Part shown: positions 1 to 10,266 of the stretch, piece after piece
Layout of the letters: each line of letters starts with the position of its first letter
How positions within the stretch are numbered: position 1 is the first letter of the stretch
Source of the DNA: a virus
Taxonomy: Duplodnaviria; Heunggongvirae; Uroviricota; Caudoviricetes
Virus record (IMG/VR): IMGVR_UViG_3300028991_000027
Span: 1 to 10,266 of that record
DNA: 10,266 nt
Direction: 5' to 3' (one strand)
Notes under the pieces: model-generated
What the model was told of the DNA's origin: nothing
The model's database searches: none
The model's input: the letters and a program-made list of their open reading frames with translations, nothing else
Made by a program: the position numbers and the translations under genes

Positions 1-496
1 CGAAAGTAAGCAATCAGCGGGGCCATCACATGCTGTTTCAGTGCCCTGCCCTTCGCCTCACAGCCATCATCTTTCGGGCGATACGGCCCCTGATAATGTT
101 CCGCGAACAGAATGCGCTCTGTGGCCGGAAAATACGCCCGCAGGCTTTCCTTGTTACACCCGTTCCAGCGTCCGGGCGGCTTTGCCCAGATGATATGGTT
201 CAGCACGTTAAACCGCTCACGCATCATGATTTCGGTGTCAGATGCCAGGCGATGCCCACAGAACAGGTATAGACTTCCTGCAGGTTTCAGCACCCGCCAG
301 AACTGCGCAAGACACTGGTCCAGCCACTTCAGGTAATCTTCATCACCCGCCCACTGGTTATCCCAGCCTTCGGGTTTCACTTTAAAGTATGGTGGGTCTG
401 TGACTATCAGATCGACAGAGTTTTCCGGTAAGGTCTGGATACCAGGCAATCAGCGTTGATTAACTCACAACTGGATATTTTTACAGTGTTAGCCAT
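1..496 (-). CDS. DNA methyltransferase, beta-class N6-adenine/N4-cytosine type; 3' end beyond window; N-terminus interrupted by an apparent -1 frameshift
   Basis: Minus-strand translation from ATG at 496-494 gives MANTVKISSCELINADCLVSRPYRKTLSI then TGA at 409-407. The -1 frame opens after a TGA at 452-450 and reads LPGIQTLPENSVDLIVTDPPYFKVKPEGWDNQW... with no stop down to position 1. DPPY (motif IV) near the N-terminus, preceded by an xxDCL and SVDLIVTDPPY context, is the beta-class arrangement. Not in the ORF track because it runs off the edge. Confidence 0.6.
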
Positions 497-646
497 AGAT
501 CAATAAGCACTTCTCTGATAGGCTCATACCGCTTTTGCGCAAAGCAGATGGGCCTGAGGTTTGCTTGTGACCCCAACGCATGAGCAGATGGCTGGCAGGT
601 GCCGCTAACACCCACCAGCCGCCCATTACCACAAATAAAAAAGCCT

Positions 647-823
647 TCACTGAGGAAGGCGTCTGTAACAACCGAACTGATAATCTGCCAGACCCGCCAT
701 AACCAGCTGGGTCAGTATTAACTGACAACGTTCGCGTGAAAGGTAAGTATTCTGCGCAATTTCCCCGACAGTCGCCGGTTCGGTGACGCTCAATTCATTA
801 AACACCACTCTGGCAGTTTCGGT
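647..823 (-). CDS. small hypothetical protein (59 aa from ATG at 823), possibly winged-helix DNA-binding
   Basis: Part of ORF 647..844. From the first ATG it reads MTETARVVFNELSVTEPATVGEIAQNTYLSRERCQLILTQLVMAGLADYQ, an HTH-like pattern. The AGGA directly abuts the ATG, so the ribosome-binding site is poor. It is the first ORF after the tR'-like terminator. Confidence 0.3.
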   Translation of the reverse strand, partial: TETARVVFNELSVTEPATVGEIAQNTYLSRERCQLILTQLVMAGLADYQFGCYRRLPQ

Positions 824-905
824 CATATCCTGCTGTTTTAGCAAGCTGAAAGACCGGTATTCACCGCCACCAGCGCGTTTACTGTACTGACGCGATTTCA
901 GTCAT

Positions 906-928
906 AAAAAACCCGCCTGGCGGCGGGG
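906..928 (-). terminator. rho-independent terminator (tR'-like) closing a short transcript from the late promoter
   Basis: Minus strand reads CCCGCC-gcca-GGCGGG followed by TTTTTTAT (plus-strand stem arms 912-917 and 922-927, A-run 906-911). About 65 nt downstream of the putative late promoter. Confidence 0.6.
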
Positions 929-975
929 TGTAAAAAATCTTCTAACGTCAGGCATAAAACGCCCATCGTTAGGGG

Positions 976-1003
976 GATTTACCACAGATTCGGGAAAAAT
1001 CAA
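976..1003 (-). promoter_or_regulatory. putative late promoter PR' (with expected Q-utilisation region) just downstream of the Q-like gene
   Basis: Minus strand: -35 TTGATT (plus 998-1003), 16-nt spacer, extended -10 TGgTAAATC (plus 976-984). It begins 5 nt after the Q-like stop codon and is followed by the terminator at 906-928, as in lambda PR'-tR'. Confidence 0.4.
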
Positions 1004-1008
1004 CAAAG

Positions 1009-1830
1009 CTATCTGGTCACCTTTTTCAGTTGTTGTTCTGCCCATGCTTCTTCAATATCAAACTGCACCACCAGCGTATCGTAAAAACGTTTAACTGTTT
1101 TTTTCCATGTATCAAGAGATATGGCATCGGTTACATTACATATGGCATTAAATGCCTCCGTTGAAGGTAATCTTTCATAGCCACGCCCACCACAACGCTG
1201 ACAGTTTCTGAAAACCGGCACACCCTGTTTTTCCGACTCTTCACGATGAATGGCAACACCGCGCCCACGACAATCTTTACAGGCTGTGGAAACCTCCCCC
1301 TTTCCGCTACACTCCGGACAGGCAACTTTTACCACCTCCCTGACTTTTTTCCATTCCTCCCAGTAAGACGGATACACGCCTTTTGTGCACTTTGCCCATA
1401 CTGGCGGCTTACCATCCGGATACTGGATCTTGTTTGTAAAAATCTCGCTTTCAATAAATTTTTTTCCGTGACAGCAGGGGCACTGTTTTTTGCTCGCCGC
1501 GCTACGGGCATAATCTTCAAACGCATACGAAGCCATAATGCGCATCACTGCCGGTTTTATTTCTGCCGGGAGTTTTCTTAACGCCGCCACGCAATCACAC
1601 CGACTGAGTGCATATTCTGTCAGCAATTCTGTTGCCCGCTCTCTGTCATTCATACTAATGCCCATTTTCCCAAGGAACGCAGAAAACCCCATCTCAGCCC
1701 GATTCTGTGTCATGCCCTGCGCTGCCATCACATCAGTGATACTCAGCGCATCTTTTGACGTCGAGGCAGAGGCATCTGTCAGGCCGGGGGATTTTGGTGA
1801 ATAGTACTTCGGTAAATCTTCCAGTTTCAT
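1009..1830 (-). CDS. late-gene antiterminator Q-like protein (273 aa) with four DnaJ-type CxxCxGxG zinc-finger repeats
   Basis: Complete ORF. Lies between rusA (ATGA stop/start overlap at 1827-1830) and the PR'/tR'-like pair. Cys repeats CPCCHGKK, CPECSGKG, CKDCRGRG, CQRCGGRG at aa 117-217. The Q assignment is mainly positional. Confidence 0.55.
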   Translation of the reverse strand: MKLEDLPKYYSPKSPGLTDASASTSKDALSITDVMAAQGMTQNRAEMGFSAFLGKMGISMNDRERATELLTEYALSRCDCVAALRKLPAEIKPAVMRIMASYAFEDYARSAASKKQCPCCHGKKFIESEIFTNKIQYPDGKPPVWAKCTKGVYPSYWEEWKKVREVVKVACPECSGKGEVSTACKDCRGRGVAIHREESEKQGVPVFRNCQRCGGRGYERLPSTEAFNAICNVTDAISLDTWKKTVKRFYDTLVVQFDIEEAWAEQQLKKVTR

Positions 1831-2201
1831 TTTTGGGCCTGTCCTTCATGCGTTATTTGGTAAATCTTCACACCCAGTCGTCCACCAGATACTGGCCGAC
1901 CACGTACAATATTGATTTCATCAAACTGCTCATCGTCCATTAACAGCCCTGCATGCGTCAGCGCATCCAGCGGCGCTTTCAGGATATTGTCCAGGTCACG
2001 ACGGCGCTTATCCGGTGGCTCTGCAATAATCCTGATTACCAGCCTTCCGGACAGGCTTAATTTCAGCCGCTGCTGGCGAACAATAAGCGCCACAGCCCGG
2101 CGATAACGCTTTCCCTCCTCCGAGATAAAATATGTACTGCCACGACGACGCCAGTAGGTGTTCACCGTTGGCGGGTAAGGTAAAACCAAATCTATGGGCA
2201 T
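1827..2201 (-). CDS. rusA: RusA-family Holliday junction resolvase (124 aa)
   Basis: ORF track protein contains RRRDLDN and surrounding sequence recalled as typical of RusA. ATG at 2201 is preceded by GAGGTG; its stop overlaps the Q-like start (ATGA). Confidence 0.85.
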   Translation of the reverse strand: MPIDLVLPYPPTVNTYWRRRGSTYFISEEGKRYRRAVALIVRQQRLKLSLSGRLVIRIIAEPPDKRRRDLDNILKAPLDALTHAGLLMDDEQFDEINIVRGRPVSGGRLGVKIYQITHEGQAQK

Positions 2202-2213
2202 CAGTCACCTCTT

Positions 2214-3263
2214 TTACCCAAGCACGCCTGTTGCGAAGGCGTGATCAAGAAAATGAAAAATTAACTCAACCTGGGAGCCGTACTTTTTCTCAAACTCCAG
2301 CGGGTCAGCATGAAGTTCGTTGTGGTGCTCCCGGCACAACGGTAGTGTGAAAATATCGTGGGCCTTTGTTCCCATTCCGCCCTGCCCATGGCCAATCAGG
2401 TGATGCGGATCATCAGCTGGCTTTCCACAACATGCGCACGGCTGCGTCTTAACCCAGCGTGTGTACTTTTCATTAACCCAGCGACGACGTTTAGGCCGTT
2501 TCATGAAAGATTCCGGAGACTCCGGATCAACGGCGATGCTTACTACCGTCTTTTCCTGTGGCGTGGTTTGTGGCTGGTGGGCGTGAAGCGGTAGCGCTAT
2601 GTTTTTTGTGCGCTGCTTCAGGATGCCGGTGGCGGTCTGCTCTCCCGGTATGATGTCGCTCTCACGGTATACGGAGCGGATTTTTTCCACCGGTAATCCC
2701 AGCGAACGACGCAATACAGACCCCGGAAGCGCATCAGCCACCTGATTGCAGACCGCCCACCAGGATAATTCGGCCAGCGATAACTCCCTCTCCTGCGTGC
2801 CATTCATTGCGTGACGGATGACGTCAATCATCCAGGCAGCCAGATTCTGCTGAGCAAGTTGCTCCAGTGAATCAGATGTCTGCTCCCGCAACTGGTTGTC
2901 GCAGTGCCAGCACAACACCATCGCGCCGGTACCGTAACGGTGAATGACGGTTTCGCTGTGATGATAATCGCCATGTGGCCACTGGCAGGATTTCACTTGA
3001 CGTAATAACCAGTCAGACAGTGCACCAGCACCACCTGCAGCACGGATCACCCGCTCATCACTGAAAAATGGCAGTAATGATTTATCCTCCACCAGCGGCT
3101 GGCGAACAGTGGGAACCGCTCCGGATGGCAGCGCCCGCATGTTTTTCGGTTCCGGCTCCACCAGCACCCTGCCGCAATGAAAAACCGGCAGTGATTCGCG
3201 ACCGGGCTTAAGGACCACCAGCCCGAGCTCCGGTACCAGAACAGGTCGAAGTAATACCCGCAC
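2214..3263 (-). CDS. DUF968-family phage protein (YdfU-like, 349 aa) with C-terminal HNH-type motif
   Basis: GTG start at 3263 preceded by GGAGG at 5 nt. C-terminal CACCGKPADDPHHLIGHGQGG...LCREHHNELH resembles an HNH zinc-binding nuclease motif. Length matches the DUF968 proteins of E. coli cryptic prophages as recalled. Confidence 0.75.
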   Translation of the reverse strand: MRVLLRPVLVPELGLVVLKPGRESLPVFHCGRVLVEPEPKNMRALPSGAVPTVRQPLVEDKSLLPFFSDERVIRAAGGAGALSDWLLRQVKSCQWPHGDYHHSETVIHRYGTGAMVLCWHCDNQLREQTSDSLEQLAQQNLAAWMIDVIRHAMNGTQERELSLAELSWWAVCNQVADALPGSVLRRSLGLPVEKIRSVYRESDIIPGEQTATGILKQRTKNIALPLHAHQPQTTPQEKTVVSIAVDPESPESFMKRPKRRRWVNEKYTRWVKTQPCACCGKPADDPHHLIGHGQGGMGTKAHDIFTLPLCREHHNELHADPLEFEKKYGSQVELIFHFLDHAFATGVLG

Positions 3264-3264
3264 G

Positions 3265-3537
3265 TTACCTCCAGATGCGTTGCTGGAATGTGCGGGACGG
3301 ACGCGGAGGGCGTTCGGAATAAGGAAGCCTGACAGAGATTATCCAGTGACGATAATCGAGACTGAGGGCTTTCTTAACCTCGTATCCGCGCCTGCGGTAA
3401 CACTGAATCAGCCATTCGGCCTGTTCTTCAGTGCATGGGGGATGCAGGTACCAGTGGGTTTTAAATACGTACGAATGCCGCCCCCGCTTAATGGCCGGGA
3501 CGGCTTCAGAATTGTGGGATTTTATATGTTGCGCCAT
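3265..3537 (-). CDS. hypothetical nin-region protein (about 90 aa from ATG 3537; ORF track extends to a TTG at 3585)
   Basis: ORF 3265..3585. Its stop lies 1 nt before the DUF968 GTG start, suggesting coupling. The TTG at 3585 sits almost inside the upstream terminator T-tract, so the internal ATG at 3537 (MAQHIKSHNSEAV...) is preferred. No family recognised. Confidence 0.4.
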   Translation of the reverse strand: MAQHIKSHNSEAVPAIKRGRHSYVFKTHWYLHPPCTEEQAEWLIQCYRRRGYEVKKALSLDYRHWIISVRLPYSERPPRPSRTFQQRIWR

Positions 3538-3600
3538 CGCAGCAGGTGTCAGTTGTTCAGGCTGACGGCGCGAATTGTAAGGCAATACGCCGGAATGTAC

Positions 3601-3628
3601 AAACAGAAACCCCGTCAGTAAGACGGGG
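3601..3628 (-). terminator. rho-independent terminator downstream of the OB-fold gene
   Basis: Minus strand: CCCCGTC-ttact-GACGGGG followed by TTTCTGTTT (plus stem arms 3610-3616 and 3622-3628). Confidence 0.5.
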
Positions 3629-3645
3629 ATAACCTGAACCGATTA

Positions 3646-3990
3646 CTATAATAATTTCAGAGTTTTTACATCCAGTTCAACACTGTTCAGGTCTTTATCA
3701 AGTTCCCCCTCAATTATTACCTTGTCTTTCGGAGAAACATTCTGCCCGGCCCATACACTTTTATCGATATCCGTGACAATGGTTCCGCTACTGTCGCGAA
3801 ACTCATAACGATCATCACCCAATTTTTTAACGATGTGCCCTTCAAGGATAACCCATGCCTCGTCCTTCTGTTCTTTTGCCTGCACTACTGTTGTTGAACG
3901 CTCTGCTTCAGACCCCAGAAAACCTCCCTGTTGTGCAAAAACGCCAAAAGACACGCAGGAAAAAAGGGCTGCGATTAATACTTTTTTCAT
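3646..3990 (-). CDS. YgiW/YdeI-family (BOF) OB-fold periplasmic protein with signal peptide (114 aa)
   Basis: Start taken at ATG 3990 (MKKVLIAALFSCVSFGVFAQQGGF...), preceded by GAGGA; the ORF-track N-terminal extension is not supported. QGGF, DDRYEFRDSSGTIVTDID and GELDKDLNSVELDVK match the YgiW/YdeI pattern as recalled. Flanked by its own terminator. Confidence 0.8.
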   Translation of the reverse strand: MKKVLIAALFSCVSFGVFAQQGGFLGSEAERSTTVVQAKEQKDEAWVILEGHIVKKLGDDRYEFRDSSGTIVTDIDKSVWAGQNVSPKDKVIIEGELDKDLNSVELDVKTLKLL

Positions 3991-4078
3991 TATCGTCCTC
4001 TTCAAGAAATTAACATGAACACTTGCATTGCAGCATATAAAATGCGGGTGCGTTGAGGATGCCTGACACATCAGAGGT

Positions 4079-4100
4079 GGCGAGGGATTTCTCCCTCGCC
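4079..4100 (-). terminator. stable GC hairpin at the 3' end of the hok transcript
   Basis: GGCGAGGGA-tttc-TCCCTCGCC, 8 nt past the hok stop codon. No clean U-tract on the minus strand, so it may be a 3' stabilising or fold-back element rather than an intrinsic terminator. Confidence 0.35.
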
Positions 4101-4107
4101 TGGTCTC

Positions 4108-4263
4108 TTACTTCTCAGATTCGTAGTCTACGAAGACAGCGACCTCCGTCTGGCCGGTTCGGATTCGTACCTCGCAGAGGTCTTTCCTCGTTACCAGTGC
4201 CGTCACTATGACGGTTAAACAGATGACGATCAGGGCGATTAACATCGCCTTTTGCTGCTTCAT
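4108..4263 (-). CDS. hok: Hok/Gef-family type I toxin (51 aa membrane peptide)
   Basis: Translated by hand from the minus strand: MKQQKAMLIALIVICLTVIVTALVTRKDLCEVRIRTGQTEVAVFVDYESEK. It is shorter than the ORF-track cutoff. Hydrophobic N-terminus and the TRKDLCEV...GQTEVA core match the Hok family. Confidence 0.9.
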   Translation of the reverse strand: MKQQKAMLIALIVICLTVIVTALVTRKDLCEVRIRTGQTEVAVFVDYESEK

Positions 4264-4321
4264 AGTCTGCTTCTCCTTGACCTTTCGGTCCGTAAGAGGC
4301 TAACCTACGTTTGTGAAGCAT
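4115..4321 (-). CDS. mok: mok-like overlapping reading frame (68 aa) upstream of and overlapping hok
   Basis: ORF 4115..4321 begins with ATG 58 nt upstream of hok and overlaps it in another frame, as mok does in hok/sok loci. The protein itself is low-complexity; the call is positional. Confidence 0.4.
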   Translation of the reverse strand: MLHKRRLASYGPKGQGEADYEAAKGDVNRPDRHLFNRHSDGTGNEERPLRGTNPNRPDGGRCLRRLRI

Positions 4322-4380
4322 AGATTGGGCCTCAGATTAATGTTAAGCGTCTTGCAGGACGCGTAATGTTAACTGGGGCT
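4290..4380 (+). ncRNA. sok: possible sok-like antisense RNA region (position inferred, boundaries not defined)
   Basis: In hok/sok loci the antisense RNA overlaps the mok start on the opposite strand. Here I find only a weak plus-strand promoter candidate (TTGACC 4277-4282, poor -10) and a small hairpin GCGTC-ttgcag-GACGC at 4347-4362. It may be degenerate. Confidence 0.2.
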
Positions 4381-4439
4381 TTTCTCTGTCTGCCTTACGG
4401 CGGCATGCCCGAGGCAGACAGCCTCAGGCACCCGCAGCA

Positions 4440-4467
4440 ATTCTACTTTACTCTCGTTTTACTGCAA
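4440..4467 (-). promoter_or_regulatory. putative sigma70 promoter for hok/mok mRNA
   Basis: Minus strand: TTGCAG (plus 4462-4467), 16-nt spacer, TAGAAT (plus 4440-4445). This gives a leader of roughly 110 nt before the mok-like ATG. Confidence 0.45.
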
Positions 4468-4571
4468 ACCTTTTATCCCGGGCGCATATTACCCGATATG
4501 GGAACTCACACATCGAAATGAATTCGCTTCCATTGCCCCCTCAATCACATAACCAGACACATAAAATGTAC

Positions 4572-4601
4572 TTGCCATCTGAAGAGACAATAATCTAAAC
4601 T
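4572..4601 (+). promoter_or_regulatory. putative promoter for the plus-strand DUF1640-like gene
   Basis: TTGCCA (4572-4577), 18-nt spacer, TAAACT (4596-4601), followed by SD AAGGA (4623-4627) 9 nt before the ATG at 4637. Confidence 0.3.
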
Positions 4602-4636
4602 CAGAAGATCCCTCAATAGCATAAGGAATTGATATT

Positions 4637-4924
4637 ATGGGTCACGTCTATTTTGACACATTAAAATTTGCCGAAGCACTGGAAAAAGCTGGCATGCCAG
4701 CTGAACAGGCGCGCGCCATTTCCTCCGCAATAAAAGATGCCCATGAGGCAATTGAAGTTGCAACTAAAAATGACCTTCACTACGCAAGCTCAGAACTTAA
4801 GCGCGATATTCTGTCAATTAATGAGAAAATTGACCACCTCATATTTCAAGTAACTTTTCGGTTAGGGGTAATAATTTCTATATGTATAGTAGTTGTATTT
4901 GCCATAATTAAAATGAATATGTAA
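4637..4924 (+). CDS. small coiled-coil protein with C-terminal transmembrane helix (DUF1640-like, 95 aa)
   Basis: Complete ORF with a good SD. Protein MGHVYFDTLKFAEALEKAGMPAEQARAISSAIKDAHEA... ends in the hydrophobic LGVIISICIVVVFAIIKM. Opposite strand to all neighbours, with its own terminator. Family name is from memory. Confidence 0.65.
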   Translation: MGHVYFDTLKFAEALEKAGMPAEQARAISSAIKDAHEAIEVATKNDLHYASSELKRDILSINEKIDHLIFQVTFRLGVIISICIVVVFAIIKMNM

Positions 4925-4937
4925 CAACCAGCCATAT

Positions 4938-4976
4938 AACGGGCTGATATTTATTATATCAGCCCGTTGTCTTTTT
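4938..4976 (+). terminator. rho-independent terminator after the DUF1640-like gene
   Basis: AACGGGCTGATAT-ttatt-ATATCAGCCCGTT followed by GTCTTTTT. The minus-strand copy lacks a U-tract. Confidence 0.7.
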
Positions 4977-5000
4977 AAATAAGACAAGGCGTAACAGTTG

Positions 5001-5456
5001 TCAAAGAAATATTAATTGCTTCATTCTGCATGACATTACCGCCCTTTCTGTCGCCCTCATGATATATTTAAGGTGTAGACACGCCTCCGCCATTCTGATA
5101 ATCGGGTCTTCTGAAGTCATCTTTTCTGGCGAATCGCAGTCAGCACCACATTCAGTAATGCGTTCATAATCAAAACGAGCGGTGATTTTATGTGCACCAA
5201 TCATTTGCGTAAGCGCATCTGTCAACTCTGCAATGCGCTTATCTTTGGCTTCCAACTCGCCCGGCAGCACCAGTGCTACCTTTAGATTAAAGGTAGCAAT
5301 GAAGTCCGCGTTATTTTTCAGAATATGGTGCACAATAAGTACACCATTGAGTTTTACCTTGTAACCTCGTGCGCCACAATGCGGTCTATATGAGCTCCAG
5401 TCTCCCCCACGTTGCTTTTTCTGAAGCGTCACGCATCTTCCGGTAATTAATTTCAA
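5001..5456 (-). CDS. hypothetical protein (up to 151 aa); last gene of the minus-strand operon before the moron island
   Basis: ORF 5001..5456. The start is a TTG overlapping the DUF4406 stop (TTGA), with AGGAGA 10 nt upstream; the first in-frame ATG is far downstream, so the true start is uncertain. Six Cys and an R-x6-H near the C-terminus (RMAEACLH). No family recognised. Confidence 0.5.
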   Translation of the reverse strand: MKLITGRCVTLQKKQRGGDWSSYRPHCGARGYKVKLNGVLIVHHILKNNADFIATFNLKVALVLPGELEAKDKRIAELTDALTQMIGAHKITARFDYERITECGADCDSPEKMTSEDPIIRMAEACLHLKYIMRATERAVMSCRMKQLIFL

Positions 5457-5752
5457 TCACTGGTTGTCTCCTGGAAAATAACTGCATGCCCCAATTTCTC
5501 CGCCAGTGCCAGCTCTGCCTTAGCGCCCGCTGACCGCTGCCAGCCTTTCAGCATGTAAATCGCATCCACACAACGAATCATTGCCATGCAAATATCCATG
5601 TAATGTGGCTGAGTCAGCCCGTCCGGAAGTACTGCCGGGTTTAAAACGGTATGCCCTTCCCGTTTCAGCGCTTCTTCCGCCTTGTGAAACGCATCACGGT
5701 TGAAATTTTCATATCCCGTCATCGGACCAGCGATATAAATTCTCACCCTCAC
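5453..5752 (-). CDS. DUF4406-family protein (nucleoside 2-deoxyribosyltransferase-like fold, 99 aa)
   Basis: GTG start preceded by AGGAGG at 8 nt. N-terminal RIYIAGPMTGYENFN...VLNP matches the remembered DUF4406 signature. Confidence 0.7.
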   Translation of the reverse strand: MRVRIYIAGPMTGYENFNRDAFHKAEEALKREGHTVLNPAVLPDGLTQPHYMDICMAMIRCVDAIYMLKGWQRSAGAKAELALAEKLGHAVIFQETTSD

Positions 5753-6003
5753 TCCATCACCTCCTGAAAATTACCCTGACAGAACGCCAGTACACGCTGC
5801 ATGACTTCGCTATTTCGGCACTCACAGCAAATTATGTTCTTATGCCTGTCATAGCGGCGTATTTCTCCGTCTGGTAACTTTCGAATCAATGTCTGGTCAG
5901 TTGTTTTCTCCGGTGTCTTACGCCATACGCGATACACCTGTTCAGATGCAAAAACACCGTATTTACCGGACATGTATAAATCGCCACAAGCCAGTACATC
6001 CAC
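5749..6003 (-). CDS. hypothetical ORF, possibly the C-terminal part of a frameshifted gene whose N-terminus is ORF 5886..6143
   Basis: ORF track. Its stop overlaps the DUF4406 GTG start (GTGA), but neither the GTG at 6003 nor the ATG at 5973 has a recognisable SD, and it overlaps ORF 5886..6158 by about 118 nt in another frame. Confidence 0.3.
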   Translation of the reverse strand: MDVLACGDLYMSGKYGVFASEQVYRVWRKTPEKTTDQTLIRKLPDGEIRRYDRHKNIICCECRNSEVMQRVLAFCQGNFQEVME

Positions 6004-6143
6004 AAGGCAACGTCTGACTGAATGCCAGCCTGTCCCGTCGCTCTCTCCAGTTGTGATATCGTCATGCGTTCATTTTTGCGTACCAACCCGATAATTCGGG
6101 CCTTCAGTTCTTCACGCTGTTCGTGTGTAAAAGGTTTCGCCAT
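5886..6143 (-). CDS. small hypothetical protein with HTH-like N-terminus (85 aa from ATG 6143)
   Basis: ATG at 6143 is preceded by GGAGG and follows the upstream stop by 15 nt. N-terminus MAKPFTHEQREELKARIIGLVRKNERMTISQLERATGQ looks like real protein; the C-terminal 40 aa are W/Y/C/H-rich and resemble out-of-frame translation. Confidence 0.4.
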   Translation of the reverse strand: MAKPFTHEQREELKARIIGLVRKNERMTISQLERATGQAGIQSDVALWMYWLVAIYTCPVNTVFLHLNRCIAYGVRHRRKQLTRH

Positions 6144-6158
6144 AAGCGCCTCCGGCAA

Positions 6159-6884
6159 TCACTTTTCCGACACAATACGACCGGATGAATCGACAATCTG
6201 CCGAACAATATCCCGGTGCTTGTTCAACTCCCGCAACGCGGCACAGACTCGTTCCCACTTCTGGACATCACTTTTCGCCCGGCGCAGCTCGCGGTTAGCC
6301 ACATGCAGCGATGGTAGAATCAGGTCATCTGCTTTCGTTTCGGTGACCGATGGCTGTAACTTCACAATGTCTTCCACGATTTCTGTTTTCATTTCTTCCT
6401 GTGTCGTCGTTTCCTGGACTGGTAACGCAACACCTGCTGGCTGAGGAAAGGCTTTACCATCGGTTTCCGCTACGGATGCCGCTTCCGGCTCTGCCGGTAA
6501 ATCAGCGCCCGGTATGCAGTAACGAAATTTACCGCCCTGATTCACGCGAATCAGACGCCCTTTGCTGATTGCCATTGCCAGCGATGAATTCGCCCGGCGG
6601 GAGGTAATTCCGAACATCAGTGCCAGTTCATCCGCCGTTTGTGGGCCATGTTGTTCAATCGCCTCTGTCAGCATTTGCGCTGTCACTTTCGGTACCGGTG
6701 ACACCGGTTCACTTTCACCAGCCTGAGTCAGCCACCACATCGACCCCTTGTTATCCGCTTCACCGCGGCGCTTCAGTTTCCACAGTTCGTTGACCGCCTC
6801 TTCACGGCTGATTCCAAGGCGCGATGCCACTACCTGTGAAGAGGCTTTTTTCAGTGCTTTCAGTGCGTCAAATACGGTTTCCAT
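6159..6884 (-). CDS. phage protein with two N-terminal winged-helix-like domains, acidic linker and C-terminal coiled coil (241 aa from ATG 6884)
   Basis: ORF 6159..6902; the ATG at 6884 with GGAGG upstream is preferred over the TTG at 6902. Two HTH-like segments ([27 protein letters not shown] and [28 protein letters not shown]). Sits directly after the DnaC-like gene. Function unknown. Confidence 0.6.
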
Positions 6885-6905
6885 TAAAACGTCCTCCGAC
6901 AAAAA

Positions 6906-7652
6906 TTACTTCACAACCCTCTGATTGCTGACATTTGGACGCCAGCTATCCCAGTTAAACGTCACCCATCGACCACCGTTCATGGTCATGCGGTCCATAA
7001 TCCTCTCACCGAGAAGCGTACTCATTGCGGCATGATTCAGGTTTGTTAACATCCCGACACTGCACAGTGATGCTGTCCGGCGATCAATTATCTGGTGCAA
7101 TACCACCTGCTCGTTTTTCGTCTCACGCTGAACGCCTATTTCATCCAGGACCAGCAAATCAACCCCGCAAAGCTCCTGTAAAAATTTTTCCCCGGACTGG
7201 CCGTTGTCGTAGCTGTCATGCAACACACTCATGACGTCAGACACGGTGACGATAATCACGCTGCTCCCCTTCGCCATCAGCCGGTTGCCCATCGCCGCTG
7301 CAAGGTGATTTTTCCCGGTGCCGGTTTTACCGCTGAACACAAAATTCGTGCACCCGGTCATCAGTTCGTCAGCGATGGATTTTGCCTGGCTCAGCGCGTG
7401 TTTTTGCCCGTCGTTCTGCACCTGATAATTCGCAAACGAGCATTTGCTGTGCAGAGGCTGGATGCCCGAACGATTCAGGATTTTTTCCACCCGCAACTGG
7501 CGATTCTGGCGGTTAATCTCCTCGCTGCGTTTTCGTCCTTCAGCAAGCTGCCATTCCCGCCACTCCTCCACCGTCCGGTACGGTGGAACCGCCCCCTGTG
7601 GTGCAAGTCTGCGAATACGTTCAAGAACCCCGGCTGCCGCAATGTTTTTCAT
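6906..7652 (-). CDS. DnaC-family helicase loader (phage replication protein P analogue, 248 aa)
   Basis: Walker A FVFSGKTGTGKNHLAAA, Walker B DLLVLDEIGVQ, and a C-terminus (MLTNLNHAAMSTLLGERIMDRM...FNWDSWRP) close to E. coli DnaC as recalled. ATG at 7652. Confidence 0.9.
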   Translation of the reverse strand: MKNIAAAGVLERIRRLAPQGAVPPYRTVEEWREWQLAEGRKRSEEINRQNRQLRVEKILNRSGIQPLHSKCSFANYQVQNDGQKHALSQAKSIADELMTGCTNFVFSGKTGTGKNHLAAAMGNRLMAKGSSVIIVTVSDVMSVLHDSYDNGQSGEKFLQELCGVDLLVLDEIGVQRETKNEQVVLHQIIDRRTASLCSVGMLTNLNHAAMSTLLGERIMDRMTMNGGRWVTFNWDSWRPNVSNQRVVK

Positions 7653-7658
7653 GCCACG

Positions 7659-8627
7659 TCACCCCCTGAATCCAGGCGGTATTTCAGTGTCCGGTTCAGA
7701 AATGTGATTCACGCAACGCTGCGCGGGCGAACGCCCCAGGCGGATAACCAGTTCATCCCATTTTTCCCGGAGTTTTGCCGGACTCATGATGTTTTTTACC
7801 CAGAACGAATCCCGCTGGACACGCCCAAACATTTCACAAATCTGCCGGTGACTACGTCCATCCAGCATACGCATCATGCGCACATCATTCGCCCAGGTCG
7901 TCCAGTTAGGTTCTCGGGGGCGTGACACCTCACCATCATCACTGGCGGCCTGTTCATACAACGCCACAACCCGTCCCCAAATCCACTGCGCACAGGCGAC
8001 ATCCTCACGGGTACCCCACTGTCGCTTCGGTACATTCCAGGTATGCGCATCCGGGTGTTTCTCCAGAAATCGCTCAACTGGTGATGATTGTTTTTCGTCC
8101 GGCAGTGAAACGTCCGGACAAGAAGATCTTTTATCTGACGGATCAGGTTTTAATACTGACGGATCGGGGTCAATCATCGCCCCCCTAATCGGCAGTTTTT
8201 TATCAACCGTTGATCCATCAAAATTTGACGGGTCAACCGTTGAGGGGTCAATATTTGACGGGTCAACTGTTAACGGGTCATTTTTTGCCGGGCTAATTTT
8301 TCTTTTCGGTTTATATGACTCACGCGCCGCCGCCGCAGCTGCTTCGAGTTTTTCCACATTAAGCCGATAGATATTGCTTACATTACGCCCACCGACCTTA
8401 CGCTCTTCCTTCGTCAGCCAGCCCTCTTTCGCCAGTTCTGCAATAGCCGATTTCACGGTGGATTCACTTCTTGCACCGATCTGACGCCGGATAGTTTCAA
8501 TGGCAGGCCATGACACGCCCTCGTCATTGCTGTAGTCTGCTAGACGGGCCATCACTGCCACCCGGGATAAGATCATGCCGGTGAAGGCGCATCCTTCCCA
8601 GACAAGACCATGAAGCTTGCTGCTCAT
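7659..8627 (-). CDS. replication initiator, lambda O-like (N-terminal winged-helix domain, repeat-encoded linker, C-terminal domain; 322 aa from ATG 8627)
   Basis: ORF 7659..8642; the ATG at 8627 preceded by GGGGG is preferred over the GTG at 8642. It lies immediately upstream of the DnaC-like gene, and the iteron repeats fall inside its linker (DPLTVDPSNIDPSTVDPSNFDGSTVD), as in lambda O. Confidence 0.75.
   Translation of the reverse strand: MSSKLHGLVWEGCAFTGMILSRVAVMARLADYSNDEGVSWPAIETIRRQIGARSESTVKSAIAELAKEGWLTKEERKVGGRNVSNIYRLNVEKLEAAAAAARESYKPKRKISPAKNDPLTVDPSNIDPSTVDPSNFDGSTVDKKLPIRGAMIDPDPSVLKPDPSDKRSSCPDVSLPDEKQSSPVERFLEKHPDAHTWNVPKRQWGTREDVACAQWIWGRVVALYEQAASDDGEVSRPREPNWTTWANDVRMMRMLDGRSHRQICEMFGRVQRDSFWVKNIMSPAKLREKWDELVIRLGRSPAQRCVNHISEPDTEIPPGFRG
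8137..8320. repeat. iteron-like direct repeats plus AT-rich tract: putative origin of replication inside the O-like gene
   Basis: A 20-bp repeat TTTGACGGGTCAAC(C/T)GTT(G/A)A at 8224-8243 and 8254-8273. The GGGTCA core recurs at about 15-bp spacing (around 8166, 8230, 8244, 8260, 8275), with GACGGATCA variants at 8137 and 8158. An AT-rich stretch follows at 8281-8320. Confidence 0.6.
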
Positions 8628-8649
8628 AAAACCCCCGAACACCGTGCTT

Positions 8650-9075
8650 TTAGTGCATCACCACAGCATTCCCTGCCGGGCCGCCGCGATTCATCTGGTC
8701 ATACAAAACAACCGCTGACGCAACAAAATCGTCGACATCCTTCACCAGCCGATCCCGCCGTTCGACGATCTCACGGTAATACTCAGAACTGTGGCTGCGC
8801 ATACGGGCCACCAGCAAAGGCGGCATCGCCTTTTCGATCGCTGGTAACAGAGCCTGAATTTTTTCAACAGCATCAGGGGTGTCTTTATCCAACCAACGGA
8901 AAATTTTCTGGGTATTACGGGCCAGGGCTTCCGGATGACTGTCGTCGTACAGTTCCGGGAACGTCATCCCCAGCTCGAAATACGCTTTGGTAATTTTCGC
9001 AGCCGGTACTTTTTCGCCGTCCGGATGCGCCCAGGCATTCATCGCCATGCGGATGTGCTCATGCTTGATTTTCAT
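8650..9075 (-). CDS. YdaT-family protein (141 aa), second gene of the cro-side operon
   Basis: Complete ORF beginning MKIKHEHI...; ATGA overlap with the cro-like stop. Family assignment is from remembered similarity to Rac YdaT. Confidence 0.65.
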   Translation of the reverse strand: MKIKHEHIRMAMNAWAHPDGEKVPAAKITKAYFELGMTFPELYDDSHPEALARNTQKIFRWLDKDTPDAVEKIQALLPAIEKAMPPLLVARMRSHSSEYYREIVERRDRLVKDVDDFVASAVVLYDQMNRGGPAGNAVVMH

Positions 9076-9299
9076 GAATCACTCTTCCTTTCGCTCTGAG
9101 TGGTATCCTTCTTTTTGTAAAGCTCTGGGTTCAAAGATAATTTTCCCTTGGAGTATGCAGCAGCTTCCGCAGCTCTCCCTTTCGGAACTATTTCACCGGG
9201 GCGCTTACGCCACATGTAAATAGCTTCGCGGGTTATCCCATAAAAATCAGCGACCCTCTGAACAGAGCCAAAAAACTGAACAAGTTCATCAACTCGCAT
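9072..9299 (-). CDS. Cro-like HTH regulator, YdaS family (75 aa)
   Basis: ATG at 9299 preceded by AGGAGG. HTH segment VADFYGITREAIYMWRKR. Divergent from the CI-like gene across the operator region. Confidence 0.75.
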   Translation of the reverse strand: MRVDELVQFFGSVQRVADFYGITREAIYMWRKRPGEIVPKGRAAEAAAYSKGKLSLNPELYKKKDTTQSERKSDS

Positions 9300-9312
9300 T
9301 TCATCCTCCTAA

Positions 9313-9379
9313 AATCTAAGTATTTTTAGATTACAGGATAATTTTTTTTAGGTCAATGCAATCTAAAATAATTTATATT
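9313..9379. promoter_or_regulatory. OR-like operator/promoter region between the cro-like and cI-like genes
   Basis: O1 AATCTAAgtatttTTAGATT (9313-9332) and O2 AATCTAAaataatTTATATT (9360-9379). Minus-strand PR candidate: -35 TTGACC (plus 9351-9356), 17-nt spacer, -10 TAATCT (plus 9328-9333) overlapping O1. Plus-strand PRM candidate: -10 TATATT (9374-9379) overlapping O2, with a poor -35. Confidence 0.6.
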
Positions 9380-9395
9380 CAACTCGCGGGAGAAA

Positions 9396-10043
9396 ATGAT
9401 GGAAAGCCTTGGCATCAGGCTTAAGAAACTCAGAAAAGATAAGGGACTCACCCAAGTAGAACTGGGTAAGCTTTCAGGCGTGACCGGGGTTACTATAGGG
9501 TACTGGGAGAAAGATCTAAACGAACCCGGCAGCAAAGCTCTAAGTAAGTTAGCCCAAGCATTAGGAACTACTGAGTCCTATCTCCTGTATGGAGTATCGT
9601 CTCCTGAACTATCTTTTGTGCAGAGCAATCCAGGCACCAAGATCCCCTACTTTTCGTGGGGTGACGCGATTTCTTTCCTAATCTTAGAAGGAGAGAAAAC
9701 AATGGGAAATGTCGATAGGATCACCACATTCTTTGATGTAGTGGAAGGTGATTTTGCCGTTTCAATGCCTGATGACACTATGCATAACCCCTCAGGGTCG
9801 CCAAGTATCCCAGTTGGTGCCACTGTGATCCTAAGACCAGGAGAAAGTTATAAAAATGGCAGTATCGTCGCTGTAATAGTTCCAGATCCTCTTACAAATG
9901 AACCGTCTATGACTATAAAAAAATTAGTTATTGATGGAAAACTTGTGTATTTAAGCCCTCTCAATCCGCGCTATCAATCATCCTTGCTTACGCCAGAGTG
10001 TAAAATTGTTGCCGTAGCAAAAGGTGTACAGTTCAACCTATAA
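9396..10043 (+). CDS. CI-type prophage repressor (N-terminal HTH, C-terminal S24 LexA-like peptidase domain, 215 aa)
   Basis: HTH GLTQVELGKLSGVTGVTIGYWEKD. C-terminal domain contains candidate Ser and Lys motifs (GDFAVSM, IKKLVIDGKLVYLSPLNPRY). Divergent from the cro-like gene and flanked by operator-like sites on both sides. Confidence 0.85.
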   Translation: MMESLGIRLKKLRKDKGLTQVELGKLSGVTGVTIGYWEKDLNEPGSKALSKLAQALGTTESYLLYGVSSPELSFVQSNPGTKIPYFSWGDAISFLILEGEKTMGNVDRITTFFDVVEGDFAVSMPDDTMHNPSGSPSIPVGATVILRPGESYKNGSIVAVIVPDPLTNEPSMTIKKLVIDGKLVYLSPLNPRYQSSLLTPECKIVAVAKGVQFNL

Positions 10044-10064
10044 CCCTGCCATGTTCTTGAACTT

Positions 10065-10092
10065 AAGGTCGGTTATGTCGACCTTTTTTTTA
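10065..10092 (+). terminator. rho-independent terminator after the cI-like gene
   Basis: AAGGTCG-gttatgt-CGACCTT followed by TTTTTTT, 22 nt after the stop codon. Confidence 0.65.
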
Positions 10093-10110
10093 AATTAATT
10101 TAGATTCCTC

Positions 10111-10139
10111 TTGACTATAAAACTAAATACTTTTAGATT
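10111..10139 (+). promoter_or_regulatory. PL-like promoter with OL-like operator, directed rightward out of the window
   Basis: -35 TTGACT (10111-10116), 17-nt spacer, -10 TAGATT (10134-10139). Operator AAACTAAatacttTTAGATT (10120-10139) matches the OR consensus at 6 of 7 and 7 of 7 half-site positions; another TTAGATT sits at 10100-10106. Confidence 0.5.
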
Positions 10140-10235
10140 TGTTGTATACCAACCCACCCCGCTCCACAGAACGTCGGGCAATACCTCGAGTTACCCGGCA
10201 GTGGTCAGGGGTTAAGTAGCCAGCCCGAGGCGTAT

Positions 10236-10266
10236 GAACATGACGGCGGGAACACTTTGTATAACA
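10236..10266 (+). CDS. 5' end of an unidentified plus-strand gene running off the right edge
   Basis: ATG at 10236 preceded by GAGG 4 nt upstream, about 95 nt after the PL-like promoter. Only 10 codons (MNMTAGTLCI) are visible. Confidence 0.2.

What the first reader, a model, noticed from the sequence alone, without database searches (positions are those of the whole stretch)
410..496. Apparent -1 frameshift in the N-terminus of the DNA methyltransferase
The ATG frame encodes MANTVKISSCELINADCL and stops at 409-407. The catalytic frame, with SVDLIVTDPPY, is the -1 frame and is closed upstream by a TGA at 452-450. The conserved N-terminal context is therefore split between two frames within 410-449, most likely around 440-447. 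This is either a pseudogenising 1-nt deletion, a sequencing error, or a TTG restart at 449 that would give an N-terminally truncated enzyme. It determines whether this prophage can methylate its own DNA.
Basis: seen in the sequence. Interest (0 to 1): 0.55.

Follow-up and report, generated by a model that had tools for sequence, protein, structure and literature searches.

The report
Frameshifted prophage adenine methyltransferase pseudogene
A prophage gene for a DNA-methylating enzyme, a close relative of the non-specific adenine methylase M.EcoGII, is broken at its 19th codon by a real, inherited 4-base deletion, so this is an ordinary decaying prophage gene and not a sequencing error or a recoding signal.

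Summary
On the minus strand an ATG at 496 opens a 29-codon ORF that stops at 409-407. The DPPY-containing frame is the -1 frame, closed upstream by TGA 452-450 and followed by TTG 449.

The lesion is not a 1-nt deletion. It is a 4-nt deletion (AATT) between window bases 442 and 441. Intact homologues read CTGG-AATT-TATCCAG, encoding L-E-F-I-Q.

The gene is about 90% identical at protein level to M.EcoGII. It lies downstream of the Q antiterminator and two terminator-like hairpins in a lambdoid prophage.

The same junction occurs in at least 9 independent E. coli draft assemblies, SRA assemblies and gut metagenome contigs, so it is not a sequencing error. It is absent from 5,426 complete E. coli genomes and 50,697 phage records.

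Other lesions occur in the same prophage lineage:
- G314D in the SAM-binding FxGxG motif
- a separate 2-nt deletion in the methylase gene
- a nonsense codon in Q

A rescue is unlikely. TTG 449 has no Shine-Dalgarno sequence and there is no slippery heptamer. The lost N-terminus is conserved, and the four apparent "short-start" homologues I checked are start-call artefacts.

Verdict: ordinary pseudogenisation, low interest.

The parts
407..496 (-). Remnant 29-codon ORF. The native ATG (496-494) and codons 1-18 of the methyltransferase (MANTVKISSCELINADCL) are followed by 11 out-of-frame codons (VSRPYRKTLSI) and TGA 409-407. A second stop, TAG 406-404, follows immediately.
   Evidence: the N-terminus is identical to intact alleles L006/L011 up to L18
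441..442 (-). Deletion junction. Four bases (AATT) are missing between G442 and T441. They are the 2nd and 3rd bases of codon 19 (GAA, Glu) and the 1st and 2nd bases of codon 20 (TTT, Phe) of the intact gene.
   Evidence: alignment A1; the variable-site table shows the gap at gene nt 56-59
447..452 (-). TGA 452-450 closes the catalytic frame upstream. TTG 449-447 is the only conventional start codon in that frame before DPPY, and a gene caller used it to call a 335-aa product in relatives.
   Evidence: (L012 gene 4944-5951)
1..449 (-). Catalytic-frame remainder of the methyltransferase (residues 18-166 of a 352-aa protein). It is open to the window edge and the gene runs off the window. Motif IV DPPY is at 398-387.
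   Evidence: 92% identical to M.EcoGII residues 18-166; PF01555 hit on the full-length sister alleles
643..660 (-). Terminator-like hairpin followed by a T-run, immediately after the 65-aa ORF and upstream of the methyltransferase.
647..844 (-). 65-aa ORF between Q and the methyltransferase. It is conserved at this position in relatives and is named 'TrmB family transcriptional regulator' in the phiP27 RefSeq record. It has no Pfam hit.
912..927 (-). Terminator-like hairpin followed by a T-run downstream of Q, in a tR'-like position.
1009..1830 (-). Antitermination protein Q (273 aa, intact in the window). It places the methyltransferase in the Q-dependent late transcript.
   Evidence: PF03589, E = 4e-51

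Best explanation
This is a genuine, heritable 4-bp deletion (loss of AATT at codons 19-20). It frameshifts and inactivates a prophage-borne beta-class N6-adenine DNA methyltransferase of the M.EcoGI/M.EcoGII family. Translation from the native ATG ends after 29 codons at a double stop. The 335 codons carrying DPPY, the target-recognition region and the SAM-binding motif are left in the -1 frame without an efficient start. The gene sits downstream of Q and two terminator-like hairpins, so even the intact gene would be made only after prophage induction (position shown, timing inferred). The inferred consequence is that phage DNA made from this prophage is no longer adenine-hypermethylated, while the lysogen is unaffected. 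The allele arose in one sub-lineage of E. coli lambdoid prophages and has since been moved onto several haplotype backgrounds by recombination. That lineage carries other inactivating lesions in the same gene and in Q, so this is ordinary prophage gene decay. Shown here: the deletion, its heritability, its family assignment and its context. Inferred: loss of activity, single origin and order of events.
For: 1. Alignment to three intact phage homologues shows a clean 4-nt gap and no other disruption.
2. The exact junction is present in L007, L012/L020, L013, L015, L021, L022, L023, L024 and L025. These are NCBI draft assemblies, a Logan SRA assembly seen in 3 samples, an ENA human gut metagenome and one further metagenome contig. 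Intact sister alleles that differ by few other bases exist in the same prophage lineage: L004, L006, L011.
3. No complete E. coli genome (5,426) and no phage record (50,697) has a word spanning the junction, so the one-frame gene is the family norm.
4. The intact sister allele is 90% identical to M.EcoGII, and the window fragment is 92% identical. M.EcoGII is prophage-borne, unexpressed in lysogens and harmful when expressed (PMC5778455).
5. Further lesions occur in the same lineage. G941A gives G314D in FxGxG, in most carriers and also in the deletion-free L016 and L018. L016 has a 2-nt deletion at gene nt 505-506. L021, L022 and L025 have Q K26*. G314 is Gly in 41 of 50 diverse relatives and never Asp.
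6. There is no Shine-Dalgarno sequence before TTG 449 and no X XXY YYZ heptamer in the 449-410 overlap.
7. The lost segment is conserved: hydrophobic at position 12 in 43 of 45 and Asp16 in 38 of 45 representatives that have the segment. An AlphaFold model of a 62%-identical relative folds it confidently, with strands 3-7 and 10-14, helix 17-23 and pLDDT 93-98.
8. The 335-aa TTG product is in the protein collection on 4 NCBI contigs but carries no NCBI protein accession.
Against: 1. The downstream 328 codons remain open in every carrier that covers them. This is expected if the lesion is recent, but it is also what continued use would give.
2. A gene caller does call the TTG-start 335-aa product, and it still scores on PF01555 (E = 3.8e-43).
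3. The native ATG also lacks a good Shine-Dalgarno sequence, so the absence of one before TTG 449 is weak evidence.
4. The C-terminal half of the gene lies outside the window, so I cannot say whether this copy also carries G314D. The window is L006-like at gene nt 457 and 478, and L023 shows that a carrier can have an intact GSG motif.
5. No activity data exist for any allele.
Confidence: 0.86

Rival explanations
1. Restart at TTG 449 yields an N-terminally truncated (335 aa) but active methyltransferase, so the gene is attenuated and not dead.
For: TTG 449 is in the catalytic frame directly after the upstream stop, and the frame is open from there onward. A gene caller picks it in L012, L021, L023 and L025. 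The PF01555 profile starts at residue 29, so it is fully retained. The ORF stays open in all carriers.
Against: There is no Shine-Dalgarno sequence before the TTG (best anti-SD duplex -2.2 kcal/mol, 13 nt away), TTG is a weak start, and it lies inside the ORF translated from the native ATG. The product would lack two predicted strands and the start of the helix that precedes the DPPY strand. These are conserved in relatives and confidently modelled. In 126 of 136 family representatives there are at least 7 residues upstream of this point. All 4 apparent exceptions checked on DNA have the segment in frame upstream. Most carriers also have G314D in the SAM-binding motif.
Confidence: 0.07
2. Sequencing or assembly error: the real genome has the intact CTGGAATTTATCC sequence.
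For: A Dcm site (CCTGG) abuts the junction, and methylated motifs are known trouble spots for some long-read basecallers (my own knowledge, not tested). The source reads of the window could not be inspected.
Against: The identical 4-nt deletion occurs in at least 9 independent records from different projects and pipelines, and on differing haplotypes. It is not in a homopolymer. An assembler cannot create a junction that is absent from the reads.
Confidence: 0.02
3. Programmed or efficient spontaneous -1 ribosomal frameshifting within 449-410 joins the two frames into a near-full-length enzyme.
For: The required shift is -1, and the 40-nt overlap contains an A4 run (424-421) and rare Arg codons (AGA, CGG) that could pause ribosomes.
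Against: There is no X XXY YYZ heptamer. The two-frame arrangement is confined to one sub-lineage, while thousands of homologues are single-frame. Any shifted product would carry a scrambled VSRPYRK-type segment in place of the conserved EFIQTLPE helix and would be one residue shorter.
Confidence: 0.02

Closest known systems
M.EcoGII / M.EcoGI, non-specific adenine DNA methyltransferases of E. coli O104:H4 C227-11 prophages (PMC5778455; sequence in PMC11551740 supplement)
   Same: Protein identity is about 90-92%. Both are beta-class, with an N-terminal DPPY. Both are prophage-borne. The homologue in phage 1720a-02, which the M.EcoGII paper names as very similar, matches the window at 89.8% nucleotide identity and also lies just downstream of Q.
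   Different: M.EcoGII is an intact 349-aa ORF with demonstrated activity. The window copy is split by a 4-nt deletion at codon 19, and no activity is known for it.
Intact sister alleles in the same prophage lineage (L006/L011, L004; E. coli 'site-specific DNA-methyltransferase', e.g. EFA3634798.1)
   Same: The flanks are the same (DUF968, RusA, Q, 65-aa ORF, then tRNA-Met/Arg/Arg and a DUF1737/SASA esterase gene). The 4.5 kb shared with the window is 98.6-98.7% identical. The methyltransferase N-terminus is identical up to L18 in L006/L011.
   Different: They retain AATT and encode the full 352-aa protein.
Methyltransferase of Stx-converting phages (phiP27 L24, Stx2a/Stx2c phage 'DNA methylase')
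   Same: Gene order is the same (Q, small ORF, methylase, tRNAs), with 83-93% nucleotide identity.
   Different: Those phages carry stx downstream and have intact 352-aa genes. The carriers of the deletion examined here have no stx between the tRNAs and the esterase gene.
Solved beta-class methyltransferases (M.RsrI 1EG2/1NW8; 'Methyltransferase' 8URK/9C3U; CcrM 6PBD)
   Same: The motif IV and motif I blocks align. The alignment to 8URK/9C3U begins at query residue 8 and to M.RsrI at residue 15, so the segment lost here is part of the shared fold.
   Different: These are distant relatives (E = 1e-24 to 1e-16) with a different central domain. There is no solved structure of the M.EcoGII clade itself.

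Membership tests
Beta-class N6/N4 amino-methyltransferase (Pfam PF01555 N6_N4_Mtase) | Catalytic motif IV (D/N/S)PP(Y/F/W) near the N-terminus, preceded by a hydrophobic strand | tested here: met
   SVDLIVTDPPY lies in the catalytic frame, with DPPY at 398-387. D35, P37 invariant and P36, Y38 nearly invariant in 50 relatives.
Beta-class N6/N4 amino-methyltransferase (Pfam PF01555 N6_N4_Mtase) | Profile match above the curated cut-off | tested here: met
   Full-length sister allele P0001 scores 149.6 bits and the TTG-start form P0002 scores 148.4 bits, against a cut-off of 26.7. The window fragment itself was not scanned alone, but it is 92% identical to M.EcoGII.
Beta-class N6/N4 amino-methyltransferase (Pfam PF01555 N6_N4_Mtase) | C-terminal SAM-binding motif I, FxGxG | tested here: inconclusive
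   This part of the gene lies beyond window base 1. In related carriers it reads FFMGSDST (G314D), except in L023, which has FFMGSGST.
M.EcoGI/M.EcoGII non-specific adenine methyltransferase family | High sequence identity to M.EcoGII over the whole protein | tested here: met
   314 of 349 residues (90%) for the intact sister allele and 137 of 149 (92%) for the window's catalytic-frame fragment. The reference sequence was machine-read from a PDF supplement, so a few mismatches may be reading errors.
M.EcoGI/M.EcoGII non-specific adenine methyltransferase family | Location on a lambdoid prophage in the late, Q-dependent region | tested here: met
   Q (PF03589) is at 1009-1830 and two terminator-like hairpins are at 927-912 and 660-643, both upstream on the same strand. 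The order is the same in phiP27, Stx2 phages and 1720a-02.
M.EcoGI/M.EcoGII non-specific adenine methyltransferase family | Methylates adenine in any sequence context | not testable with these tools
   This needs biochemistry or methylome data.
M.EcoGI/M.EcoGII non-specific adenine methyltransferase family | Single uninterrupted ORF of about 349-352 codons | tested here: not met
   The 4-nt deletion splits the gene into a 29-codon ORF and a -1-frame remainder. It is therefore filed as a pseudogene copy of this family and not as a functional member.
Programmed -1 ribosomal frameshift site | Slippery heptamer X XXY YYZ in the overlap of the two frames | tested here: not met
   None is found between 496 and 410. 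Only an A4 run is present at 424-421.
Programmed -1 ribosomal frameshift site | Two-frame arrangement conserved among homologues | tested here: not met
   All phage homologues and all copies in complete E. coli genomes are single-frame. No junction-spanning word exists in either collection.
Programmed -1 ribosomal frameshift site | Downstream stimulatory RNA structure | not tested
   This was not pursued once the two tests above failed.
Frameshift pseudogene | Indel of a length not divisible by 3 relative to intact orthologues, leading to an early stop | tested here: met
   The deletion is 4 nt and a stop follows after 11 out-of-frame codons.
Frameshift pseudogene | The lesion is inherited and not an artefact | tested here: met
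   At least 9 independent records carry it.
Frameshift pseudogene | Signs of relaxed constraint, i.e. additional lesions in the lineage | tested here: met
   G314D, a 2-nt deletion in L016 and Q K26* are seen in relatives. None of these is visible inside the window itself.

The most novel reading that the evidence does not exclude
The loss may be adaptive and not neutral. One prophage lineage has three separate hits on the same M.EcoGII-type gene (loss of AATT, G314D in the SAM motif, loss of GC at nt 505-506) plus a nonsense codon in its activator Q. This could reflect selection in lysogens against leaky expression of a non-specific adenine methylase, which is known to harm the cell when expressed. 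A less likely variant is that the TTG-start 335-aa form survives as a low-dose, partly active enzyme.
Probability: 0.15. Interest if true: 0.4.

Novelty: new member of a known kind. Interest (0 to 1): 0.13.

Why it matters
The value is mostly practical. The locus should be annotated as a pseudogene, not as a 335-aa methyltransferase as one gene caller does, and the break should be recorded as a 4-bp deletion. Biologically, phage particles from this prophage would not carry the blanket adenine methylation that M.EcoGII-type enzymes are thought to give phage DNA against restriction in new hosts. That would narrow the phage's effective host range, while the lysogen's own methylome should be unchanged. 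The AATT-deletion junction is also a handy lineage marker for this prophage sub-group. It is found in draft E. coli genomes and human gut metagenomes but in none of 5,426 complete genomes.

Tried and rejected
1. I searched for the junction as an exact pattern. The 30-mer gave no hit in GTDB representative genomes or in IMG/VR. The 22-mer in metagenomes gave two hits: L015 is real, and L014 is a chance match in unrelated sequence.
2. The exact source of the window was not found. The closest relative, L025, is 99.4% identical over 4.3 kb, so the 3' half of this copy of the gene remains unseen.
4. The 29-aa peptide and the L007-type 335-aa product are not in the protein collection as exact sequences.
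5. A recurrent-hotspot origin was considered, because the site is a quasi-palindrome (CTGGA-ATTTA-TCCAG). I judged it unlikely: none of about 2,400 copies in complete genomes has the deletion.
6. Reinitiation after the TGA at 409-407 was considered. The only overlapping candidates are CUG 410 and AUA 407, and the first conventional start after TTG 449 (GTG 380) lies beyond DPPY. I rejected it.
7. A literature search for frameshifted M.EcoGII homologues found nothing relevant.

Full report
**Observation.** On the minus strand an ATG at 496-494 opens a 29-codon ORF, MANTVKISSCELINADCLVSRPYRKTLSI. It ends at TGA 409-407 and is followed at once by TAG 406-404. The frame one base upstream reads ...R*LPGIQTLPENSVDLIVTDPPYFKVKPEGWDNQW... 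and stays open to window base 1, so the gene runs off the window. Its last upstream stop is TGA 452-450, the next codon is TTG 449-447, and DPPY is at 398-387.

**What the lesion is.** The region matches the "DNA methylase" gene of 46 phage records (Stx2-converting phages, phiP27, 1720a-02) at 83-93% identity. All the best full-length matches span 704-705 bases for 700 bases of query. Alignment with phiP27 and two Stx2a phages shows one clean 4-column gap. Intact genes read GAT TGC CTG GAA TTT ATC CAG (D-C-L-E-F-I-Q), while the window reads GAT TGC CTG G----T ATC CAG. AATT is therefore missing between window G442 and T441.

**Is it real?** Contigs that encode exactly the window's Q protein and DUF968 protein were retrieved. 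The identical junction is present in these records:
- L007 (GCA_031591255.1)
- L012, the same contig as L020 (GCA_902844255.1)
- L013 (GCA_023636965.1)
- L021 (GCA_002513075.1)
- L022 (GCA_021857565.1)
- L024 (GCA_018134245.1)
- L025 (Logan SRR17847230, contig seen in 3 samples)
- L023 (ENA human gut metagenome)
- L015 (metagenome contig OBWF01001590.1)

A second metagenome hit, L014, is an unrelated chance 22-mer match. Contigs of the same prophage lineage with the intact junction also exist: L004, L006, L011, L016 and L018. These records come from different projects and assemblers, and the deletion is not in a homopolymer, so sequencing error is excluded.

The allele is confined to this sub-lineage. 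A 44-nt query centred on the junction can only seed on carriers, and it finds nothing in 5,426 complete E. coli genomes or in 50,697 phage records. A 121-nt query finds 2,371 copies of the gene in complete genomes. All 40 listed best hits span 125 nt, and the top hit is 96.0% identical, so any carrier with up to 4 mismatches would have ranked above it.

**What the gene is.** The intact sister allele (352 aa, named "site-specific DNA-methyltransferase [Escherichia coli]" by NCBI) hits PF01555 N6_N4_Mtase at 1.7e-43. It is 90% identical to the M.EcoGII sequence printed in the supplement of PMC11551740, and the window's catalytic-frame fragment is 92% identical. According to PMC5778455:
- M.EcoGII is a beta-class enzyme that methylates adenine in any context.
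- It belongs to a very large family on E. coli prophages, including phage 1720a-02.
- It is not expressed in the lysogen.
- It is deleterious when expressed constitutively.

In the window the gene lies downstream of antiterminator Q (1009-1830, PF03589), a 65-aa ORF (647-844) and two terminator-like hairpins (927-912 and 660-643), all on the minus strand. In relatives it is followed by tRNA-Met, tRNA-Arg and tRNA-Arg and then a DUF1737/SASA esterase gene. No stx gene is present in the carriers. Late, Q-dependent expression is inferred from this position.

**Can the gene still work?** I tested three rescue routes.

1. *Restart at TTG 449.* No Shine-Dalgarno sequence precedes it: the best anti-SD duplex is -2.2 kcal/mol and lies 13 nt away. 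It also lies inside the ORF translated from the native ATG. The native ATG has a poor Shine-Dalgarno sequence too, so this argument is weak on its own.

   The product would lack residues 1-17 and have residues 19-20 altered. An AlphaFold model of a 62%-identical relative (mean pLDDT 94.3) puts two strands at residues 3-7 and 10-14 and a helix at 17-23, just before the strand that leads into DPPY at 29-34. pLDDT is 93-98 over this stretch. From the class-beta motif order IV-TRD-I (PMC7544214) I infer that strand 10-14 supplies the outer strand of the seven-stranded core sheet. The segment is conserved: position 12 is L/V/I in 43 of 45 and Asp16 is present in 38 of 45 diverse representatives that have the segment. 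Even the distant solved enzymes 8URK/9C3U and M.RsrI align from query residues 8 and 15.

I ran phmmer with the window fragment against 1.84 billion cluster representatives. Of 136 hits that reach the fragment's N-terminus, 126 have at least 7 residues upstream of that point. Of 86 near-full-length hits, 5 appear to start there. Four of those five could be traced to DNA. All four carry the conserved strand and D(C)-type segment in frame upstream, with a GTG, TTG or ATG start, so the short starts are start-call artefacts. The fifth was not on record. The refutation test is therefore not met.

2. *Ribosomal frameshifting.* The 449-410 overlap has no X XXY YYZ heptamer, only an A4 run. The two-frame state is not conserved in the family.

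3. *Reinitiation after the stop.* No usable start codon lies before DPPY.

**Decay in the lineage.** A variable-site table of the gene in 14 related contigs shows further lesions:
- G941A, giving G314D in the SAM-binding FxGxG motif (FFMGSGST becomes FFMGSDST). It is present in most carriers and also in L016 and L018, which lack the deletion, so it probably came first.
- An independent 2-nt deletion at gene nt 505-506 in L016.
- K26* in Q, in carriers L021, L022 and L025.

Position 314 is Gly in 41 of 50 diverse relatives and never Asp. From memory, and not checked here, substitutions of the FxGxG glycines abolish SAM binding in other adenine methylases.

The deletion sits on several haplotypes. 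The window is L004-like up to gene nt 338 but L006-like at nt 457 and 478. L015 and L023 are other mosaics, and L023 has regained GSG. No copy outside this lineage has the deletion, so a single origin followed by recombination between prophages fits better than a mutational hotspot. This is an inference.

**Verdict.** This is a real, inherited frameshift pseudogene of an M.EcoGII-family prophage methyltransferase. The mechanism of loss is shown, while the loss of activity is inferred with high confidence (about 0.85). Residual uncertainty comes from the still-open downstream frame and the unseen 3' half of this copy. The finding is ordinary for prophages. Its practical use is in annotation and as a lineage marker. 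The only mildly interesting open reading is that repeated hits on a toxic non-specific methylase reflect selection and not drift.

Noticed in passing
window 4115-4433 (-): There is a hok/sok-type toxin-antitoxin module inside the prophage. Rfam sok RNA (RF01794, 103.9 bits) lies at 4261-4433 and overlaps the start of a 68-codon ORF at 4115-4321. The shorter gene calls for this ORF in relatives (51/70 aa) hit PF01848 HOK_GEF, but the 68-aa translation itself gave no Pfam hit at E <= 0.001.
   Followed up: partly
L007, L013, L016, L018, L020-L022, L024, L025: gene nt 941 (codon 314): A G-to-A change turns the SAM-binding motif FFMGSGST into FFMGSDST. It is found both with and without the 4-nt deletion, so it is probably the older lesion in this lineage.
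   Followed up: partly
L016 about 9272-9273 (gene nt 505-506): An independent 2-nt (GC) deletion frameshifts the same methyltransferase in a contig that has the intact N-terminal junction. No gene was called there.
   Followed up: partly
L021 about 3178, L022 about 3100, L025 about 2517 (Q codon 26): Three deletion carriers have a nonsense codon (K26*) in antiterminator Q. Q is intact in the window (1009-1830).
   Followed up: partly
window about 4480: Similarity to all related contigs starts abruptly here. Window 1-4480 is 98-99% identical to them. The early region (4481-10266: DnaC-like, HTH_36 replication protein, YdaT, cI-like repressor) does not align even with L016/L018, which extend 6 kb further. 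This looks like a typical lambdoid mosaic breakpoint.
   Followed up: no
window 435-445 (-) and the intact homologues: The deletion site is a quasi-palindrome in the intact gene (CTGGA-ATTTA-TCCAG) and abuts a Dcm site (CCTGG). The deletion removes part of one arm and part of the loop. This may bear on how the deletion arose.
   Followed up: no
protein P0026: This is a 349-aa cluster representative of the M.EcoGII family in which essentially every difference is a coding-strand C-to-T change (P to L/F, A to V, T to I/M, R to C/W, H to Y; DPPY becomes DLLY). It looks like an assembly of bisulfite-converted or otherwise deaminated reads and not a natural protein.
   Followed up: no
protein P0033: This 97-aa representative starts MEFIQTLPENSVDL... 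and diverges after residue 69 into unrelated sequence (LMNPLMILVK...). It suggests yet another disrupted copy of the gene elsewhere, possibly by an insertion.
   Followed up: no
window 647-844 (-): A 65-aa ORF lies between Q and the methylase and ends in a terminator-like hairpin. RefSeq calls it 'TrmB family transcriptional regulator' in phiP27, but it has no Pfam hit. One Stx2a phage record marks its counterpart as a possible pseudogene.
   Followed up: no

What the first reader, a model, noticed from the sequence alone, without database searches (positions are those of the whole stretch)
497..905. Late operon opens with a small HTH-like ORF and an orphan methyltransferase
Directly after the tR'-like terminator the first reading frames are a 59-aa HTH-like ORF and then, after a 150-nt gap containing a near-perfect 15-bp palindrome GCTTTTGCGCAAAGC (531-545), the methyltransferase. 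A small HTH protein ahead of a methyltransferase resembles the controller-protein arrangement of restriction-modification systems. Whether a restriction gene follows further left cannot be seen from this window.
Basis: partly seen in the sequence, partly recalled or inferred. Interest (0 to 1): 0.45.

Follow-up and report, generated by a model that had tools for sequence, protein, structure and literature searches.

The report
Structured leader guarding a phage methyltransferase
This is the start of a prophage late operon, where a small winged-helix gene, a second terminator and a conserved, apparently undescribed folded mRNA leader precede a (here frameshifted) non-specific adenine methyltransferase of the M.EcoGII family; it is not a restriction-modification controller system.

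Summary
The sequence features are real, but the controller-protein reading is not supported. On the minus strand the order is Q antiterminator (1830-1009), terminator tR' (927-905), small ORF (844-647), a second terminator (660-633), a 142-nt spacer (638-497), then the methyltransferase (ATG 496).

- **Methyltransferase:** 92% identical to M.EcoGII, the non-specific adenine methyltransferase. It is silent in lysogens and toxic when constitutive.
- **No restriction gene:** in homologous loci tRNAs, stx2 or nanS-p and lysis genes follow.
- **Small ORF:** a conserved 63-65 aa winged-helix protein (phrog_331, function unknown). It is not an Xre-type C protein and is absent from many loci that keep the spacer and methyltransferase.
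- **Palindrome:** alone it is no more than chance. It is the tip of one hairpin in a spacer conserved at 71-89% between genera whose synonymous sites are saturated.
- **Spacer:** helices covary, G·U pairs fit only the sense strand, and one helix pairs with the bases just 5' of the AUG, which has no Shine-Dalgarno. It has no Rfam match.

I read the spacer as a cis-acting leader RNA that keeps the toxic enzyme untranslated. In this window both genes are damaged, by a 61-bp deletion that removes the ORF's ATG and a 4-bp frameshift in the methyltransferase.

The parts
1009..1830 (-). Q-type late antiterminator gene (273 aa)
   Evidence: Pfam PF03589 Antiterm 4e-51. PHROG 'anti-termination protein Q-like' 1e-113.
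976..1003 (-). Putative late promoter pR' (TTGATT, 16 nt, TG-G-TAAATC, an extended -10). This is inferred.
   Evidence: Read from the sequence. The consensus scan did not call it. Its position between the Q stop and the terminator matches lambdoid pR'.
905..927 (-). Intrinsic terminator tR' (CCCGCC-GCCA-GGCGGG plus TTTTTTA). With pR' it would give a short RNA of about 65 nt.
   Evidence: Terminator scan. Identical in six contigs with the same Q.
840..845 (-). Junction of a 61-bp deletion relative to Stx2 phages and phiP27. It removes the small ORF's native ATG and upstream purine tract, leaving TTG at 844.
   Evidence: Alignment A1. Shared by L083-L088.
647..844 (-). Small winged-helix ORF (65 aa from TTG 844, 59 aa from ATG 826). 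Family phrog_331, function unknown.
   Evidence: PHROG 1.4e-37. 334 homologs. Substitutions are concentrated at codon position 3. AlphaFold winged helix, pLDDT 92.
633..660 (-). Second intrinsic terminator (GCCTTC-CTCAGT-GAAGGC plus TTTTTTATTT) overlapping the small ORF's stop codon
   Evidence: Terminator scan. The stem is conserved and the loop varies between homologs. An equivalent is present in Salmonella L014.
497..638 (-). Conserved structured leader RNA of the methyltransferase. Helices: H1 626-621/585-580; H2 620-609/601-590; alternative P2 588-580/568-560; H3 573-563/508-497 (abuts the AUG); P4/P5 555-542/535-520.
   Evidence: Covariance model R1 hits once per locus, always ending at ATG+6. 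Covariation counts. MFE -63.6 kcal/mol, z = -3.5. Coordinates. No Rfam match.
531..545 (.).
   Evidence: The tip sequence changes between genera but the hairpin is kept.
407..496 (-). Methyltransferase start (ATG 496-494) and the truncated 29-codon frame ending at TGA 409-407. The cause is a 4-bp deletion between 442 and 441.
1..443 (-). Remainder of the M.EcoGII-family methyltransferase in the shifted frame (DPPY motif, PF01555). It runs off the window.
   Evidence: Pfam N6_N4_Mtase 2.2e-17. 92% identity to M.EcoGII over 166 aa.

Best explanation
The region is the promoter-proximal end of a lambdoid prophage late operon. RNA polymerase starting at pR' stops at tR' unless Q modifies it.

**The enzyme (shown by homology).** The gene at 496 encodes an M.EcoGI/M.EcoGII-family beta-class N6-adenine methyltransferase. 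By homology it methylates adenines without sequence specificity. Murray et al. suggested it protects progeny phage DNA from host restriction.

**Why control is layered (inferred).** Such an enzyme is toxic, so it sits behind three barriers:
1. Q-dependent read-through of tR'.
2. A second terminator directly after the small ORF.
3. A conserved leader RNA of about 140 nt.

**How the leader would work (inferred).** A conserved GGUCAC-AAGC box pairs with GCUU-A-UGAUCU immediately 5' of an AUG that has no Shine-Dalgarno sequence. The ribosome-binding region is therefore occluded by default. A mutually exclusive helix (P2) also covaries, which suggests the leader can switch between a closed and an open fold. 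The trigger is unknown.

**The small protein.** It is a frequent but dispensable partner of unknown role. It could modulate the leader, or it could be expressed at low level in lysogens through tR' leakage.

**This copy.** The module is decaying here. The ORF has lost its ATG and the methyltransferase is frameshifted.

**Shown versus inferred.** Shown: gene identities, the two terminators, conservation, covariation and genomic context. Inferred: the promoter, translational repression by the leader, the switch, and the anti-restriction role.
For: **Identity of the methyltransferase**
- The window fragment is 92% identical to the M.EcoGII sequence printed in the SUPREM supplement.
- Murray et al. 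(PMC5778455) report M.EcoGI and M.EcoGII as prophage genes. They are not expressed in the lysogen and are deleterious when constitutive.
- They note a 'very similar' enzyme in phage 1720a-02. That phage has the same Q, small ORF, methylase, stx2 layout.

**Genomic context**
- Q antiterminators of three unrelated Pfam families lie upstream, and holin and endolysin lie downstream.
- This holds in Salmonella, Proteus, Photorhabdus, Rosenbergiella, Gilliamella, Enterobacter and Klebsiella.
- In the exact-Q contigs, tRNAs, nanS-p and the lysis cassette follow.

**Terminators**
- Two are called in the window. The same pair brackets the small ORF in Salmonella.

**Leader conservation and structure**
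- Nucleotide identity is 0.71-0.89 between genera whose fourfold sites are 0.08-0.54 identical.
- 1-nt indels exclude coding.
- The covariance model finds exactly one hit per locus, ending at ATG+6, in 98 of 100 sources. Weak hits lie at the same place in Gilliamella and Photorhabdus.
- 91.8% of cells are paired, against 32-43% with slid partners.
- 13 pairs show double changes, against 5.4 +/- 1.5 in shuffles (0/500).
- H3 pairs 77:139, 78:138 and 79:137 switch from AAG/CUU to GGA/UCU in Proteus and Morganella.
- P2 pair 57:81 shows UA 37, AU 10, CG 6, UG 4.
- Many G·U pairs work only on the sense strand.
- In Gilliamella, H2 has a completely different sequence but the same hairpin, and CUGGUCAU pairs with AUGACCAG, which includes the start codon itself.

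**Promoter**
- No sigma-70-like promoter is found inside the module.

**Association**
- Leader 5' motif to methyltransferase, 130-133 nt downstream: 112 of 116 viral contigs.
Against: - No expression, probing or reporter data exist for the leader. Repression of translation is inferred from structure alone.
- Several covariation events trace to a single clade (Proteus and Morganella), so they are few independent events. The shuffle control does not correct for phylogeny.
- H1/H3 and P2 cannot both form. Which fold is functional, or whether the real fold is a pseudoknot, is unresolved.
- Variant L023 lacks the 3' strand of H3, so occlusion is not universal.
- The hairpin tips are palindromic tetramers in every lineage (GCGC, TGCA, TCGA, GATC). 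An RNA hairpin does not explain that, and it hints at an additional DNA-level function.
- pR' was not called by the consensus scan.
- The anti-restriction role of this enzyme family in phage infection has not been shown experimentally in the papers I read.
Confidence: 0.6

Rival explanations
1. Controller-protein arrangement. The small HTH protein binds the palindrome as a C-box-like operator and times expression of the methyltransferase, and of a restriction gene beyond the window, as in C-regulated restriction-modification systems.
For: - A small DNA-binding-type ORF sits directly upstream of a methyltransferase, with a dyad-symmetric sequence between them.
- The pair is strongly linked: 73 of 74 viral contigs and 7 of 8 Klebsiella places.
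Against: - The fold is a winged helix, not the Xre/HTH_3 fold of C proteins.
- No GACTnnnAGTC motif is present.
- No restriction gene follows in any homologous locus.
- The palindrome hairpin is kept where the ORF is absent, and is absent where the ORF is kept.
- A terminator separates the ORF from the methyltransferase.
Confidence: 0.03
2. The spacer works mainly at the DNA level. The palindrome (the P4/P5 tip) is an operator for a dimeric protein, either the winged-helix protein or a host factor. It controls transcription into the methyltransferase, and the apparent RNA helices are secondary.
For: - The hairpin tips are self-complementary to the very centre in all lineages: GCGC, AGCGCT, GTGCAC, GTCGAC, GATC. 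An RNA loop does not require that.
- A conserved GATC lies at -7 to -4 of the ATG.
- The winged-helix fold is a common DNA-binding fold.
Against: - Half-site sequences are not conserved between genera, although the hairpin is.
- G·U pairs (for example 29:45 GU 27, 72:145 GU 44) would be A·C mismatches on the other strand or in a cruciform.
- Helices far from the palindrome (H2, P2, H3) covary as well.
- No promoter lies downstream of the palindrome for it to regulate.
- The small protein is not basic (net charge about -1) and is dispensable.
Confidence: 0.12
3. The leader is a structured but non-switching element, for example an RNase III or RNase E processing or stabilising site on the long late transcript. 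It is not a regulator of translation initiation.
For: - H1 plus H2 form a near-continuous helix of about 18 bp, which resembles an RNase III substrate.
- Long phage late transcripts are commonly processed (general knowledge: the lambda N leader and T7 early RNAs).
Against: - The helix abutting the AUG is conserved, and in Gilliamella it is re-targeted onto the AUG itself.
- The absence of a Shine-Dalgarno sequence points specifically at translation initiation.
- Two mutually exclusive covarying helices suggest a switch.
Confidence: 0.2
4. The spacer encodes a short peptide whose translation is coupled to the methyltransferase. The candidate is the 45-codon frame from ATG 626 to TAA 489, which overlaps the ATG at 496.
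For: In E. coli-type sequences an ATG at 626-624 opens a frame that ends in ATGGCTAA, overlapping the methyltransferase start.
Against: - The frame is broken by 1-nt indels. It stops after 7 codons in most genera, and the peptide is not conserved in Proteus.
- No Shine-Dalgarno precedes it.
- There are almost no third-position-type substitutions, which indicates nucleotide-level rather than codon-level conservation.
Confidence: 0.03

Closest known systems
M.EcoGI / M.EcoGII non-specific adenine DNA methyltransferases of E. coli O104:H4 prophages (Murray et al. 2018, PMC5778455)
   Same: - 92% identity over the 166 residues visible here.
- Beta-class motif order (N-terminal DPPY; FxGxG in the intact homologs).
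- Prophage-borne, silent in lysogens, with no partner endonuclease.
   Different: - This copy is frameshifted after codon 18.
- The papers I read do not describe the upstream leader, the second terminator or the small ORF.
Stx2 phage Q-to-stx region (phiP27 L23/L24, phage 1720a-02, Stx2_EH1910)
   Same: Same order of Q, 65-aa hypothetical protein, 352-aa DNA methylase, at 91-93% DNA identity.
   Different: - The contigs closest to this window carry tRNAs and nanS-p but no stx genes.
- The window lineage has the 61-bp and 4-bp deletions.
Phage Mu com-mom translational control (established knowledge: Com binds the mom leader and opens a stem that hides the mom start site)
   Same: - A toxic phage DNA-modification enzyme expressed late.
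- Its start region is sequestered in an mRNA stem.
- A small ORF sits immediately upstream.
   Different: - Com is a zinc-finger RNA-binding protein whose gene overlaps mom.
- Here the small protein is a winged helix, separated by a terminator and 150 nt, and dispensable in many loci.
- There is no sequence or family relationship.
C (controller) proteins of type II restriction-modification systems
   Same: A small helix-turn-helix-type ORF next to a methyltransferase gene, with a dyad-symmetric sequence nearby.
   Different: - Different fold class (winged helix, not Xre).
- No C-box and no endonuclease.
- The palindrome is downstream of the ORF and independent of it.
Short pR'-tR' RNAs of lambdoid prophages (lambda 6S RNA; StxS, PMC7547250; HnrS, PMC13502914)
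   Same: A constitutive late promoter followed closely by an intrinsic terminator directly after Q. The predicted product of about 65 nt is close to the 66-nt HnrS of Sakai prophages Sp9, Sp10 and Sp12.
   Different: - StxS belongs to the 144-aa Q933-type Q and a 258-nt pR'-tR' unit, which is not this Q.
- Identity with HnrS could not be tested because no sequence was available.

Membership tests
C (controller) protein / C-regulated restriction-modification system | Xre-type helix-turn-helix protein (Pfam HTH_3-like) | tested here: not met
   No HTH_3 or Xre hit at E<=1. The only hits are weak winged-helix families, with TrmB at 0.0026, below cutoff. The AlphaFold model is a winged helix.
C (controller) protein / C-regulated restriction-modification system | C-box operator upstream of the C gene | tested here: not met
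   No GACTnnnAGTC anywhere in the window. The only dyad lies downstream of the ORF and persists in loci without the ORF.
C (controller) protein / C-regulated restriction-modification system | Linked restriction endonuclease gene | tested here: not met
   Downstream genes in homologous and exact-Q loci are tRNAs, stx2AB, nanS-p, holin and endolysin.
M.EcoGI/M.EcoGII-family beta-class N6-adenine methyltransferase | High sequence identity to M.EcoGII, with N-terminal DPPY and C-terminal FxGxG | tested here: met
   92% identity over 166 aa. PF01555. FMGSGST is present in the full-length homologs L002 and L084.
M.EcoGI/M.EcoGII-family beta-class N6-adenine methyltransferase | Sequence-independent adenine methylation activity | not testable with these tools
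   Inferred from homology to the characterised enzyme (PMC5778455).
M.EcoGI/M.EcoGII-family beta-class N6-adenine methyltransferase | Intact reading frame | tested here: not met
   A 4-bp deletion between 442 and 441 gives a stop at 409-407. The only in-frame restart candidate is TTG 448.
Lambdoid late operon (Q / pR' / tR') | Q antiterminator gene followed by a promoter and an intrinsic terminator, with lysis genes downstream | tested here: met
   PF03589 Q. Terminator. Lysis cassette in the exact-Q contigs. The promoter is only a manual extended -10 reading (inconclusive).
Mu com-mom-type translational activation | mRNA stem occluding the start region of the modification gene | tested here: met
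   H3 (573-563 with 508-497) abuts the AUG, is 94% paired and covaries. In Gilliamella the stem covers the AUG itself. Prediction only.
Mu com-mom-type translational activation | Upstream overlapping gene encoding a zinc-finger RNA-binding activator | tested here: not met
   Winged helix with no zinc-finger hits. The gene is separated by a terminator and 150 nt, and is absent in about a quarter of loci.
Any Rfam 15 RNA family (for the leader) | Covariance-model match | tested here: not met
   A permissive scan of 1-1300 at E<=1 gave only a sub-threshold STnc100 hit on the terminator (18 bits against 47). The gathering scan of the window gave only sok.
Winged-helix transcription regulators (MarR/TrmB/IclR-like) | Winged-helix fold with significant similarity to a specific family | tested here: inconclusive
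   The fold is confirmed (pLDDT 92). The best Foldseek hits are generic winged-helix domains (O-methyltransferase dimerisation domains, OhrR, MotA, SelB), all with E>1e-3.

The most novel reading that the evidence does not exclude
The spacer of about 140 nt is a new class of riboregulator dedicated to M.EcoGII-type methyltransferases.

- It toggles between a closed fold (H1 plus H3, or a P2-loop pseudoknot, hiding the AUG region) and an open fold (P2).
- It does so in response to a specific trans-acting factor.
- That factor could be the adjacent winged-helix protein acting as a Com-like RNA-binding activator, the methyltransferase itself (which also methylates RNA), or a late-phase signal.
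- The result would be that a genome-wide, toxic adenine methylase is made only in the minutes before packaging.
Probability: 0.25. Interest if true: 0.75.

Novelty: new variant of a known kind. Interest (0 to 1): 0.55.

Why it matters
M.EcoGII is a widely used enzyme for chromatin and RNA footprinting. It is the type example of a non-specific adenine methyltransferase, and homologs of this 1.1-kb region match in over half of complete E. coli genomes (2920 of 5426). How cells tolerate carrying it has been explained only as "prophage genes are off".

A dedicated, deeply conserved leader RNA plus a double terminator would give a concrete and testable mechanism for that silence. It would also add a new cis-regulatory RNA family to the late operons of lambdoid phages, including Shiga-toxin phages, where it lies between pR' and stx2. 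Anything that modulates read-through or RNA stability there could bear on toxin expression.

For this window the practical message is that the module is a decaying copy and that no restriction system is present.

Tried and rejected
- **Rfam.** A permissive scan of 1-1300 and a gathering scan of the whole window found nothing for the spacer.
- **Upstream peptide.** A 45-codon uORF in the spacer was rejected because of 1-nt indels and non-conserved peptides.
- **Promoters.** Sigma-70 scans in the window, phiP27 and Salmonella found none inside the module.
- **C-box.** The motif search found none.
- **Palindrome by chance.** As a pattern it is not enriched.
- **Fold search.** Foldseek against the PDB gave only generic winged-helix hits for the small protein.
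- **Solved structures.** A sequence search with the methyltransferase found beta-class methyltransferases (RsrI, CcrM and others) but no close solved homolog.
- **StxS.** It belongs to a different Q type.
- **HnrS.** No sequence was available, so identity with the pR'-tR' RNA could not be tested.
- **Literature.** Searches for a described RNA motif or regulation upstream of M.EcoGII-type genes found nothing.
- **Diversity from viral contigs.** Searches with both proteins returned only near-identical E. coli phages, so they added association counts but little covariation.

Full report
**1. What is in the window**

Read on the minus strand, the 10.3-kb window is the immunity, replication, nin and Q segment of a lambdoid prophage. 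A cI-like repressor lies at 9396-10043 on the plus strand. It is followed by cro-, O- and DnaC-like genes, a hok/sok module, DUF968, RusA and a 273-aa Q antiterminator at 1830-1009.

The finding covers what follows Q:
- an intrinsic terminator, stem 927-912 plus a T run
- an ORF at 844/826-647
- a 150-nt gap
- a methyltransferase gene starting at ATG 496 and running off the left end

The palindrome GCTTTTGCGCAAAGC is at 531-545 as stated. Its stem (660-643, GCCTTC/GAAGGC) encloses the small ORF's stop codon and is followed by TTTTTTATTT.

**2. The observation against chance**

A perfect 10-bp palindrome such as the core TTTGCGCAAA is expected by chance in a window this size. There are 9 observed, against 10.1 +/- 3.3 in dinucleotide shuffles. 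The palindrome matters only because of what homologous loci show.

**3. This copy is damaged**

I aligned the window with Stx2 phage Stx2_EH1910 and phage phiP27.
- The window lacks 61 bp immediately upstream of the small ORF. The lost segment holds the ancestral ATG (MLKQQDM...) and its purine-rich upstream sequence. The deletion is flanked by TGCT microhomology and by chance leaves an in-frame TTG.
- The window also lacks 4 bp (AATT) in codon 19 of the methyltransferase. The ATG frame therefore ends after 29 codons at 409-407, and the DPPY-containing remainder is in another frame.

Six public contigs encoding the identical Q protein all share the 61-bp deletion. One of them (L084) is identical to the window including the 4-bp deletion, and no methyltransferase gene is called there. 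L087 and L088 differ only by having AATT intact and a 352-aa product. Both lesions are therefore real alleles, not read errors, and the frameshift is recent.

**4. Identity of the methyltransferase**

The product belongs to Pfam N6_N4_Mtase. It is 92% identical over 166 residues to M.EcoGII, whose sequence I took from the supplement of the SUPREM paper.

Murray et al. (PMC5778455) showed four things:
- M.EcoGII methylates adenine in any sequence context.
- It and its paralog M.EcoGI are prophage genes that are not expressed in the lysogen.
- Constitutive expression is deleterious.
- A "very similar" enzyme exists in phage 1720a-02.

Phage 1720a-02 is one of my DNA hits and has the same Q, small ORF, methylase, stx2 order. 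STEC methylome work likewise lists such homologs as "nonspecific" and inactive under laboratory growth (PMC6602927).

**5. What lies beyond the window**

In Stx2 phages and phiP27 the methylase is followed by the tRNA genes, stx2AB, nanS-p and the lysis cassette. In the exact-Q contigs it is followed by three tRNAs, nanS-p, DUF1378, DUF826, holin and Rz1, with no stx.

In Salmonella, Proteus, Photorhabdus, Rosenbergiella, Gilliamella, Enterobacter and Klebsiella the module lies between a Q-type antiterminator and holin/endolysin genes. The antiterminators come from three unrelated Pfam families. No restriction endonuclease is present anywhere.

**6. The small ORF**

It is a real gene. Differences between homologs are concentrated at third codon positions (also visible). 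It matches phrog_331, of unknown function, at 1.4e-37 and has 334 database relatives. None carries more than automatic names such as "TrmB family" or "DprA-like winged helix".

Other properties:
- Pfam hits are all below threshold and all to winged-helix families. There is no Xre/HTH_3 signal.
- AlphaFold gives a confident three-helix, two-strand winged helix with pLDDT 92.
- Foldseek finds only generic winged-helix domains with E>1e-3.
- The protein is not basic.

It sits about 150 nt upstream of the methyltransferase in about 55 of the genome loci, in 73 of 74 viral contigs and in 7 of 8 Klebsiella places. It is nevertheless absent from L006-L011, L013, L020, L025, L036, L042, L059, L064, L065, L068, L071 and L072, where unrelated genes precede the same spacer.

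**7. The spacer is the most conserved part**

Between E. coli and Salmonella, Enterobacter, Rosenbergiella or Proteus, fourfold-degenerate sites of the flanking genes are saturated at 0.08-0.54 identity. The spacer is 0.71-0.89 identical over the same comparisons. It contains 1-nt indels, so it is not coding.

RNAalifold and single-sequence folds recover the same helices in several genera. On a 31-sequence MAFFT alignment, my consensus structure has 92.9% of cells paired, against 31-42% when partners are slid. It has 12 pairs with changes on both sides, against 4.9 +/- 1.5 in shuffles.

A covariance model built from that alignment hits exactly once per locus. The hit always ends 6 nt into the methyltransferase ORF, in 98 of 100 sources at E<1e-10. 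Weak hits fall at the same position in Gilliamella and Photorhabdus. On the model-based alignment of 63 distinct sequences the figures are 91.8% paired and 13 doubly changed pairs, against 5.4 +/- 1.5. This alignment leans towards the model's structure by construction.

Frequent G·U pairs (for example 29:45 GU 27 of 63, and 72:145 GU 44 of 63) fit only the methyltransferase-sense strand.

**8. Architecture of the leader (window coordinates)**

- **H1** (626-621 with 585-580) closes the GC-rich hairpin **H2** (620-609 with 601-590).
- **H3** pairs 573-563 (GGGUCACAAGC) with 508-497 (GCUUAUUGAUCU), directly abutting the AUG at 496.
- **P4/P5** (555-542 with 535-520) is a long hairpin inside H3.

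Support from other genera:
- In Proteus and Morganella three adjacent H3 pairs change from AAG/CUU to GGA/UCU.
- In Gilliamella, H2 has an entirely different sequence (GACUGAUACAUG / CAUGUAGCAGUC) but the same hairpin.
- Also in Gilliamella, the GGUCA box pairs with AUGACCAG, which includes the start codon itself.
- No Shine-Dalgarno sequence lies within 12 nt of the AUG in any lineage.

A further helix, P2 (588-580 with 568-560), is incompatible with H1 and with the lower half of H3. It nevertheless has the strongest single covariation in the data set: pair 57:81 is UA 37, AU 10, CG 6, UG 4. There are two possibilities. The leader may alternate between two folds. Alternatively, P2 may coexist with a pseudoknot between its loop (GGUCA) and UGAUC at the start site. 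In both cases the ribosome-binding region is paired in at least one conserved state.

**9. Interpretation**

The best-supported reading is a layered off-switch for a toxic late gene, made of Q-dependent antitermination, a back-up terminator, and a cis-acting leader that occludes translation initiation.

The functional analogy is phage Mu com-mom, but membership fails. The small protein is not a zinc-finger, its gene does not overlap the methyltransferase, and it is dispensable.

The controller-protein analogy fails on fold, operator, endonuclease and co-occurrence. The palindrome hairpin exists without the ORF. Photorhabdus and Xenorhabdus have the ORF and H1/H2 but lack that hairpin.

**10. 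What remains unexplained**

- The hairpin tips are palindromic tetramers in every lineage (GCGC, TGCA, TCGA, GATC). This is unnecessary for an RNA loop and may indicate a superimposed DNA-level function.
- The trigger for opening the leader is unknown.
- The role of the winged-helix protein is unknown.
- Variant L023 lacks the 3' strand of H3.
- In four viral contigs and L179 only H1/H2 is kept, followed by an unrelated 237-aa gene with its own TATAAT.

**11. Novelty and verdict**

The gene order and the enzyme are already known and annotated. The C-protein idea is refuted. The structured leader and the double-terminator design have no Rfam match, and I found no description in the literature I could search. 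I rate the whole as a new variant of a known kind, namely translational occlusion of a phage DNA-modification gene, with interest 0.55.

Noticed in passing
window 905-1003 (minus strand): The putative pR' (TTGATT, 16 nt, TGgTAAATC) and the tR' terminator would give a constitutive RNA of about 65 nt. A 66-nt Hfq-binding prophage sRNA, HnrS, was recently described from the late regions of Sakai prophages Sp9, Sp10 and Sp12 (PMC13502914). Identity could not be tested because no HnrS sequence was available.
   Followed up: partly
window 4108-4433 (minus strand): A hok/sok-type toxin-antitoxin module lies inside the prophage: a Hok-family 51-aa ORF (4108-4263) and sok antisense RNA (Rfam RF01794, 103.9 bits, 4261-4433).
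   Followed up: partly
window 536-541 and the equivalent positions in L015-L022, L058-L064, L071, L072: The tip of leader hairpin P4/P5 is a self-complementary tetramer or hexamer in every lineage (GCGC, AGCGCT, GTGCAC, GTCGAC, GATC). An RNA loop does not need this symmetry. Possible explanations are a DNA-level protein site, loop-loop dimerisation, or template-switch mutagenesis.
   Followed up: partly
window 499-502 (GATC at -7 to -4 of the methyltransferase ATG): A Dam site is conserved in nearly all leaders as part of the H3 3' strand (UGAUCU). Mu mom transcription is Dam-dependent, so a link between host Dam and this gene is conceivable. This was not tested.
   Followed up: no
L266, L305, L331, L351, L179 (viral contigs): A recombinant form keeps the small ORF and only the H1/H2 hairpin of the leader. 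It then switches to AT-rich DNA with a TATAAT and a 237-aa ORF (MVVVCSVIMVCSPINIF...) in place of the methyltransferase. The breakpoint falls right after H2.
   Followed up: partly
L309 (viral contig), 402-422 and 3388-3408: Two copies of the leader 5' motif lie about 3 kb apart on one contig, which suggests tandem methyltransferase modules.
   Followed up: no
window 840-845 and loci L083-L088: The 61-bp deletion that removes the small ORF's ATG is fixed in all six contigs carrying this exact Q allele, while the ORF body stays intact. The protein may still be made from TTG 844 or ATG 826, or the loss may be tolerated.
   Followed up: partly
L368 (Klebsiella-type prophage), 3195-3883: The small ORF is present but no methyltransferase gene is called downstream. 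This is a second, independent example of loss of the methyltransferase with retention of the small ORF.
   Followed up: no

What the first reader, a model, noticed from the sequence alone, without database searches (positions are those of the whole stretch)
1009..1830. Q-position protein carries four DnaJ-type CxxCxGxG repeats
The gene in the Q position encodes four evenly organised CxxCxGxG motifs (aa 117-217, roughly nt 1180-1482), the signature of the DnaJ cysteine-rich zinc-binding domain. I call it Q mainly from position. If it is the antiterminator, its zinc-finger architecture differs from what I recall for lambda Q and would suggest a distinct mode of engaging RNA polymerase or DNA.
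Basis: partly seen in the sequence, partly recalled or inferred. Interest (0 to 1): 0.4.

Follow-up and report, generated by a model that had tools for sequence, protein, structure and literature searches.

The report
Ordinary lambda-family Q antiterminator gene
This gene is a common, already catalogued relative of phage lambda's late-gene switch protein Q; its four cysteine motifs are real, but two are the zinc site lambda Q also has, and two sit in an extra 68-residue piece shared by phage phi80 Q and most of the family.

Summary
ORF 1009-1830 (-) encodes 273 aa with CPCCHGKK (117-124), CPECSGKG (171-178), CKDCRGRG (184-191) and CQRCGGRG (210-217), at nt 1180-1482 as stated. That is three perfect CxxCxGxG motifs and one CxxCxGxK. 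Their spacing is uneven (54, 13 and 26 residues).

The zinc architecture extends lambda Q's rather than departing from it. Motifs 3 and 4 are lambda Q's own zinc ribbon (C118/C121/C144/C147). Motifs 1 and 2 lie in a 68-aa insertion (114-181), predicted as a long beta-hairpin at the base of the arm. Phi80 Q, E. coli K-12 YdfT and most family representatives have all four motifs.

A lambda-like late promoter lies just downstream, with the same AACGATGGG pause element as lambda PR' and an intrinsic terminator at 906-927. About half of complete E. coli genomes carry the gene. A 96% identical copy precedes stx2AB in a Stx2a phage. What the extra zinc module does is unknown, and no four-motif Q structure is solved. 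Already known; low interest.

The parts
1009..1830 (-). Q gene, 273 aa, Q-lambda family late-gene antiterminator (long, four-motif form). Its ATG overlaps the rusA stop codon (ATGA).
1699..1830 (-). aa 1-44, equivalent to the lambda Q segment that refolds into the torus (nozzle) in the RNA-exit channel.
   Evidence: Gap-free alignment to lambda Q 1-113. 52% identity over 1-44, with G39 conserved. The role of this segment is taken from PMC9388147.
1492..1650 (-). aa 61-113, N-terminal half of the four-helix body.
   Evidence: (helices 60-80 and 92-112).
1288..1491 (-). aa 114-181, a 68-residue insertion relative to lambda Q. Motif 1 (nt 1459-1482) and motif 2 (nt 1297-1320) clamp a predicted long beta-hairpin (aa 125-170, nt 1321-1458).
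   Evidence: The lambda Q alignment skips query residues 114-181. Alignment A2. AF2 strands 125-136 and 159-170, block-mean pLDDT about 76-82. C117, C120, C171, C174, F131 and K134 are invariant in 72 sequences.
1177..1287 (-). aa 182-218, equivalent to the lambda Q zinc-ribbon arm. Motif 3 (nt 1258-1281) and motif 4 (nt 1180-1203) correspond to lambda C118/C121 and C144/C147.
   Evidence: The strand-helix-strand pattern 192-194/196-202/207-209 matches the B1-H3-B2 description in PMC9388147.
1012..1176 (-). aa 219-273, C-terminal half of the body, holding the helix-turn-helix in lambda Q. L268 and T272 correspond to lambda L202 and T206.
   Evidence: PMC9388147.
976..1003 (-). Candidate late promoter PR': TTGATT (1003-998), 16-nt spacer TTTCCCGAATCTGTGG (candidate Q-binding element), then TAAATC (981-976).
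   Evidence: The same block is conserved downstream of Q in the 80 IMG/VR loci fetched (Q 63-99% identical), where the -10 reads TAAATT in most, TAAGTT in two E. coli-type loci and TAATTT in the 63-68% group. The simple consensus scan did not call it.
962..970 (-). AACGATGGG, a sigma-dependent pause element identical to that of lambda PR'.
   Evidence: lambda: TAAATTTGACTCAACGATGGG. (conserved in most related loci, with single-base variants in about ten)..
906..927 (-). Intrinsic terminator tR': stem-loop CCCGCCGCCAGGCGGG plus T6. It would end a leader RNA of about 60-65 nt.
   Evidence: scan. (fold -27.4 kcal/mol, z -3.9)..
1827..2201 (-). rusA (Holliday-junction resolvase), the gene immediately upstream of Q. 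It defines the Q position.
   Evidence: PF05866, 1.2e-16. The order ydfU-rusA-Q is the same in the Stx2a phage EH1910 and in O121 RM8352.

Best explanation
The gene encodes a Q-lambda-family (Pfam PF03589) late-gene transcription antiterminator of an E. coli lambdoid prophage.

By homology with lambda Q, the four-helix body (HTH) and the zinc-ribbon arm bind a Q-binding element inside the late promoter just downstream. This happens while RNA polymerase sits at the sigma70-dependent pause set by AACGAT. The conserved N-terminal 44 residues then fold into a ring in the RNA-exit channel. The polymerase can then read through the terminator at 906-927 into the downstream genes: a small wHTH ORF, a DNA methylase and, beyond the window, the late genes.

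The four Cys motifs form two Cys4 zinc sites. Motifs 3 and 4 are lambda Q's own site. Motifs 1 and 2 clamp the base of an inserted long beta-hairpin that enlarges the arm.

Shown here: homology, the motifs and their conservation, the promoter/pause/terminator sequences, and the predicted fold. Inferred: zinc binding by motifs 1 and 2, the pairing of the motifs, DNA binding at this promoter, and antitermination itself.
For: - **Homology to lambda Q.** phmmer against the PDB hits lambda Q at E 5e-41 over 1-113 and 182-273. PF03589 scores 4e-51. PHROG 127 is 'anti-termination protein Q-like'.
- **Functional residues.** G39, E134 (E200 here), L202 (L268) and T206 (T272) of lambda Q are retained, and the torus segment is 52% identical (roles from PMC9388147).
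- **Same architecture in phi80 Q.** The phi80 record annotates the late antiterminator together with its binding site in pR'.
- **Downstream elements.** TTGATT-16-TAAATC, then AACGATGGG as in lambda PR', then a terminator. This layout is conserved downstream of Q in the 80 related loci fetched.
- **Context.** ydfU-rusA-Q-small ORF-methylase matches Stx2a phage EH1910, where tRNAs and stx2AB follow.
- **Zinc sites.** All eight Cys are invariant in 72 homologues.
Against: - No experiment on this protein is available here.
- The window's -10 reads TAAATC, where related copies read TAAATT (a few TAAGTT or TAATTT). The -10-to-pause spacer is 1 nt shorter than in most relatives. No locus fetched and none of 5,426 complete E. 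coli genomes has this exact stretch. This particular copy of PR' may therefore be weakened.
- The consensus promoter scan did not call the promoter.
Confidence: 0.9

Rival explanations
1. The protein is Q, but the extra zinc module (motifs 1 and 2 plus the hairpin) gives it a materially different way of loading. It could make an additional contact with promoter DNA, the beta' zinc-binding domain, sigma region 4 or NusA that lambda Q lacks.
For: The insertion sits between lambda residues 113 and 116. That is next to the residues (110-112, 117, 122-126) that touch the RNAP beta' zinc-binding domain (PMC9388147; mapping). The hairpin carries invariant residues (F131, K134, 'FTNK') and a conserved P.G..P.W.K tip, and it is 51% identical to phi80 Q over the insertion. 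No four-motif Q has a solved structure.
Against: Hairpin length varies from about 14 to 63 residues within the family. K-12 YdfT lacks the FTNK..GKPP part, and lambda and P22 Q lack the whole module. It therefore looks accessory. The pause element and the torus segment are as in lambda.
Confidence: 0.25
2. The gene is an intact but functionally idle remnant. The protein would work, but in this copy the cognate late promoter is crippled, so there is no Q-dependent late transcription from this prophage.
For: The -10 is TAAATC, lacking the conserved final T, and there is a 1-nt deletion before AACGAT. This combination is unique among the 87 loci then held and among 5,426 genomes, where the best match is 96.6% over 86 nt.
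Against: The ORF is full length with all conserved residues. The early region of the window looks complete: repressor, cro, O/P-like genes, rusA. A TGn extended -10 (TGG before TAAATC) could compensate. The difference could also be a sequencing error.
Confidence: 0.12
3. The protein is a DnaJ-like zinc-finger chaperone or redox protein, or another unrelated zinc-finger protein, that merely occupies the Q slot.
For: There are weak matches to the DnaJ Cys-rich region (TIGR02349 1.5e-5; PF00684 31.2 bits; hhalign probability 90.5%) and to anti-TRAP. One database homologue carries the name 'chaperone protein DnaJ' (P0032).
Against: There is no J domain and no DnaJ C-terminal domain. The DnaJ-like match covers only about 50 residues. 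The whole length is homologous to lambda Q, including the non-zinc parts.
Confidence: 0.01

Closest known systems
Bacteriophage lambda Q (Q-lambda; PDB 4MO1, 7UBJ-7UBN; Pfam PF03589)
   Different: This protein has 68 extra residues between lambda positions 113 and 116, carrying two more Cys motifs and a long beta-hairpin. Identity is only 32-52% by region. The promoter spacer (candidate Q-binding element) differs, and the leader RNA is about 60 nt rather than lambda's roughly 190 nt.
Phage phi80 Q (gp17, 269 aa) and E. coli K-12 Qin prophage YdfT/QuuQ (250 aa)
   Same: Same four-motif architecture. Phi80 Q shares the long hairpin, 35 of 68 identical in the insertion. Its record annotates pR', a Q-binding site and a terminator in the same layout. 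YdfT follows ydfU as here. The Stx2a phage EH1910 copy, 96% identical to the window protein, is annotated quuQ.
   Different: About 42% overall identity to each. Phi80 and many relatives have CxC instead of CxxC in motif 3. YdfT has a shorter hairpin, and its fourth motif ends NR.
DnaJ cysteine-rich domain (Pfam PF00684; E. coli DnaJ 144-200)
   Same: Same CxxCxGxG knuckle. hhalign places Q motifs 2, 3 and 4 on DnaJ motifs 1, 2 and 3 (probability 90.5%). Foldseek's first non-Q hits are DnaJA2 (E about 1, probability 0.9). In DnaJ, motifs 2 and 3 share one zinc (established knowledge, 1EXK), as do the equivalent Q motifs 3 and 4 in lambda Q.
   Different: The partner of the 'DnaJ motif 1' equivalent lies N-terminal (Q motif 1) rather than C-terminal, so the order is permuted: two side-by-side hairpins rather than nested ones (inferred). 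There is no J domain, G/F region or C-terminal domains. This protein scores below the Pfam cut-off.
Q21 (PF06530) and Q82 (PF06323) antiterminator families
   Same: Same genome slot and same job. The window's closest overall relative (E. coli UTAK-6) carries a Q82-family gene in exactly this slot.
   Different: No sequence match to either family. PMC9388147 states that the three families show no obvious sequence similarity.

Membership tests
Q-lambda antiterminator family (Pfam PF03589) | Profile match above the curated threshold | tested here: met
   171.5 bits against a cut-off of 26.7, E 4e-51. PHROG 127, 9e-112.
Q-lambda antiterminator family (Pfam PF03589) | Full-length homology to lambda Q, including the N-terminal torus-forming segment and the C-terminal HTH body | tested here: met
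   7ubm_Q E 5e-41, with 1-113 aligned to 1-113 and 182-273 to 116-207. Region identities 32-52%.
Q-lambda antiterminator family (Pfam PF03589) | Cys4 zinc ribbon forming the arm (lambda C118, C121, C144, C147) | tested here: met
   C184, C187, C210 and C213 align to them and are invariant in 72 homologues. Metal binding itself was not tested.
Q-lambda antiterminator family (Pfam PF03589) | Four-helix body fold | tested here: met
   [not shown]
Q-lambda antiterminator family (Pfam PF03589) | Gene lies at the end of the early-right operon, directly upstream of a late promoter with a sigma-dependent pause element and a terminator (qut site) | tested here: met
   rusA-Q order. TTGATT-16-TAAATC, AACGATGGG and terminator 927..906. 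The layout is conserved in related loci. Sequence evidence only.
Q-lambda antiterminator family (Pfam PF03589) | Q-dependent read-through of the terminator | not testable with these tools
   Needs a reporter or in vitro transcription assay.
DnaJ / class A J-domain proteins | J domain with HPD motif | tested here: not met
   No PF00226 match at E <= 0.1.
DnaJ / class A J-domain proteins | Cys-rich domain (PF00684) above threshold, with four CxxCxGxG in nested 1+4 / 2+3 pairing | tested here: not met
   31.2 bits against a cut-off of 32.7. Only three motifs align. The predicted topology pairs 1+2 and 3+4 (inference). K-12 YdfT does pass the cut-off (35.4 bits), so the arm is a borderline relative of the domain, not of the protein family.
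Q21 (PF06530) / Q82 (PF06323) families | Profile match | tested here: not met
   Neither appears for this protein at E <= 0.1. PF06323 is readily found in the UTAK-6 protein.

The most novel reading that the evidence does not exclude
The second zinc site plus conserved beta-hairpin is the majority architecture of the Q-lambda family but has never been seen structurally. It could make a contact that lambda Q lacks, with promoter DNA beyond the lambda-type Q-binding element or with the RNAP beta' zinc-binding domain, sigma region 4 or NusA. That would alter promoter specificity or cofactor dependence of loading. The enlarged arm could also be a circularly permuted relative of the DnaJ Cys-rich domain, with lambda Q a reduced derivative.
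Probability: 0.25. Interest if true: 0.35.

Novelty: already known. Interest (0 to 1): 0.12.

Why it matters
As an annotation, this is routine. The gene is named 'antitermination protein' in RefSeq and is matched at 80% or more of its length in 2,479 of 5,426 complete E. coli genomes.

Two modest points are worth keeping:

- **Medical context.** A 96% identical copy sits directly upstream of stx2AB in a Stx2a-converting phage. Q type and its cognate PR' are known to affect Shiga toxin output (PMC6266700).
- **A structural gap.** Structural knowledge of the Q-lambda family rests on lambda Q alone, which has only one zinc site. Most family representatives, phi80 Q included, carry a second site and a hairpin of unknown role.

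Tried and rejected
- **Internal duplication as the origin of motifs 1 and 2.** BLASTP of aa 110-182 against 183-273 finds only the 9-residue knuckle (E 0.011). Rejected as unsupported.
- **DnaJ-like chaperone.** Rejected.
- **Rfam match for the PR' leader RNA.** None; the only Rfam hit in the window is sok.
- **Guo & Roberts 2004 (phi80 Q) and Vorobiev 2014.** Not held in the library. Statements about phi80 Q therefore rest on its GenBank annotation and on the citation in PMC9388147.
- **Literature on four-motif Q proteins or quuQ.** Nothing relevant found.
- **Link to the named Stx-phage allele 'qO111'.** I fetched LC567841, but only the first 46 kb. That holds a different prophage with a 229-aa Q, so the link was left unresolved.
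- **Zinc pairing.** AF2 model coordinates are not exposed, so Cys-Cys distances could not be measured. The pairing is inferred from strand topology.

Full report
**1. The observation.** The window has a 273-codon ORF at 1009..1830 on the - strand. Its translation contains CPCCHGKK (aa 117-124, nt 1482-1459), CPECSGKG (171-178, nt 1320-1297), CKDCRGRG (184-191, nt 1281-1258) and CQRCGGRG (210-217, nt 1203-1180).

Three motifs are perfect CxxCxGxG and the first ends in K. The starts are 54, 13 and 26 residues apart, so 'evenly organised' is not accurate. Chance does not explain them. Only 0.2% of 200,000 composition-preserving shuffles had even one such motif, and none had three. All eight cysteines are invariant across 72 homologues of 34-96% identity (alignment A1).

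**2. What the protein is.** It is a homologue of lambda Q itself. phmmer against PDB sequences gives lambda Q (7ubm_Q) at E 5e-41 in two blocks: query 1-113 on lambda 1-113 and query 182-273 on lambda 116-207. Pfam PF03589 'Antiterm' scores 171.5 bits against a cut-off of 26.7. PHROG 127 'anti-termination protein Q-like' covers the whole length at 9e-112.

**3. Where the four motifs sit.** Yin et al. 2022 (PMC9388147) describe lambda Q in three parts:

- a four-helix body with an HTH (residues 61-113 and 153-207);
- a zinc-ribbon arm (114-152);
- an N-terminal 44-residue segment that folds into a torus in the RNA-exit channel.

Motifs 3 and 4 here align with lambda C118/C121 and C144/C147, which form that zinc ribbon. 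Lambda Q's own motifs read CRDCHGTG and CGRCKGVG. The 'DnaJ-type' knuckle is therefore a feature of lambda Q too.

Motifs 1 and 2 lie in a 68-residue insertion (aa 114-181) between lambda positions 113 and 116. The model predicts that they flank a long antiparallel hairpin (strands 125-136 and 159-170). Motifs 3 and 4 flank the strand-helix-strand unit 192-194/196-202/207-209, which matches lambda's B1-H3-B2 arm. I infer two side-by-side Cys4 sites, 1+2 and 3+4.

**4. How unusual the four-motif form is.** It is not unusual.

- Phi80 Q (269 aa) has the same insertion, 35 of 68 residues identical, and all four motifs.
- E. coli K-12 Qin prophage YdfT (250 aa) has four motifs with a shorter hairpin.
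- An exhaustive HMMER search of 1.84 billion 50%-identity representatives found only 237 relatives at E <= 0.001.
- Among representatives of 190 aa or more, about thirty have four motifs and about half a dozen are lambda-like with two. The distance between the starts of motifs 1 and 2 ranges from 14 to 63 residues.

Lambda Q therefore looks like the reduced form. Precomputed Pfam labels on most of the listed homologues already include PF00684, the DnaJ Cys-rich domain.

**5. Relation to DnaJ.**

| Test | Result |
|---|---|
| PF00684, this protein | 31.2 bits (cut-off 32.7) |
| PF00684, K-12 YdfT | 35.4 bits |
| PF00684, lambda Q | 23.1 bits |
| hhalign, A1 vs E. coli DnaJ | Q motifs 2-4 on DnaJ motifs 1-3 (C144, C161, C183); probability 90.5%, E 1.4e-6 |
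| Foldseek, first non-Q hits | DnaJA2, E about 1 |

There is no J domain. The arm is a borderline relative of the DnaJ Cys-rich domain, with the outer partner motif moved to the N-terminal side. The protein is not a DnaJ.

**6. Mechanism.** On the - strand, immediately after the stop codon (1011-1009), the following elements occur in order:

- TTGATT (1003-998);
- a 16-nt spacer, TTTCCCGAATCTGTGG;
- TAAATC (981-976);
- CCCCT;
- AACGATGGG (970-962);
- a leader hairpin;
- an intrinsic terminator, CCCGCCGCCAGGCGGG plus T6 (927-906).

Lambda PR' reads TAAATT-TGACTC-AACGATGGG, and phi80 reads TAGATT-CATCTCT-AACGCTGGG. The -10-like element that pauses sigma70-holoenzyme for Q loading is therefore identical to lambda's.

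The same promoter-spacer-pause-terminator block follows Q in the 80 IMG/VR loci fetched, whose Q proteins are 63-99% identical. TTTTCC[CG]GAAT in the spacer is the likely Q-binding element, although four of the 80 loci carry a single-base variant of it. The torus segment is the best-conserved part of the protein (52% identity). Lambda residues implicated in antitermination (G39, L202, T206) and the arm-tip residue E134 are retained.

I conclude that this protein works as lambda Q does. It binds in PR', loads on the paused complex, forms the exit-channel nozzle and reads through tR'. All of this is inferred by homology; nothing was assayed.

**7. The insertion.** It enters the chain next to lambda residues 110-112, 117 and 122-126, which contact the RNAP beta' zinc-binding domain in the loading complex. 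It carries invariant F131 and K134 and a conserved tip. An additional contact with DNA or polymerase is plausible. However, the hairpin varies greatly in length and is absent from lambda and P22 Q, so it is probably accessory. No four-motif Q structure exists in the PDB.

**8. Context and frequency.** The window is the early-right region of an E. coli lambdoid prophage: repressor, cro, O/P-like genes, hok/sok, DUF968/ydfU, rusA and Q.

- The Q gene plus its promoter region is matched at 80% or more coverage in 2,479 of 5,426 complete E. coli genomes. The best matches are 99.5% identical, in O121:H19 strains, where it is annotated 'antitermination protein' and belongs to a non-Stx prophage.
- A 96% identical copy (annotated quuQ) lies upstream of a methylase, tRNAs and stx2AB in Stx2a phage EH1910.
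- The genome most similar to the window overall (UTAK-6) has a Q82-family gene in the same slot. This illustrates swapping of Q/qut modules.

**9. Verdict.** 'It is Q' is confirmed on far stronger grounds than position. 'Its zinc architecture differs from lambda Q and implies a distinct mode' is mostly not supported, because it is lambda Q's architecture plus a common extra module. This is an already known, routinely annotated gene. Residual interest lies only in the uncharacterised second zinc module.

Noticed in passing
window 971-981 (- strand): The late promoter's -10 reads TAAATC and is followed by a 5-nt spacer (CCCCT) before AACGAT. Most related copies read TAAATT (a few TAAGTT or TAATTT), usually with a 6-nt spacer. 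The exact stretch is absent from the 87 loci then held, and the best match over 86 nt in 5,426 complete E. coli genomes is 96.6%. It is either a promoter-weakening mutation private to this copy or a sequencing error.
   Followed up: partly
window 1009-1830 compared with L002 5061-5750: The genome most similar to the window overall (E. coli UTAK-6, 97.8% over 88%) carries a 229-aa Q82-family (PF06323) antiterminator in the same slot between rusA and the small ORF/methylase. This is a clean Q-module swap between otherwise near-identical prophages.
   Followed up: partly
window 647-844 (- strand) and 643-660: A 65-aa ORF with weak winged-helix (TrmB/MarR-like) matches lies between tR' and the DNA methylase gene, followed by a second terminator-like hairpin (660..643). 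RefSeq calls the homologue hypothetical or 'TrmB family' (a pseudogene in UTAK-6). Its role downstream of the Q-controlled terminator is unknown.
   Followed up: no
window 4108-4433 (- strand): A hok/gef-type toxin ORF (51 aa, 4108-4263) has a full-length Rfam sok antitoxin RNA match (4261-4433, 103.9 bits). This is a hok/sok module inside the prophage nin-like region.
   Followed up: no
window 942-972 (- strand): The PR' leader is predicted to form a stable stem-loop (CTAACG..CGTTAG around GGGCGTTTTATGCC) that includes the pause element, upstream of the terminator. The whole leader folds at -27.4 kcal/mol (z -3.9). It could be a short constitutive RNA analogous to lambda 6S or StxS RNAs. There is no Rfam match.
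   Followed up: partly
[not shown]
   Followed up: no

What the first reader, a model, noticed from the sequence alone, without database searches (positions are those of the whole stretch)
3601..4976. Moron island of three autonomous transcription units inside the early operon
Between the accessory block and the nin-like genes sit a convergent plus-strand gene with its own promoter and terminator (4572-4976), a hok/mok locus with its own promoter and 3' hairpin (4079-4467), and an OB-fold periplasmic gene with its own terminator (3601-3990). Units with private promoters and terminators are the hallmark of morons, which are typically expressed from the lysogen. The cargo here is entirely membrane- or envelope-directed (a membrane toxin, a periplasmic OB-fold protein, a membrane-anchored coiled-coil protein). 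The three units may be independent insertions or one functional module.
Basis: partly seen in the sequence, partly recalled or inferred. Interest (0 to 1): 0.6.

Follow-up and report, generated by a model that had tools for sequence, protein, structure and literature searches.

The report
Two accessory cassettes in prophage early operon
This stretch of an E. coli lambda-like prophage carries a well-known toxin/antisense-RNA locus (hok/sok) with a periplasmic stress-protein gene riding behind it, plus a rare, separately acquired small membrane-protein gene; it is ordinary phage cargo, and the three genes are not one module.

Summary
Window 3601-4976 contains a YgiW-type OB-fold gene (3646-3990, minus strand), a complete hok/mok/sok type I toxin-antitoxin locus (about 4040-4477, minus strand), and a DUF1640-like tail-anchored gene (4637-4924, plus strand). 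All three lie inside the minus-strand early operon of a Qin/Rac-like lambdoid prophage.

The "three autonomous units, perhaps one module" reading is only partly right.

- **Two cassettes, not three units.** Homology breakpoints define cassette A (3599-4477: hok promoter, hok/mok/sok, OB-fold gene, one terminator) and cassette B (4561-5016: promoter-like site, DUF1640 gene, strong terminator).
- **The OB-fold gene looks dependent on hok.** No promoter-like site and no terminator separates it from hok. In relatives without it, a terminator follows hok directly.
- **The genes are not inherited together.** Among 5426 complete E. coli genomes, the hok locus matches 4724, the OB-fold unit 525 (essentially always beside hok), and the DUF1640 unit one (11 more distantly).
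- **Both cassettes recur in other contexts.** Cassette A sits at the right end of phage 933W and in a chromosomal mini-island. Cassette B sits in an unrelated phage context.

Hok here is identical to HokW of Sp5/933W, which has been characterised experimentally. The finding is a new member of a known kind and of modest interest.

The parts
3610..3628 (-). Intrinsic terminator-like hairpin (CCCCGTCTTACTGACGGGG followed by TTTCTGTTTG). It is the only terminator on this strand downstream of hok, and it marks the outer boundary of cassette A.
   Evidence: Found by the scan; folding z = -3.6. Homology with 933W starts at 3599 and with the chromosomal island at 3608. The equivalent hairpin is found in 933W and L026.
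3646..3990 (-). YgiW/YdeI-type bacterial OB-fold (BOF) protein, 114 aa, with a signal-peptide-like N-terminus, so predicted periplasmic.
   Evidence: Pfam BOF E = 5.7e-31; NCBIfam NF033674 128.5 bits against cutoff 35; PDB 1NNX YgiW E = 1e-25; PHROG 1230. About 81% identical to 933W L0136.
3991..4039 (-). Spacer between hok and the OB-fold gene. It has a Shine-Dalgarno sequence (AGAGGA) but no promoter-like or terminator-like site on the minus strand.
   Evidence: The only weak candidate has its -10 over the start codon. This is the most divergent part of the window/933W alignment.
4040..4107 (-). hok mRNA 3' region: stable stem-loop (4070-4091), fold-back element UCAGGCAUCC (4057-4066), and a second complementary element GCACCCGC (4044-4051).
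   Evidence: In both the MFE and centroid folds of 4433-4050, the first 10 nt pair with 4057-4066; z = -7.0. The region is identical between window and 933W up to 4040. Homology with hok-only relatives ends at 4040.
4108..4263 (-). hok toxin ORF, 51 aa, identical to HokW of 933W/Sp5.
   Evidence: Pfam HOK_GEF E = 4.3e-23; PHROG 251; 52 of 52 positions identical to HokW, stop codon included.
4115..4321 (-). mok ORF, 68 codons, overlapping hok. It is out of frame with hok here because of one extra base at 4280.
4277..4392 (+). sok antisense RNA gene: -35 TTGACC (4277-4282), -10 TAACCT (4301-4306), RNA from about 4313 to the hairpin plus U-tract ending about 4385-4392.
   Evidence: Rfam sok 103.9 bits. 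Position transferred from the 933W sokW annotation. The -10 element is the one mutated in PMC8621323, as read from its primers. Hairpin fold z = -4.6. Coordinates.
4433..4477 (-). hok promoter (TTTGCA-17-TAGAAT, 4468-4440) with the inferred mRNA start near 4433. This is the inner boundary of cassette A.
   Evidence: The Rfam model starts at 4433. 933W homology ends at 4477.
4478..4560 (.). Spacer shared with O121-type prophages. It contains the remnant of a small upstream ORF that is cut by cassette B.
   Evidence: Homology with L003/L012 ends at 4559.
4561..5016 (+). Cassette B, a DUF1640-like moron: promoter-like site 4572-4601, CDS 4637-4924 (95 aa, C-terminal transmembrane segment), terminator 4936-4970.
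   Evidence: Exactly this block is shared at 80% identity with L015 in a different context, with both promoter hexamers conserved. Pfam CCDC90-like 26 bits, below the cutoff of 33.5. The source database names the protein DUF1640. Terminator z = -7.2. GC 38-39%.

Best explanation
The region holds two independently acquired accessory cassettes in the nin-like part of a Qin/Rac-type lambdoid prophage early operon.

Cassette A (3599-4477) is a hokW-type type I toxin-antitoxin locus.
- A stable, folded hok mRNA is made from its own promoter.
- Translation of Hok, through the overlapping mok frame, is blocked by the short-lived antisense Sok RNA.
- When Sok is lost, for example after prophage induction, Hok inserts into the inner membrane.

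A YgiW-type periplasmic OB-fold gene sits between the hok 3' fold-back element and the only terminator. It is therefore most likely expressed by read-through from the hok promoter, and from the early operon after induction, not as a unit of its own.

Cassette B (4561-5016) is a classical moron on the opposite strand. It has a promoter-like site, a 95-aa tail-anchored DUF1640-like protein of unknown function, and a strong terminator.

Basis of each step:
- Shown here: gene identities, cassette boundaries, nested frequencies, and the absence of promoter and terminator signals between hok and the OB-fold gene.
- From the literature: HokW toxicity, SokW antitoxin activity, and expression in the lysogen.
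- Inferred: co-transcription of hok and the OB-fold gene, and lysogen expression of the OB-fold and DUF1640 genes.
For: Identities.

Cassette A boundaries:
- 933W shares exactly 3599-4477 (88% identity), at the right end of the phage, after L0134 and near attR.
- A chromosomal island between cytochrome c peroxidase and mrp-metG shares 3608-4565.

Linkage of the OB-fold gene to hok: the OB-fold unit matches 525 genomes and the hok/OB-fold junction 550 genomes, against 4724 for the hok locus.

Empty site: L011 and L012 have 41 bp carrying the terminator AACCCGCTTCGGCGGGTTTTGTTTTTT directly after hok, in place of window 3581-4039.

No promoter-like or terminator-like site lies on the coding strand between hok and the OB-fold gene in the window, 933W or L026.

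hok mRNA 5'-3' fold-back is predicted, z = -7.

Cassette B:
- L015 shares 4561-5016 in a different context, with both promoter hexamers conserved across a diverged spacer.
- The left junction coincides with the end of O121-type homology at 4559.
- Only 1 of 5426 genomes carries it closely.
- Every context shown for the exact protein has the same neighbouring genes on the DUF4406/replication side; the three that extend to the other side show hok or mok and the OB-fold gene there, one with an IS between.

Lysogen expression and toxin/antitoxin function of hokW-sokW: PMC8621323.
Against: - Co-transcription of hok and the OB-fold gene is inferred only from the absence of consensus signals. An activator-dependent or non-consensus promoter in 3991-4055 cannot be excluded.
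- In the 830-nt read-through RNA, the MFE fold uses a local 5' hairpin instead of the 5'-3' fold-back. It is therefore unclear how hok mRNA control would work on a long transcript.
- No transcript data were found for the OB-fold or DUF1640 genes.
- hok itself has backbone-like GC (51%), and no relative with an empty hok site was examined. Its moron status at this position is therefore not shown.
Confidence: 0.72

Rival explanations
1. This is the reader's version: three autonomous morons, each with a private promoter and terminator, that together form one envelope-directed functional module expressed from the lysogen.
For: All three products are membrane- or periplasm-directed. hok and the DUF1640 gene have promoter-like sites and terminators. 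The three lie next to each other in every context of the exact DUF1640 protein that extends far enough to show all three (3 of 5).
Against: The OB-fold gene has no promoter-like site, and no terminator separates it from hok. Frequencies differ by orders of magnitude: 4724, 525 and 1 genomes. Cassette A recurs without B, and B recurs without A.
Confidence: 0.08
2. The OB-fold gene is an independent gene with its own regulated promoter, for example stress- or two-component-dependent like chromosomal ygiW and ydeI. It merely happens to be inserted upstream of the hok terminator.
For: The spacer 3991-4039 arrived together with the OB-fold gene, since it is absent from hok-only relatives, and could carry a non-consensus promoter. 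Chromosomal YgiW/YdeI genes are regulator-dependent (own knowledge). On an 830-nt RNA the predicted hok 5'-3' fold-back is lost in the MFE, which argues that a long read-through transcript would be awkward for hok control.
Against: No sigma-70-like site lies on the coding strand in any of three alleles. The spacer is the least conserved part of the cassette. The OB-fold gene is essentially never found away from hok. Its outer boundary is always the terminator.
Confidence: 0.25
3. These are not lysogen-expressed morons. The genes are ordinary delayed-early (nin-region) genes expressed mainly by read-through from the early promoter after induction. hok serves lysis timing, and its terminator acts as a nin-type terminator that delays Q expression.
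For: hok and the OB-fold gene are co-oriented with the early operon, between the replication genes and Q. A hok locus matches 4724 of 5426 genomes, and it holds this same position in every related prophage context examined. HokW protein appears only after induction and aids phage release (PMC8621323).
Against: hokW mRNA and sokW RNA are already present before induction. The same cassette works at a completely different position in 933W/Sp5. The DUF1640 gene is on the opposite strand, so early-operon read-through cannot express it.
Confidence: 0.2

Closest known systems
hokW-mokW-sokW of Stx2 phage 933W / Sakai prophage Sp5, with the adjacent L0136 YgiW-like gene
   Same: Hok protein is identical. 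[quoted passage not shown]
   Different: The position differs: here it lies in the early (nin-like) operon, co-oriented with early transcription, while in 933W it lies after the tail genes near attR. One extra base at 4280 puts mok out of frame with hok and alters the sok -35 element. The OB-fold protein is only about 81% identical.
hok/sok (parB) of plasmid R1 and the chromosomal hok loci of E. coli
   Same: Same architecture: Hok ORF, overlapping mok, antisense Sok, and a 5'-3' fold-back in the mRNA. As in plasmid R1 (from memory of its sequence), mok is out of frame with hok.
   Different: HokW is 44% identical to R1 Hok (PMC8621323). Here no terminator directly follows the fold-back element; a 345-nt ORF is interposed before the terminator.
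hokD (relF) in the Qin prophage of E. coli K-12
   Same: Same position in the prophage backbone, upstream of the small ORF, DUF968 (ydfU) and Q. RefSeq names many of the homologous copies hokD.
   Different: K-12 hokD is preceded by relBE and lacks mok and sok (own knowledge, not tested here). The window locus is complete.
YgiW / YdeI (OmdA) periplasmic stress-tolerance OB-fold proteins
   Same: Same fold family and signal peptide.
   Different: It scores below the cutoffs of the TIGR00156 subfamily (105.3 against 108.15) and the YdeI equivalog (65.8 against 179). It belongs to a narrow E. coli prophage clade with at least 73% identity among members. No function has been tested for this clade.
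Phage morons (as defined for HK97/HK022-type lambdoid phages)
   Same: Cassette B has every sequence hallmark: presence/absence polymorphism with sharp junctions, its own promoter-like site and terminator, opposite strand, and low GC.
   Different: Expression from the repressed prophage was not shown. The cargo is a DUF1640-like protein with no known function.

Membership tests
hok/sok type I toxin-antitoxin family | Small hydrophobic Hok/Gef toxin ORF of about 50 aa | tested here: met
   Pfam HOK_GEF 81.1 bits against cutoff 22; identical to HokW.
hok/sok type I toxin-antitoxin family | Antisense Sok RNA gene overlapping the mok translation start, with its own promoter and terminator | tested here: met
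   Rfam RF01794 103.9 bits against gathering score 59. The -35 and -10 elements are at 4277-4306, matching the element mutated in PMC8621323. Hairpin plus U-tract, z = -4.6.
hok/sok type I toxin-antitoxin family | Overlapping mok reading frame upstream of and through hok | tested here: met
   68-codon ORF at 4115-4321. It is out of frame with hok, unlike the in-frame mokW annotated in 933W.
hok/sok type I toxin-antitoxin family | 5'-3' fold-back pairing (tac/fbi) that keeps the full-length mRNA inert | tested here: met
   MFE and centroid folds pair nt 1-10 with 4057-4066; z = -7.0. In the 830-nt read-through RNA the MFE does not keep this pairing.
hok/sok type I toxin-antitoxin family | Toxicity of Hok and neutralisation by Sok | not testable with these tools
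   Shown experimentally for the identical HokW protein and its 88%-identical locus (PMC8621323).
Phage moron | Present between genes that are adjacent in related phages (presence/absence with sharp junctions) | tested here: met
   OB-fold unit: 41 bp in L011/L012 against 459 bp here. DUF1640 cassette: junctions at 4559/4561 and about 5016. hok alone: no empty site was examined.
Phage moron | Own promoter and own terminator | tested here: inconclusive
   Met by consensus scans for hok and the DUF1640 gene. Not met for the OB-fold gene, which has a terminator but no promoter-like site. These are consensus matches only.
Phage moron | Nucleotide composition different from neighbouring genes | tested here: met
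   OB-fold CDS 42.5% GC and DUF1640 CDS 38.2%, against DUF968 55% and the replication genes 53%. The hok locus at 51% is not distinct.
Phage moron | Transcribed from the repressed prophage | not testable with these tools
   The literature covers hokW and sokW only. Nothing was found for the OB-fold or DUF1640 genes.
YgiW/YdeI (BOF) family | BOF OB-fold domain with an N-terminal signal peptide | tested here: met
   Pfam BOF 107.1 bits against cutoff 25.8; NF033674 128.5 against 35; 1NNX E = 1e-25; hydrophobic N-terminus.
YgiW/YdeI (BOF) family | Membership of the YgiW/YdeI subfamily or the YdeI equivalog | tested here: not met
   TIGR00156 105.3 against 108.15; PRK10053 65.8 against 179.
DUF1640 / CCDC90-like | Match to PF07798 above the gathering score | tested here: not met
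   26.0 bits against 33.5, covering only residues 6-43. Source databases still name it DUF1640, and its homologues carry PF07798.

The most novel reading that the evidence does not exclude
The hok locus and the OB-fold gene form a true bicistronic unit. The periplasmic OB-fold protein would be translated from a 3' extension of the long-lived hok mRNA, so its supply would follow the hok mRNA pool. It would end when 3' trimming removes the extension and the fold-back element, which is the step that activates Hok. A membrane toxin and an envelope-stress protein would then be functionally coupled: protection in the lysogen, killing or lysis help after induction. On this reading the hok 3' end also acts as a docking site for passenger genes, as suggested by the ImmA/HTH pair that occupies the same slot in L013, flanked by duplicated terminators.
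Probability: 0.2. Interest if true: 0.55.

Novelty: new member of a known kind. Interest (0 to 1): 0.3.

Why it matters
- The analysis shows that a widespread prophage toxin-antitoxin locus (matches in 4724 of 5426 complete E. coli genomes) acts as a fixed anchor around which small cargo genes are swapped.
- It shows that the YgiW-like gene of Shiga-toxin phages is physically tied to hok and may depend on its promoter.
- This bears on how hokW-type loci are regulated.
- It also bears on how to read genome-wide association hits. A ygiW copy (ygiW_2) and a mok-like gene (group_5720) were jointly associated with haemolytic uraemic syndrome in PMC11950266. If those two genes are this cassette, which I did not check, the association would most simply reflect carriage on Stx phages.
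- The DUF1640 cassette is a clean, small test case for finding a function for a common family of unknown function on mobile elements.
- None of this changes current concepts.

Tried and rejected
- PADLOC defence models: no hit for any of the five proteins.
- Rfam permissive search of 3200-5300: nothing beyond sok.
- IMG/VR scans with single proteins gave only 2 loci for the OB-fold protein and none for DUF1640. They were too insensitive to be useful.
- Homology search with the OB-fold protein found only E. coli relatives at 73% identity or more. Linkage to hok outside E. coli could therefore not be tested.
- Literature searches for lysogen transcription of the YgiW-like gene (locus tags, and hok + lysogen + RNA-seq) found nothing usable. 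The DUF1640 literature concerns mitochondrial MCUR1, not phage proteins.
- Folding the 830-nt read-through RNA to test whether the hok fold-back survives was inconclusive: the MFE uses a local 5' hairpin.
- I considered that the strong DUF1640 terminator might also stop the early operon on the minus strand. I rejected this because no T-run follows the stem on that strand (sequence).
- I considered the 51-aa plus-strand ORF at 4366-4521, which is called as a gene on some contigs. I judged it likely spurious because it lies over the hok promoter and leader.
Full report
**Context**

The window is the immunity, replication, nin and Q part of a lambdoid prophage of the Qin/Rac type, with the early operon on the minus strand. 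The gene order, from the immunity region towards Q, is:
- cI-like repressor 9396-10043 (+)
- Cro-like 9072-9299
- YdaT 8650-9075
- O-like 7659-8642
- DnaC-type ATPase 6906-7652
- DUF1627, then DUF977
- DUF4406 5453-5752
- ead/Ea22-like 5001-5456
- the region in question
- a small ORF 3265-3585
- DUF968 2214-3263
- RusA 1827-2201
- Q-type antiterminator 1009-1830

These assignments come and from the annotation of the closest complete genome, E. coli UTAK-6. The finding therefore does lie inside the early operon, in the position of lambda's nin region.

**Observation check**

All three genes are real.

- **OB-fold gene.** Its N-terminus looks like a signal peptide. A terminator-like hairpin follows at 3628-3610.
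- **hok/mok/sok locus.** The locus is complete. It has the Hok ORF at 4108-4263 (HOK_GEF E = 4.3e-23) and an overlapping 68-codon mok ORF at 4115-4321. The Rfam sok model matches at 103.9 bits against a gathering score of 59 over 4261-4433, and a hok promoter-like site lies at 4468-4440. The sok promoter has -35 at 4277-4282 and -10 at 4301-4306; the -10 is the element mutated in the experimental study of hokW-sokW. The Sok hairpin with U-tract folds with z = -4.6. Folding 4433-4050 as RNA pairs the first ten nucleotides with 4057-4066, the fold-back typical of hok mRNAs, in both the MFE and centroid structures, z = -7.0. The locus therefore extends to about 4040, not 4079.
- **Plus-strand gene.** The ORF at 4637-4924 encodes 95 aa with a helical N-terminal part and a C-terminal hydrophobic segment. 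It has a promoter-like site at 4572-4601 and a 15-bp-stem terminator at 4936-4970 (-23.2 kcal/mol, z = -7.2). It matches Pfam CCDC90-like (DUF1640) only below threshold, at 26 bits against 33.5, although source databases name it DUF1640.

Raw counts of promoter-like and terminator-like sites are not above shuffled sequence. The individual sites are credible because of homology and conservation, not enrichment.

**What the comparisons show**

Cassette boundaries are sharp.

- **Cassette A.** Phage 933W shares exactly 3599-4477 with the window at 88% identity. That span runs from just outside the terminator behind the OB-fold gene to just outside the hok -35 element. In 933W the block (L0136, hokW, mokW, sokW) lies after the large tail gene L0134 near attR, a completely different position. 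A third context is a chromosomal mini-island between a cytochrome c peroxidase/cytochrome b562 pair and mrp-metG, which shares 3608-4565 at 85.6%.
- **The OB-fold unit as an indel.** Related prophages with the same backbone carry hok without the OB-fold gene (L011, L012). In them, window 3581-4039 is replaced by 41 bp containing a classical terminator (AACCCGCTTCGGCGGGTTTTGTTTTTT) directly after the hok 3' element.
- **No signals between hok and the OB-fold gene.** In the window, in 933W and in the chromosomal island, no terminator-like site and no promoter-like site lie on the coding strand between the two genes. The only terminator follows the OB-fold gene. The OB-fold gene therefore sits between the hok fold-back element and a single terminator.
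- **Another passenger in the same slot.** In L013 an ImmA/IrrE plus HTH gene pair occupies that slot, flanked by two copies of the hok terminator.
- **Cassette B.** A contig with a different gene context (a TPR protein and PerC) shares exactly 4561-5016 at 80% identity. Both promoter hexamers are conserved across a diverged 18-nt spacer, and a different but still stable hairpin follows the gene. Its left junction coincides with the point where O121-type prophage homology stops, at 4559.

**Are the three gained and lost together?**

They are not. Among 5426 complete E. coli genomes:
- the hok locus (4053-4477) matches in 4724 genomes, at 10,914 places;
- the OB-fold unit (3599-4052) matches in 525 genomes, at 562 places;
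- a probe across the hok/OB-fold junction is covered at 80% or more in 550 genomes, so the OB-fold gene is essentially always next to hok;
- the DUF1640 unit matches closely in one genome and distantly in eleven.

Every context shown for the exact DUF1640 protein has the same neighbouring genes on the DUF4406/replication side. The three that extend to the other side carry the hok locus (called as hok in two, as the mok frame in one) and the OB-fold gene there, once with an IS element between. More distant DUF1640 homologues sit next to integrases and other toxin-antitoxin pairs, or in the early region of APSE phages, without hok. The pattern is nested: hok is close to a fixture of this backbone position, the OB-fold gene is an optional passenger of hok, and the DUF1640 gene is a rare, separate addition.

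**Composition**

The OB-fold CDS has 42.5% GC and the DUF1640 CDS 38.2%. DUF968 has 55% and the replication genes about 53%. The hok locus, at 51%, is not distinct from the backbone.

**How it most likely works**

Hok here is identical in sequence to HokW of 933W/Sp5. For HokW, experiments (PMC8621323) show that:
- HokW is toxic and sokW RNA counteracts it;
- after RecA-dependent induction sokW RNA disappears and HokW appears in the inner membrane about an hour before the endolysin;
- deleting the locus halves phage release.

I transfer that mechanism to this locus; the toxin is identical and the regulatory elements are conserved. One extra base at 4280 shifts mok out of frame with hok and changes the sok -35 from TTGCCT with a 17-nt spacer to TTGACC with an 18-nt spacer. 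This could alter the balance between the two RNAs, but I did not test it.

The OB-fold protein is predicted to be periplasmic. By family knowledge (YgiW/YdeI, own knowledge) it would contribute to envelope or oxidative stress tolerance. I infer that it is expressed by read-through from the hok promoter, and from the early operon after induction.

The DUF1640-like protein is a tail-anchored inner-membrane protein of unknown function with its own promoter-like site and terminator. After induction, early-operon transcription would run antisense through it.

A further inference concerns Sok. Here, unlike in 933W, hok is co-oriented with early transcription. Early transcripts would therefore collide head-on with the sok promoter, which could contribute to the loss of Sok at induction. 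This was not tested.

**Weak points**

- Co-transcription rests on the absence of consensus signals.
- The MFE of the 830-nt read-through RNA does not keep the 5'-3' fold-back.
- I found no transcript data for the OB-fold or DUF1640 genes.
- I did not examine any relative with an empty hok site, so hok's own status as an insertion at this position is open.

**Comparison with what is known, and novelty**

The hok/sok family, hokW-sokW, the adjacent YgiW-like gene in 933W (annotated in the original record) and the moron concept are all established. Four points are added here:
- the precise two-cassette anatomy;
- the finding that the OB-fold gene shares hok's terminator and is essentially never found away from hok;
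- the nested frequencies;
- a cleanly delimited DUF1640 moron.

This makes the finding a new member of a known kind. No defence-system model matches any of the proteins.

**Verdict**

Interest is 0.3.

Noticed in passing
window 4280 (inside 4277-4282): One extra base relative to the 933W and O121 alleles. It shifts mok (4115-4321) out of frame with hok; in 933W the annotated mokW is an in-frame N-terminal extension of HokW. It also changes the sok -35 element from TTGCCT with a 17-nt spacer to TTGACC with an 18-nt spacer.
   Followed up: partly
L007, L009, L010, at the position of window 4272-4277: Close relatives carry an insertion that breaks homology at window 4272-4277, in the hok leader; in L007, the only one that extends far enough, it contains an IS element (rve-type transposase). 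It separates the hok ORF from its promoter and the mok start, much like the IS-disrupted chromosomal hok loci of K-12.
   Followed up: partly
window 3283-3473: A patch inside the small ORF 3265-3585 does not align with the nearest relatives (UTAK-6, O121 and others) but aligns at 82-85% with more distant hok-only prophages. This points to a local mosaic exchange.
   Followed up: no
L013 4035-4135 and 5400-5480: An ImmA/IrrE metallopeptidase plus HTH gene pair occupies the slot that the OB-fold gene holds here. It is flanked by two copies of the hok terminator hairpin, which suggests that the terminator serves as a recombination junction.
   Followed up: partly
L026-L028 (window-equivalent 3608-4565): The small upstream ORF, hok and the OB-fold gene occur as a three-gene chromosomal mini-island between a cytochrome c peroxidase/cytochrome b562 pair and mrp-metG, with no prophage genes around it.
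   Followed up: partly
window 928-1873: The antiterminator (Q) gene region does not align with the otherwise closest genome, UTAK-6, but matches O121-type prophages. The Q allele has therefore been swapped between otherwise near-identical prophages.
   Followed up: no
L014 (APSE-1) 4001-4573: The DUF1640 gene P47 of the aphid-symbiont phage APSE-1 is also a lone plus-strand gene inside a minus-strand early/replication operon. The opposite-strand placement of this family recurs in unrelated temperate phages.
   Followed up: no
L006, window-equivalent 5149-5264: One relative lacks about 116 bp inside the ead/Ea22-like gene next to the DUF1640 cassette.
   Followed up: no
literature, PMC11950266: In an Irish STEC case-control GWAS, a ygiW copy (ygiW_2) and a mok-like gene (group_5720) were jointly associated with haemolytic uraemic syndrome. 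The two genes may be this hok/OB-fold cassette carried on Stx phages; their sequences were not compared with the window.
   Followed up: no
L020 (plasmid pHX138.261ft_1): A fragment with hok and the OB-fold gene (100% identical over window 3850-4250), together with other prophage remnants, lies on a 90-kb plasmid between IS1 and IS5 copies.
   Followed up: no

What the first reader, a model, noticed from the sequence alone, without database searches (positions are those of the whole stretch)
3646..3990. YgiW/YdeI-family OB-fold periplasmic protein as probable lysogenic-conversion cargo
This 114-aa protein has a signal peptide, strong SD and its own terminator. Chromosomal members of the family have been linked to envelope stress and antimicrobial-peptide tolerance. 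A prophage copy next to a membrane toxin suggests a host-fitness or envelope-modifying function, or possibly an immunity partner for Hok, which would be unusual.
Basis: partly seen in the sequence, partly recalled or inferred. Interest (0 to 1): 0.45.

Follow-up and report, generated by a model that had tools for sequence, protein, structure and literature searches.

The report
Prophage YgiW-like periplasmic protein behind hok
This is an already annotated YgiW-like periplasmic stress-protein gene carried by E. coli lambdoid and Shiga-toxin prophages; the one fresh point is that it always sits inside the transcription unit of a hok toxin gene, which does not need it.

Summary
Window 3646-3990 (minus strand) encodes a 114-aa protein with a Sec-type signal peptide, an AGAGGA Shine-Dalgarno and a downstream terminator. 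It is a clear BOF (YgiW/YdeI) family member: Pfam E 5.6e-31 and 46% identity to E. coli YgiW, whose structure is solved.

It is not new. The exact protein is RefSeq WP_089577306.1, and its 82%-identical homologue in phage 933W (L0136) carries the same annotation.

What the comparison adds:
- The gene belongs to an 881-bp cassette (3599-4479): hok promoter, mok/hok/sok, BOF gene, terminator. The cassette recurs with the same ends in two different prophage positions.
- About 550 of 5426 complete E. coli genomes carry the hok-BOF junction, so every BOF copy is hok-linked. About 95% of near-identical hok loci lack it.
- In hok-only loci a canonical terminator follows hok's 3' fold-back (fbi) element. 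In BOF loci that terminator is missing and termination moves to after the BOF gene.

The BOF gene is therefore probably co-transcribed with hok and expressed in lysogens. dN/dS is about 0.25, so it is under purifying selection.

Best reading: a lysogenic-conversion gene giving YgiW-like envelope-stress tolerance. The 'Hok immunity partner' idea is not supported. Interest is low to moderate.

The parts
4440..4468 (-). hok promoter (TTTGCA-17 nt-TAGAAT). It marks the upstream end of the cassette, which ends at about 4479.
   Evidence: Promoter-like site. The hok mRNA 5' end, by the Rfam model, starts at 4433. Homology with all relatives ends at 4477-4479.
4261..4433 (-). hok mRNA leader: the 5' element that pairs with fbi (tac), the mok start region and the Sok target.
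   Evidence: Rfam RF01794, 103.9 bits, E 2.8e-23, full-length model match.
4277..4383 (+). sok promoter (TTGACC 4277-4282, TAACCT 4301-4306) and Sok antisense RNA (about 4313-4383).
   Evidence: Positional homology to the annotated sokW of phage 933W. Sequence read.
4115..4321 (-). mok reading frame. In this window it is shifted out of frame with hok by a 1-nt insertion at about 4279-4280.
   Evidence: In 933W, L002, L052 and L053, mok is an in-frame extension of hok.
4108..4263 (-). hok toxin gene (51 aa, HokW/HokD type).
   Evidence: PF01848 E 4.3e-23. 100% identical to HokW of 933W/Sp5.
4079..4100 (-). Stable hairpin in the hok 3' UTR (GGCGAGGGAGAAATCCCTCGCC).
   Evidence: RNA fold. Conserved with compensating changes among alleles.
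4043..4058 (-). fbi element of hok mRNA (CCTCAACGCACCCGCA), which pairs with the mRNA 5' end.
   Evidence: The 402-nt fold closes 5' and 3' ends, z = -8.9. All hok-only loci lose homology to the window at 4040-4046.
3991..4042 (-). hok-BOF spacer. It has no intrinsic terminator, only weak promoter-like matches, and the Shine-Dalgarno AGAGGA at 3996-4001.
3646..3990 (-). BOF (YgiW-like) gene, 114 aa. Signal peptide codons are 3934-3990. The mature protein is 95 aa with pI 4.7.
3599..3628 (-). Intrinsic terminator (CCCCGTCTTACTGACGGGG plus a T-rich tail). It marks the downstream end of the cassette.
   Evidence: The same element is found in 933W. Homology with 933W-type loci ends at 3599.

Best explanation
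The gene encodes a secreted, acidic, roughly 10.6-kDa OB-fold protein of the BOF family, closest to YgiW. It is cargo of a small mobile cassette built on a hokW/hokD-type type I toxin-antitoxin locus.

The BOF gene is inserted between the 3' fold-back (fbi) element of hok mRNA and the transcription terminator. It is therefore most likely transcribed from the constitutive hok promoter as the second cistron of an about 0.85-kb RNA, translated from its own Shine-Dalgarno, and exported to the periplasm.

In a lysogen this would give the host an extra YgiW-like protein outside the normal control of chromosomal ygiW. By analogy with YgiW, VisP, YdeI and SipA, it would raise tolerance to cationic antimicrobial peptides, metal cations and oxidative stress by binding such ligands and/or outer-membrane proteins. 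During induction in this window, early rightward transcription runs through the cassette in the same direction and would raise its expression further.

**Shown here:** family, fold and export signal; cassette boundaries; obligatory linkage to hok; absence of the hok terminator where the BOF gene is present; purifying selection.

**Inferred:** co-transcription, expression in lysogens, and the stress-tolerance function.
For: **Family and fold.**. 46% identity to K-12 YgiW and 40% over 77 aa to YdeI. Even a low-confidence model has 1nnx as its top PDB hit.

**Export.** N-terminal signal peptide; mature pI 4.7, the same as YgiW.

**Cassette.**
- Identical ends (3599 and 4477-4479) occur in the nin region (window, L002, L020-L048) and near attR after the tail genes in 933W/Sp5 (L001, L012, Sakai ECs_1244/ECs_1245).
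- hok lies about 120 nt upstream in 44 of the 46 IMG/VR loci. The other two (L013, L035) are cut at the contig end before the position where hok would lie.
- 553 records in 550 genomes span the hok-BOF junction, against 526 records found with the BOF gene alone.

**Transcription unit.**
- Every hok-only locus that has the fbi motif carries CCCGCTTCGGCGGG plus a T-run about 6 nt after it, in many different downstream contexts.
- All 19 BOF-carrying loci in that set lack it there, and a terminator follows the BOF gene instead.
- No strong promoter lies in the spacer in either allele; the best matches are 7 of 12.
- An unrelated lipoprotein gene occupies the same fbi-to-terminator slot in L052.

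**Promoter activity.** hokW mRNA is present in uninduced Sp5 lysogens (PMC8621323).

**Selection.** dN/dS is 0.23-0.27 between the two main alleles at dS about 0.33. All 88 copies recovered from the fetched loci (IMG/VR plus a few genome and phage records) are full length.

**Cargo behaviour.** GC dip. Independent BOF captures sit just after Q in other prophages, without hok (L093, L094).

**Family function from the literature.**
- YgiW and SipA protect against H2O2 and cadmium and cross-complement each other. SipA binds antimicrobial peptides and OmpA (PMC6370654).
- VisP binds peptidoglycan, inhibits LpxO and confers cationic-peptide resistance (reviewed in PMC5053249).
Against: - No transcript, protein or phenotype data exist for this gene. 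No paper in the searched library addresses it.
- A weak, positionally conserved promoter-like site (TCCTCA-16/17 nt-TATGCT or CATACT) overlaps the fbi element. Independent transcription therefore cannot be excluded.
- The tac-fbi long-range helix followed by UUUU might terminate some transcripts before the BOF gene.
- The host already has ygiW and ydeI, so the added benefit is uncertain.
- Strict linkage to hok could mean a phage-cycle role rather than host fitness.
Confidence: 0.5

Rival explanations
1. Hok partner or immunity protein: the periplasmic BOF protein binds the periplasmic tail of Hok (or buffers its membrane damage) and so protects the lysogen or tunes Hok-assisted lysis.
For: - Every BOF copy found is immediately downstream of hok.
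- The two are probably on one transcript.
- HokW in Sp5 is made on induction and advances lysis (PMC8621323). The deletion used there leaves a kanamycin cassette directly upstream of the BOF gene, so a contribution of that gene to the phenotype was not excluded.
Against: - The locus has a complete Sok antisense system, which suffices to neutralise HokW on a plasmid that carries only about the first 12 BOF codons (PMC8621323; primer YO-433).
- About 95% of near-identical hok loci in E. coli lack the BOF gene (10,922 against 562 places).
- Hok proteins 100% identical to this one occur without it.
- BOF genes in other prophages have no hok nearby.
- An unrelated lipoprotein can fill the same slot.
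Confidence: 0.08
2. Superinfection exclusion or receptor masking: the BOF protein binds outer-membrane proteins from the periplasmic side, as reported for YgiW-OmpF, YdeI-OmpD and SipA-OmpA. This would hinder adsorption or DNA entry of competing phages.
For: - Family members bind porins or OmpA (PMC6370654).
- Prophage cargo genes for secreted or lipoproteins often act in exclusion (general knowledge).
- The alternative cargo in the same slot is a lipoprotein.
- Several prophage lineages have recruited BOF genes.
Against: - No match to any PADLOC defence model.
- No experimental hint.
- The chromosomal paralogues are not known to affect phage sensitivity.
Confidence: 0.12
3. Neutral hitch-hiker: the gene was captured once downstream of hok. 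It persists only because hok stabilises the cassette, and it has no selected function.
For: - Linkage is one-way: the BOF gene always comes with hok.
- The prophage-type protein was only found in E. coli.
- A few frameshifted singletons exist (P0004-P0007).
Against: - dN/dS is about 0.25 over dS about 0.33 between alleles.
- The signal peptide, Shine-Dalgarno and full length are conserved in 88 of 88 recovered copies.
- Other prophages acquired BOF genes independently.
Confidence: 0.1

Closest known systems
E. coli YgiW / Salmonella VisP (BOF family, PDB 1nnx)
   Same: Same Pfam and NCBIfam family. 46% identity over the whole protein. Signal peptide followed by a QGGF motif and an OB-fold domain. 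Acidic mature protein, pI 4.7 in both.
   Different: - Shorter: 114 against 130 aa, with one QGGF repeat instead of two.
- Encoded in a prophage behind hok, not next to qseBC.
- Falls just below the TIGR00156 subfamily cutoff (105.3 against 108.15 bits).
- No functional data.
L0136 of phage 933W, H0152 / ECs_1244 of Sakai prophage Sp5
   Same: Same gene in the same hok-BOF cassette with the same ends. 82-83% protein identity, 88% DNA identity over 881 bp, and an identical Hok.
   Different: - A different allele, with dS about 0.33.
- A different place in the phage genome: near attR after the tail genes, against the nin region here.
- mok is in frame with hok there and shifted here.
- The window allele is the rarer one: 12 of 526 records at 95-99% identity.
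E. coli / Salmonella YdeI (OmdA)
   Same: BOF family. A periplasmic protein linked to polymyxin resistance and porin binding (PMC6370654).
   Different: Only 40% identity over 77 aa. The YdeI equivalog model scores 65.8 bits against a cutoff of 179. The mature YdeI pI is 7.1.
Classical lambdoid morons (lambda bor and lom, stx downstream of Q)
   Same: A small gene for an envelope or secreted product, not needed for phage growth, with atypical GC content, bracketed by a promoter and a terminator, and found at different positions in related phages. The comparison to bor and lom rests on general knowledge.
   Different: The promoter appears to be borrowed from a toxin-antitoxin locus. The cargo lies inside the hok transcription unit, between fbi and the terminator.

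Membership tests
BOF family (Pfam PF04076; NCBIfam NF033674 NirD/YgiW/YdeI) | Profile match above the curated cutoff | tested here: met
   PF04076: 107.1 bits against 25.8. NF033674: 128.5 bits against 35.
BOF family | OB-fold (five-stranded beta-barrel) domain like 1nnx | tested here: met
   Sequence match to 1nnx at E 1e-25 over residues 19-112. The AF2 model has a helix followed by five strands, and its top Foldseek PDB hit is 1nnx at E 5.8e-7. The model pLDDT is only 60.
BOF family | N-terminal signal peptide and periplasmic location | tested here: inconclusive
   The sequence shows MKK, a hydrophobic core and VFA|QQ, aligned with the YgiW signal peptide. No dedicated predictor was available and localisation was not measured.
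YgiW/YdeI subfamily TIGR00156 | Score above the curated subfamily cutoff | tested here: not met
   105.3 bits against a cutoff of 108.15. This is a narrow miss, consistent with a shortened N-terminal linker.
YdeI equivalog (NF007471) | Score above the equivalog cutoff | tested here: not met
   65.8 bits against a cutoff of 179.
BOF family, functional definition | Protection against cationic peptides, metals or peroxide; binding to outer-membrane proteins or peptidoglycan | not testable with these tools
   Known only for YgiW, VisP, YdeI and SipA (PMC6370654, PMC5053249).
hok/sok type I toxin-antitoxin locus (the neighbour, considered as a possible partner system) | Hok toxin ORF, Sok antisense with promoter, structured leader, and tac-fbi end pairing | tested here: met
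   PF01848, RF01794 full-length match, end-pairing fold z = -8.9. mok is frameshifted relative to hok in this window.
hok/sok locus with the BOF protein as a required component | The BOF gene accompanies hok wherever this hok type occurs | tested here: not met
   562 BOF places against 10,922 hok places in E. coli genomes. In IMG/VR, 56 of 75 usable hok loci lack it, including loci with an identical Hok.
Moron / lysogenic-conversion gene | Autonomous unit with a promoter and terminator, found at different places in related phages, with atypical composition | tested here: met
   The unit is the whole hok-BOF cassette, not the BOF gene alone.
Moron / lysogenic-conversion gene | Expressed from the repressed prophage and changes the host phenotype | not testable with these tools
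   Only indirect: hokW mRNA is present in uninduced Sp5 lysogens (PMC8621323), and no terminator lies between hok and the BOF gene.

The most novel reading that the evidence does not exclude
The 3' end of the hok transcription unit, between the fbi element and the terminator, is a recurrent docking site where prophages insert genes for exported proteins: the BOF gene here and a lipoprotein gene in L052. The cargo is then expressed from the always-on toxin promoter and is inherited with the toxin's addictive stabilisation. The 430-nt 3' extension in turn changes how hok mRNA is matured and activated. Under this reading the BOF protein and Hok would form a functionally coupled envelope module that contributes to STEC fitness. 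The module was statistically associated with haemolytic uraemic syndrome in one genome-wide association study, where a gene pair called 'ygiW_2' plus a 'mokC-like' group is probably this cassette (PMC11950266).
Probability: 0.15. Interest if true: 0.6.

Novelty: already known. Interest (0 to 1): 0.3.

Why it matters
The cassette sits in about a tenth of complete E. coli genomes. The examples listed are mostly STEC serotypes such as O157:H7, O111, O145 and O121, and it is present in the Stx2 phages 933W and Sp5.

If the protein raises tolerance to host antimicrobial peptides or oxidative stress, it would be an overlooked fitness factor carried on the same phages as Shiga toxin. That could explain part of a reported statistical link between a ygiW-like/mok-like gene pair and haemolytic uraemic syndrome, although simple linkage to Stx2a phages is the more economical explanation.

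There is also a practical caution. Published hokW-sokW deletions in Sp5 leave a resistance cassette directly upstream of this gene, so their phenotypes may not be due to hok alone.

Tried and rejected
- **Hok immunity partner.** Rejected as a requirement on distribution grounds.\n- **Co-variation between the Hok periplasmic tail and BOF presence.** The VDYESEK tail seemed linked to the BOF gene in the first sample. The identical tail also occurs without the BOF gene, and a TAYEPEE-tailed Hok occurs with it. Dropped.\n- **Lipoprotein reading of the window allele (LFSC at residues 9-12).** The Cys is not conserved in the main allele (LISG), so a signal-peptidase-I substrate is more likely.\n- **Own strong promoter in the spacer.** None was found in either allele, only 7-of-12 matches.\n- **Anti-phage defence families.** No PADLOC match for the BOF protein, Hok or the neighbours.\n- **Search for the gene in other species.** Both genome-contig scans failed technically, because the chosen patterns fell on the signal peptide. 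The taxonomic range beyond E. coli remains untested. Protein searches found only E. coli sequences.\n- **Literature on the phage gene** (L0136, ECs1244, ygiW with prophage or Shiga). Nothing functional was found.\n- **Structure prediction.** Only a 4-sequence alignment was permitted, giving pLDDT 60. It was used only as a coarse fold check.

Full report
**Observation.** Window 3646-3990 on the minus strand is a 114-codon ORF plus a TAG stop.
- It matches Pfam BOF (PF04076, E 5.6e-31) and NCBIfam NF033674 'NirD/YgiW/YdeI family stress tolerance protein' (128.5 bits).
- It matches the solved E. coli YgiW structure 1nnx (E 1e-25).
- The N-terminus (MKK, a 15-residue hydrophobic core, VFA|QQ) is a typical Sec signal and aligns with that of YgiW.
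- AGAGGA lies 5 nt before the ATG.
- A 7-bp G+C-rich hairpin with a T-rich tail follows 17 nt after the stop.
- Upstream on the same strand is a 51-aa Hok toxin gene, with a full-length Rfam hok/sok leader match.
- The window is the early-right region of a lambdoid prophage: cI, cro, cII, O, P, then hok, BOF, DUF968, RusA and Q.

**Is it known?** Yes.
- The exact protein is RefSeq WP_089577306.1, already named as a YgiW/YdeI family protein.
- An 82-83% identical homologue is L0136 of Stx2 phage 933W, annotated 'similar to hypothetical YgiW and YdeI proteins' and lying next to hokW/mokW/sokW.
- The same gene is H0152 / ECs_1244 of Sakai prophage Sp5.
- PHROGs holds it as phrog_1230, function unknown.
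- No paper in the searched library studies the phage copy.

**Anatomy of the unit.** Alignment with 46 IMG/VR loci, 933W and E. coli genomes shows a cassette with fixed ends at window 3599 and 4477-4479. Its parts, in order on the minus strand, are:
- the hok promoter, TTTGCA-17 nt-TAGAAT;
- the structured leader with the Sok target;
- hok;
- a stable hairpin (4079-4100);
- the fbi element (4043-4058), which pairs with the mRNA 5' end in a 402-nt fold (z = -8.9);
- a 52-nt spacer;
- the BOF gene;
- the terminator.

The same cassette occurs in the nin region (this window, O121 strains and most IMG/VR loci). It also occurs after the tail genes near attR in 933W and Sp5. It is thus a mobile unit.

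**Linkage.**
- In 44 of the 46 IMG/VR loci, hok lies about 120 nt upstream. The other two are cut at the contig end before that position.
- In complete E. coli genomes, a junction probe that needs both genes is spanned in 553 records (550 genomes). A BOF-only probe finds 526 records. Every BOF copy is therefore hok-linked.
- The reverse does not hold. The same hok type is found at 10,922 places in 4724 genomes.
- 56 of 75 usable IMG/VR hok loci lack the BOF gene, including loci whose Hok is 100% identical.

**Transcription unit.**
- All hok-only matches lose homology to the window at 4040-4046, immediately 3' of fbi.
- In hok-only loci that carry the fbi motif, it is followed within about 6 nt by the terminator CCCGCTTCGGCGGG plus a T-run. 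This holds across many different downstream contexts.
- In all 19 BOF-carrying loci of that set, this terminator is absent, and a terminator follows the BOF gene instead.
- In E. coli Ecol_224, an unrelated 130-aa lipoprotein gene sits in the same slot. A truncated copy of the terminator lies before it and the intact one after it.
- The spacer has only weak promoter-like matches (7 of 12). One is positionally conserved between alleles.

I infer that the BOF gene is mainly co-transcribed with hok from the hok promoter. hokW mRNA is present in uninduced Sp5 lysogens (PMC8621323), so the BOF gene would be expressed in the lysogenic state. This step is inference: no transcript data were found.

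**Selection and relatives.**
- The window allele and the common 933W-type allele differ by about 20 synonymous and 20 non-synonymous changes: dS about 0.33, dN about 0.08, dN/dS 0.23-0.27.
- All 88 recovered copies are full length with the signal peptide intact.
- hok in the same cassettes has dS 0.03-0.10. I take this to reflect the RNA-structure constraints on hok mRNA.
- The protein is 46% identical to K-12 YgiW and 40% identical over 77 aa to YdeI.
- It has one QGGF motif where YgiW has two, and it shares YgiW's acidic mature pI of 4.7.
- Other BOF genes (45-47% identity) lie directly after Q antiterminators in two other prophage-like contigs, with no hok nearby (L093, L094). Prophages have therefore recruited this family more than once.
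- The BOF region has 43-45% GC, against 56-58% in the adjacent DUF968 gene.

**Mechanism.** Family members are periplasmic proteins that protect against cationic peptides, cadmium and peroxide.
- YgiW and Vibrio SipA cross-complement each other, and SipA binds antimicrobial peptides and OmpA (PMC6370654).
- Salmonella VisP binds peptidoglycan and inhibits LpxO (reviewed in PMC5053249).

The most likely role of the prophage copy is lysogenic conversion: an extra, constitutively expressed YgiW-like protein that raises envelope-stress tolerance (confidence about 0.5).

The rivals are weaker.
- **Hok partner or immunity protein.** Contradicted by distribution and by the sufficiency of Sok.
- **Superinfection exclusion through outer-membrane-protein binding.** No support, and no PADLOC match.
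- **Neutral hitch-hiker.** Contradicted by purifying selection.

**Context.** An Irish STEC genome-wide association study found a 'ygiW_2' plus 'mokC-like' gene pair associated with haemolytic uraemic syndrome (PMC11950266). This is very probably the cassette described here. Linkage with Stx2a phages of the 933W/Sp5 type is the simplest explanation.

The Sp5 hokW-sokW study deleted hok-sok with a retained kanamycin cassette directly upstream of the BOF gene. A polar effect on that gene was not considered.

**Verdict.** The family assignment and 'prophage cargo' reading are supported, and the Hok-immunity idea is not. The gene itself is already known and annotated. The modestly new point is its obligatory placement inside the hok transcription unit. 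Interest is 0.3.

Noticed in passing
window 4277-4321 (insertion at about 4279-4280): A 1-nt insertion relative to 933W, L002, L052 and L053 puts mok (ATG 4321) out of frame with hok, giving a 68-aa ORF at 4115-4321. In all relatives mok is an in-frame extension of hok. On the + strand the same base changes the sok -35 from TTGCCT to TTGACC. Both effects could attenuate Hok. E. coli UTAK-6 is 100% identical to the window over this region (4040-4479), so it carries the same insertion.
   Followed up: partly
window 3646-3648: The stop is TAG where relatives have AAG (Lys) followed by TAA. The protein is therefore 114 aa instead of 115 and ends ..KLL instead of ..KLLK.
   Followed up: yes
L052 3033-3425 (E. 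coli Ecol_224): A 130-aa predicted lipoprotein (signal MKKLVLVAGVMIATVMLGGC, phrog_16082, function unknown) occupies the same slot between the hok fbi element and the terminator that the BOF gene occupies here.
   Followed up: partly
window 4637-4924 (+ strand): A 95-aa ORF on the strand opposite to the early operon, in a 35-39% GC island. It has a weak N-terminal match to PF07798 (below the cutoff) and a hydrophobic C-terminus. It looks like another inserted cargo gene.
   Followed up: no
window 3574-3601 (- strand) and 3265-3585: A promoter-like site (TGTACA-16 nt-TACAAT) lies directly after the cassette terminator, ahead of a phrog_1212 ORF of unknown function. The TACAAT is also present in hok-only loci. 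Judging from relatives, the ORF probably starts at the Met that opens MAQHIKS... (codon 17 of the listed ORF).
   Followed up: no
L100 (plasmid pHX138.261ft_1, NZ_CP091840.1) 6778-7404: A hok-BOF pair 100% identical to window 3860-4263 sits on a 90-kb plasmid among IS1, IS5 and IS30 elements and prophage debris. The BOF ORF there is 117 aa because IS1 abuts its 3' end.
   Followed up: no
L095 and L096, 4001-4390 and 4443-4805: Two BOF-family genes lie in tandem in high-GC viral-collection contigs.
   Followed up: no
L093 3432-4384; L094 67-5466: BOF genes (45-47% identical) lie just downstream of Q antiterminators in other prophage-like contigs, the slot that holds stx in Stx phages. In L094 the gene lies among two DUF1440 membrane-protein genes and before an Rz spanin.
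   Followed up: partly
Sp5 hokW-sokW deletion (PMC8621323): The published delta-hokW-sokW::km allele keeps the resistance cassette immediately upstream of ECs_1244, the BOF gene. The hokW-sokW plasmid clone ends about 12 codons into that gene. Possible polar effects were not discussed.
   Followed up: no
window 8150-8280 (within the O-like gene 7659-8642): The replication-protein ORF encodes repeated DPS-x-x-DPS peptides (..TVDPSNIDPSTVDPSNFDGSTVD..). This is the pattern expected where origin iterons lie inside a lambda-type O gene.
   Followed up: no

What the first reader, a model, noticed from the sequence alone, without database searches (positions are those of the whole stretch)
4079..4467. 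Intact hok/mok type I toxin locus in the prophage
The 51-aa Hok peptide is intact with the family core motif, and a mok-like overlapping frame and a well-formed promoter (TTGCAG-16-TAGAAT) are present. I could not find a convincing sok promoter on the opposite strand, so the locus may be unregulated, or regulated only through mRNA folding and processing. In a prophage such a toxin could mediate abortive infection or prophage stabilisation.
Basis: partly seen in the sequence, partly recalled or inferred. Interest (0 to 1): 0.5.

Follow-up and report, generated by a model that had tools for sequence, protein, structure and literature searches.

The report
Complete hok/mok/sok toxin-antitoxin locus

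Summary
The 51-aa Hok ORF (4108-4263, minus strand), the overlapping mok frame (4115-4321) and the promoter (TTGCAG-16-TAGAAT, 4440-4467) are all real. The peptide is 51/51 identical to HokW of phage 933W/Sp5, which has been shown experimentally to be toxic.

A Sok gene lies on the plus strand:
- -35 TTGACC at 4277-4282, an 18-nt spacer, and -10 TAACCT at 4301-4306.
- RNA at about 4313-4383: a 5' tail, a long hairpin and a U-run.
- It lines up with the annotated sokW and sokC, and carries the same -10 hexamer whose mutation abolished sokW antitoxin activity.

Folding 4433->4040 gives the 5'/3' closure typical of hok mRNAs. Folding 4433->4076 does not.

So this is a complete, canonical hok/mok/sok module of the hokW/hokD lineage, in the nin region of a prophage of E. 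coli UTAK-6. It is already known.

One point is of modest interest. Leader position 7 (window 4427) is C where all relatives have U. It corresponds to R1 T6, where every substitution abolished toxicity. Folding predicts that the processed mRNA stays closed (P(open) 0.001, against 0.94 after back-mutation).

The parts
4440..4467 (-). hok promoter: -35 TTGCAG (4462-4467), 16-nt spacer, -10 TAGAAT (4440-4445)
   Evidence: The -10 TAGAAT is invariant in 933W hokW, O26 hokD and the leader found upstream of a restriction-modification (R-M) operon in other genomes. The transcription start is inferred at G4433/G4432 from the Rfam alignment with R1.
4040..4433 (-). Full-length hok mRNA (inferred). The 5' end is placed by homology. 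The 3' end is approximate because no canonical intrinsic terminator was found.
   Evidence: Fold: MFE -163.5 kcal/mol, z = -7.7, 0 of 100 shuffles as good, with nt 1-12 paired to nt 376-388. Homology with 933W and O26 hokD fades a few bases after the fbi.
4422..4433 (-). tac element GGGUGCCUGAGG. Position 7 (window 4427) is C, where relatives have U.
   Evidence: (the NC line marks the non-canonical pair). This position corresponds to R1 U6 in the structural alignment.
4405..4415 (-). Partner of tac in the 5' metastable hairpin (GCCUCGGGCAU)
   Evidence: The hairpin of nt 1-33 is -24.0 kcal/mol with C7 and -21.2 with U7.
4373..4383 (-). ucb / anti-SD (AAAAGCCCCAG). It pairs with the mok SD in the closed form and with tac in the open form.
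   Evidence: Folds; Rfam consensus structure.
4329..4335 (-). mok Shine-Dalgarno region CUGAGGC
   Evidence: It is sequestered by ucb in the full-length fold (mean P 0.74).
4115..4321 (-). mok reading frame, 68 codons. It starts 58 nt upstream of the hok ATG and is out of frame with hok.
   Evidence: The 58-nt offset equals that of the classic R1/R100 sequence. 933W, O26 hokD, the IncY plasmid, K-12 hokC and the R1-like plasmid L005 have 57 nt, which is in frame.
4277..4306 (+). Sok promoter: -35 TTGACC (4277-4282), 18-nt spacer, -10 TAACCT (4301-4306)
   Evidence: Alignment with 933W (TTGCCT-17-TAACCT), O26 hokD and R1-like (TTGCGC-17-TATCCT). The -10 is identical to the one mutated in the sokW promoter-less construct.
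4313..4383 (+). Sok antisense RNA (inferred, about 71 nt): a 5' single-stranded tail complementary to the mok start region, a long hairpin, and GGGGCUUUU
   Evidence: Coordinates transferred from the annotated sokW (L004 1597-1667) and sokC through alignments A1 and A2. Fold: -33.6 kcal/mol, z = -5.8.
4296..4304 (-). dcb (GUUAGCCUC). It pairs with the mok SD in the open form and overlaps the Sok -10 on the other strand.
   Evidence: Open-form folds; SD-dcb mean P 0.64 in the U7 back-mutant.
4108..4263 (-). hok CDS, 51 aa, with SD AAGGAG at 4273-4278
   Evidence: Annotated WP_000813258.1, 'Hok/Gef family protein'.
4079..4100 (-). 3' stem-loop GGCGAGGGA-GAAA-UCCCUCGCC, the presumed protective end of the processed mRNA
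   Evidence: An A-U to G-C compensatory change relative to 933W is visible in alignment A2.
4044..4058 (-). fbi element CCUCAACGCACCC(GC), which pairs with tac
   Evidence: P(G5-C384) = 0.98. The same pairing is predicted in 933W, O26 hokD, the IncY plasmid and the R1-like plasmid.

Best explanation
The locus is a complete hok/mok/sok type I toxin-antitoxin module of the hokW/hokD lineage. It sits in the nin region of a lambdoid prophage and points the same way as the early rightward genes.

Shown by sequence and comparison:
- A hok promoter.
- A leader with tac, ucb and the mok SD.
- A mok frame that overlaps hok.
- A Hok peptide identical to HokW.
- A 3' protective hairpin and an fbi element.
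- On the opposite strand, a Sok gene with its promoter inside the 5' part of mok.

Inferred mechanism, taken from the R1 and hokW paradigms:
1. The full-length hok mRNA is closed by tac-fbi pairing, with the mok SD held by ucb, so it is neither translated nor bound by Sok.
2. Slow 3' trimming removes the fbi, and the leader should then refold into tac-ucb and SD-dcb.
3. Sok, which is short-lived and made from its own promoter, pairs with the mok start region. The duplex is cleaved and mok-coupled hok translation is blocked.
4. If Sok synthesis stops (prophage induction, transcription shut-off, loss of the element), Hok is made and damages the inner membrane.

Caveat: the U-to-C change at leader position 7 is predicted to disfavour the refolding step, so this allele may be attenuated.
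For: - Pfam HOK_GEF E=4.3e-23.
- Rfam RF01794 103.9 bits.
- 51/51 identity to HokW.
- 92-93% nucleotide identity to the hokW loci of 933W and VT2-Sakai, which carry annotated mokW/hokW/sokW features.
- The Sok promoter and RNA are co-linear with sokW and sokC, with the same -10 TAACCT.
- That -10 has been mutationally validated, and HokW toxicity and sokW antitoxicity have been shown (PMC8621323).
- The Sok hairpin plus U-run folds with z = -5.8.
- The full-length fold shows 11 bp of tac-fbi pairing, P = 0.98, and an overall z of -7.7.
- The same closure is predicted in four relatives, including the R1-like plasmid, whose tac and fbi sequences both differ: GGCGC/GCGCC against GGGUGC/GCACCC.
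- The mok offset of 58 nt is as in R1/R100.
- The mechanism elements are as described for R1 (PMC9841398).
Against: - There are no expression data for this strain. Both transcription starts and the Sok 3' end are transferred by homology.
- No canonical intrinsic terminator was found after the fbi, so the full-length 3' end is undefined.
- The Sok promoter has an 18-nt spacer and a 3/6 match at the -10.
- C at leader position 7 creates a C·A mismatch in the tac-ucb stem and strengthens the competing 5' hairpin. The switch step may therefore not operate in this allele.
Confidence: 0.88

Rival explanations
1. The locus is structurally complete but post-transcriptionally locked or attenuated. [quoted passage not shown] Little or no Hok would then be made even when Sok is lost. 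The locus would be a silenced passenger rather than an active killer. This is a refinement of the best explanation, not an exclusive alternative.
For: - The structural alignment maps window nt 7 to R1 U6, which pairs with A70.
- In R1, every substitution of G4, C5 or T6, and also A70T, abolished toxicity. T6C was checked by Northern blot (PMC9841398).
- All relatives and the Rfam consensus have U there, and ucb carries no compensating change.
- For the processed mRNA, ViennaRNA gives P(tac-ucb) = 0.001 as the sequence stands and 0.94 after a C7U back-mutation. The open state costs +5.25 against +0.14 kcal/mol.
- The same calculation puts the known R1 loss-of-function mutants at P <= 0.007, against 0.03-0.22 for wild type. 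Natural U7 relatives lie at 0.03-0.98.
- Among 5,426 complete E. coli genomes, C7 within an intact hok leader context occurs only in the source strain. U7 occurs at 1,496 places in 772 genomes.
Against: - This is a thermodynamic prediction only. The model gives functional 933W hokW a P(open) of just 0.03-0.18, so no threshold for function is calibrated.
- The hokW-type tac-ucb stem is longer than R1's and may tolerate one mismatch.
- The processed 3' end is assumed.
- Kinetic folding and ribosome-assisted opening are not modelled.
Confidence: 0.4
2. One reading: hok has no sok gene, so it is unregulated or controlled only by mRNA folding and processing.
For: The Sok promoter matches the sigma-70 consensus at only 8/12 and is not reported by the consensus scan.
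Against: - The promoter, the 5' tail, the hairpin and the U-run are all present, in register with the annotated sokW and sokC.
- The identical -10 hexamer is required for sokW antitoxin activity (PMC8621323).
Confidence: 0.03
3. A decaying remnant or pseudogene of a hok locus, like several K-12 chromosomal hok copies.
For: - Many chromosomal hok loci are reported to be inactivated by IS elements or rearrangements (PMC12214031).
- This allele carries unusual changes: C7 and a 1-nt insertion that shifts mok out of frame.
Against: - All cis elements and both ORFs are intact, and no IS is present.
- The 1-nt insertion comes with changes on both sides of a hairpin (GACC-GAAA-GGUC, as in hokC). It gives the 58-nt mok offset of R1/R100, with an open 68-codon frame.
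Confidence: 0.05

Closest known systems
hokW-mokW-sokW of Stx2 phages 933W and Sp5 (VT2-Sakai)
   Same: - The Hok peptide is 51/51 identical.
- The leader and CDS are 92.4% identical over 434 nt.
- The hok -10, the Sok -10 (TAACCT) with its flanking sequence, the Sok hairpin and the fbi are the same.
- The same BOF/YgiW-like gene lies immediately downstream.
- This locus has been shown experimentally to be a type I TA system whose toxin is made on prophage induction (PMC8621323).
   Different: - Here the cassette lies in the nin region between the replication genes and Q, co-oriented with the early genes. In 933W it lies near the right end of the genome.
- The mok offset is 58 nt (out of frame) here and 57 nt (in frame) in 933W.
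- tac position 7 is C here and U there.
- The Sok -35 and spacer are TTGACC/18 here and TTGCCT/17 there.
- The Sok 5' recognition tail differs at five positions.
- The first leader hairpin is of the hokD type.
hokD (relF) loci of lambdoid prophages (for example E. coli O26:H11 11368; Qin in K-12)
   Same: - 91% nucleotide identity over 99% of the 481-nt query, and 92% amino-acid identity.
- The same nin-region neighbourhood, upstream of DUF968 and Q.
- An identical first leader hairpin.
   Different: - The Hok C-terminus is FVDYESEK here and FTAYEPEE in HokD.
- The downstream neighbour here is the BOF gene, not a RelE/HTH pair.
- C7 and the mok frame differ as described for hokW.
hok/sok (parB) of plasmids R1 and R100
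   Same: - The same overall architecture and order of elements.
- A full-length Rfam leader match.
- tac-fbi closure.
- The Sok promoter is in the same place (TTGCGC-17-TATCCT).
- The mok start lies 58 nt upstream of hok, out of frame.
   Different: - HokW is 44% identical to R1 Hok (PMC8621323).
- R1 has a separate terminator hairpin after the fbi; none is seen here.
- R1 is on a plasmid and acts in post-segregational killing.
- The window carries the equivalent of the R1 loss-of-function change T6C.
hokC (gef)/mokC/sokC of E. coli K-12
   Same: - 80% amino-acid identity.
- The same GACC-GNAA-GGUC hairpin upstream of the hok SD, and the same Sok -35, TTGACC.
- sokC is annotated at the homologous position.
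   Different: - The K-12 copy has IS186 immediately downstream, so it has no homologous fbi.
- It lacks the 18-nt extension of the ucb/Sok hairpin.
- Its mok is in frame with hok.

Membership tests
[quoted passage not shown] | Hydrophobic Hok/Gef peptide of about 50 aa | tested here: met
   Pfam PF01848 at E=4.3e-23, covering 42/42 model positions. 100% identical to HokW, 92% to HokD and 80% to HokC.
[quoted passage not shown] | An upstream mok reading frame with its own SD that overlaps the hok start, allowing translational coupling | tested here: met
   mok at 4115-4321(-), 68 codons, with GAGG 8 nt upstream. The 58-nt offset is as in R1/R100. Coupling itself was not tested.
[quoted passage not shown] | A cis-encoded antisense Sok RNA gene: promoter inside the 5' part of mok, a 5' tail complementary to the mok translation initiation region, and a terminator hairpin | tested here: met
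   The promoter at 4277-4306(+) and the RNA at 4313-4383(+) are co-linear with the annotated sokW and sokC. The hairpin has z = -5.8. The -10 is identical to the validated sokW -10. Expression cannot be tested here.
[quoted passage not shown] | Long-range tac-fbi pairing of the 5' and 3' ends of the full-length mRNA | tested here: met
   In both the MFE and the centroid structures, nt 1-6 and 8-12 pair with nt 376-388; P = 0.98. The pairing is also predicted in four relatives, including the R1-like plasmid with different tac and fbi sequences.
[quoted passage not shown] | The mok SD is sequestered by ucb in the closed form | tested here: met
   Mean SD-ucb pair probability is 0.74 in the full-length mRNA. 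The structure appears.
[quoted passage not shown] | After 3' processing, the leader refolds into the open form (tac-ucb stem, SD-dcb stem) | tested here: inconclusive
   P(tac-ucb) is 0.001 for the sequence as it stands and 0.94 after a C7U back-mutation. The window falls in the range of the known R1 loss-of-function mutants. This is a prediction only, and the model is not calibrated on functional loci.
[quoted passage not shown] | A stable 3' stem-loop that protects the processed mRNA | tested here: met
   A 9-bp GC-rich stem with a GAAA loop at 4079-4100. A compensatory A-U to G-C change relative to 933W is visible.
[quoted passage not shown] | The leader matches the curated covariance model (Rfam RF01794) | tested here: met
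   103.9 bits against a gathering score of 59, covering all 157 of 157 model positions. The model is in the hok-sense orientation: the K-12 hit is antisense to the annotated sokC.
[quoted passage not shown] | Hok is toxic, Sok neutralises it, and the duplex is cleaved by RNase III | not testable with these tools
   These were shown for the identical HokW peptide and for sokW in Sp5, with partial dependence on RNase III and Hfq (PMC8621323). They have not been shown for this allele.

The most novel reading that the evidence does not exclude
This allele is a natural 'locked' hok. A single tac substitution (U7C, the counterpart of the engineered R1 T6C loss-of-function mutation) traps the processed mRNA in the closed fold, while the Hok ORF, mok and Sok all stay intact. 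If so, counting intact hok ORFs overstates the number of active toxins, and single leader substitutions are one way prophage hok loci are disarmed.
Probability: 0.4. Interest if true: 0.3.

Novelty: already known. Interest (0 to 1): 0.15.

Why it matters
It matters little as a discovery. hok/sok loci are catalogued in most Enterobacteriaceae genomes and are reported to be enriched in prophages (bioRxiv 10.1101/2025.08.07.668861). This toxin is identical to the characterised HokW.

Two practical lessons follow.
1. Sok promoters are poor consensus matches (here 8/12), so they are missed both by eye and by simple scans. Calling a hok locus 'unregulated' needs comparison with annotated sok genes.
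2. The state of a hok locus cannot be read from the ORF alone. One leader base at 4427 may decide whether the toxin can ever be translated.

Tried and rejected
1. The fbi lies further downstream; extending the transcript to 4040 gives the closure.
2. The consensus terminator scan of 3900-4700 found none, so the full-length 3' end stays undefined. The Sok hairpin is missed by that scan.
3. The Rfam 'sok' hit on the minus strand is not the antisense RNA. The model RF01794 describes the hok-sense leader.
4. I asked whether C7 is a common natural variant. It occurs in 59 of 5,426 genomes, but the other 58 carry a CTCAGG-type leader. All three of those that I opened show the hok leader fused to a methyltransferase/restriction operon, with no hok.
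5. I looked for an fbi downstream of that restriction-modification operon and found none.
6. The Tyr47 codon sits in CUACGAA, which I recall as the tRNA-Arg(ACG) anticodon-loop sequence, and hokC, hokD and hokE are reported to be edited at this residue (PMC12214031). However, the local minimum-energy fold puts UACG in a stem rather than a 7-nt loop, so I make no claim.
7. In one search the SD-ucb and SD-dcb columns used the wrong GAGGC (the one inside tac) and should be ignored. Only P(tac-ucb) from that call is used; the SD figures come.
8. I did not run the large protein or structure searches, because the identity was settled without them.

Full report
**Source and context.** The 481 bases around the finding are 100% identical to one record, the E. 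coli UTAK-6 chromosome. About 4,700 of 5,426 complete E. coli genomes hold related sequence, usually annotated hokD or Hok/Gef. In UTAK-6 the locus lies in a lambdoid prophage. The gene order is a cI-like repressor, cro, replication genes, DUF1627, DUF977, DUF4406, an ead-like gene, then hok, a YgiW/BOF-family gene, DUF968, RusA and Q. All of these from cro onwards run in the same direction as hok. The locus is therefore in the nin region. An O26 prophage carries hokD at the equivalent place.

**The observation.** The ORF at 4108-4263(-) encodes a 51-aa peptide. It matches Pfam HOK_GEF over the whole model at E=4.3e-23. The overlapping frame at 4115-4321(-) has 68 codons and is preceded by GAGG. 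The promoter TTGCAG-16-TAGAAT lies at 4440-4467, and its -10 is invariant among relatives. Rfam RF01794 matches 4261-4433(-) at 103.9 bits, against a gathering score of 59. That model is named 'sok' but is oriented in the hok sense: the K-12 hit at L003 502-654(-) is antisense to the annotated sokC at 553-611(+). The hit is therefore evidence for the hok leader, not for the antisense RNA.

**Identity.** The peptide is 51/51 identical to HokW of phage 933W, 92% identical to HokD and 80% to HokC. The DNA is 92.4% identical to the hokW loci of 933W and VT2-Sakai. In 933W, mokW, hokW and sokW are all annotated. Takada et al. showed that HokW is toxic, that sokW neutralises it, and that HokW is produced on mitomycin C induction and increases Sp5 release about two-fold (PMC8621323).

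**Sok is present.** I transferred the annotated sokW (L004 1597-1667, with its 5' end 8 nt inside mokW) and sokC through the alignments. This places Sok at about 4313-4383(+) in the window.
- Upstream lie TTGACC (4277-4282), 18 nt, and TAACCT (4301-4306).
- The corresponding promoters are TTGCCT-17-TAACCT in 933W and O26 hokD, and TTGCGC-17-TATCCT in an R1-like plasmid.
- The mutagenic primers YO-421/422 of Takada et al. change TAACCTA to GAGCCGG to make the 'promoter-less' sokW, which lost its antitoxin activity. The window has exactly that -10 and its flanking sequence.
- The predicted RNA has a free 5' tail, a long hairpin and GGGGCUUUU. It folds at -33.6 kcal/mol, with z = -5.8.
- The promoter scores only 8/12 against the consensus.

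**mRNA folding.** With 4433->4040, both the MFE and the centroid structures pair nt 1-6 and 8-12 (GGGUGC, UGAGG) with CCUCA..GCACCC at 4046-4058. The MFE is -163.5 kcal/mol, z = -7.7, and P(pair) = 0.98. The same closure is predicted for 933W, O26 hokD, an IncY phage-plasmid copy and an R1-like plasmid. In the R1-like plasmid both partners differ in sequence: GGCGC/GCGCC. In the closed form the mok SD pairs with ucb. The stem-loop at 4079-4100 corresponds to the protective 3' end of the processed RNA and shows a compensatory change relative to 933W. These elements match the R1 scheme summarised in PMC9841398.

**How this allele differs.**
- *A 1-nt insertion.* It lies in the hairpin upstream of the hok SD and comes with changes on both sides of that hairpin (GACC-GAAA-GGUC, as in hokC). 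It puts the mok start 58 nt upstream of hok, out of frame. The classic R1/R100 sequence also has 58 nt: an 88-nt stretch I recalled from memory was found at >=99% identity in 2,691 plasmid records, including 100% identity in NC_002134. The five compared loci (933W, O26 hokD, the IncY plasmid, K-12 hokC and the R1-like plasmid L005) have 57 nt, so their 'mok' is an in-frame extension of hok.
- *The Sok 5' tail.* It is the most variable stretch among relatives.
- *Leader position 7 (window 4427).* It is C, whereas all relatives and the Rfam consensus have U.

**Position 7 in detail.** The covariance-model alignment equates this base with R1 U6, which pairs with A70 in the tac-ucb stem. In R1, every substitution of G4, C5 or T6, and also A70T, abolished toxicity (PMC9841398). 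The window's ucb carries no compensating change.
- For the processed RNA, ViennaRNA gives P(tac-ucb) = 0.001 and P(5' hairpin) = 0.99 for the sequence as it stands. After back-mutation to U these become 0.94 and 0.05. The open state costs +5.25 against +0.14 kcal/mol.
- As a control, the same calculation puts R1 T6C, G4A, C5U and A70U at P <= 0.007, against 0.03-0.22 for wild type. Natural U7 relatives lie at 0.03-0.98.
- The model is not calibrated: functional 933W hokW gets only 0.03-0.18. This is therefore a prediction, which I rate at about 0.4.
- Exact-word searches find the C variant in 59 of 5,426 genomes. Only the source strain has it together with the intact hok-type context. The U variant occurs at 1,496 places in 772 genomes.

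**Verdict.** This is a complete, canonical and already-known hok/mok/sok module. The only non-routine point is the possible natural locking mutation in tac.

Noticed in passing
L010 2360-2600 (-) (E. coli strain 9000, NZ_CP018252.2); also L007-L009: In 58 other complete E. coli genomes a C7-type hok leader is present. In the three I opened, the hok promoter and leader (tac with C7, first hairpin, ucb, Sok-terminator hairpin, mok SD) are fused just after the mok SD to a short uORF. The uORF overlaps the start of a DNA cytosine methyltransferase gene. In strain 9000, the one locus read further downstream, an NgoMIV-family restriction endonuclease follows. The fusion sits in the same nin-region slot. 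It has no hok and no Sok promoter, and in strain 9000 no fbi was found. A toxin-mRNA leader appears to have been re-used as the 5' UTR of a restriction-modification operon.
   Followed up: partly
window 4239-4266 (+): A second promoter-like site on the antisense strand, TTAACA-16-CATAGT (9/12), scores better than the true Sok promoter. The critical final T of the -10 exists only in this allele; relatives have CATAGC. It could give a longer antisense RNA covering the hok SD and start codon.
   Followed up: no
window 3646-3990 (-): A BOF/YgiW-family OB-fold gene (Pfam BOF, 5.6e-31) lies directly downstream of hok. Its product has a hydrophobic N-terminus that looks like a signal peptide (not tested). 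The same hok-plus-BOF pair is found in phage 933W and in an IncY phage-plasmid, so the two genes seem to travel as one cassette. No terminator is seen between them.
   Followed up: partly
window 4313-4329 (+): The 5' single-stranded tail of Sok (the complement of the mok start region) is the most variable stretch of the locus among close relatives. This fits a role in keeping co-resident hok/sok loci from cross-reacting. The source genome has 6 hok-like places.
   Followed up: no
window 4115-4131 (-): The Tyr47 codon lies in CUACGAA, which I recall as the anticodon-loop sequence of tRNA-Arg(ACG). HokC, HokD and HokE are reported to be A-to-I edited at this residue (Tyr to Cys; PMC12214031). 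The local minimum-energy fold places UACG in a stem, so whether this allele can be edited is unclear.
   Followed up: partly
window 4261-4433 (-); L003 502-654 (-): Rfam RF01794, named 'sok antitoxin', matches the hok-sense strand: the hok mRNA leader from +1 to the hok AUG. It is antisense to the annotated sokC. A hit therefore does not show by itself that a Sok gene exists.
   Followed up: yes
window 4637-4924 (+): A 95-aa ORF lies on the opposite strand just upstream of hok. It has a weak, sub-threshold similarity to Pfam CCDC90-like (26 bits against a cut-off of 33.5) and a hydrophobic C-terminus. It is annotated as hypothetical and is oriented against the early operon.
   Followed up: no

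What the first reader, a model, noticed from the sequence alone, without database searches (positions are those of the whole stretch)
4572..4976. Convergent plus-strand membrane-anchored coiled-coil gene with private promoter and terminator
This is the only substantial plus-strand gene inside the minus-strand operon. The surrounding sequence and the 3' end of the gene look markedly AT-rich by eye, consistent with horizontal acquisition. The protein is 95 aa with a predicted helical N-terminal domain and a C-terminal transmembrane anchor. Its convergent orientation means early-operon read-through would generate antisense RNA against it, which could make its expression lysogeny-specific.
Basis: partly seen in the sequence, partly recalled or inferred. 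Interest (0 to 1): 0.45.

Follow-up and report, generated by a model that had tools for sequence, protein, structure and literature searches.

The report
Prophage moron encoding DUF1640 membrane protein
A small self-contained gene cassette (own promoter, gene, terminator) sits backwards inside the early operon of an E. coli lambda-like prophage and encodes a short membrane-anchored coiled-coil protein of the DUF1640/CCDC90 family, a large family with no known function in bacteria; the arrangement is real but is an ordinary kind of phage accessory gene.

Summary
Window 4637-4924 (+) is a real 95-aa gene: dN/dS is 0.26 against a 77%-identical homologue. It has a sigma-70-like promoter (4572-4601), an AAGGA ribosome-binding site and a 13-bp terminator hairpin with a U-run (4938-4976). 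It is the lowest-GC stretch of the window (0.37 vs 0.50).

A homologous cassette in an unrelated context shares DNA only from about 4562 to 5010. That makes promoter, gene and terminator a portable unit, a classic "moron". It lies in the nin-region hotspot of a lambdoid prophage, between an Ea22-like gene and hok/sok.

The protein is a short prokaryotic member of DUF1640/CCDC90-like. It has a conserved FDTLKF...LEKAG...EQA head, the beta-layer motif VATKND, a heptad stalk and a C-terminal transmembrane helix. The inferred form is a tail-anchored trimer with a cytoplasmic head.

The family is large (7,791 representatives), linked to mobile elements and without a conserved partner gene. Its members often converge on the downstream gene.

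The prophage repressor's operators are absent from the promoter. Expression in the lysogen and antisense damping on induction are therefore plausible, but neither was tested. Function remains inferred.

Verdict: new member of a known kind, modest interest.

The parts
4562..5010 (+). Portable cassette (moron): the extent of DNA homology to an unrelated-context homologue (L010). It is the lowest-GC stretch of the window.
   Evidence: blastn and alignment to L010: homology starts at about 4562 and ends at about 5010, at 83% identity. GC 0.367 against 0.496.
4572..4577 (+). -35 hexamer TTGCCA
   Evidence: Consensus scan. Position conserved as TTGCCA/TTGTCG in L010, L011, L015 and L017.
4596..4601 (+). 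-10 hexamer TAAACT (18-nt spacer)
   Evidence: Consensus scan. Conserved as TAAACT/TAAAAT in all five cassettes. No prophage repressor operator overlaps it.
4624..4628 (+). Shine-Dalgarno AAGGA, 8 nt before the ATG
   Evidence: Sequence. Invariant AAGGA in alignment A3.
4637..4924 (+). CDS, 95 aa, DUF1640/CCDC90-like short prokaryotic form
   Evidence: ORF list. Pfam PF07798, 26 bits. All 22 close relatives hit PF07798. A profile of the relatives hits PDB 6h9l and 6h9m. dN/dS 0.26 vs L010.
4637..4756 (+). Head, aa 1-40: two helices carrying the family's invariant residues F6 D7 T8 L9 K10 L15 E16 A18 G19 Q24
   Evidence: Alignment A1. The head aligns to the CCDC90B head in 6h9m. AF2 helices 8-17 and 22 onward.
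4757..4774 (+). Beta-layer motif VATKND (aa 41-46) at the start of the stalk
   Evidence: Matches [aliphatic]-A-T-K-[polar]-[DE], described for DUF1640 in PMC4786415. A42, K44 and D46 are invariant in A1.
4775..4852 (+). Heptad coiled-coil stalk, aa 47-72
   Evidence: The a/d register L47-S51-L54-I58-I61-I65-L68-V72 is 7/9 hydrophobic. Stalk length varies among relatives.
4853..4909 (+). C-terminal transmembrane helix, aa 73-91, followed by a 4-residue tail KMNM
   Evidence: Kyte-Doolittle 19-residue mean 2.69. 144 of 149 family ORFs have a C-terminal TM.
4938..4976 (+). Intrinsic terminator: 13-bp stem, 5-nt loop, then GUCUUUUU
   Evidence: Scan. Fold -23.6 kcal/mol, z -6.4. On the minus strand the stem folds but has no U-tract. 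Homologous cassettes carry a CCAGCCC...GGGCTGG hairpin at the same place.
4108..4468 (-). Context: hok/sok type I toxin-antitoxin locus with its own promoter, divergent from the cassette
   Evidence: Pfam HOK_GEF 81 bits. Rfam sok 104 bits at 4261-4433. Promoter-like site 4468->4440.
5001..5456 (-). Context: Ea22-like early gene, convergent with the cassette. Most of it (about 5011-5420) belongs to the same rare mosaic segment.
   Evidence: Pfam Ead_Ea22 23 bits, below cut-off. RefSeq name in UTAK-6. Homology to other E. coli prophages resumes only at about 5417-5444.

Best explanation
The region is an autonomous accessory cassette (a 'moron') inserted backwards in the nin region of a lambdoid prophage.

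Shown:
- It is a real, selected 95-aa gene.
- The cassette has sharp, portable boundaries and the lowest GC in the window.
- Promoter hexamers and ribosome-binding site keep their positions in diverged cassettes.
- A strong plus-strand terminator follows the gene.
- The protein has the full DUF1640/CCDC90-like layout in miniature: conserved two-helix head, beta-layer motif VATKND, heptad stalk and C-terminal TM helix.

Inferred:
- The protein inserts as a tail-anchored protein in the inner membrane. The head and a stalk of about 4 nm lie in the cytoplasm, and it forms a homotrimer like the solved relatives.
- It is transcribed by host sigma-70 RNA polymerase independently of the phage repressor, so it is made in the lysogen.
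- After induction, pR-driven early transcription heading for Q runs antisense through it and should lower its expression.

Most likely mode of action (inference): a membrane-tethered adaptor. The conserved head captures or holds a partner at the inner membrane, giving the lysogen a membrane-level accessory trait. Interference with incoming phage is the most typical trait for morons of this kind. It is not an enzyme or a pore.
For: Gene reality:
- dN/dS is 0.26 (window vs L010) and 0.04 (L011 vs L015). Synonymous sites are saturated at 56% aa identity.

Cassette:
- Homology to L010, which lies in a PerC/TPR context, spans only about 4562-5010.
- The -35, -10 and SD are conserved in position in five cassettes.
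- Terminator. GC minimum.
- The gene occupies the same slot in prophages with two immunity types and two Q types. It is absent from other prophages that share the hok flank.

Family assignment:
- Pfam head match; 22 of 22 relatives match PF07798.
- Profile hits to 6h9l (E 6e-5) and to CCDC90B 6h9m (E 0.002, with the FDT head aligned).
- The beta-layer motif is defined for DUF1640 in PMC4786415.
- TM and heptads. AF2 helices.
- 125 of 149 relatives have the motif and 144 of 149 have the C-terminal TM.

Autonomy:
- There is no conserved neighbour family.
- The downstream gene is on the opposite strand in 54 of 81 dereplicated loci, against a 27% background.
- APSE-1 P47 and APSE-2 'H' are also backwards within early operons.

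Repressor independence:
- The operator AATCTAA-N6-TTAGATT occurs only at OR and OL.

Topology analogy:
- The yeast homologues Put6 and Put7 are matrix-facing membrane proteins (PMC7519068).
Against: - There is no transcript, protein or phenotype evidence of any kind.
- The promoter is a 9/12 consensus match with an 18-nt spacer, and such matches are near chance frequency in this region.
- The Pfam score (26 bits) is below the gathering cut-off (33.5) and covers only the head.
- RefSeq calls the protein 'hypothetical'.
- Trimerisation and topology are inferred from relatives, not tested. The monomer model gave no informative fold match.
- There is no hit to known defence families. PHROG matches are 'unknown function'. 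The exclusion or adaptor role is therefore analogy only.
- The orientation statistics rest on a crude longest-ORF gene caller.
Confidence: 0.6

Rival explanations
1. Lytic-cycle helper. The protein is made mainly during lytic growth or early after infection. It serves the phage itself at the membrane, for example by anchoring a replication, packaging or lysis-timing component. It would not be a lysogen trait.
For: The gene lies among early replication and nin genes. In APSE phages the homologues lie among DNA polymerase, helicase and antirepressor genes. A constitutive sigma-70 promoter would also fire during infection.
Against: The opposite orientation to the early operon makes it subject to antisense transcription exactly when early genes are on. 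Its own terminator and promoter, its low GC, and its rarity among otherwise near-identical prophages argue that it is dispensable for the phage cycle.
Confidence: 0.15
2. Membrane-damaging effector. The trimer or a higher oligomer of the single TM helix depolarises the membrane. It would act as an abortive-infection effector, a holin-like factor or a small toxin, with the head as sensor or gate.
For: It is a small, very hydrophobic single-pass protein next to another small membrane toxin, hok. Toxin-antitoxin genes (ParE, HigA-like) recur near relatives.
Against: No antitoxin gene or antisense RNA is detected in the cassette. There is no PADLOC hit. Conservation is concentrated in the soluble head rather than the TM. 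Eukaryotic relatives are scaffolds, not pores. The gene has an unregulated promoter, which a toxin would not tolerate.
Confidence: 0.1
3. Cis-acting element. The cassette matters chiefly as a convergent transcription unit plus hairpin that attenuates or delays early read-through towards hok, rusA and Q. The protein would be secondary.
For: The promoter converges on the pR operon. A stable hairpin (-26 kcal/mol) also forms in the minus-strand RNA.
Against: There is strong purifying selection on the protein. The protein family is conserved across Proteobacteria in many contexts. The minus-strand hairpin lacks a U-tract and is not called as a terminator.
Confidence: 0.05
4. Spurious ORF in an AT-rich spacer.
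For: RefSeq labels it 'hypothetical protein'. The Pfam score is below cut-off.
Against: dN/dS is 0.04-0.26. There are 7,791 family representatives. Domain layout and motifs are conserved.
Confidence: 0.02

Closest known systems
CCDC90B / MCUR1 (Pfam PF07798, DUF1640/CCDC90-like; PDB 6H9M, and the prokaryotic homologue 6H9L)
   Same: The conserved N-terminal 'FDT...' head, the [aliphatic]-A-T-K-x-[DE] beta-layer at the start of the stalk, the coiled-coil stalk and the C-terminal TM anchor are all present. A profile of the window protein's relatives hits both PDB entries.
   Different: It is much shorter: 95 aa against a 175-position Pfam model, with a stalk of about 26 residues. It has no targeting sequence. 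It is encoded on a prophage as a solo gene. It scores below Pfam's gathering cut-off. The eukaryotic roles (MCU regulation, proline and amino-acid metabolism scaffold) cannot be transferred.
Lambdoid-phage morons expressed from the prophage, e.g. lambda bor and HK97 gp15 (from my own knowledge of Juhala/Hendrix 2000 and Cumby 2012, not checked here)
   Same: A single gene with its own promoter and terminator, deviant base composition, insertion between conserved phage genes, and (as for bor) orientation opposite to the surrounding operon. HK97 gp15 is a small inner-membrane protein that blocks phage DNA entry.
   Different: There is no sequence relationship. PHROG matches are to families of unknown function. 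Expression in lysogens and any exclusion phenotype are untested. The location is the early/nin region rather than the late region.
E. coli C-tail-anchored coiled-coil proteins ElaB/YqjD/YgaM (DUF883) (from my own knowledge)
   Same: A cytoplasmic helical or coiled-coil N-terminal part with a single C-terminal TM helix and almost no periplasmic tail.
   Different: It belongs to a different family; no DUF883 hit appeared in the Pfam scan. The beta-layer and FDT head are specific to DUF1640. The ribosome-binding role of ElaB/YqjD was not tested for this protein.
Hok/Gef (the neighbouring gene)
   Same: A small membrane protein on the same prophage hotspot with its own promoter.
   Different: Hok is 51 aa with an N-terminal TM and an antisense RNA antidote. 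ORF95 has a C-terminal TM, a conserved soluble head and no detected antisense regulator.

Membership tests
Pfam PF07798 CCDC90-like (DUF1640) | Whole-protein HMM score at or above the gathering cut-off (33.5 bits) | tested here: not met
   26 bits, E 9.5e-6, aligned only to model positions 1-39 of 175. The short stalk cannot fill the model. All 22 close relatives match at E <= 1e-3, and one source names the identical protein DUF1640.
Pfam PF07798 CCDC90-like (DUF1640) | Conserved N-terminal head (FDT...LE.xG...QA) | tested here: met
   F6 D7 T8 L9 K10 L15 E16 A18 G19 Q24 are invariant in A1. The head aligns to the CCDC90B head in 6h9m.
Pfam PF07798 CCDC90-like (DUF1640) | Beta-layer motif [aliphatic]-A-T-K-[polar]-[DE] at the start of the stalk (Hartmann et al. 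2016) | tested here: met
   VATKND at aa 41-46. Motif definition from PMC4786415. Present in 125 of 149 relatives.
Pfam PF07798 CCDC90-like (DUF1640) | Coiled-coil stalk followed by a C-terminal transmembrane anchor | tested here: met
   Heptad register L47-V72 and KD 2.69 at aa 73-91. Continuous helix 22-94 in the AF2 model.
Pfam PF07798 CCDC90-like (DUF1640) | Homotrimeric assembly | not testable with these tools
   Only a monomer could be modelled. Trimer inferred from the trimeric beta-layer structures described in PMC4786415 and from the sequence match to 6h9l and 6h9m, each deposited with three chains.
Phage moron (Hendrix/Juhala definition, from my own knowledge) | Own promoter upstream of the gene | tested here: inconclusive
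   A 9/12 consensus site, with hexamers and SD conserved in position across five cassettes. No transcript mapping.
Phage moron (Hendrix/Juhala definition, from my own knowledge) | Own factor-independent terminator downstream | tested here: met
   13-bp stem plus U-run, z -6.4. Hairpins at the same place in L010, L011 and L015.
Phage moron (Hendrix/Juhala definition, from my own knowledge) | Present or absent as a unit between genes that are otherwise neighbours in related phages | tested here: met
   Cassette-only homology to L010. Related prophages share the hok flank up to 4479 but lack the cassette. It occurs in 1 of 5,426 complete E. coli genomes. Caveat: in this window it is part of a larger rare mosaic segment, about 4480-5420.
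Phage moron (Hendrix/Juhala definition, from my own knowledge) | Base composition different from the flanks | tested here: met
   GC 0.367 vs 0.496, the lowest in the window.
Phage moron (Hendrix/Juhala definition, from my own knowledge) | Expressed from the repressed prophage | not testable with these tools
   Indirect only: no repressor operator at the promoter.
Known anti-phage defence systems (PADLOC-DB 2.0) | Match to a defence-protein model | tested here: not met
   No family at E <= 0.01.
Type I toxin (Hok/Gef-like) with antisense RNA | Toxin family match and a cognate antisense RNA | tested here: not met
   No HOK_GEF match for ORF95. Rfam finds sok only at 4261-4433, belonging to hok.

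The most novel reading that the evidence does not exclude
Phage- and plasmid-borne short DUF1640 proteins could be a widespread class of lysogen-expressed, tail-anchored trimeric adaptors. They would control a host inner-membrane channel or transporter, or block phage DNA entry. This would be the prokaryotic counterpart of the way MCUR1/CCDC90B scaffold membrane complexes in mitochondria. The family's tendency to sit as a backwards, self-terminated unit would then reflect selection for expression that switches off on induction.
Probability: 0.12. Interest if true: 0.6.

Novelty: new member of a known kind. Interest (0 to 1): 0.33.

Why it matters
On its own the cassette is a routine prophage accessory gene. 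It gains some value for two reasons.

First, DUF1640/CCDC90-like is a very large family: 7,791 50%-identity representatives were found here. Its mitochondrial members (MCUR1, CCDC90B, Put6/7) are studied intensively, but its prokaryotic members have no assigned function.

Second, this 95-aa version sits in a genetically tractable E. coli prophage. It is cleanly delimited, has its own promoter and has no partner gene. That makes it a convenient minimal model for asking what the conserved head binds, and whether the family gives lysogens a phage-exclusion or membrane phenotype.

Tried and rejected
- Foldseek of the AF2 monomer against the PDB gave nothing below E = 2. A helical hairpin plus one long helix is uninformative.
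- Single-sequence search of PDB sequences gave only marginal hits. The profile search was needed.
- NCBIfam gave only a weak, sub-threshold match to a copper-uptake-associated domain (E 0.0024, 17.8 vs 50 bits). I rejected it as noise.
- PADLOC gave no hit. PHROGs gave two families of unknown function.
- Search for a conserved partner gene. All-vs-all clustering of neighbours and a Pfam scan of 141 immediate neighbours from dereplicated loci found only tandem paralogues. Beyond those there was a scatter of mobile-element genes: integrase, KilA-N/Bro-N/Rha antirepressors, ParE, HTH, Zot and tail chaperone. No family occurred in more than 3 of the 141.
- Prophage repressor control. The operator consensus AATCTAA-N6-TTAGATT was derived from the cI/cro intergenic region and searched with up to 3 mismatches. 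It occurs only at OR and OL. The AATCTAA heptamer inside the ORF95 -10 region is a lone half-site, which is expected by chance.
- Rfam found no RNA family in the cassette.
- Inverted and direct repeats around the promoter gave only one 15-nt two-copy direct repeat of doubtful meaning.
- Literature search found no experimental work on a bacterial or phage DUF1640 protein. The key structural paper (Adlakha et al. 2019, Structure) is not in the library.

Full report
**What the window is.** The window is the immunity, replication and nin region of a lambdoid E. coli prophage. It is 99-100% identical over most of its length to a prophage of strain UTAK-6.

Genes, read from right to left:

| Feature | Coordinates | Strand |
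|---|---|---|
| cI-like S24 repressor | 9396-10043 | + |
| Cro | 9072-9299 | - |
| YdaT-like | 8650-9075 | - |
| HTH replication initiator | 7659-8642 | - |
| DnaC/IstB-like loader | 6906-7652 | - |
| DUF1627 | 6159-6902 | - |
| DUF977 | 5749-6003 (truncated ORF) | - |
| DUF4406 | 5453-5752 | - |
| Ea22-like gene | 5001-5456 | - |
| ORF under study | 4637-4924 | + |
| hok/sok | 4108-4433 | - |
| YgiW/BOF OB-fold protein | 3646-3993 | - |
| small ORF | 3265-3585 | - |
| DUF968 | 2214-3263 | - |
| RusA | 1827-2201 | - |
| antiterminator Q | 1009-1830 | - |

Sources. Every protein-coding gene between cro and Q is on the minus strand except the ORF in question.

**Checking the observation.** The ORF is 95 aa with an ATG at 4637, preceded by AAGGA at 4624-4628.

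- Promoter. The scan places a sigma-70-like site at 4572-4601 (TTGCCA, 18 nt, TAAACT). This is a 9/12 match, and the region holds 5 such sites against 3.0 +/- 1.7 in shuffles, so it proves little alone.
- Terminator. A perfect 13-bp stem with a 5-nt loop at 4938-4968 is followed by GUCUUUUU. It folds at -23.6 kcal/mol with z = -6.4.
- Base composition. GC is 0.367 over 4562-5010 against 0.496 for the window. This is the minimum of all same-length sliding windows.
- Protein features. The C-terminal 19 residues before the final KMNM have a Kyte-Doolittle mean of 2.69. Residues 47-72 show a clean heptad pattern. The AlphaFold2 monomer (pLDDT 83) is a short helix 8-17, a turn and one long helix 22-94.

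Its coordinates run from the -35 hexamer to the last U of the terminator.

**Is it a real gene?** Yes.

- A 77%-identical homologue (P0002, locus L010) gives dN/dS = 0.26.
- Two versions of a 56%-identical E. coli variant (L011 vs L015) give dN/dS = 0.04.
- Between the window gene and that variant, synonymous sites are saturated (pS 0.85-0.88) while pN is 0.25.

**Is it an autonomous, horizontally moved unit?** The strongest evidence is comparative.

- L010 is a metagenomic contig in which the homologue lies next to a TPR protein and PerC, with no other similarity to the window. It shares DNA with the window only from about 4562 to about 5010. That is from 10 nt upstream of the -35 hexamer to about 35 nt past the terminator.
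- Within this block the promoter and 5'-UTR are at least as conserved as the coding sequence.
- In an alignment of five cassettes spanning 56-100% protein identity, the -35, the -10 and the Shine-Dalgarno keep their positions while the spacer and upstream DNA diverge. Each cassette has a CCAGCC...GGCTGG-type hairpin right after the stop codon.
- Among 5,426 complete E. coli genomes only one carries this cassette, and only one carries the 56% variant.
- Thousands of genomes share the adjacent hok locus. In those, homology stops at 4479 and a different gene follows.
- The cassette is retained at the same slot in prophages with two different immunity regions and two different Q genes.
- In this window it is embedded in a larger rare mosaic segment (about 4480-5420) that also contains most of the Ea22-like gene.

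This is the textbook anatomy of a phage moron.

**What the protein is.**

- Pfam gives CCDC90-like/DUF1640 at 26 bits, below the 33.5-bit cut-off. The match covers only the head.
- The assignment is nevertheless secure. The identical protein is named DUF1640 by one source, and all 22 close relatives match PF07798.
- A profile of those relatives hits two solved structures. One is 6h9l, a prokaryotic 'uncharacterized protein' with repeated ATKEDIE beta-layer units (E 6e-5). The other is 6h9m, human CCDC90B (E 0.002), with the FDT head aligned residue for residue.
- Residues 41-46, VATKND, fit the beta-layer consensus [aliphatic]-A-T-K-[polar]-[DE]. [quoted passage not shown] In their structures the beta-layer forms in trimers (PMC4786415).
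- Invariant positions in the alignment are concentrated in the head (F6 D7 T8 L9 K10 L15 E16 A18 G19 Q24) and the beta-layer (A42 K44 D46), plus G77 in the TM helix. The stalk varies in length.

I infer a tail-anchored homotrimer with the head and a stalk of about 4 nm in the cytoplasm. There is no signal peptide, the N-terminal domain is about 70 residues and acidic, and only four residues follow the TM. The matrix-facing topology reported for the yeast homologues Put6/Put7 is consistent with this (PMC7519068). Trimerisation and topology are not tested.

**The family at large.**

- A profile search of 1.84 billion representatives finds 7,791 proteins at E <= 1e-3 and 1,013 at E <= 1e-10. Most of the best 150 are 80-130 aa.
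- Scans recovered 57 viral loci, and 318 genomic loci of which 80 were fetched. They span Gamma-, Beta- and Deltaproteobacteria and magnetotactic bacteria. Several copies occur in insect symbionts (Sodalis, Arsenophonus, Hamiltonella phage APSE) and in Erwinia tracheiphila.
- Of 149 family ORFs, 125 have the beta-layer motif and 144 a C-terminal TM.
- No partner gene is conserved. The commonest neighbours are tandem paralogues. After those comes a scatter of mobile-element genes: Rha/KilA-N/Bro-N antirepressors, integrases, ParE/HigA, tail genes and Zot. No family occurs in more than 3 of 141 immediate neighbours of dereplicated loci.
- With a crude ORF caller, the downstream neighbour is on the opposite strand in 54 of 81 dereplicated loci, against 27% for other adjacent pairs in the same loci. 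Both neighbours are opposite in 26 of 81.
- APSE-1 P47 and APSE-2 'H' are likewise backwards inside early operons.

The solo, self-terminated, often convergent arrangement is therefore a family habit and not a peculiarity of this window.

**How it most likely works.**

- Shown: the cassette anatomy and the protein layout.
- Inferred: host RNA polymerase transcribes it from its own promoter regardless of the prophage repressor. The repressor's operator (AATCTAA-N6-TTAGATT) occurs at OR (9313-9332, 9360-9379) and OL (10087-10106, 10120-10139), and nowhere else within three mismatches.
- After induction, transcripts from pR must cross 4924-4637 in antisense to reach Q. The minus-strand hairpin has no U-tract and is not called as a terminator.
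- The head is the most conserved part, the stalk is a variable spacer and there is no enzyme-like feature. The most economical mechanism is therefore a membrane-tethered trimeric adaptor that binds a partner at the inner membrane.
- In a prophage moron the usual pay-off is protection of the lysogen, such as exclusion of other phages, or altered membrane physiology. This last step is analogy only (lambda bor and HK97 gp15, from my own knowledge). It has no support from PADLOC or PHROGs.

**Rivals.**

- A lytic-cycle role is possible but fits poorly with the backwards orientation and dispensability.
- A toxin or pore role fits the neighbourhood (hok). It does not fit the head-centred conservation, the unregulated promoter or the lack of an antidote.
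- A purely cis-acting role is contradicted by strong selection on the protein.
- A spurious ORF is excluded.

**Comparison and novelty.**

- By architecture and profile similarity the protein is a member of DUF1640/CCDC90-like, although it fails Pfam's whole-protein threshold because it is so short.
- The cassette meets four of the five moron criteria that sequence can address. Expression in the lysogen cannot be tested here.
- Nothing about it is categorically new. It is a new, rare member of two known kinds at once.
- No experimental work on any bacterial or phage member was found in the library.
- The modest interest lies in its use as a minimal, tractable model for a very large family of unknown prokaryotic function.

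**Verdict.** Novelty: new member of a known kind. Interest: 0.33.

Noticed in passing
window 4108-4468 (-): Complete hok/sok type I toxin-antitoxin locus. It comprises Hok (51 aa, 4108-4263), an overlapping mok-like ORF (4115-4321), an Rfam sok match (104 bits, 4261-4433) and a promoter-like site at 4468->4440. It is divergent from the ORF95 promoter, about 105 bp away.
   Followed up: partly
window 4366-4521 (+): Gene callers in related assemblies call this 51-aa plus-strand ORF. It lies antisense over the hok mRNA leader and has no family match on record, so it is probably a spurious call.
   Followed up: no
window 9313-9379 and 10087-10139: Four copies of a 20-bp palindromic operator, AATCTAA-N6-TTAGATT. 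There are two between cI and cro (OR) and two downstream of cI (OL). Observed 4 against 0.4 expected by chance.
   Followed up: partly
window ~6033 (DUF977 gene, 5749-6158, -): The window lacks one nucleotide relative to UTAK-6 and L006, where DUF977 is an intact 131-aa gene. Here the reading frame is split into 84-aa and 90-aa ORFs. The same frameshift is present in L004, L005 and L008.
   Followed up: partly
window 844-1873: Mosaic break. The window's Q is a 273-aa Antiterm (PF03589) protein with a DnaJ-type CXXCXGXG zinc finger. The otherwise near-identical relatives carry a PF06323 Q.
   Followed up: no
L015/L017/L018/L024, about 3725-4288: In the 56%-identical E. coli variant, the DUF1640 cassette lies back-to-back with a C4 antisense RNA / isrK / c4-a1b1 module and an antirepressor gene. 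hok/sok lies further on. Antirepressor-type genes (Rha, KilA-N, Bro-N) are the commonest non-paralogous neighbours of the family, but occur in only about 15 of 135 loci.
   Followed up: partly
window 4538-4552 and 4610-4624: A 15-nt direct repeat CCCTCAATnnCATAA (87% identity) brackets the ORF95 promoter. One copy lies just outside the cassette boundary and the other in the 5'-UTR. It could be a recombination scar or chance.
   Followed up: no
window 3646-3993 (-): A YgiW/BOF OB-fold protein with an apparent signal peptide, GC 0.425. It is another accessory-type gene in the same hotspot, directly downstream of hok.
   Followed up: no
L076, L079, L090, L133 and other Burkholderiales loci: In 11 betaproteobacterial loci, the DUF1640 gene has a type IV pilin gene upstream. 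In 9 of the 11 the pilin gene is on the opposite strand. A conserved set of genes lies downstream. This suggests a chromosomal, non-phage lineage of the family.
   Followed up: no

What the first reader, a model, noticed from the sequence alone, without database searches (positions are those of the whole stretch)
5453..5752. DUF4406 protein with a nucleoside 2-deoxyribosyltransferase-like fold embedded in the early operon
The IYIAGPM...N...VLNP signature places this 99-aa protein in the DUF4406 group, whose fold is related to nucleoside deoxyribosyltransferases and other nucleotide-processing enzymes. In a phage early operon such a protein could act on nucleotides, NAD-derived molecules or signalling nucleotides. 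That role is speculative; the family call is from memory.
Basis: inference. Interest (0 to 1): 0.5.

Follow-up and report, generated by a model that had tools for sequence, protein, structure and literature searches.

The report
Small phage nucleotide-cleaving enzyme, function untested
This is a real, well-conserved 99-residue prophage gene of the catalogued DUF4406 family. It has the fold and most catalytic residues of enzymes that cut the base off deoxynucleotides, it is very common and already annotated, and its function has never been tested.

Summary
**Observation: confirmed.** The ORF lies on the minus strand at 5453-5752 (GTG start, 99 aa) and carries the quoted motifs. It matches Pfam DUF4406 at E=7e-37. 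An identical protein is already annotated in E. coli RefSeq. dN/dS among E. coli alleles is 0.08.

**Fold claim: supported.**
- The AlphaFold model has pLDDT 90.
- A profile of 29 diverse phage homologues reaches solved superfamily structures by sequence (E=1e-5).

**Active site.**
- Tyr6 and the nucleophile Glu80 are kept.
- Ser74 sits where monophosphate N-glycosidases have their phosphate-binding Ser. Nucleoside transferases have Asp there.
- The general-acid Asp is replaced by Cys55.
- The C-terminal extension that completes the pocket in DNPH1 is absent.

**Most likely function.** A minimal deoxynucleoside 5'-monophosphate N-glycosidase (or dR5P transferase). It is made from the delayed-early pR operon by translational coupling and edits the nucleotide pool.

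**Anti-defence idea.** I found no support for it: no PADLOC hit and no known anti-defence family among the commonest neighbour families.

**Recurrent partners elsewhere.** DNA methylases, and once a MazG pyrophosphatase.

**Verdict.** Ordinary, already catalogued, biochemically untested.

The parts
5453..5752 (-). DUF4406 (PF14359) gene, 99 aa. Key residues: Tyr6, Cys55, Ser74, Glu80.
   Evidence: ORF list and sequence. Pfam E=6.7e-37. Structure model and fold matches. Residue mapping onto solved NDT-superfamily chains. dN/dS 0.08.
5760..5764 (-). GGAGG Shine-Dalgarno-like sequence, 7 nt upstream of the GTG start
   Evidence: Read directly from the minus-strand sequence.
5749..5752 (-). GTGA overlap: the stop of the upstream DUF977 ORF overlaps the start of the DUF4406 ORF (translational coupling)
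   Evidence: The same 4-nt overlap with the upstream gene is seen in all 72 E. coli prophage loci that have an upstream ORF.
5453..5456 (-). TTGA overlap: the DUF4406 stop overlaps the TTG start of the downstream ead/Ea22-like ORF (5001-5456)
   Evidence: RefSeq annotates the same boundaries in UTAK-6.
5749..6158 (-). Upstream DUF977 gene, split into two ORFs here (5886-6158 and 5749-6003) by a 1-nt deletion between 6033 and 6032
   Evidence: Pfam DUF977 matches profile positions 49-134 only. Alignment to the intact UTAK-6 gene.

Best explanation
The gene encodes a minimal member of the nucleoside 2-deoxyribosyltransferase (NDT) superfamily, with four strands and three helices. It is made during lytic growth from the pR delayed-early transcript, by translational coupling to the gene upstream.

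The most likely chemistry is that of the monophosphate N-glycosidases DNPH1, MilB, BcmB and phage DmtZ:
1. Glu80, held in place by Tyr6, attacks C1' of a 2'-deoxynucleoside 5'-monophosphate.
2. Ser74 holds the 5'-phosphate.
3. The base leaves and a covalent deoxyribose-5-phosphate-enzyme intermediate forms.
4. The intermediate is resolved by water (hydrolysis) or by another base (transfer).

The likely biological role is editing or sanitising the deoxynucleotide pool while the phage replicates.

**Shown:** family, fold, conservation and position of Tyr6/Ser74/Glu80, operon position, purifying selection.
**Inferred:** the substrate class, the dimeric state, and the biological role.

The usual general-acid Asp is Cys55 here. 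The C-terminal helical extension of DNPH1 is absent. So the exact substrate and leaving-group chemistry may differ from the characterised enzymes.
For: **Family.** PF14359 E=6.7e-37 and PHROG 355 E=7e-48.

**Fold.** The model has pLDDT 89.8.
- Foldseek: 37 of the top 39 PDB hits are NDT, MilB, BcmB or DNPH1, with query-normalised TM 0.58-0.78 (0.66-0.78 for all but two); the other two are E. faecalis 7m5h chains deposited as 'conserved protein', which one search lists as a nucleoside 2-deoxyribosyltransferase.

**Sequence link to solved structures.** A profile of 29 diverse phage homologues (A7) hits T. brucei NDT at E=1.3e-5, BcmB CMP N-glycosidase at 4.7e-4 and 6evs at 1.5e-3. The printed alignments place:
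- Tyr6 on the catalytic Tyr;
- Glu80 on the nucleophile Glu (E88 of the Chroococcidiopsis enzyme);
- Ser74 on the Ser of BcmB, where the transferases have Asp.

**What those residues do in characterised enzymes.** DNPH1 S98 and MilB S97 coordinate the 5'-phosphate. The triad is Y24/D80/E104. Tyr versus Phe at the first position selects deoxyribose versus ribose (PMC10603095).

**Conservation.** Across 146 representatives of 50%-identity clusters: Ser74 142/142, Glu80 140/142, Gly76 140/142, Tyr6 119/140 with Phe in 20. All are invariant in the diverse set.

**Precedent.** Phage DmtZ of the same superfamily is a dAMP N-hydrolase and dR5P transferase (PMC12884076).

**Link to dNTP/dNMP metabolism.**
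- The protein matches the DUF4406-like part of PHROG 12019, 'MazG-like pyrophosphatase', profile positions 28-114 of 241.
- BFVD fold matches include proteins named dATP/dGTP diphosphohydrolase.
- In Mycobacterium phage Gaia a PF14359 gene overlaps a MazG gene by 4 nt.

**Selection.** dN/dS is 0.08.
Against: - No member of PF14359 has been assayed. Three full-text papers mention DUF4406; I opened one and it only lists the domain in a genome annotation. No paper mentions PF14359 or DUF1937.
- The general-acid Asp (DNPH1 D80, Chroococcidiopsis NDT D62) is Cys55 here. Among representatives that position is Cys in 100 of 146, Asp in 20 and Thr in 9. There is no consistent compensating acid. PDB holds DNPH1 D80N with its substrate 5hmdUMP still bound.
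- The protein ends just after the fourth strand. It therefore lacks the helical extension that in DNPH1 supplies S128' to the neighbouring subunit's phosphate site.
- Destroying dNMPs during replication looks costly unless the substrate is a minor or modified nucleotide.
- The gene context in this prophage has no nucleotide-metabolism partner.
- Direct alignment of a narrow profile or single sequence to DNPH1 or L. leichmannii NDT was not significant.
Confidence: 0.5

Rival explanations
1. It is a true nucleoside 2-deoxyribosyltransferase, as many phage annotations say. It would swap bases between free deoxynucleosides for salvage.
For: PHROG 355 carries that name. The best Foldseek and sequence-profile hits are transferases: T. 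brucei, Chroococcidiopsis and B. psychrosaccharolyticus. Some PF14359 members also touch PF05014, below its threshold. T. brucei NDT also lacks the Asp and has Asn (PMC12884076).
Against: Where the transferases have Asp, aligned with the phosphate-binding Ser of the monophosphate hydrolases, this family has an invariant Ser. That is the state seen in the monophosphate hydrolases BcmB, MilB and DNPH1. The C-terminal region is absent; in NDT it completes the neighbouring active site (my own knowledge of the L. leichmannii structure, not tested here). The phage 'NDT' labels are inherited by homology, and the same family is also labelled deaminase, hydrolase and MazG.
Confidence: 0.12
2. It is a counter-defence protein. 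It would cleave or sequester an NAD-derived or other nucleotide immune signal, or a toxic nucleotide made by a defence system, using the TIR-like side of this fold.
Against: No PADLOC match. No known anti-defence family among the 25 commonest neighbour PHROGs on either side in about 60 diverse loci. Sequence and fold are closer to NDT/MilB/DNPH1 than to TIR. Tyr6 is the state that excludes a 2'-OH in MilB/DNPH1 logic, whereas NAD-derived signals are ribonucleotides. No experimental report.
Confidence: 0.12
3. Its role is tied to phage DNA methylation. For example, it could remove methylated deoxynucleotides released from degraded DNA, or remove a methylation by-product.
For: An N6/N4 DNA methylase is the translationally coupled neighbour of PF14359 genes in unrelated phages: Island3 gp55/56, LESphi3, Nadeem 65/66. 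A methylase motif is found at position -1 in 5 of 56 distinct loci against 6 of 475 other nearby ORFs (Fisher p=0.003). Methylase PHROGs are among the commonest upstream neighbours. DNPH1 itself clears a modified nucleotide, hmdUMP.
Against: Only a minority of loci show the link. In this window the neighbours are DUF977 and an ead-like gene. Orphan methylases are common in phage early regions anyway. The motif screen is crude.
Confidence: 0.08
4. It is a non-catalytic nucleotide-binding or regulatory protein that has kept the fold but lost turnover.
For: The general-acid Asp is lost (Cys55) and the second-subunit phosphate contact is missing.
Against: The nucleophile Glu, its partner Tyr and the Ser-x-Gly motif are close to invariant across thousands of clusters. 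That is hard to explain without chemistry at that site.
Confidence: 0.08

Closest known systems
DNPH1/Rcl (2'-deoxynucleoside 5'-phosphate N-hydrolase; PDB 4fyh, 8os9)
   Different: Asp80 is Cys55 here. There is no E55/H56 element, no shielding loop and no C-terminal helical extension carrying S128'. The protein is 99 aa against 174 aa. Pairwise sequence similarity is not significant.
MilB / BcmB / BlsM CMP N-glycosidases (PDB 4ohr, 4jen, 5vto)
   Different: Those enzymes have Phe at the Tyr6 position and act on ribonucleotides. They keep the Asp and are about 60 residues longer.
Phage DmtZ (dAMP N-hydrolase / deoxyribose-5-phosphate transferase of Z-genome actinophages; PMC12884076)
   Same: A phage-encoded, small NDT-superfamily enzyme acting on a dNMP. 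It has a Tyr/Glu catalytic pair and a non-Asp third residue (Asn77), and it works downstream of a dNTP pyrophosphatase.
   Different: DmtZ is not matched by Pfam models according to its authors. It belongs to a PurZ0/dZ pathway that this prophage lacks. I did not compare the two sequences directly.
PA1492 / DUF1937 (PDB 1t1j)
   Different: It is also uncharacterised, so it adds nothing about function.
Class I/II nucleoside 2-deoxyribosyltransferases (PF05014; PDB 1f8x, 2a0k, 8qc0)
   Same: Fold, Tyr and nucleophile Glu. The best sequence-profile hit is 2a0k at E=1.3e-5.
   Different: These enzymes have Asp where this protein has Ser74. The C-terminal region is absent here. PF05014 is not matched by this protein.

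Membership tests
Pfam PF14359 (DUF4406) | Score above the curated gathering threshold over the whole domain | tested here: met
   126.2 bits against a cut-off of 22, E=6.7e-37, residues 4-93 on profile positions 2-91 of 91.
NDT superfamily (N-(deoxy)ribosyltransferase-like fold) | Flavodoxin-like alpha/beta fold that superposes on NDT/DNPH1/MilB | tested here: met
NDT superfamily | Nucleophile Glu at the start of the helix after the third strand | tested here: met
   Glu80 aligns with the catalytic Glu of T. brucei NDT, BcmB and Chroococcidiopsis NDT (E88). It is kept in 140 of 142 representatives.
NDT superfamily | Tyr (or Phe in ribo-specific enzymes) in strand 1 that positions the Glu | tested here: met
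   Tyr6 aligns with the catalytic Tyr; BcmB has Phe there. Representatives: Tyr 119, Phe 20.
NDT superfamily (canonical Tyr-Asp-Glu triad) | General-acid Asp on the second helix (DNPH1 D80, Chroococcidiopsis NDT D62) | tested here: not met
   The aligned position is Cys55. Among representatives it is Cys 100, Asp 20 and Thr 9 of 146. Asn occupies it in T. brucei NDT and DmtZ, so the position varies within the superfamily.
(d)NMP N-glycosidases (DNPH1, MilB, BcmB) | Ser six residues before the nucleophile Glu, binding the 5'-phosphate; Asp in nucleoside transferases | tested here: met
   Ser74 is kept in 142 of 142 representatives. It aligns with the BcmB Ser and opposite the transferase Asp. 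Its role is taken from PMC10603095.
(d)NMP N-glycosidases (DNPH1) | Second phosphate contact from the neighbouring subunit's C-terminal helical extension (S128'), or an Arg as in MilB R23 | tested here: not met
   The protein ends at residue 99, just after strand 4. The position aligned to DNPH1 R30 is Thr12, from a low-scoring alignment. Invariant Asn18-Arg19 might substitute; that is inference.
(d)NMP N-glycosidases / NDTs | Measured N-glycosidic bond cleavage or transfer | not testable with these tools
   No biochemical report for any PF14359 member was found.
NDT superfamily | Homodimer in which two subunits build each active site | not tested
   Only a monomer was modelled.
Known anti-phage-defence or counter-defence families | Match to a catalogued defence model, or consistent adjacency to known anti-defence genes | tested here: not met
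   No PADLOC hit. The 25 commonest neighbour PHROGs on each side in about 60 diverse loci contain none. Anti-defence catalogues themselves were not searched.

The most novel reading that the evidence does not exclude
DUF4406 proteins could be a large, unrecognised class of phage enzymes that cut the base off a non-canonical nucleotide without needing a general acid. Candidate substrates are a nucleotide immune signal, a toxic nucleotide made by a host defence, or a methylated deoxynucleotide. If so, the family would be a counter-defence or pool-sanitising device, not a salvage enzyme.
Probability: 0.12. Interest if true: 0.7.

Novelty: already known. Interest (0 to 1): 0.3.

Why it matters
The family is very large: 18,276 clusters at 50% identity. 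It occurs in phages of Proteobacteria, Actinobacteria and gut metagenomes, and in about a quarter of complete E. coli genomes. No member has a tested function.

This analysis gives a concrete biochemical hypothesis: Glu80-dependent base release from a 2'-deoxynucleoside 5'-monophosphate, with an unusual Cys in place of the acid. Showing what the enzyme cleaves would annotate thousands of phage genes. It would also show whether temperate phages routinely edit the host nucleotide pool. For this particular window it changes nothing, because the gene is ordinary and already labelled.

Tried and rejected
- **Single-sequence and narrow-profile searches of PDB** found nothing relevant. hhalign or hmmsearch of enterobacterial-only or 267-sequence profiles against single DNPH1 and L. 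leichmannii NDT sequences gave non-significant scores. Their residue pairings agreed with the later significant result. Only the profile of 29 diverse phage homologues reached solved structures.
- **Domain fusions among 38 long representatives:** the extra regions matched no Pfam family, so they told me nothing. Several 'MazG', 'deoxycytidylate deaminase' and 'hydrolase' labels on actinophage homologues are mislabels of stand-alone PF14359 proteins.
- **The search for related loci with the broad alignment** failed for lack of a conserved stretch. With the narrow alignment it returned only E. coli prophages.
- **A fixed functional partner:** rejected. The upstream gene is DUF977 in 43 E. coli loci and an unrelated small HTH protein in 29. 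Neighbours in diverse phages fall into 92 upstream and 77 downstream clusters.
- **A compensating acid at residue 53 for the Asp-to-Cys change:** rejected. It is D/E in 51 Cys55 representatives and something else in 49.
- **'Not a gene':** rejected by dN/dS of 0.08.
- **Literature:** searches for DUF4406, PF14359 and DUF1937 found no functional study. PMC3585086 could not be read.

Full report
**What is there**

The window is the early-right region of a Rac-type lambdoid prophage of E. coli.
- A 1.3-kb stretch around the finding (window 4900-6200) is 99.9% identical to strain UTAK-6.
- On the minus strand the gene order is: cro-like (9072-9299), YdaT/cII-like (8650-9075), O-like (7659-8642), DnaC-like (6906-7652), DUF1627 (6159-6902), DUF977, the target, ead/Ea22-like (5001-5456).
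- After some inserted genes come DUF968/HNH, RusA and antiterminator Q (1009-1830).
- A cI-like repressor is divergent at 9396-10043.

The target ORF occupies exactly 5453-5752, on the minus strand, and encodes 99 aa from a GTG start.
- Its start overlaps the upstream stop (GTGA), and a GGAGG lies 7 nt upstream.
- Its stop overlaps the TTG start of the next gene.
- No promoter-like site lies on the minus strand between 5001 and 7000, and the only terminator-like site there is a weak 6-bp stem at 5790-5776.

So 'embedded in the early operon' is correct. In lambda terms it is a delayed-early gene of the nin-like region.

**Is it real**

Yes.
- Pfam DUF4406 matches end to end at E=6.7e-37.
- The identical protein is in RefSeq under that name.
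- The gene is in 1,333 of 5,426 complete E. coli genomes, with up to four copies and 122 places on plasmids.
- Forty distinct E. coli prophage alleles give a median dN/dS of 0.08.
- An exhaustive profile search finds 18,276 clusters at 50% identity.
- tblastn finds it in 527 phage records infecting Arthrobacter, Vibrio, Gordonia, Mycobacterium, Pseudomonas and others. Distant examples are confirmed PF14359 members.

**Fold**

An AlphaFold2 model built on 30 homologues has mean pLDDT 89.8. It shows four strands and three helices.
- In Foldseek, 37 of the top 39 PDB hits are deoxyribosyltransferases, MilB, BcmB or DNPH1, with query-normalised TM 0.58-0.78 (0.66-0.78 for all but two). The other two are E. 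faecalis 7m5h chains, deposited as 'conserved protein' and listed as a nucleoside 2-deoxyribosyltransferase.

**Pocket residues**

Narrow profiles could not be aligned significantly to DNPH1 or L. leichmannii NDT. I then collected diverse homologues from viral contigs and aligned 29 of them, at 31-65% identity to the query. That profile hits solved superfamily chains by sequence:
- T. brucei NDT, E=1.3e-5
- BcmB, E=4.7e-4
- 6evs, E=1.5e-3
- Chroococcidiopsis NDT, E=0.02
- 1t1j, E=0.05

The printed alignments give a residue map:

| Residue here | Equivalent in solved structures |
|---|---|
| Tyr6 | Catalytic Tyr; Phe in ribo-specific BcmB |
| Position 55 (Cys) | General-acid Asp: D62 in the Chroococcidiopsis enzyme, Asp in BcmB, Asn in T. 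brucei |
| Ser74 | Ser in BcmB; Asp in the transferases |
| Glu80 | Nucleophile Glu |

According to PMC10603095:
- The DNPH1 triad is Y24/D80/E104.
- S98 and S128' hold the phosphate, and MilB keeps S97.
- Tyr versus Phe decides deoxyribose versus ribose.

Conservation in this family:
- Ser74 is kept in 142 of 142 cluster representatives.
- Glu80 is kept in 140 of 142.
- Tyr6 is Tyr in 119 of 140, with Phe in 20.
- Position 55 is Cys in 100, Asp in 20 and Thr in 9 of 146. In the wider set it is C/D/S/A/G.
- Residue 53 does not consistently compensate.
- Other near-invariant residues have no counterpart in the characterised enzymes: Asn18-Arg19, Phe22, the NPAxLPxG loop, Tyr51 and Trp71.
- The chain stops just after strand 4, so the C-terminal extension that reaches the neighbouring active site in DNPH1 is absent.

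**Most likely mechanism**

The pattern is Tyr, plus Ser-x-Gly-x-x-x-Glu. That is the pattern of the deoxynucleoside-monophosphate N-glycosidases, not of the nucleoside transferases. I therefore favour Glu80-mediated cleavage of the N-glycosidic bond of a 2'-deoxynucleoside 5'-monophosphate, through a covalent deoxyribose-5-phosphate intermediate. Hydrolysis or base transfer would follow.

A phage precedent exists. DmtZ is an NDT-superfamily enzyme of Z-genome actinophages. It hydrolyses dAMP and transfers dR5P to 2-aminoadenine downstream of a dATP pyrophosphatase, and it has Asn at the acid position (PMC12884076).

Links to dNTP pyrophosphatases are also seen for DUF4406:
- A match to the DUF4406-like part of a 241-column PHROG named MazG-like pyrophosphatase.
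- BFVD fold matches named dATP/dGTP diphosphohydrolase.
- A 4-nt overlap between a PF14359 gene and a MazG gene in Mycobacterium phage Gaia.

The substrate class, the oligomeric state and the biological role (pool editing during replication) are inferences. The Asp-to-Cys change and the missing extension are real departures, and they keep my confidence near 0.5.

**Context and the anti-defence idea**

- In 72 E. coli prophage loci the upstream gene is DUF977 in 43 and an unrelated small HTH protein in 29. The 4-nt overlap is present in every case.
- The downstream gene is usually an ead/Ea22 variant, but it falls into 16 clusters.
- In 57 distinct, diverse phage loci, the two ORFs on either side fall into 92 upstream and 77 downstream clusters.
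- The commonest annotated neighbour families are DNA methyltransferases and anti-repressors upstream. Downstream they are regulators, HNH and NinG-type nucleases.
- No known anti-defence family appears among the 25 commonest on either side, and PADLOC gives no hit.
- One recurrent feature: an N6/N4 DNA methylase directly upstream and translationally coupled, in 5 of 56 loci against 6 of 475 other ORFs (p=0.003). It was confirmed by annotation or Pfam in Island3, LESphi3 and Nadeem.

The methylase link is a lead, not an explanation. This window shows no such neighbour.

**Comparison and novelty**

The protein is a bona fide PF14359 member and an NDT-superfamily member by fold, Tyr and Glu. It fails the canonical-triad Asp test and lacks the second phosphate contact of DNPH1. 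I therefore do not file it as a DNPH1, MilB or NDT orthologue, although it most likely works like the monophosphate N-glycosidases.

The additions here are the residue map, the Ser-versus-Asp argument for a phosphorylated substrate, the Cys55 departure, and the methylase and MazG associations.

Interest is modest. It is a very common but untested phage enzyme family with a clear assay to run.

Noticed in passing
window 5749-6158 (-), deletion between 6032 and 6033: The DUF977 gene just upstream is split into two ORFs by a 1-nt deletion relative to E. coli UTAK-6, where it is a single 131-aa gene. That could weaken translational coupling into the DUF4406 gene, or it could be a sequencing error.
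   Followed up: yes
window 4108-4433 (-): A hok/mok toxin pair (4108-4263 and 4115-4321) with an Rfam sok antitoxin RNA match at 4261-4433 (103.9 bits). This is a type I toxin-antitoxin module inside the nin-like region.
   Followed up: partly
window 8203-8301: A tandem array of about five 15-nt units inside the O-like replication gene. It encodes the repeated DPSxxD peptide and is probably the iterons of the prophage replication origin.
   Followed up: partly
window 3646-4071 (-) and 4637-4970 (+): Two likely morons. One is a YgiW/BOF OB-fold protein with an N-terminal hydrophobic, signal-like segment. The other is an opposite-strand 95-aa ORF followed by a 15-bp-stem hairpin at 4936-4970.
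   Followed up: no
L008 2354-3297; L004 2009-3537; L217 1501-2594; L098, L135, L211: In unrelated phages (Mycobacterium Island3, Pseudomonas LESphi3, Gordonia Nadeem and metagenomic contigs) a PF14359 gene overlaps an N6/N4 DNA methylase gene by 4 nt. The methylase motif is enriched at the -1 position: 5 of 56 against 6 of 475, p=0.003.
   Followed up: partly
L218 1504-2138 (Mycobacterium phage Gaia gp125/gp126): A PF14359 gene overlaps a MazG pyrophosphohydrolase gene by 4 nt. This looks like the unfused form of the MazG-plus-DUF4406 architectures suggested by PHROG 12019 and by the BFVD matches.
   Followed up: partly
L004 3001-3537; L094; L135; L216 856-1824: Some homologues carry extra regions that match no Pfam family. 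Examples are a Cys-rich C-terminal tail in Pseudomonas LESphi3-type and some metagenomic proteins, and a 215-aa N-terminal region in Mycobacterium phage MalagasyRose gp52.
   Followed up: partly
phage records (e.g. L002 gene 27, L003 gene 62, L004 P31_11): Stand-alone PF14359 proteins are variously annotated as MazG-like pyrophosphatase, deoxycytidylate deaminase, hydrolase or nucleoside deoxyribosyltransferase. Where I ran Pfam on such proteins (L004 P31_11, Nadeem gene 65) only DUF4406-type domains matched; L002 gene 27 and L003 gene 62 were judged from their short length alone. These labels should not be used as evidence of function.
   Followed up: yes

What the first reader, a model, noticed from the sequence alone, without database searches (positions are those of the whole stretch)
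5749..6158. Two overlapping ORFs that may be one frameshifted gene
ORF 5886..6143 has a strong ribosome-binding site and a convincing N-terminus but a tail that looks like out-of-frame translation. ORF 5749..6003 looks protein-like and ends in a GTGA overlap with the next gene, but has no usable start signal. Their 118-nt overlap contains a short direct repeat CTTGTGG...CTTGTGG near 5990-6012. The simplest reading is one gene of about 130 aa with a frameshift, either a mutation, a sequencing error or ribosomal slippage. Together with the methyltransferase frameshift this hints at a decaying prophage or a lower-quality assembly.
Basis: seen in the sequence. Interest (0 to 1): 0.45.

Follow-up and report, generated by a model that had tools for sequence, protein, structure and literature searches.

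The report
Frameshifted ren-like prophage gene (DUF977)
The two overlapping reading frames are the two halves of one ordinary 131-residue prophage gene (DUF977, a relative of phage lambda's ren) broken by the loss of one base; the same broken copy turns up in many independent E. coli assemblies, so it is a real mutation and not a sequencing error.

Summary
All genes here are on the minus strand. ORF A (6143..5886) and ORF B (6003..5749) are real and overlap by 118 nt. They are fragments of one DUF977 gene. Pfam places ORF A residues 1-38 on model positions 1-38 and ORF B residues 2-80 on positions 49-134. The closest complete E. coli genomes (UTAK-6 and O111:H11 8D) match at 99.8% and carry one intact 131-aa "DUF977 family protein". 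The only difference inside the gene is one missing G in GACGGGA[G]CAGG, between + coordinates 6032 and 6033. That is 26 nt or more upstream of the CTTGTGG repeat, which homologs share and which is a chance 7-mer.

The exact 85-aa frameshift product is on record for 20 contigs from NCBI drafts, an ENA metagenome and Logan read assemblies. All ten loci fetched are 100% identical across the gene, although their immunity and replication modules differ. The deletion is therefore heritable.

There is no slippery heptamer and no stimulatory RNA structure. The family is single-ORF (129-143 aa) down to 52% identity. The break falls in the turn of a predicted winged helix-turn-helix, so it probably inactivates the protein. 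Lambda Ren is a distant homolog at the same genomic position. This is an ordinary prophage pseudogene of low interest.

The parts
5749..6143 (-). DUF977 / ren-like gene, 395 nt instead of 396: a pseudogene caused by a 1-nt deletion
   Evidence: It aligns to intact 396-nt CDSs of E. coli UTAK-6 (WP_001118162.1) with one gap and no other difference inside the gene. The repaired protein matches PF06163 over its full length at E 3e-66.
6032..6033 (-). Site of the deletion. One G (minus strand; C on the plus strand) is missing between these two bases: GACGGGA[G]CAGGCTGG.
   Evidence: Alignment A1 and the indel listing against L003. The site is not in a homopolymer or a repeat.
6033..6143 (-). Authentic N-terminal coding part, codons 1-37 (MAKPF...ERATG): helix 1 and helix 2 of the predicted winged helix
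   Evidence: Pfam DUF977 positions 1-38 match ORF A residues 1-38. In the structure model, H7-24 and H29-36 lie before the break.
5886..6032 (-). Out-of-frame tail of ORF A: 48 nonsense codons plus TGA
   Evidence: It has no family match beyond residue 38.
5749..6030 (-). Authentic frame for residues 39-131 plus stop: recognition helix, wing and the invariant C-terminal motif LPDGEIRRYDR..NIIC.ECR.S..MQRVLAF. ORF B (6003..5749) is its part downstream of the first start codon.
   Evidence: This frame is open from 6069 and reads GWHSVRRCLVDVL... exactly as the intact homolog does. ORF B residues 2-80 match DUF977 positions 49-134. The family alignment is A2.
6149..6153 (-). Shine-Dalgarno GGAGG of the DUF977 gene, 5 nt upstream of ATG 6143
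   Evidence: Read from the sequence. The start agrees with RefSeq annotation of the homolog.
5749..5752 (-). GTGA stop/start overlap between DUF977 and the downstream DUF4406 gene (5453..5752). That gene's own AGGAGG lies at 5765..5760.
   Evidence: The same 4-nt overlap is annotated in UTAK-6.
5984..6006 (-). CTTGTGG ... CTTGTGG 7-mer direct repeat: a chance feature unrelated to the frameshift
   Evidence: It is present unchanged in intact homologs. Repeated 7-mers occur in 98% of shuffles.

Best explanation
The region is one gene of a Rac-like lambdoid prophage of E. coli. It belongs to Pfam family DUF977 (annotated elsewhere as LygF or 'Ren-like exclusion protein') and sits in the early-right operon after the replication initiator, the DnaC-like loader and DUF1627/YdaW. 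A real, heritable deletion of one G between + coordinates 6032 and 6033 shifts the frame after codon 37. Shown: translation from the strong ATG 6143 start gives an 85-aa product, 37 authentic residues plus 48 nonsense residues, ending at TGA 5888..5886. Shown: the remaining 93 authentic codons survive only as an ORF with no ribosome-binding site. Inferred: the break lies in the turn between helix 2 and the recognition helix of a predicted N-terminal winged helix-turn-helix, so the product lacks the recognition helix, the wing and the invariant C-terminal motif and is most likely non-functional. Inferred: the downstream DUF4406 gene loses its stop/start coupling but keeps its own AGGAGG, so polarity is probably mild. 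Inferred: the gene is accessory, because the broken allele persists on several mosaic prophage backgrounds; lambda ren is likewise non-essential (my own knowledge).
For:: the best complete-genome matches are 99.8% identical over 502 versus 501 nt and are annotated as one 131-aa DUF977 protein; the single gap is at GACGGGA[G]CAGG. ORF A residues 1-38 match DUF977 positions 1-38, ORF B residues 2-80 match positions 49-134, and the repaired protein matches 1-134 at E 3e-66; this is the only 1-nt indel in 6.8 kb aligned at 99.1%; the exact 85-aa product is indexed in 48 blocks of the collection and recorded on 20 contigs (six NCBI draft assemblies from different projects, an ENA metagenome and Logan read-level assemblies). 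All ten fetched loci are 100% identical to the window over the 395-nt gene. Their immunity and replication modules differ, with at least four immunity types. Two further variants carry the same frameshift plus one substitution each; the carriers and the intact UTAK-6 allele share an identical block of about 1.5 kb apart from the deletion, so the event is recent; the family is single-ORF, 129-143 aa, down to 52% identity., and PMC2686095: the N-terminal 76 residues model as a winged helix at pLDDT about 90, with H29-36 and H40-53 flanking the break; lambda Ren is a homolog (hhalign probability 96.8%, E 3e-10) at the equivalent position after the replication genes.
Against: No reads were inspected for this particular assembly. 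No expression data exist. Loss of function is inferred from a predicted structure whose C-terminal half has low confidence (pLDDT 42-68). No DUF977 protein has been characterised experimentally as far as my two literature searches show. None of the 5,426 complete RefSeq E. coli genomes carries the deleted allele, so it is a minority allele known only from drafts, metagenomes and read assemblies.
Confidence: 0.9

Rival explanations
1. A sequencing or assembly error in this record: the real genome has the G and an intact DUF977 gene.
For: The lesion is a single-base indel, the commonest type of assembly error. The window has a second frameshifted gene, the methyltransferase. No complete RefSeq E. 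coli genome shows the deletion.
Against: The identical deletion, with 100% identity over the whole gene, is in at least ten loci from independent projects and methods, including Logan assemblies made directly from reads and a metagenome. The exact product is on 20 contigs. The site (GGGA-G-CAGG) is not a homopolymer. The rest of the window shows no other 1-nt indels over 6.8 kb against a 99.1% identical relative.
Confidence: 0.03
2. Programmed or leaky -1 ribosomal frameshifting restores a full-length protein from the deleted allele, for example by P-site slippage of tRNA-Gly from GGA (6035..6033) back onto GGG (6036..6034). That would give the full protein with A38T.
For: A -1 shift is the direction needed, and the downstream frame is open from 6069. 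The deletion leaves G_GGA exactly at the junction, with a GGAG about 8 nt upstream (read from the sequence). The allele persists on several prophage backgrounds.
Against: ORF A contains no canonical X_XXY_YYZ heptamer anywhere. The 83 nt downstream fold no better than shuffles (z = 0.26). The ancestral and overwhelmingly common state is an unshifted single ORF, so no recoding signal has had reason to evolve. From general knowledge, P-site-only slippage without stimulators is typically around 1% or less.
Confidence: 0.03
3. Two genuine, separately functional overlapping genes: an N-terminal 85-aa protein and a C-terminal protein of 74-84 aa carrying the invariant motif.
For: ORF B retains the whole invariant C-terminal motif. 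GenBank annotators once called the 74-aa piece a protein in E. coli 93.0624 (EIH68606.1). The allele has not accumulated further damage.
Against: Homologs across the family are single ORFs. ORF A's tail has no family match. ORF B has no Shine-Dalgarno sequence or promoter, and gene callers skipped it in all ten carrier loci. The lack of further damage is explained by recency, since the flanking block of about 1.5 kb is also identical.
Confidence: 0.03

Closest known systems
Pfam PF06163 (DUF977) / PHROG 142, annotated as 'DUF977 family protein', LygF or 'Ren-like exclusion protein' in E. coli, Shigella and Salmonella lambdoid and Rac-like prophages (e.g. WP_001118162.1 of E. coli UTAK-6; LygF of phage Rac-SA53)
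   Same: Apart from one base, the nucleotide sequence is identical to WP_001118162.1's gene. The position after the DnaC-like loader and DUF1627/YdaW is the same. The 4-nt overlap with the next gene is the same.
   Different: The window copy lacks one G and cannot encode the full protein. It is a frameshifted pseudogene allele.
Phage lambda Ren (NP_040633.1, 96 aa), the non-essential gene after O and P that lets lambda escape Rex exclusion (function from my own knowledge)
   Same: It is a distant homolog: BLASTP 28% identity at E 6e-6, and hhalign probability 96.8% at E 3e-10, covering the winged-helix region and the ..ECR.S..M.RVLA motif. It has the same slot directly downstream of the replication genes.
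   Different: Lambda Ren is 35 residues shorter and only 28% identical. No exclusion phenotype has been tested for any DUF977 protein, so the 'Ren-like' function is an annotation transfer.
Other decayed DUF977 copies in E. coli prophages
   Same: E. coli OkiPb01712 carries a PGAP-flagged DUF977 pseudogene at the same position. O103:H2 12009 has a 126-aa C-terminally shortened copy.
   Different: Those have different lesions: a CGA to TGA nonsense change at codon 88 and a premature end. Neither has the 1-nt deletion seen here.

Membership tests
Pfam PF06163 (DUF977) | Match to the family HMM above the gathering score (22.1 bits) | tested here: met
   ORF A scores 61.9 bits, ORF B 124.8 bits and the repaired protein 221.9 bits (E 3.3e-66) over model positions 1-134.
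Pfam PF06163 (DUF977) | One uninterrupted ORF of about 129-143 aa covering the whole model | tested here: not met
   The window copy is split after codon 37 by a 1-nt deletion. Intact relatives are 129-143 aa. It is therefore filed as a pseudogene of the family, not a functional member.
Pfam PF06163 (DUF977) | Invariant C-terminal motif LPDGEIRRYDR..NIIC.ECR.S..MQRVLAF | tested here: met
   The motif is present in ORF B (LPDGEIRRYDRHKNIICCECRNSEVMQRVLAF), but it is no longer joined to the N-terminal domain.
Pfam PF06163 (DUF977) | N-terminal winged helix-turn-helix fold | tested here: met
   AlphaFold model of a 99%-identical intact homolog: residues 1-76 have pLDDT about 90, with H-H-H-beta-hairpin topology. 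All top Foldseek PDB hits are winged-helix DNA-binding domains, though with weak E-values of 9e-3 or more. PMC2686095 reached the same conclusion. The window copy is interrupted in the turn between helices 2 and 3.
Lambda Ren-like exclusion proteins (PHROG 142) | Sequence homology to lambda Ren | tested here: met
   PHROG 142 at E 4.7e-43. Lambda Ren against the DUF977 alignment gives hhalign probability 96.8% at E 3e-10, and BLASTP gives E 6e-6.
Lambda Ren-like exclusion proteins (PHROG 142) | Position immediately downstream of the phage replication genes, on the same strand | tested here: met
   Window order is HTH_36 initiator, IstB/DnaC-like loader, DUF1627, DUF977. Lambda order is O, P, ren.
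Lambda Ren-like exclusion proteins (PHROG 142) | Confers resistance to Rex-type exclusion | not testable with these tools
   This needs phage plating assays. No paper on DUF977 or LygF function was found.
Programmed -1 ribosomal frameshift sites | Slippery heptamer X_XXY_YYZ in the upstream frame, within the stretch where both frames are open | tested here: not met
   There is none in ORF A; only the partial G_GGA at the deletion site.
Programmed -1 ribosomal frameshift sites | Downstream stimulatory RNA structure | tested here: not met
   The 83 nt downstream have MFE -19.3 against a shuffle mean of -20.0, z = 0.26.
Programmed -1 ribosomal frameshift sites | Two-frame arrangement conserved in homologs | tested here: not met
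   Homologs are single-frame ORFs.

The most novel reading that the evidence does not exclude
The deleted allele may not be simply dead. It sits on at least four different immunity and replication backgrounds with no secondary damage. It could therefore be a selected loss or modulation of a Ren-like winged-helix protein in cryptic prophages. Alternatively it could be kept partly active, either by low-level -1 P-site slippage at the G_GGA created at the junction or by independent expression of the invariant C-terminal domain.
Probability: 0.05. Interest if true: 0.4.

Novelty: already known. Interest (0 to 1): 0.1.

Why it matters
It matters little beyond correct annotation. The locus should be one frameshifted DUF977/ren-like pseudogene, not two hypothetical proteins. 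The case shows that a single-base frameshift in a draft sequence can be told apart from an assembly error by finding the same allele in independent assemblies. There are two mild side interests. DUF977 is a widespread, uncharacterised homolog of lambda Ren with a variable winged helix and an invariant C-terminal motif. A naturally circulating null allele suggests it is dispensable for the prophage.

Tried and rejected
- CTTGTGG direct repeat as the slippage or deletion site: rejected. It is unchanged in intact homologs and is at chance level.
- Low-quality assembly: rejected. There is one 1-nt indel in 6.8 kb against a 99.1% identical relative, and the allele is shared by independent assemblies.
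- Programmed frameshifting: no heptamer and no downstream structure.
- Internal promoter for ORF B: none found.
- NCBIfam scan: no family matched.
- PDB sequence search: only noise, E of 0.17 or more.
- Literature on DUF977, LygF, PF06163 and 'Ren-like exclusion': only a 2009 fold-recognition remark (PMC2686095) and unrelated uses of 'LygF'.
- C-terminal fold: the model is too uncertain there (pLDDT 42-68), so no fold claim is made for that half.
- Pseudogene frequency: I did not quantify what fraction of all E. coli DUF977 copies are pseudogenes, because the hit tables carry no pseudogene flags. I saw only two other damaged copies.

Full report
**Observation.** All genes in this part of the window run on the minus strand. 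The ORF list contains 5886..6158 (-) and 5749..6003 (-).
- In the first, the listed TTG at 6158 is only the first start codon after a stop. The real start is ATG 6143, giving 85 aa.
- The second is 84 aa from GTG 6003.
- The two ORFs overlap by 118 nt.
- ATG 6143 is preceded by GGAGG at 6153..6149 with a 5-nt spacer.
- ORF B ends in a GTGA overlap (5752..5749) with the GTG start of the next gene. It has no Shine-Dalgarno sequence before GTG 6003 or ATG 5973.
- The CTTGTGG repeat is at 6006..6000 and 5990..5984.

The description is therefore accurate.

**What it is.** Megablast of 5700..6200 against 5,426 complete E. coli genomes found 603 genomes covering at least 80% of the query. The two best, UTAK-6 and O111:H11 8D, are 99.8% identical over 502 nt against the window's 501. 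In UTAK-6 the stretch is annotated as a single 396-nt CDS, the 131-aa 'DUF977 family protein' WP_001118162.1. It lies between a DUF1627 gene and a DUF4406 gene, with the same 4-nt overlap.

The alignment shows one difference inside the gene. The window lacks a G in GACGGGA[G]CAGGCTGG, between + coordinates 6032 and 6033. Pfam confirms the reading:
- ORF A residues 1-38 match DUF977 model positions 1-38.
- ORF B residues 2-80 match positions 49-134.
- The repaired protein matches positions 1-134 at E 3.3e-66.

The downstream frame is open from 6069 and reads GWHSVRRCLVDVL... exactly as in the intact protein. The lesion lies 26 nt or more upstream of the CTTGTGG repeat. That repeat is present unchanged in intact homologs. 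It is also unremarkable: the 395-nt gene has eleven repeated 7-mers, and 98% of shuffles have at least one.

**Mutation, error or recoding.** Three lines of evidence favour a real mutation.
- *Assembly quality.* Aligned to UTAK-6, the window is 99.1% identical over 6.8 kb. The only indels are this 1-nt deletion and a 15-nt intergenic one. The assembly is not riddled with indels.
- *Independent occurrences.* The exact 85-aa frameshift product is indexed in 48 blocks of the public collection and recorded on 20 contigs. The ten loci fetched come from six NCBI draft assemblies of different projects, an ENA metagenome and three Logan read-level assemblies. All ten are 100% identical to the window across the 395-nt gene.
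- *Different backgrounds.* The carriers' surroundings differ. There are at least four kinds of immunity region and several replication-gene variants, and flanking divergence is 0.3-2%. Two further variants carry the same frameshift plus one substitution each.

An assembly error private to this record is thus excluded. The deletion is a heritable allele, and its site is not a homopolymer. The intact protein of otherwise identical sequence is on 180 contigs, and the 90% cluster has 498 members, so the broken allele is a minority. Carriers and the intact UTAK-6 allele share an identical block of about 1.5 kb around the gene, which points to a recent event.

Programmed frameshifting has no support.
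- ORF A has no X_XXY_YYZ heptamer.
- The 83 nt downstream fold no better than shuffles, z = 0.26.
- The family is single-frame.

The only residual possibility is inefficient P-site slippage at the G_GGA left at the junction, which would give a full-length A38T protein. This is speculation.

**Family and likely function.** A search of 5.8 billion proteins returned 474 relatives. Full-length ones are 129-143 aa and cover 99-100% of the query down to 52% identity. Their alignment shows a variable N-terminal half and an invariant C-terminal motif, LPDGEIRRYDR..NIIC.ECR.S..MQRVLAF.

AlphaFold on that alignment gives a confident N-terminal domain (residues 1-76, pLDDT about 90). Its elements are H7-24, H29-36, H40-53, a beta hairpin and H68-76, which is a winged helix-turn-helix. 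The C-terminal half is uncertain. [quoted passage not shown] Kinch et al. 2009 (PMC2686095) reached the same fold assignment.

PHROGs places the protein in phrog_142, 'Ren-like exclusion protein', at E 4.7e-43. I tested that label directly. Lambda Ren (96 aa, directly after O and P) aligns to the DUF977 profile with hhalign probability 96.8% at E 3e-10, and by BLASTP at 28% identity, E 6e-6. The match includes the ECR.S..M.RVLA motif. No experimental work on DUF977 was found.

**Consequence of the deletion.** These points are inferred. The frame breaks after Gly37, in the turn between helix 2 and the recognition helix. The product made from the good start keeps only helices 1-2 followed by 48 nonsense residues. 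It lacks the recognition helix, the wing and the invariant C-terminal motif, so loss of function is the most likely outcome.

Ribosomes now stop at 5888..5886, 133 nt before the DUF4406 start. That gene has its own AGGAGG (5765..5760), so polarity is probably mild. Persistence of the allele on several mosaic backgrounds suggests the gene is dispensable for the prophage.

**Context.** The window is the early-right region of a Rac-like lambdoid prophage. In order it carries an HTH_36 initiator, an IstB/DnaC-like loader, DUF1627, DUF977, DUF4406, Ead/Ea22, Hok/Gef, a BOF protein, DUF968, RusA, Q and a methyltransferase. The ten other genes scanned against Pfam all match their families. The methyltransferase at 1..496 (-) is truly frameshifted after residue 18. 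That gives modest support to 'decaying prophage', as do split genes in other carriers.

**Verdict.** This is an ordinary frameshifted pseudogene of a known, uncharacterised prophage gene family. Interest is low.

Noticed in passing
window 1-496 (-), lesion near 441: The N6/N4 DNA methyltransferase is frameshifted after residue 18. The first 18 residues (MANTVKISSCELINADCL) are in one frame and the rest (from LPENSVDLIVTDPPY...) in another, because of a divergent patch 4 nt shorter than in homologs. No complete E. coli genome shares this allele; the best match is 95.5% over 704 versus 700 nt.
   Followed up: partly
window ~3539: A 15-nt deletion relative to E. coli UTAK-6 lies just upstream of the 90-aa hypothetical gene. 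It is intergenic, so it has no frame consequence.
   Followed up: partly
window 1009-1830 (-): The Q antiterminator allele here (273 aa, PF03589 Antiterm) differs from the 229-aa PF06323-type Q of UTAK-6 and of carriers L004-L006. The segment does not align, which indicates a mosaic module swap.
   Followed up: no
L005 3533-4485; L006 9958-10306: Other prophages carrying the same DUF977 deletion have further split genes. In L005 the replication initiator is called as 145 + 172 aa. In L006 RusA is called as 60 + 61 aa. This suggests ongoing decay in this prophage group.
   Followed up: no
alignment A2 (DUF977 family); window 5749-5880 (-): DUF977 proteins combine a variable N-terminal winged helix, whose predicted recognition helix is especially variable, with an invariant C-terminal motif LPDGEIRRYDR..NIIC.ECR.S..MQRVLAF. 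Part of that motif is shared with lambda Ren. The C-terminal fold is not confidently predicted.
   Followed up: partly
L002 1558-1953; L016 1558-1938: Independent damage to DUF977 occurs elsewhere. E. coli OkiPb01712 has a CGA to TGA nonsense codon at position 88 and is flagged as a pseudogene by PGAP. O103:H2 12009 has a 126-aa C-terminally shortened copy.
   Followed up: partly
window 4108-4263 (-) and 4637-4924 (+): A Hok/Gef family toxin gene (PF01848, E 4e-23) sits in the prophage, next to an opposite-strand 95-aa ORF annotated as hypothetical in relatives.
   Followed up: no

What the first reader, a model, noticed from the sequence alone, without database searches (positions are those of the whole stretch)
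8650..9299. YdaS/YdaT-like pair sits in the Cro/CII position
The small HTH protein and the 141-aa protein after it occupy the positions of Cro and CII in an operon driven from a PR-like promoter, directly upstream of the replication genes. My recollection is that these families have been discussed both as a toxin-antitoxin pair and as lysis-lysogeny regulators. The context here fits a regulatory role.
Basis: partly seen in the sequence, partly recalled or inferred. Interest (0 to 1): 0.35.

Follow-up and report, generated by a model that had tools for sequence, protein, structure and literature searches.

The report
Prophage Cro and CII-like YdaT switch genes
These two small genes are the Cro-type and CII-type regulators of an ordinary E. 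coli lambda-like prophage. The second protein is almost identical to one already crystallised and shown to switch on repressor synthesis, so the pair is a known lysis-lysogeny module and not a toxin-antitoxin system.

Summary
On the minus strand a 75-aa HTH gene (9072-9299) overlaps by ATGA a 141-aa gene (8650-9075). They lie between a divergent cI-like repressor (9396-10043) and O-like/DnaC-like replication genes.

The family labels are half right. The 141-aa protein is a true YdaT: it passes Pfam PF06254 and is 139/141 identical to CP-933P YdaT (PDB 8BT1). The 75-aa protein fails the YdaS model and passes P22_Cro.

The regulatory reading is correct and already published. CP-933P YdaT is a non-toxic tetrameric activator that binds TTGATTN6AATCAA across its own start codon and turns on an antisense PRE-like promoter. 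The window keeps that box at 9065-9082 with one change, at a position that also differs between Rac and CP-933P.

Two results are new here:
- Near-identical YdaT is joined, exactly at the box, to at least 12 unrelated upstream HTH genes. That argues against a cognate toxin-antitoxin pair.
- In all 12 cassette types, and in two Klebsiella phages, a TAnnnT hexamer lies 20-22 nt beyond the box. This suggests a box-proximal, class II-type PRE promoter.

Verdict: already known, low interest. The promoter geometry is a modest testable refinement.

The parts
9396..10043 (+). cI-type prophage repressor, 215 aa. N-terminal HTH_3 domain and C-terminal S24/lambda-CI-like domain.
   Evidence: Pfam HTH_3 47.8 bits and Peptidase_S24 41.2 bits. 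phrog_4 transcriptional repressor, E=3.4e-32. PDB matches to the P22 C2 N-terminal domain and the lambda CI C-terminal domain.
9313..9379 (.). OR-like operator region. Contains AATCTAAGTATTTTTAGATT (9313-9332) and a related copy at 9357-9379. A further copy lies at the OL/PL region, 10119-10139.
   Evidence: the repeat finder families D3, I2, I3 and I5. The assignment as operators is inference from position.
9328..9356 (-). PR-like promoter for the cro-ydaT-O-P operon: TTGACC, 17-nt spacer, TAATCT. It is followed by AGGAGG and the cro ATG at 9299.
   Evidence: Read directly from the sequence. It was not called by the consensus scan, because the -10 matches only 3 of 6 positions. Inference.
9072..9299 (-). 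Cro-type small HTH regulator, 75 aa, P22_Cro family.
   Evidence: Pfam P22_Cro 38.3 bits, above the 30.2 cut-off. YdaS_toxin 16.2 bits, below the cut-off of 30. phrog_409 transcriptional regulator. Best PDB relative is N15 Cro 2HIN, E=2.8e-4. No BLASTP alignment to CP-933P YdaS or Rac YdaS.
9065..9082 (.). YdaT box (OM): TTGATTTTCATGAATCAc. It spans the ydaT start codon and the cro stop codon.
   Evidence: One mismatch to TTGATTN6AATCAA. Identical to the footprinted CP-933P site except for the last base. The equivalent base is also different in the functional Rac box ATGATTCATGAAAATCAA.
9101..9109 (+). Predicted extended -10 (TGG TATCCT) of a YdaT-dependent PRE-like promoter. It would read antisense through cro towards cI. 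Predicted start is about 9116-9119.
   Evidence: It lies 21 nt after the box. A TAnnnT hexamer sits at offset 20-22 in 12 of 12 unrelated upstream cassette types and in 87 of 88 unique junction sequences. Other offsets average 0.52 of 12. The same arrangement is seen in K-12 Rac and in two Klebsiella phages. Function is inferred; no transcription start has been mapped.
8650..9075 (-). ydaT, the CII-analogous transcriptional activator, 141 aa.
   Evidence: Pfam YdaT_toxin 42.7 bits, above the cut-off of 21. phrog_163 CII-like activator, E=3.5e-48. 138/140 aligned residues identical to PDB 8BT1, E=9.7e-92. 139/141 identical to the CP-933P-type locus.
7659..8642 (-). Replication initiator, O-like. 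It starts 7 nt after the ydaT stop.
   Evidence: phrog_391 replication initiation O-like, E=3.4e-106.
6906..7652 (-). DnaC-like helicase loader, in the position of lambda P.
   Evidence: NCBIfam PRK12377 507 bits; phrog_50 DnaC-like loader.
10065..10139 (+). Terminator-like hairpin after cI (10065-10085 plus a T run). PL-like promoter TTGACT-17-TAGATT (10111-10139) overlapping an operator copy.
   Evidence: Promoter/terminator scan and repeat D3.

Best explanation
The pair is the Cro gene and the CII-analogue gene (ydaT) of the immunity region of an E. coli lambdoid prophage.

After infection or derepression, the PR-like promoter transcribes cro, ydaT and the O-like and DnaC-like replication genes as one operon. 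Cro acts at the OR-like operators. YdaT, a tetramer with a POU-like HTH domain, binds the 18-bp inverted repeat that spans its own start codon (9065-9082). It switches on an otherwise silent promoter pointing the other way. That transcript runs antisense through cro and on into the cI-type repressor gene, which favours establishment or maintenance of repression.

What is shown for near-identical or homologous proteins in the literature: DNA binding to this box, tetramer formation, activation of a reverse promoter, and lack of toxicity of the CP-933P protein.

What is shown here:
- near-identity of the protein to the characterised one;
- presence of the box;
- mosaic pairing of YdaT with unrelated Cro-type genes;
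- a conserved -10-like hexamer 20-22 nt from the box.

What is inferred: the window's promoter fires at about 9116-9119, with the box centred near -42 to -44 (class II-type activation).
For: Identity: the protein is 139/141 identical to CP-933P YdaT / PDB 8BT1. The two substitutions (A14V, I73M) lie outside the recognition helix, residues 50-63, described in PMC9986795.

Family: Pfam and PHROG assignments.

Binding site: the box is at 9065-9082. It sits inside a 30-nt stretch (9052-9081) that is identical between the window and K-12 Rac, although the two proteins are only 32% identical.

Published function:
- YdaT activates PRE933P and is not toxic (PMC8630535).
- Footprint and ITC on TTGATTN6AATCAA (PMC9986795).
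- In Rac, YdaT gives box-dependent 29-fold activation of racR-direction transcription, and CP-933P YdaT cross-activates (PMC11879457).

Context: cI-like repressor, operator repeats, and O-like and DnaC-like genes.

Promoter geometry:
- The published PRE933P reporter fragment starts only 18 bp upstream of the box, so the promoter must lie at or after it (primers).
- TAnnnT is found at offset 20-22 in 12 of 12 cassette types, with TGn in 6 of the 12.
- Klebsiella phages with 54% and 34% identical YdaT have the same arrangement.
- No terminator-like site lies on the plus strand between 9116 and the cI start.

The same immunity cassette (about 94% identity) occurs in GenBank phage records vB_EcoS-689R5 and vB_EcoM-606R7.
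Against: Nothing was measured for this locus itself.

- The last base of the box differs from the CP-933P consensus (AATCAC, not AATCAA).
- The predicted -10 (TATCCT) is weak, and there is no -35.
- The Rac study assigns activation to a predicted promoter about 190 bp from the box, not next to it.
- The structural paper describes the box as lying downstream of PRE933P and as containing a transcription start. That does not match my geometry.
- The Rac YdaT homologue is toxic when over-expressed, through host rcsA. Harmlessness of the window's protein is therefore extrapolated from the CP-933P orthologue.
Confidence: 0.85

Rival explanations
1. The pair is a type II toxin-antitoxin module, with YdaT as toxin and the small HTH protein as antitoxin, as the Pfam names imply.
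For: Pfam names the families 'Bacterial toxin ydaT' and 'Bacterial toxin YdaS'. Over-expressed Rac YdaT causes filamentation and death (PMC11879457 abstract). Older reports called the Rac proteins toxins.
Against: - The CP-933P protein, 139/141 identical, showed no toxicity.
- Rac toxicity is explained by transcriptional activation of rcsA, not by toxin chemistry.
- The first gene is not even in the YdaS family.
- YdaT proteins at least 96% identical to the window's are fused at the same nucleotide to at least 8 unrelated upstream genes. Across the wider YdaT family there are 12 cassette types, from the P22_Cro, YdaS, HTH_3 and HTH_17-like families. A cognate toxin-antitoxin pair would be expected to travel together.
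- The pair has no promoter of its own. It sits inside the PR operon between a repressor gene and replication genes.
Confidence: 0.03
2. YdaT activates repressor-direction transcription from a distance. The target would be a conventional sigma-70 promoter well inside the cro-type gene, like PracR4 about 190 bp from the box in Rac, rather than a promoter next to the box.
For: This is the interpretation given for Rac: BProm-predicted TTGACG/TACGCT within ydaS, and a reporter that depends on the box. The YdaT tetramer has two DNA-binding faces and could loop DNA.
Against: - As far as the text I read shows, the Rac reporter contains the box-proximal region as well. The start site was not mapped, and the PracR4 -35 mutant was not combined with YdaT induction.
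- The CP-933P PRE fragment ends about 100 bp after the box and still responds to YdaT.
- In the window the consensus scan finds no plus-strand promoter-like site between 9083 and 9299.
- The only feature conserved across the unrelated cassettes is the TAnnnT at 20-22 nt.
Confidence: 0.2
3. YdaT acts mainly as a repressor or roadblock. By sitting on its own ribosome-binding site and start codon, it would shut off ydaT and the downstream replication genes.
For: The box covers the ydaT start codon and abuts its Shine-Dalgarno sequence. The structural paper calls YdaT a 'repressor'. Rac YdaT also binds over the PydaST promoter.
Against: In Rac, ydaT-direction expression barely changed across the YdaT induction range, whether the box was intact or mutated. 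CP-933P YdaT had no effect on the PR, PRM or PL reporters. This effect could coexist with activation.
Confidence: 0.1

Closest known systems
YdaT of cryptic prophage CP-933P / Sp12, E. coli O157:H7 (PDB 8BT1; PMC8630535, PMC9986795)
   Same: The protein is 139/141 identical. It has the same 18-bp box over the start codon, apart from the last base. It holds the same position between a Cro-type gene and an O-like replication gene.
   Different: Everything on the cro-cI side of the box (higher window coordinates) is swapped.
- Here the Cro is P22_Cro-type and unrelated to CP-933P YdaS.
- The repressor is a 215-aa HTH + S24-like protein, not the 124-aa PaaR2.
- No paaA2-parE2 toxin-antitoxin genes follow the repressor.
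- The -10 candidate is TGGTATCCT instead of TACAAT.
YdaS/YdaT of the Rac prophage, E. coli K-12 (PMC11879457)
   Same: Same gene order. The same box spans the ydaT start codon, within a 30-nt stretch of identical DNA. There is box-dependent activation of repressor-direction transcription. A TATGAT lies 20 nt after the box.
   Different: YdaT is only 32% identical. Rac YdaS is a true YdaS_toxin family member at 107.7 bits and is unrelated to the window's Cro. Rac YdaT has extra sites in the racR-ydaS intergenic region and at host rcsA, and is toxic when induced. None of that was tested for this allele.
Lambda Cro / CII / PRE
   Same: Same logic and layout. A divergent repressor gene faces a cro - cII - O - P operon. 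The activator's site overlaps the start of its own gene. The activated promoter is antisense to cro and reads into the repressor gene. The activator is a tetramer.
   Different: There is no sequence membership: no Pfam Phage_CII hit. YdaT has a POU-like HTH and 222 symmetry and binds an inverted repeat. CII binds the direct repeat TTGCN6TTGC. Here cro and ydaT overlap (ATGA), so there is no room for a tR1-type terminator between them.
P22 Cro / N15 Cro family (Pfam PF14549)
   Same: The 75-aa protein passes the P22_Cro model. Its best solved relative is N15 Cro, 2HIN.
   Different: The similarity is low (E=2.8e-4 over 42 residues). Its operator specificity is unknown.

Membership tests
YdaT family (Pfam PF06254; CII-analogous activators of lambdoid phages) | Sequence match to the family model above the curated threshold | tested here: met
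   42.7 bits against a cut-off of 21. phrog_163, E=3.5e-48.
YdaT family (Pfam PF06254; CII-analogous activators of lambdoid phages) | N-terminal POU-like HTH domain plus a long C-terminal helix that forms a tetramer | tested here: met
   Met by near-identity to the crystal structure 8BT1: 138/140 aligned residues, full length. Architecture is described in PMC9986795. No new model was built.
YdaT family (Pfam PF06254; CII-analogous activators of lambdoid phages) | Conserved recognition-helix Arg-Trp (Arg60/Trp61; Rac R57/W58) | tested here: met
   R60 and W61 are invariant in the alignment of the window, Rac and four other homologues. Their roles are described.
YdaT family (Pfam PF06254; CII-analogous activators of lambdoid phages) | TTGATTN6AATCAA-type inverted repeat spanning the gene's own start codon | tested here: met
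   9065-9082, 11 of 12 specified bases. The variable base also varies between Rac and CP-933P.
YdaT family (Pfam PF06254; CII-analogous activators of lambdoid phages) | Activates a reverse (PRE-like) promoter towards the repressor gene | not testable with these tools
   Shown for CP-933P and Rac. Here there is only the conserved -10-like hexamer.
YdaS family (Pfam PF15943) | Sequence match to the family model above the curated threshold | tested here: not met
   16.2 bits against a cut-off of 30. No BLASTP alignment to Rac YdaS or CP-933P YdaS.
P22_Cro family (Pfam PF14549) | Sequence match to the family model above the curated threshold | tested here: met
   38.3 bits against a cut-off of 30.2, covering profile positions 4-59 of 60. 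N15 Cro is the best PDB hit.
Type II toxin-antitoxin pair | Toxin and antitoxin are inherited together as a cognate pair | tested here: not met
   YdaT at least 96% identical to the window's is joined to at least 8 unrelated upstream genes. There are 12 cassette types from four HTH families across the wider YdaT family. Homology to the CP-933P type ends at 9081.
Type II toxin-antitoxin pair | Toxicity of one protein specifically neutralised by the other | not testable with these tools
   Literature only: the CP-933P orthologue is not toxic. Rac YdaT toxicity is transcriptional.
Lambda CII family (Pfam Phage_CII) | Sequence membership | tested here: not met
   No Phage_CII hit at E<=0.01. It is a functional analogue only.

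The most novel reading that the evidence does not exclude
The YdaT-dependent PRE promoter may be a box-proximal, -35-less, class II-type promoter in every YdaT-carrying lambdoid element. Its -10 would sit 20-22 nt beyond the YdaT box, with the box centred near -42. The -10 would therefore be supplied by whichever unrelated cro-type cassette has recombined onto the box. This differs from the published placement in Rac (a predicted promoter about 190 bp away). It would also explain why the mosaic joint falls exactly at the edge of the box, and why the first eight ydaT codons and 30 bp of DNA are frozen between proteins only 32% identical.
Probability: 0.55. Interest if true: 0.3.

Novelty: already known. 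Interest (0 to 1): 0.12.

Why it matters
The main value is for annotation. The protein is still labelled 'toxin YdaT' or 'Rha family regulator' in databases, and matches to the pair occur in more than half of complete E. coli genomes (3045 of 5426). Correctly calling it the CII-type lysogeny activator, and its partner here a P22-type Cro, prevents false toxin-antitoxin calls.

The comparative result gives a cheap, sharp experiment to fix where the YdaT-dependent promoter actually starts. The current papers leave that open or place it differently. The result is a fixed box-to--10 spacing across unrelated cassettes, with a recombination joint at the box edge.

Tried and rejected
- Other YdaT boxes. 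I looked in the window and in the 26-kb UTAK-6 prophage region for equivalents of lambda PI or PaQ. Only chance-level 2-mismatch hits turned up. The perfect palindrome CTGATTCACGCGAATCAG at 6537-6554 has no TAnnnT 20-22 nt away on either side, so I do not propose a function for it.\n- Wider taxonomic sampling. The genome-contig scan with a YdaT alignment returned only 7 loci, all Escherichia or Shigella, or contigs in MAGs labelled Collinsella and Nanosynbacter. It added little.\n- mEp237 CII-like protein. It shows partial similarity only and has no recognisable box at its start, so it was left out of the comparison.\n- Published PRE933P hexamers. I tried to read them from Table S1 of PMC8630535, but the held file contains only the caption. 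I used the primer sequences instead.\n- Secondary YdaT half-site. I considered whether the conserved TAnnnT could be a secondary half-site (ATCA/TGAT core). By eye only about half of the cassette types have such a core there, whereas all have TAnnnT. I therefore prefer the -10 reading. This was not tested formally.\n- Rfam. The scan found no RNA family in or next to the pair.

Full report
**What is there**

The window is the early-right region of an E. coli lambdoid prophage, lying on the minus strand. It is 99.3% identical over 8400-10266 to the chromosome of strain UTAK-6. There the element sits next to ompW, with integrase, excisionase, exonuclease and dicB on one side and Q, RusA and DUF968 on the other.

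The gene order on the minus strand is as follows:
- a divergent cI-type repressor at 9396-10043 on the plus strand (HTH_3 + Peptidase_S24-like);
- a 75-aa HTH gene at 9072-9299;
- a 141-aa gene at 8650-9075;
- an O-like initiator at 7659-8642;
- a DnaC-like loader at 6906-7652;
- then DUF1627, DUF977, DUF4406, Ea22-like, hok/sok, a BOF protein, DUF968, RusA and a Q antiterminator.

The two genes of the finding overlap as ATGA.

**Family assignment**

The 141-aa protein passes Pfam YdaT_toxin (42.7 bits, cut-off 21) and PHROG 163 'CII-like transcriptional activator' (E=3.5e-48). Against the PDB it matches 8BT1 at E=9.7e-92, with two substitutions in 140 residues, and 3C4R at E=6.8e-81. Against a CP-933P-type locus that carries the paaR2 / relB-like / parE-like genes, it is 139/141 identical.

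The 75-aa protein does not pass YdaS_toxin (16.2 bits, cut-off 30) but passes P22_Cro (38.3 bits, cut-off 30.2). Its best solved relative is N15 Cro. It gives no BLASTP alignment to CP-933P YdaS or to Rac YdaS. The label 'YdaS/YdaT-like pair' is thus half right: this is a P22-type Cro followed by a true YdaT.

**What is already known**

Casjens (2003) and Jobling (2018) argued from gene context that Rac YdaS and YdaT are the Cro and CII equivalents.

Jurenas et al. (mBio 2021, PMC8630535) showed for CP-933P that YdaS and YdaT are transcription factors and not a toxin-antitoxin pair. YdaT was not toxic, and it switched on an otherwise silent reverse promoter, PRE933P.

Prolic-Kalinsek et al. 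(2023, PMC9986795) solved the structure. It has a POU-like HTH domain and a long helix that forms a tetramer. They footprinted a 25-bp site containing TTGATTN6AATCAA at the ydaS/ydaT junction.

Wons et al. (NAR 2025, PMC11879457) found the same box in Rac, ATGATTCATGAAAATCAA, over the ydaT start codon. They reported box-dependent 29-fold activation of racR-direction transcription, cross-activation by the CP-933P protein, and toxicity of Rac YdaT through host rcsA.

**The binding site in this window**

The box is at 9065-9082: TTGATTTTCATGAATCAc, one mismatch. The changed base is the outermost base of the cro-side half-site. On the coding strand that position is T in CP-933P, A in the experimentally functional Rac box, and G here.

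The window and Rac share 30 identical nucleotides (9052-9081) around the box, although their YdaT proteins are only 32% identical. The first eight codons (MKIKHEHI) are invariant in the alignment. The two amino-acid differences from 8BT1 (A14V, I73M) lie outside the recognition helix, residues 50-63.

**Mosaic structure, and why it argues against a toxin-antitoxin pair**

Alignment with the CP-933P-type locus shows near-identity (two mismatches) up to 9081, and no similarity from 9082 onward.

I collected 309 loci that carry the ydaT start: the window, UTAK-6, K-12 Rac, the seven genome-contig loci and four scans of viral contigs. They contain 88 distinct junction sequences, which fall into 13 clusters of upstream sequence. 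One cluster is a single locus interrupted by an insertion, leaving 12 intact cassette types.

The upstream genes of these cassette types belong to several HTH families:
- YdaS_toxin: Rac, CP-933P and two others;
- P22_Cro: the window and three others;
- HTH_3;
- an HTH_17-like protein.

Among loci whose YdaT is at least 96% identical to the window's, at least eight cassette types occur. A protein exchanged this freely among unrelated partners at a fixed nucleotide does not behave like the toxin of a cognate pair.

In complete E. coli genomes the 650-nt query matches in 3045 of 5426. Only 471 carry most of both genes.

**Where the YdaT-dependent promoter probably is**

The published PRE933P reporter fragment begins only 18 bp upstream of the box and ends about 100 bp beyond it. 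This follows from primers F-PRE and R-PRE mapped onto the CP-933P-type sequence. The promoter must therefore lie at or after the box.

All 12 intact cassette types have a TAnnnT hexamer starting 20-22 nt after the box when read towards the repressor gene. This holds for 87 of 88 unique junctions. Any other three-offset window averages 0.52 of 12, with a maximum of 3. Six of the 12 also have TGn immediately upstream, the extended -10 motif.

The hexamers themselves differ: TATGAT, TAGCCT, TAACGT, TAGTTT, TATCCT, TACAAT, TATGCT, TAACTT, TACGAT and TAAGTT. Apart from the window and its closest type, the intervening 20 nt are dissimilar. Shared ancestry is therefore an unlikely explanation.

K-12 Rac has TATGAT at 20 nt. 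Two Klebsiella phages with 54% and 34% identical YdaT have TAGCAT at 20 nt and TATCAT at 21 nt.

In the window the element is TGG TATCCT at 9101-9109. That predicts a start at about 9116-9119 and places the box centre near -42 to -44, the geometry of a class II activator. No terminator-like site lies on the plus strand between there and the cI start codon, and a good terminator follows cI.

This step is inference. It differs from the Rac paper, which attributes activation to a BProm-predicted promoter about 190 bp away. It also differs from the structural paper's wording that the box lies downstream of PRE933P and contains a start site. As far as I could read, neither paper mapped the YdaT-dependent start.

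**Rest of the switch**

The 96-bp cro-cI intergenic region holds copies of an AATCTAA-N6-TTAGATT motif, and a further copy overlaps a PL-like promoter after cI. A PR-like promoter (TTGACC, 17-nt spacer, TAATCT) can be read upstream of cro.

The repressor resembles P22 C2 in its N-terminal domain and lambda CI in its C-terminal domain.

**Verdict**

The only additions here are:
- the correction of the first gene's family;
- the sequence-based argument against a toxin-antitoxin pair;
- the fixed box-to--10 spacing, which suggests a box-proximal promoter.

Interest is low.

Noticed in passing
window 4108-4433 (minus strand): A genuine type I toxin-antitoxin module lies in the same operon. It consists of a Hok/Gef peptide gene (4108-4263; Pfam HOK_GEF 81 bits) and the sok antisense RNA (4261-4433; Rfam RF01794 103.9 bits).
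   Followed up: partly
window 9396-10043: BLASTP against lambda CI aligns a Thr (in DDTM) with the catalytic Ser149. Lys192 is conserved, and I see no Ala-Gly in the linker. A Ser five residues upstream (AVSM) could be the real nucleophile. Whether this repressor self-cleaves with RecA is unclear.
   Followed up: partly
window 6537-6554: A perfect 18-bp palindrome, CTGATTCACGCGAATCAG, lies inside the DUF1627 gene. It is built from the CTGATT half-site variant that some natural YdaT boxes use. It is present in 15 of the fetched loci, but no -10-like hexamer lies 20-22 nt away on either side. My own estimate of the chance expectation for a 2-mismatch hit in 10 kb is about 0.4.
   Followed up: partly
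window 9052-9081; L083 about 1667-1696: Thirty nucleotides around the YdaT box are identical between this prophage and K-12 Rac, although the YdaT proteins are 32% identical. The first eight codons are invariant across the family. In the one cassette aligned directly (CP-933P type), the mosaic joint falls at the edge of the box. This suggests DNA-level constraint, and perhaps a recombination linker.
   Followed up: partly
L110, about 20 nt after the YdaT box: One viral-contig locus has foreign DNA inserted exactly between the box and the expected -10 position. The sequence begins TGAACCGCCCCGGGAATCCTGGAG. From memory it looks like the end of an IS3-family element; this was not verified.
   Followed up: no
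L084 and L089 (genome contigs): Short contigs in MAGs labelled Collinsella sp. and Candidatus Nanosynbacter carry E. coli-type ydaT (87% and 32% identical to the window's). They are probably bin contamination by E. coli prophage DNA.
   Followed up: no
protein clusters P0001-P0120: Public names for this one protein family are inconsistent: 'Rha family transcriptional regulator', 'toxin YdaT family protein' and 'Phage regulatory CII'. The window's protein gives no hit to any Pfam family other than YdaT_toxin.
   Followed up: no
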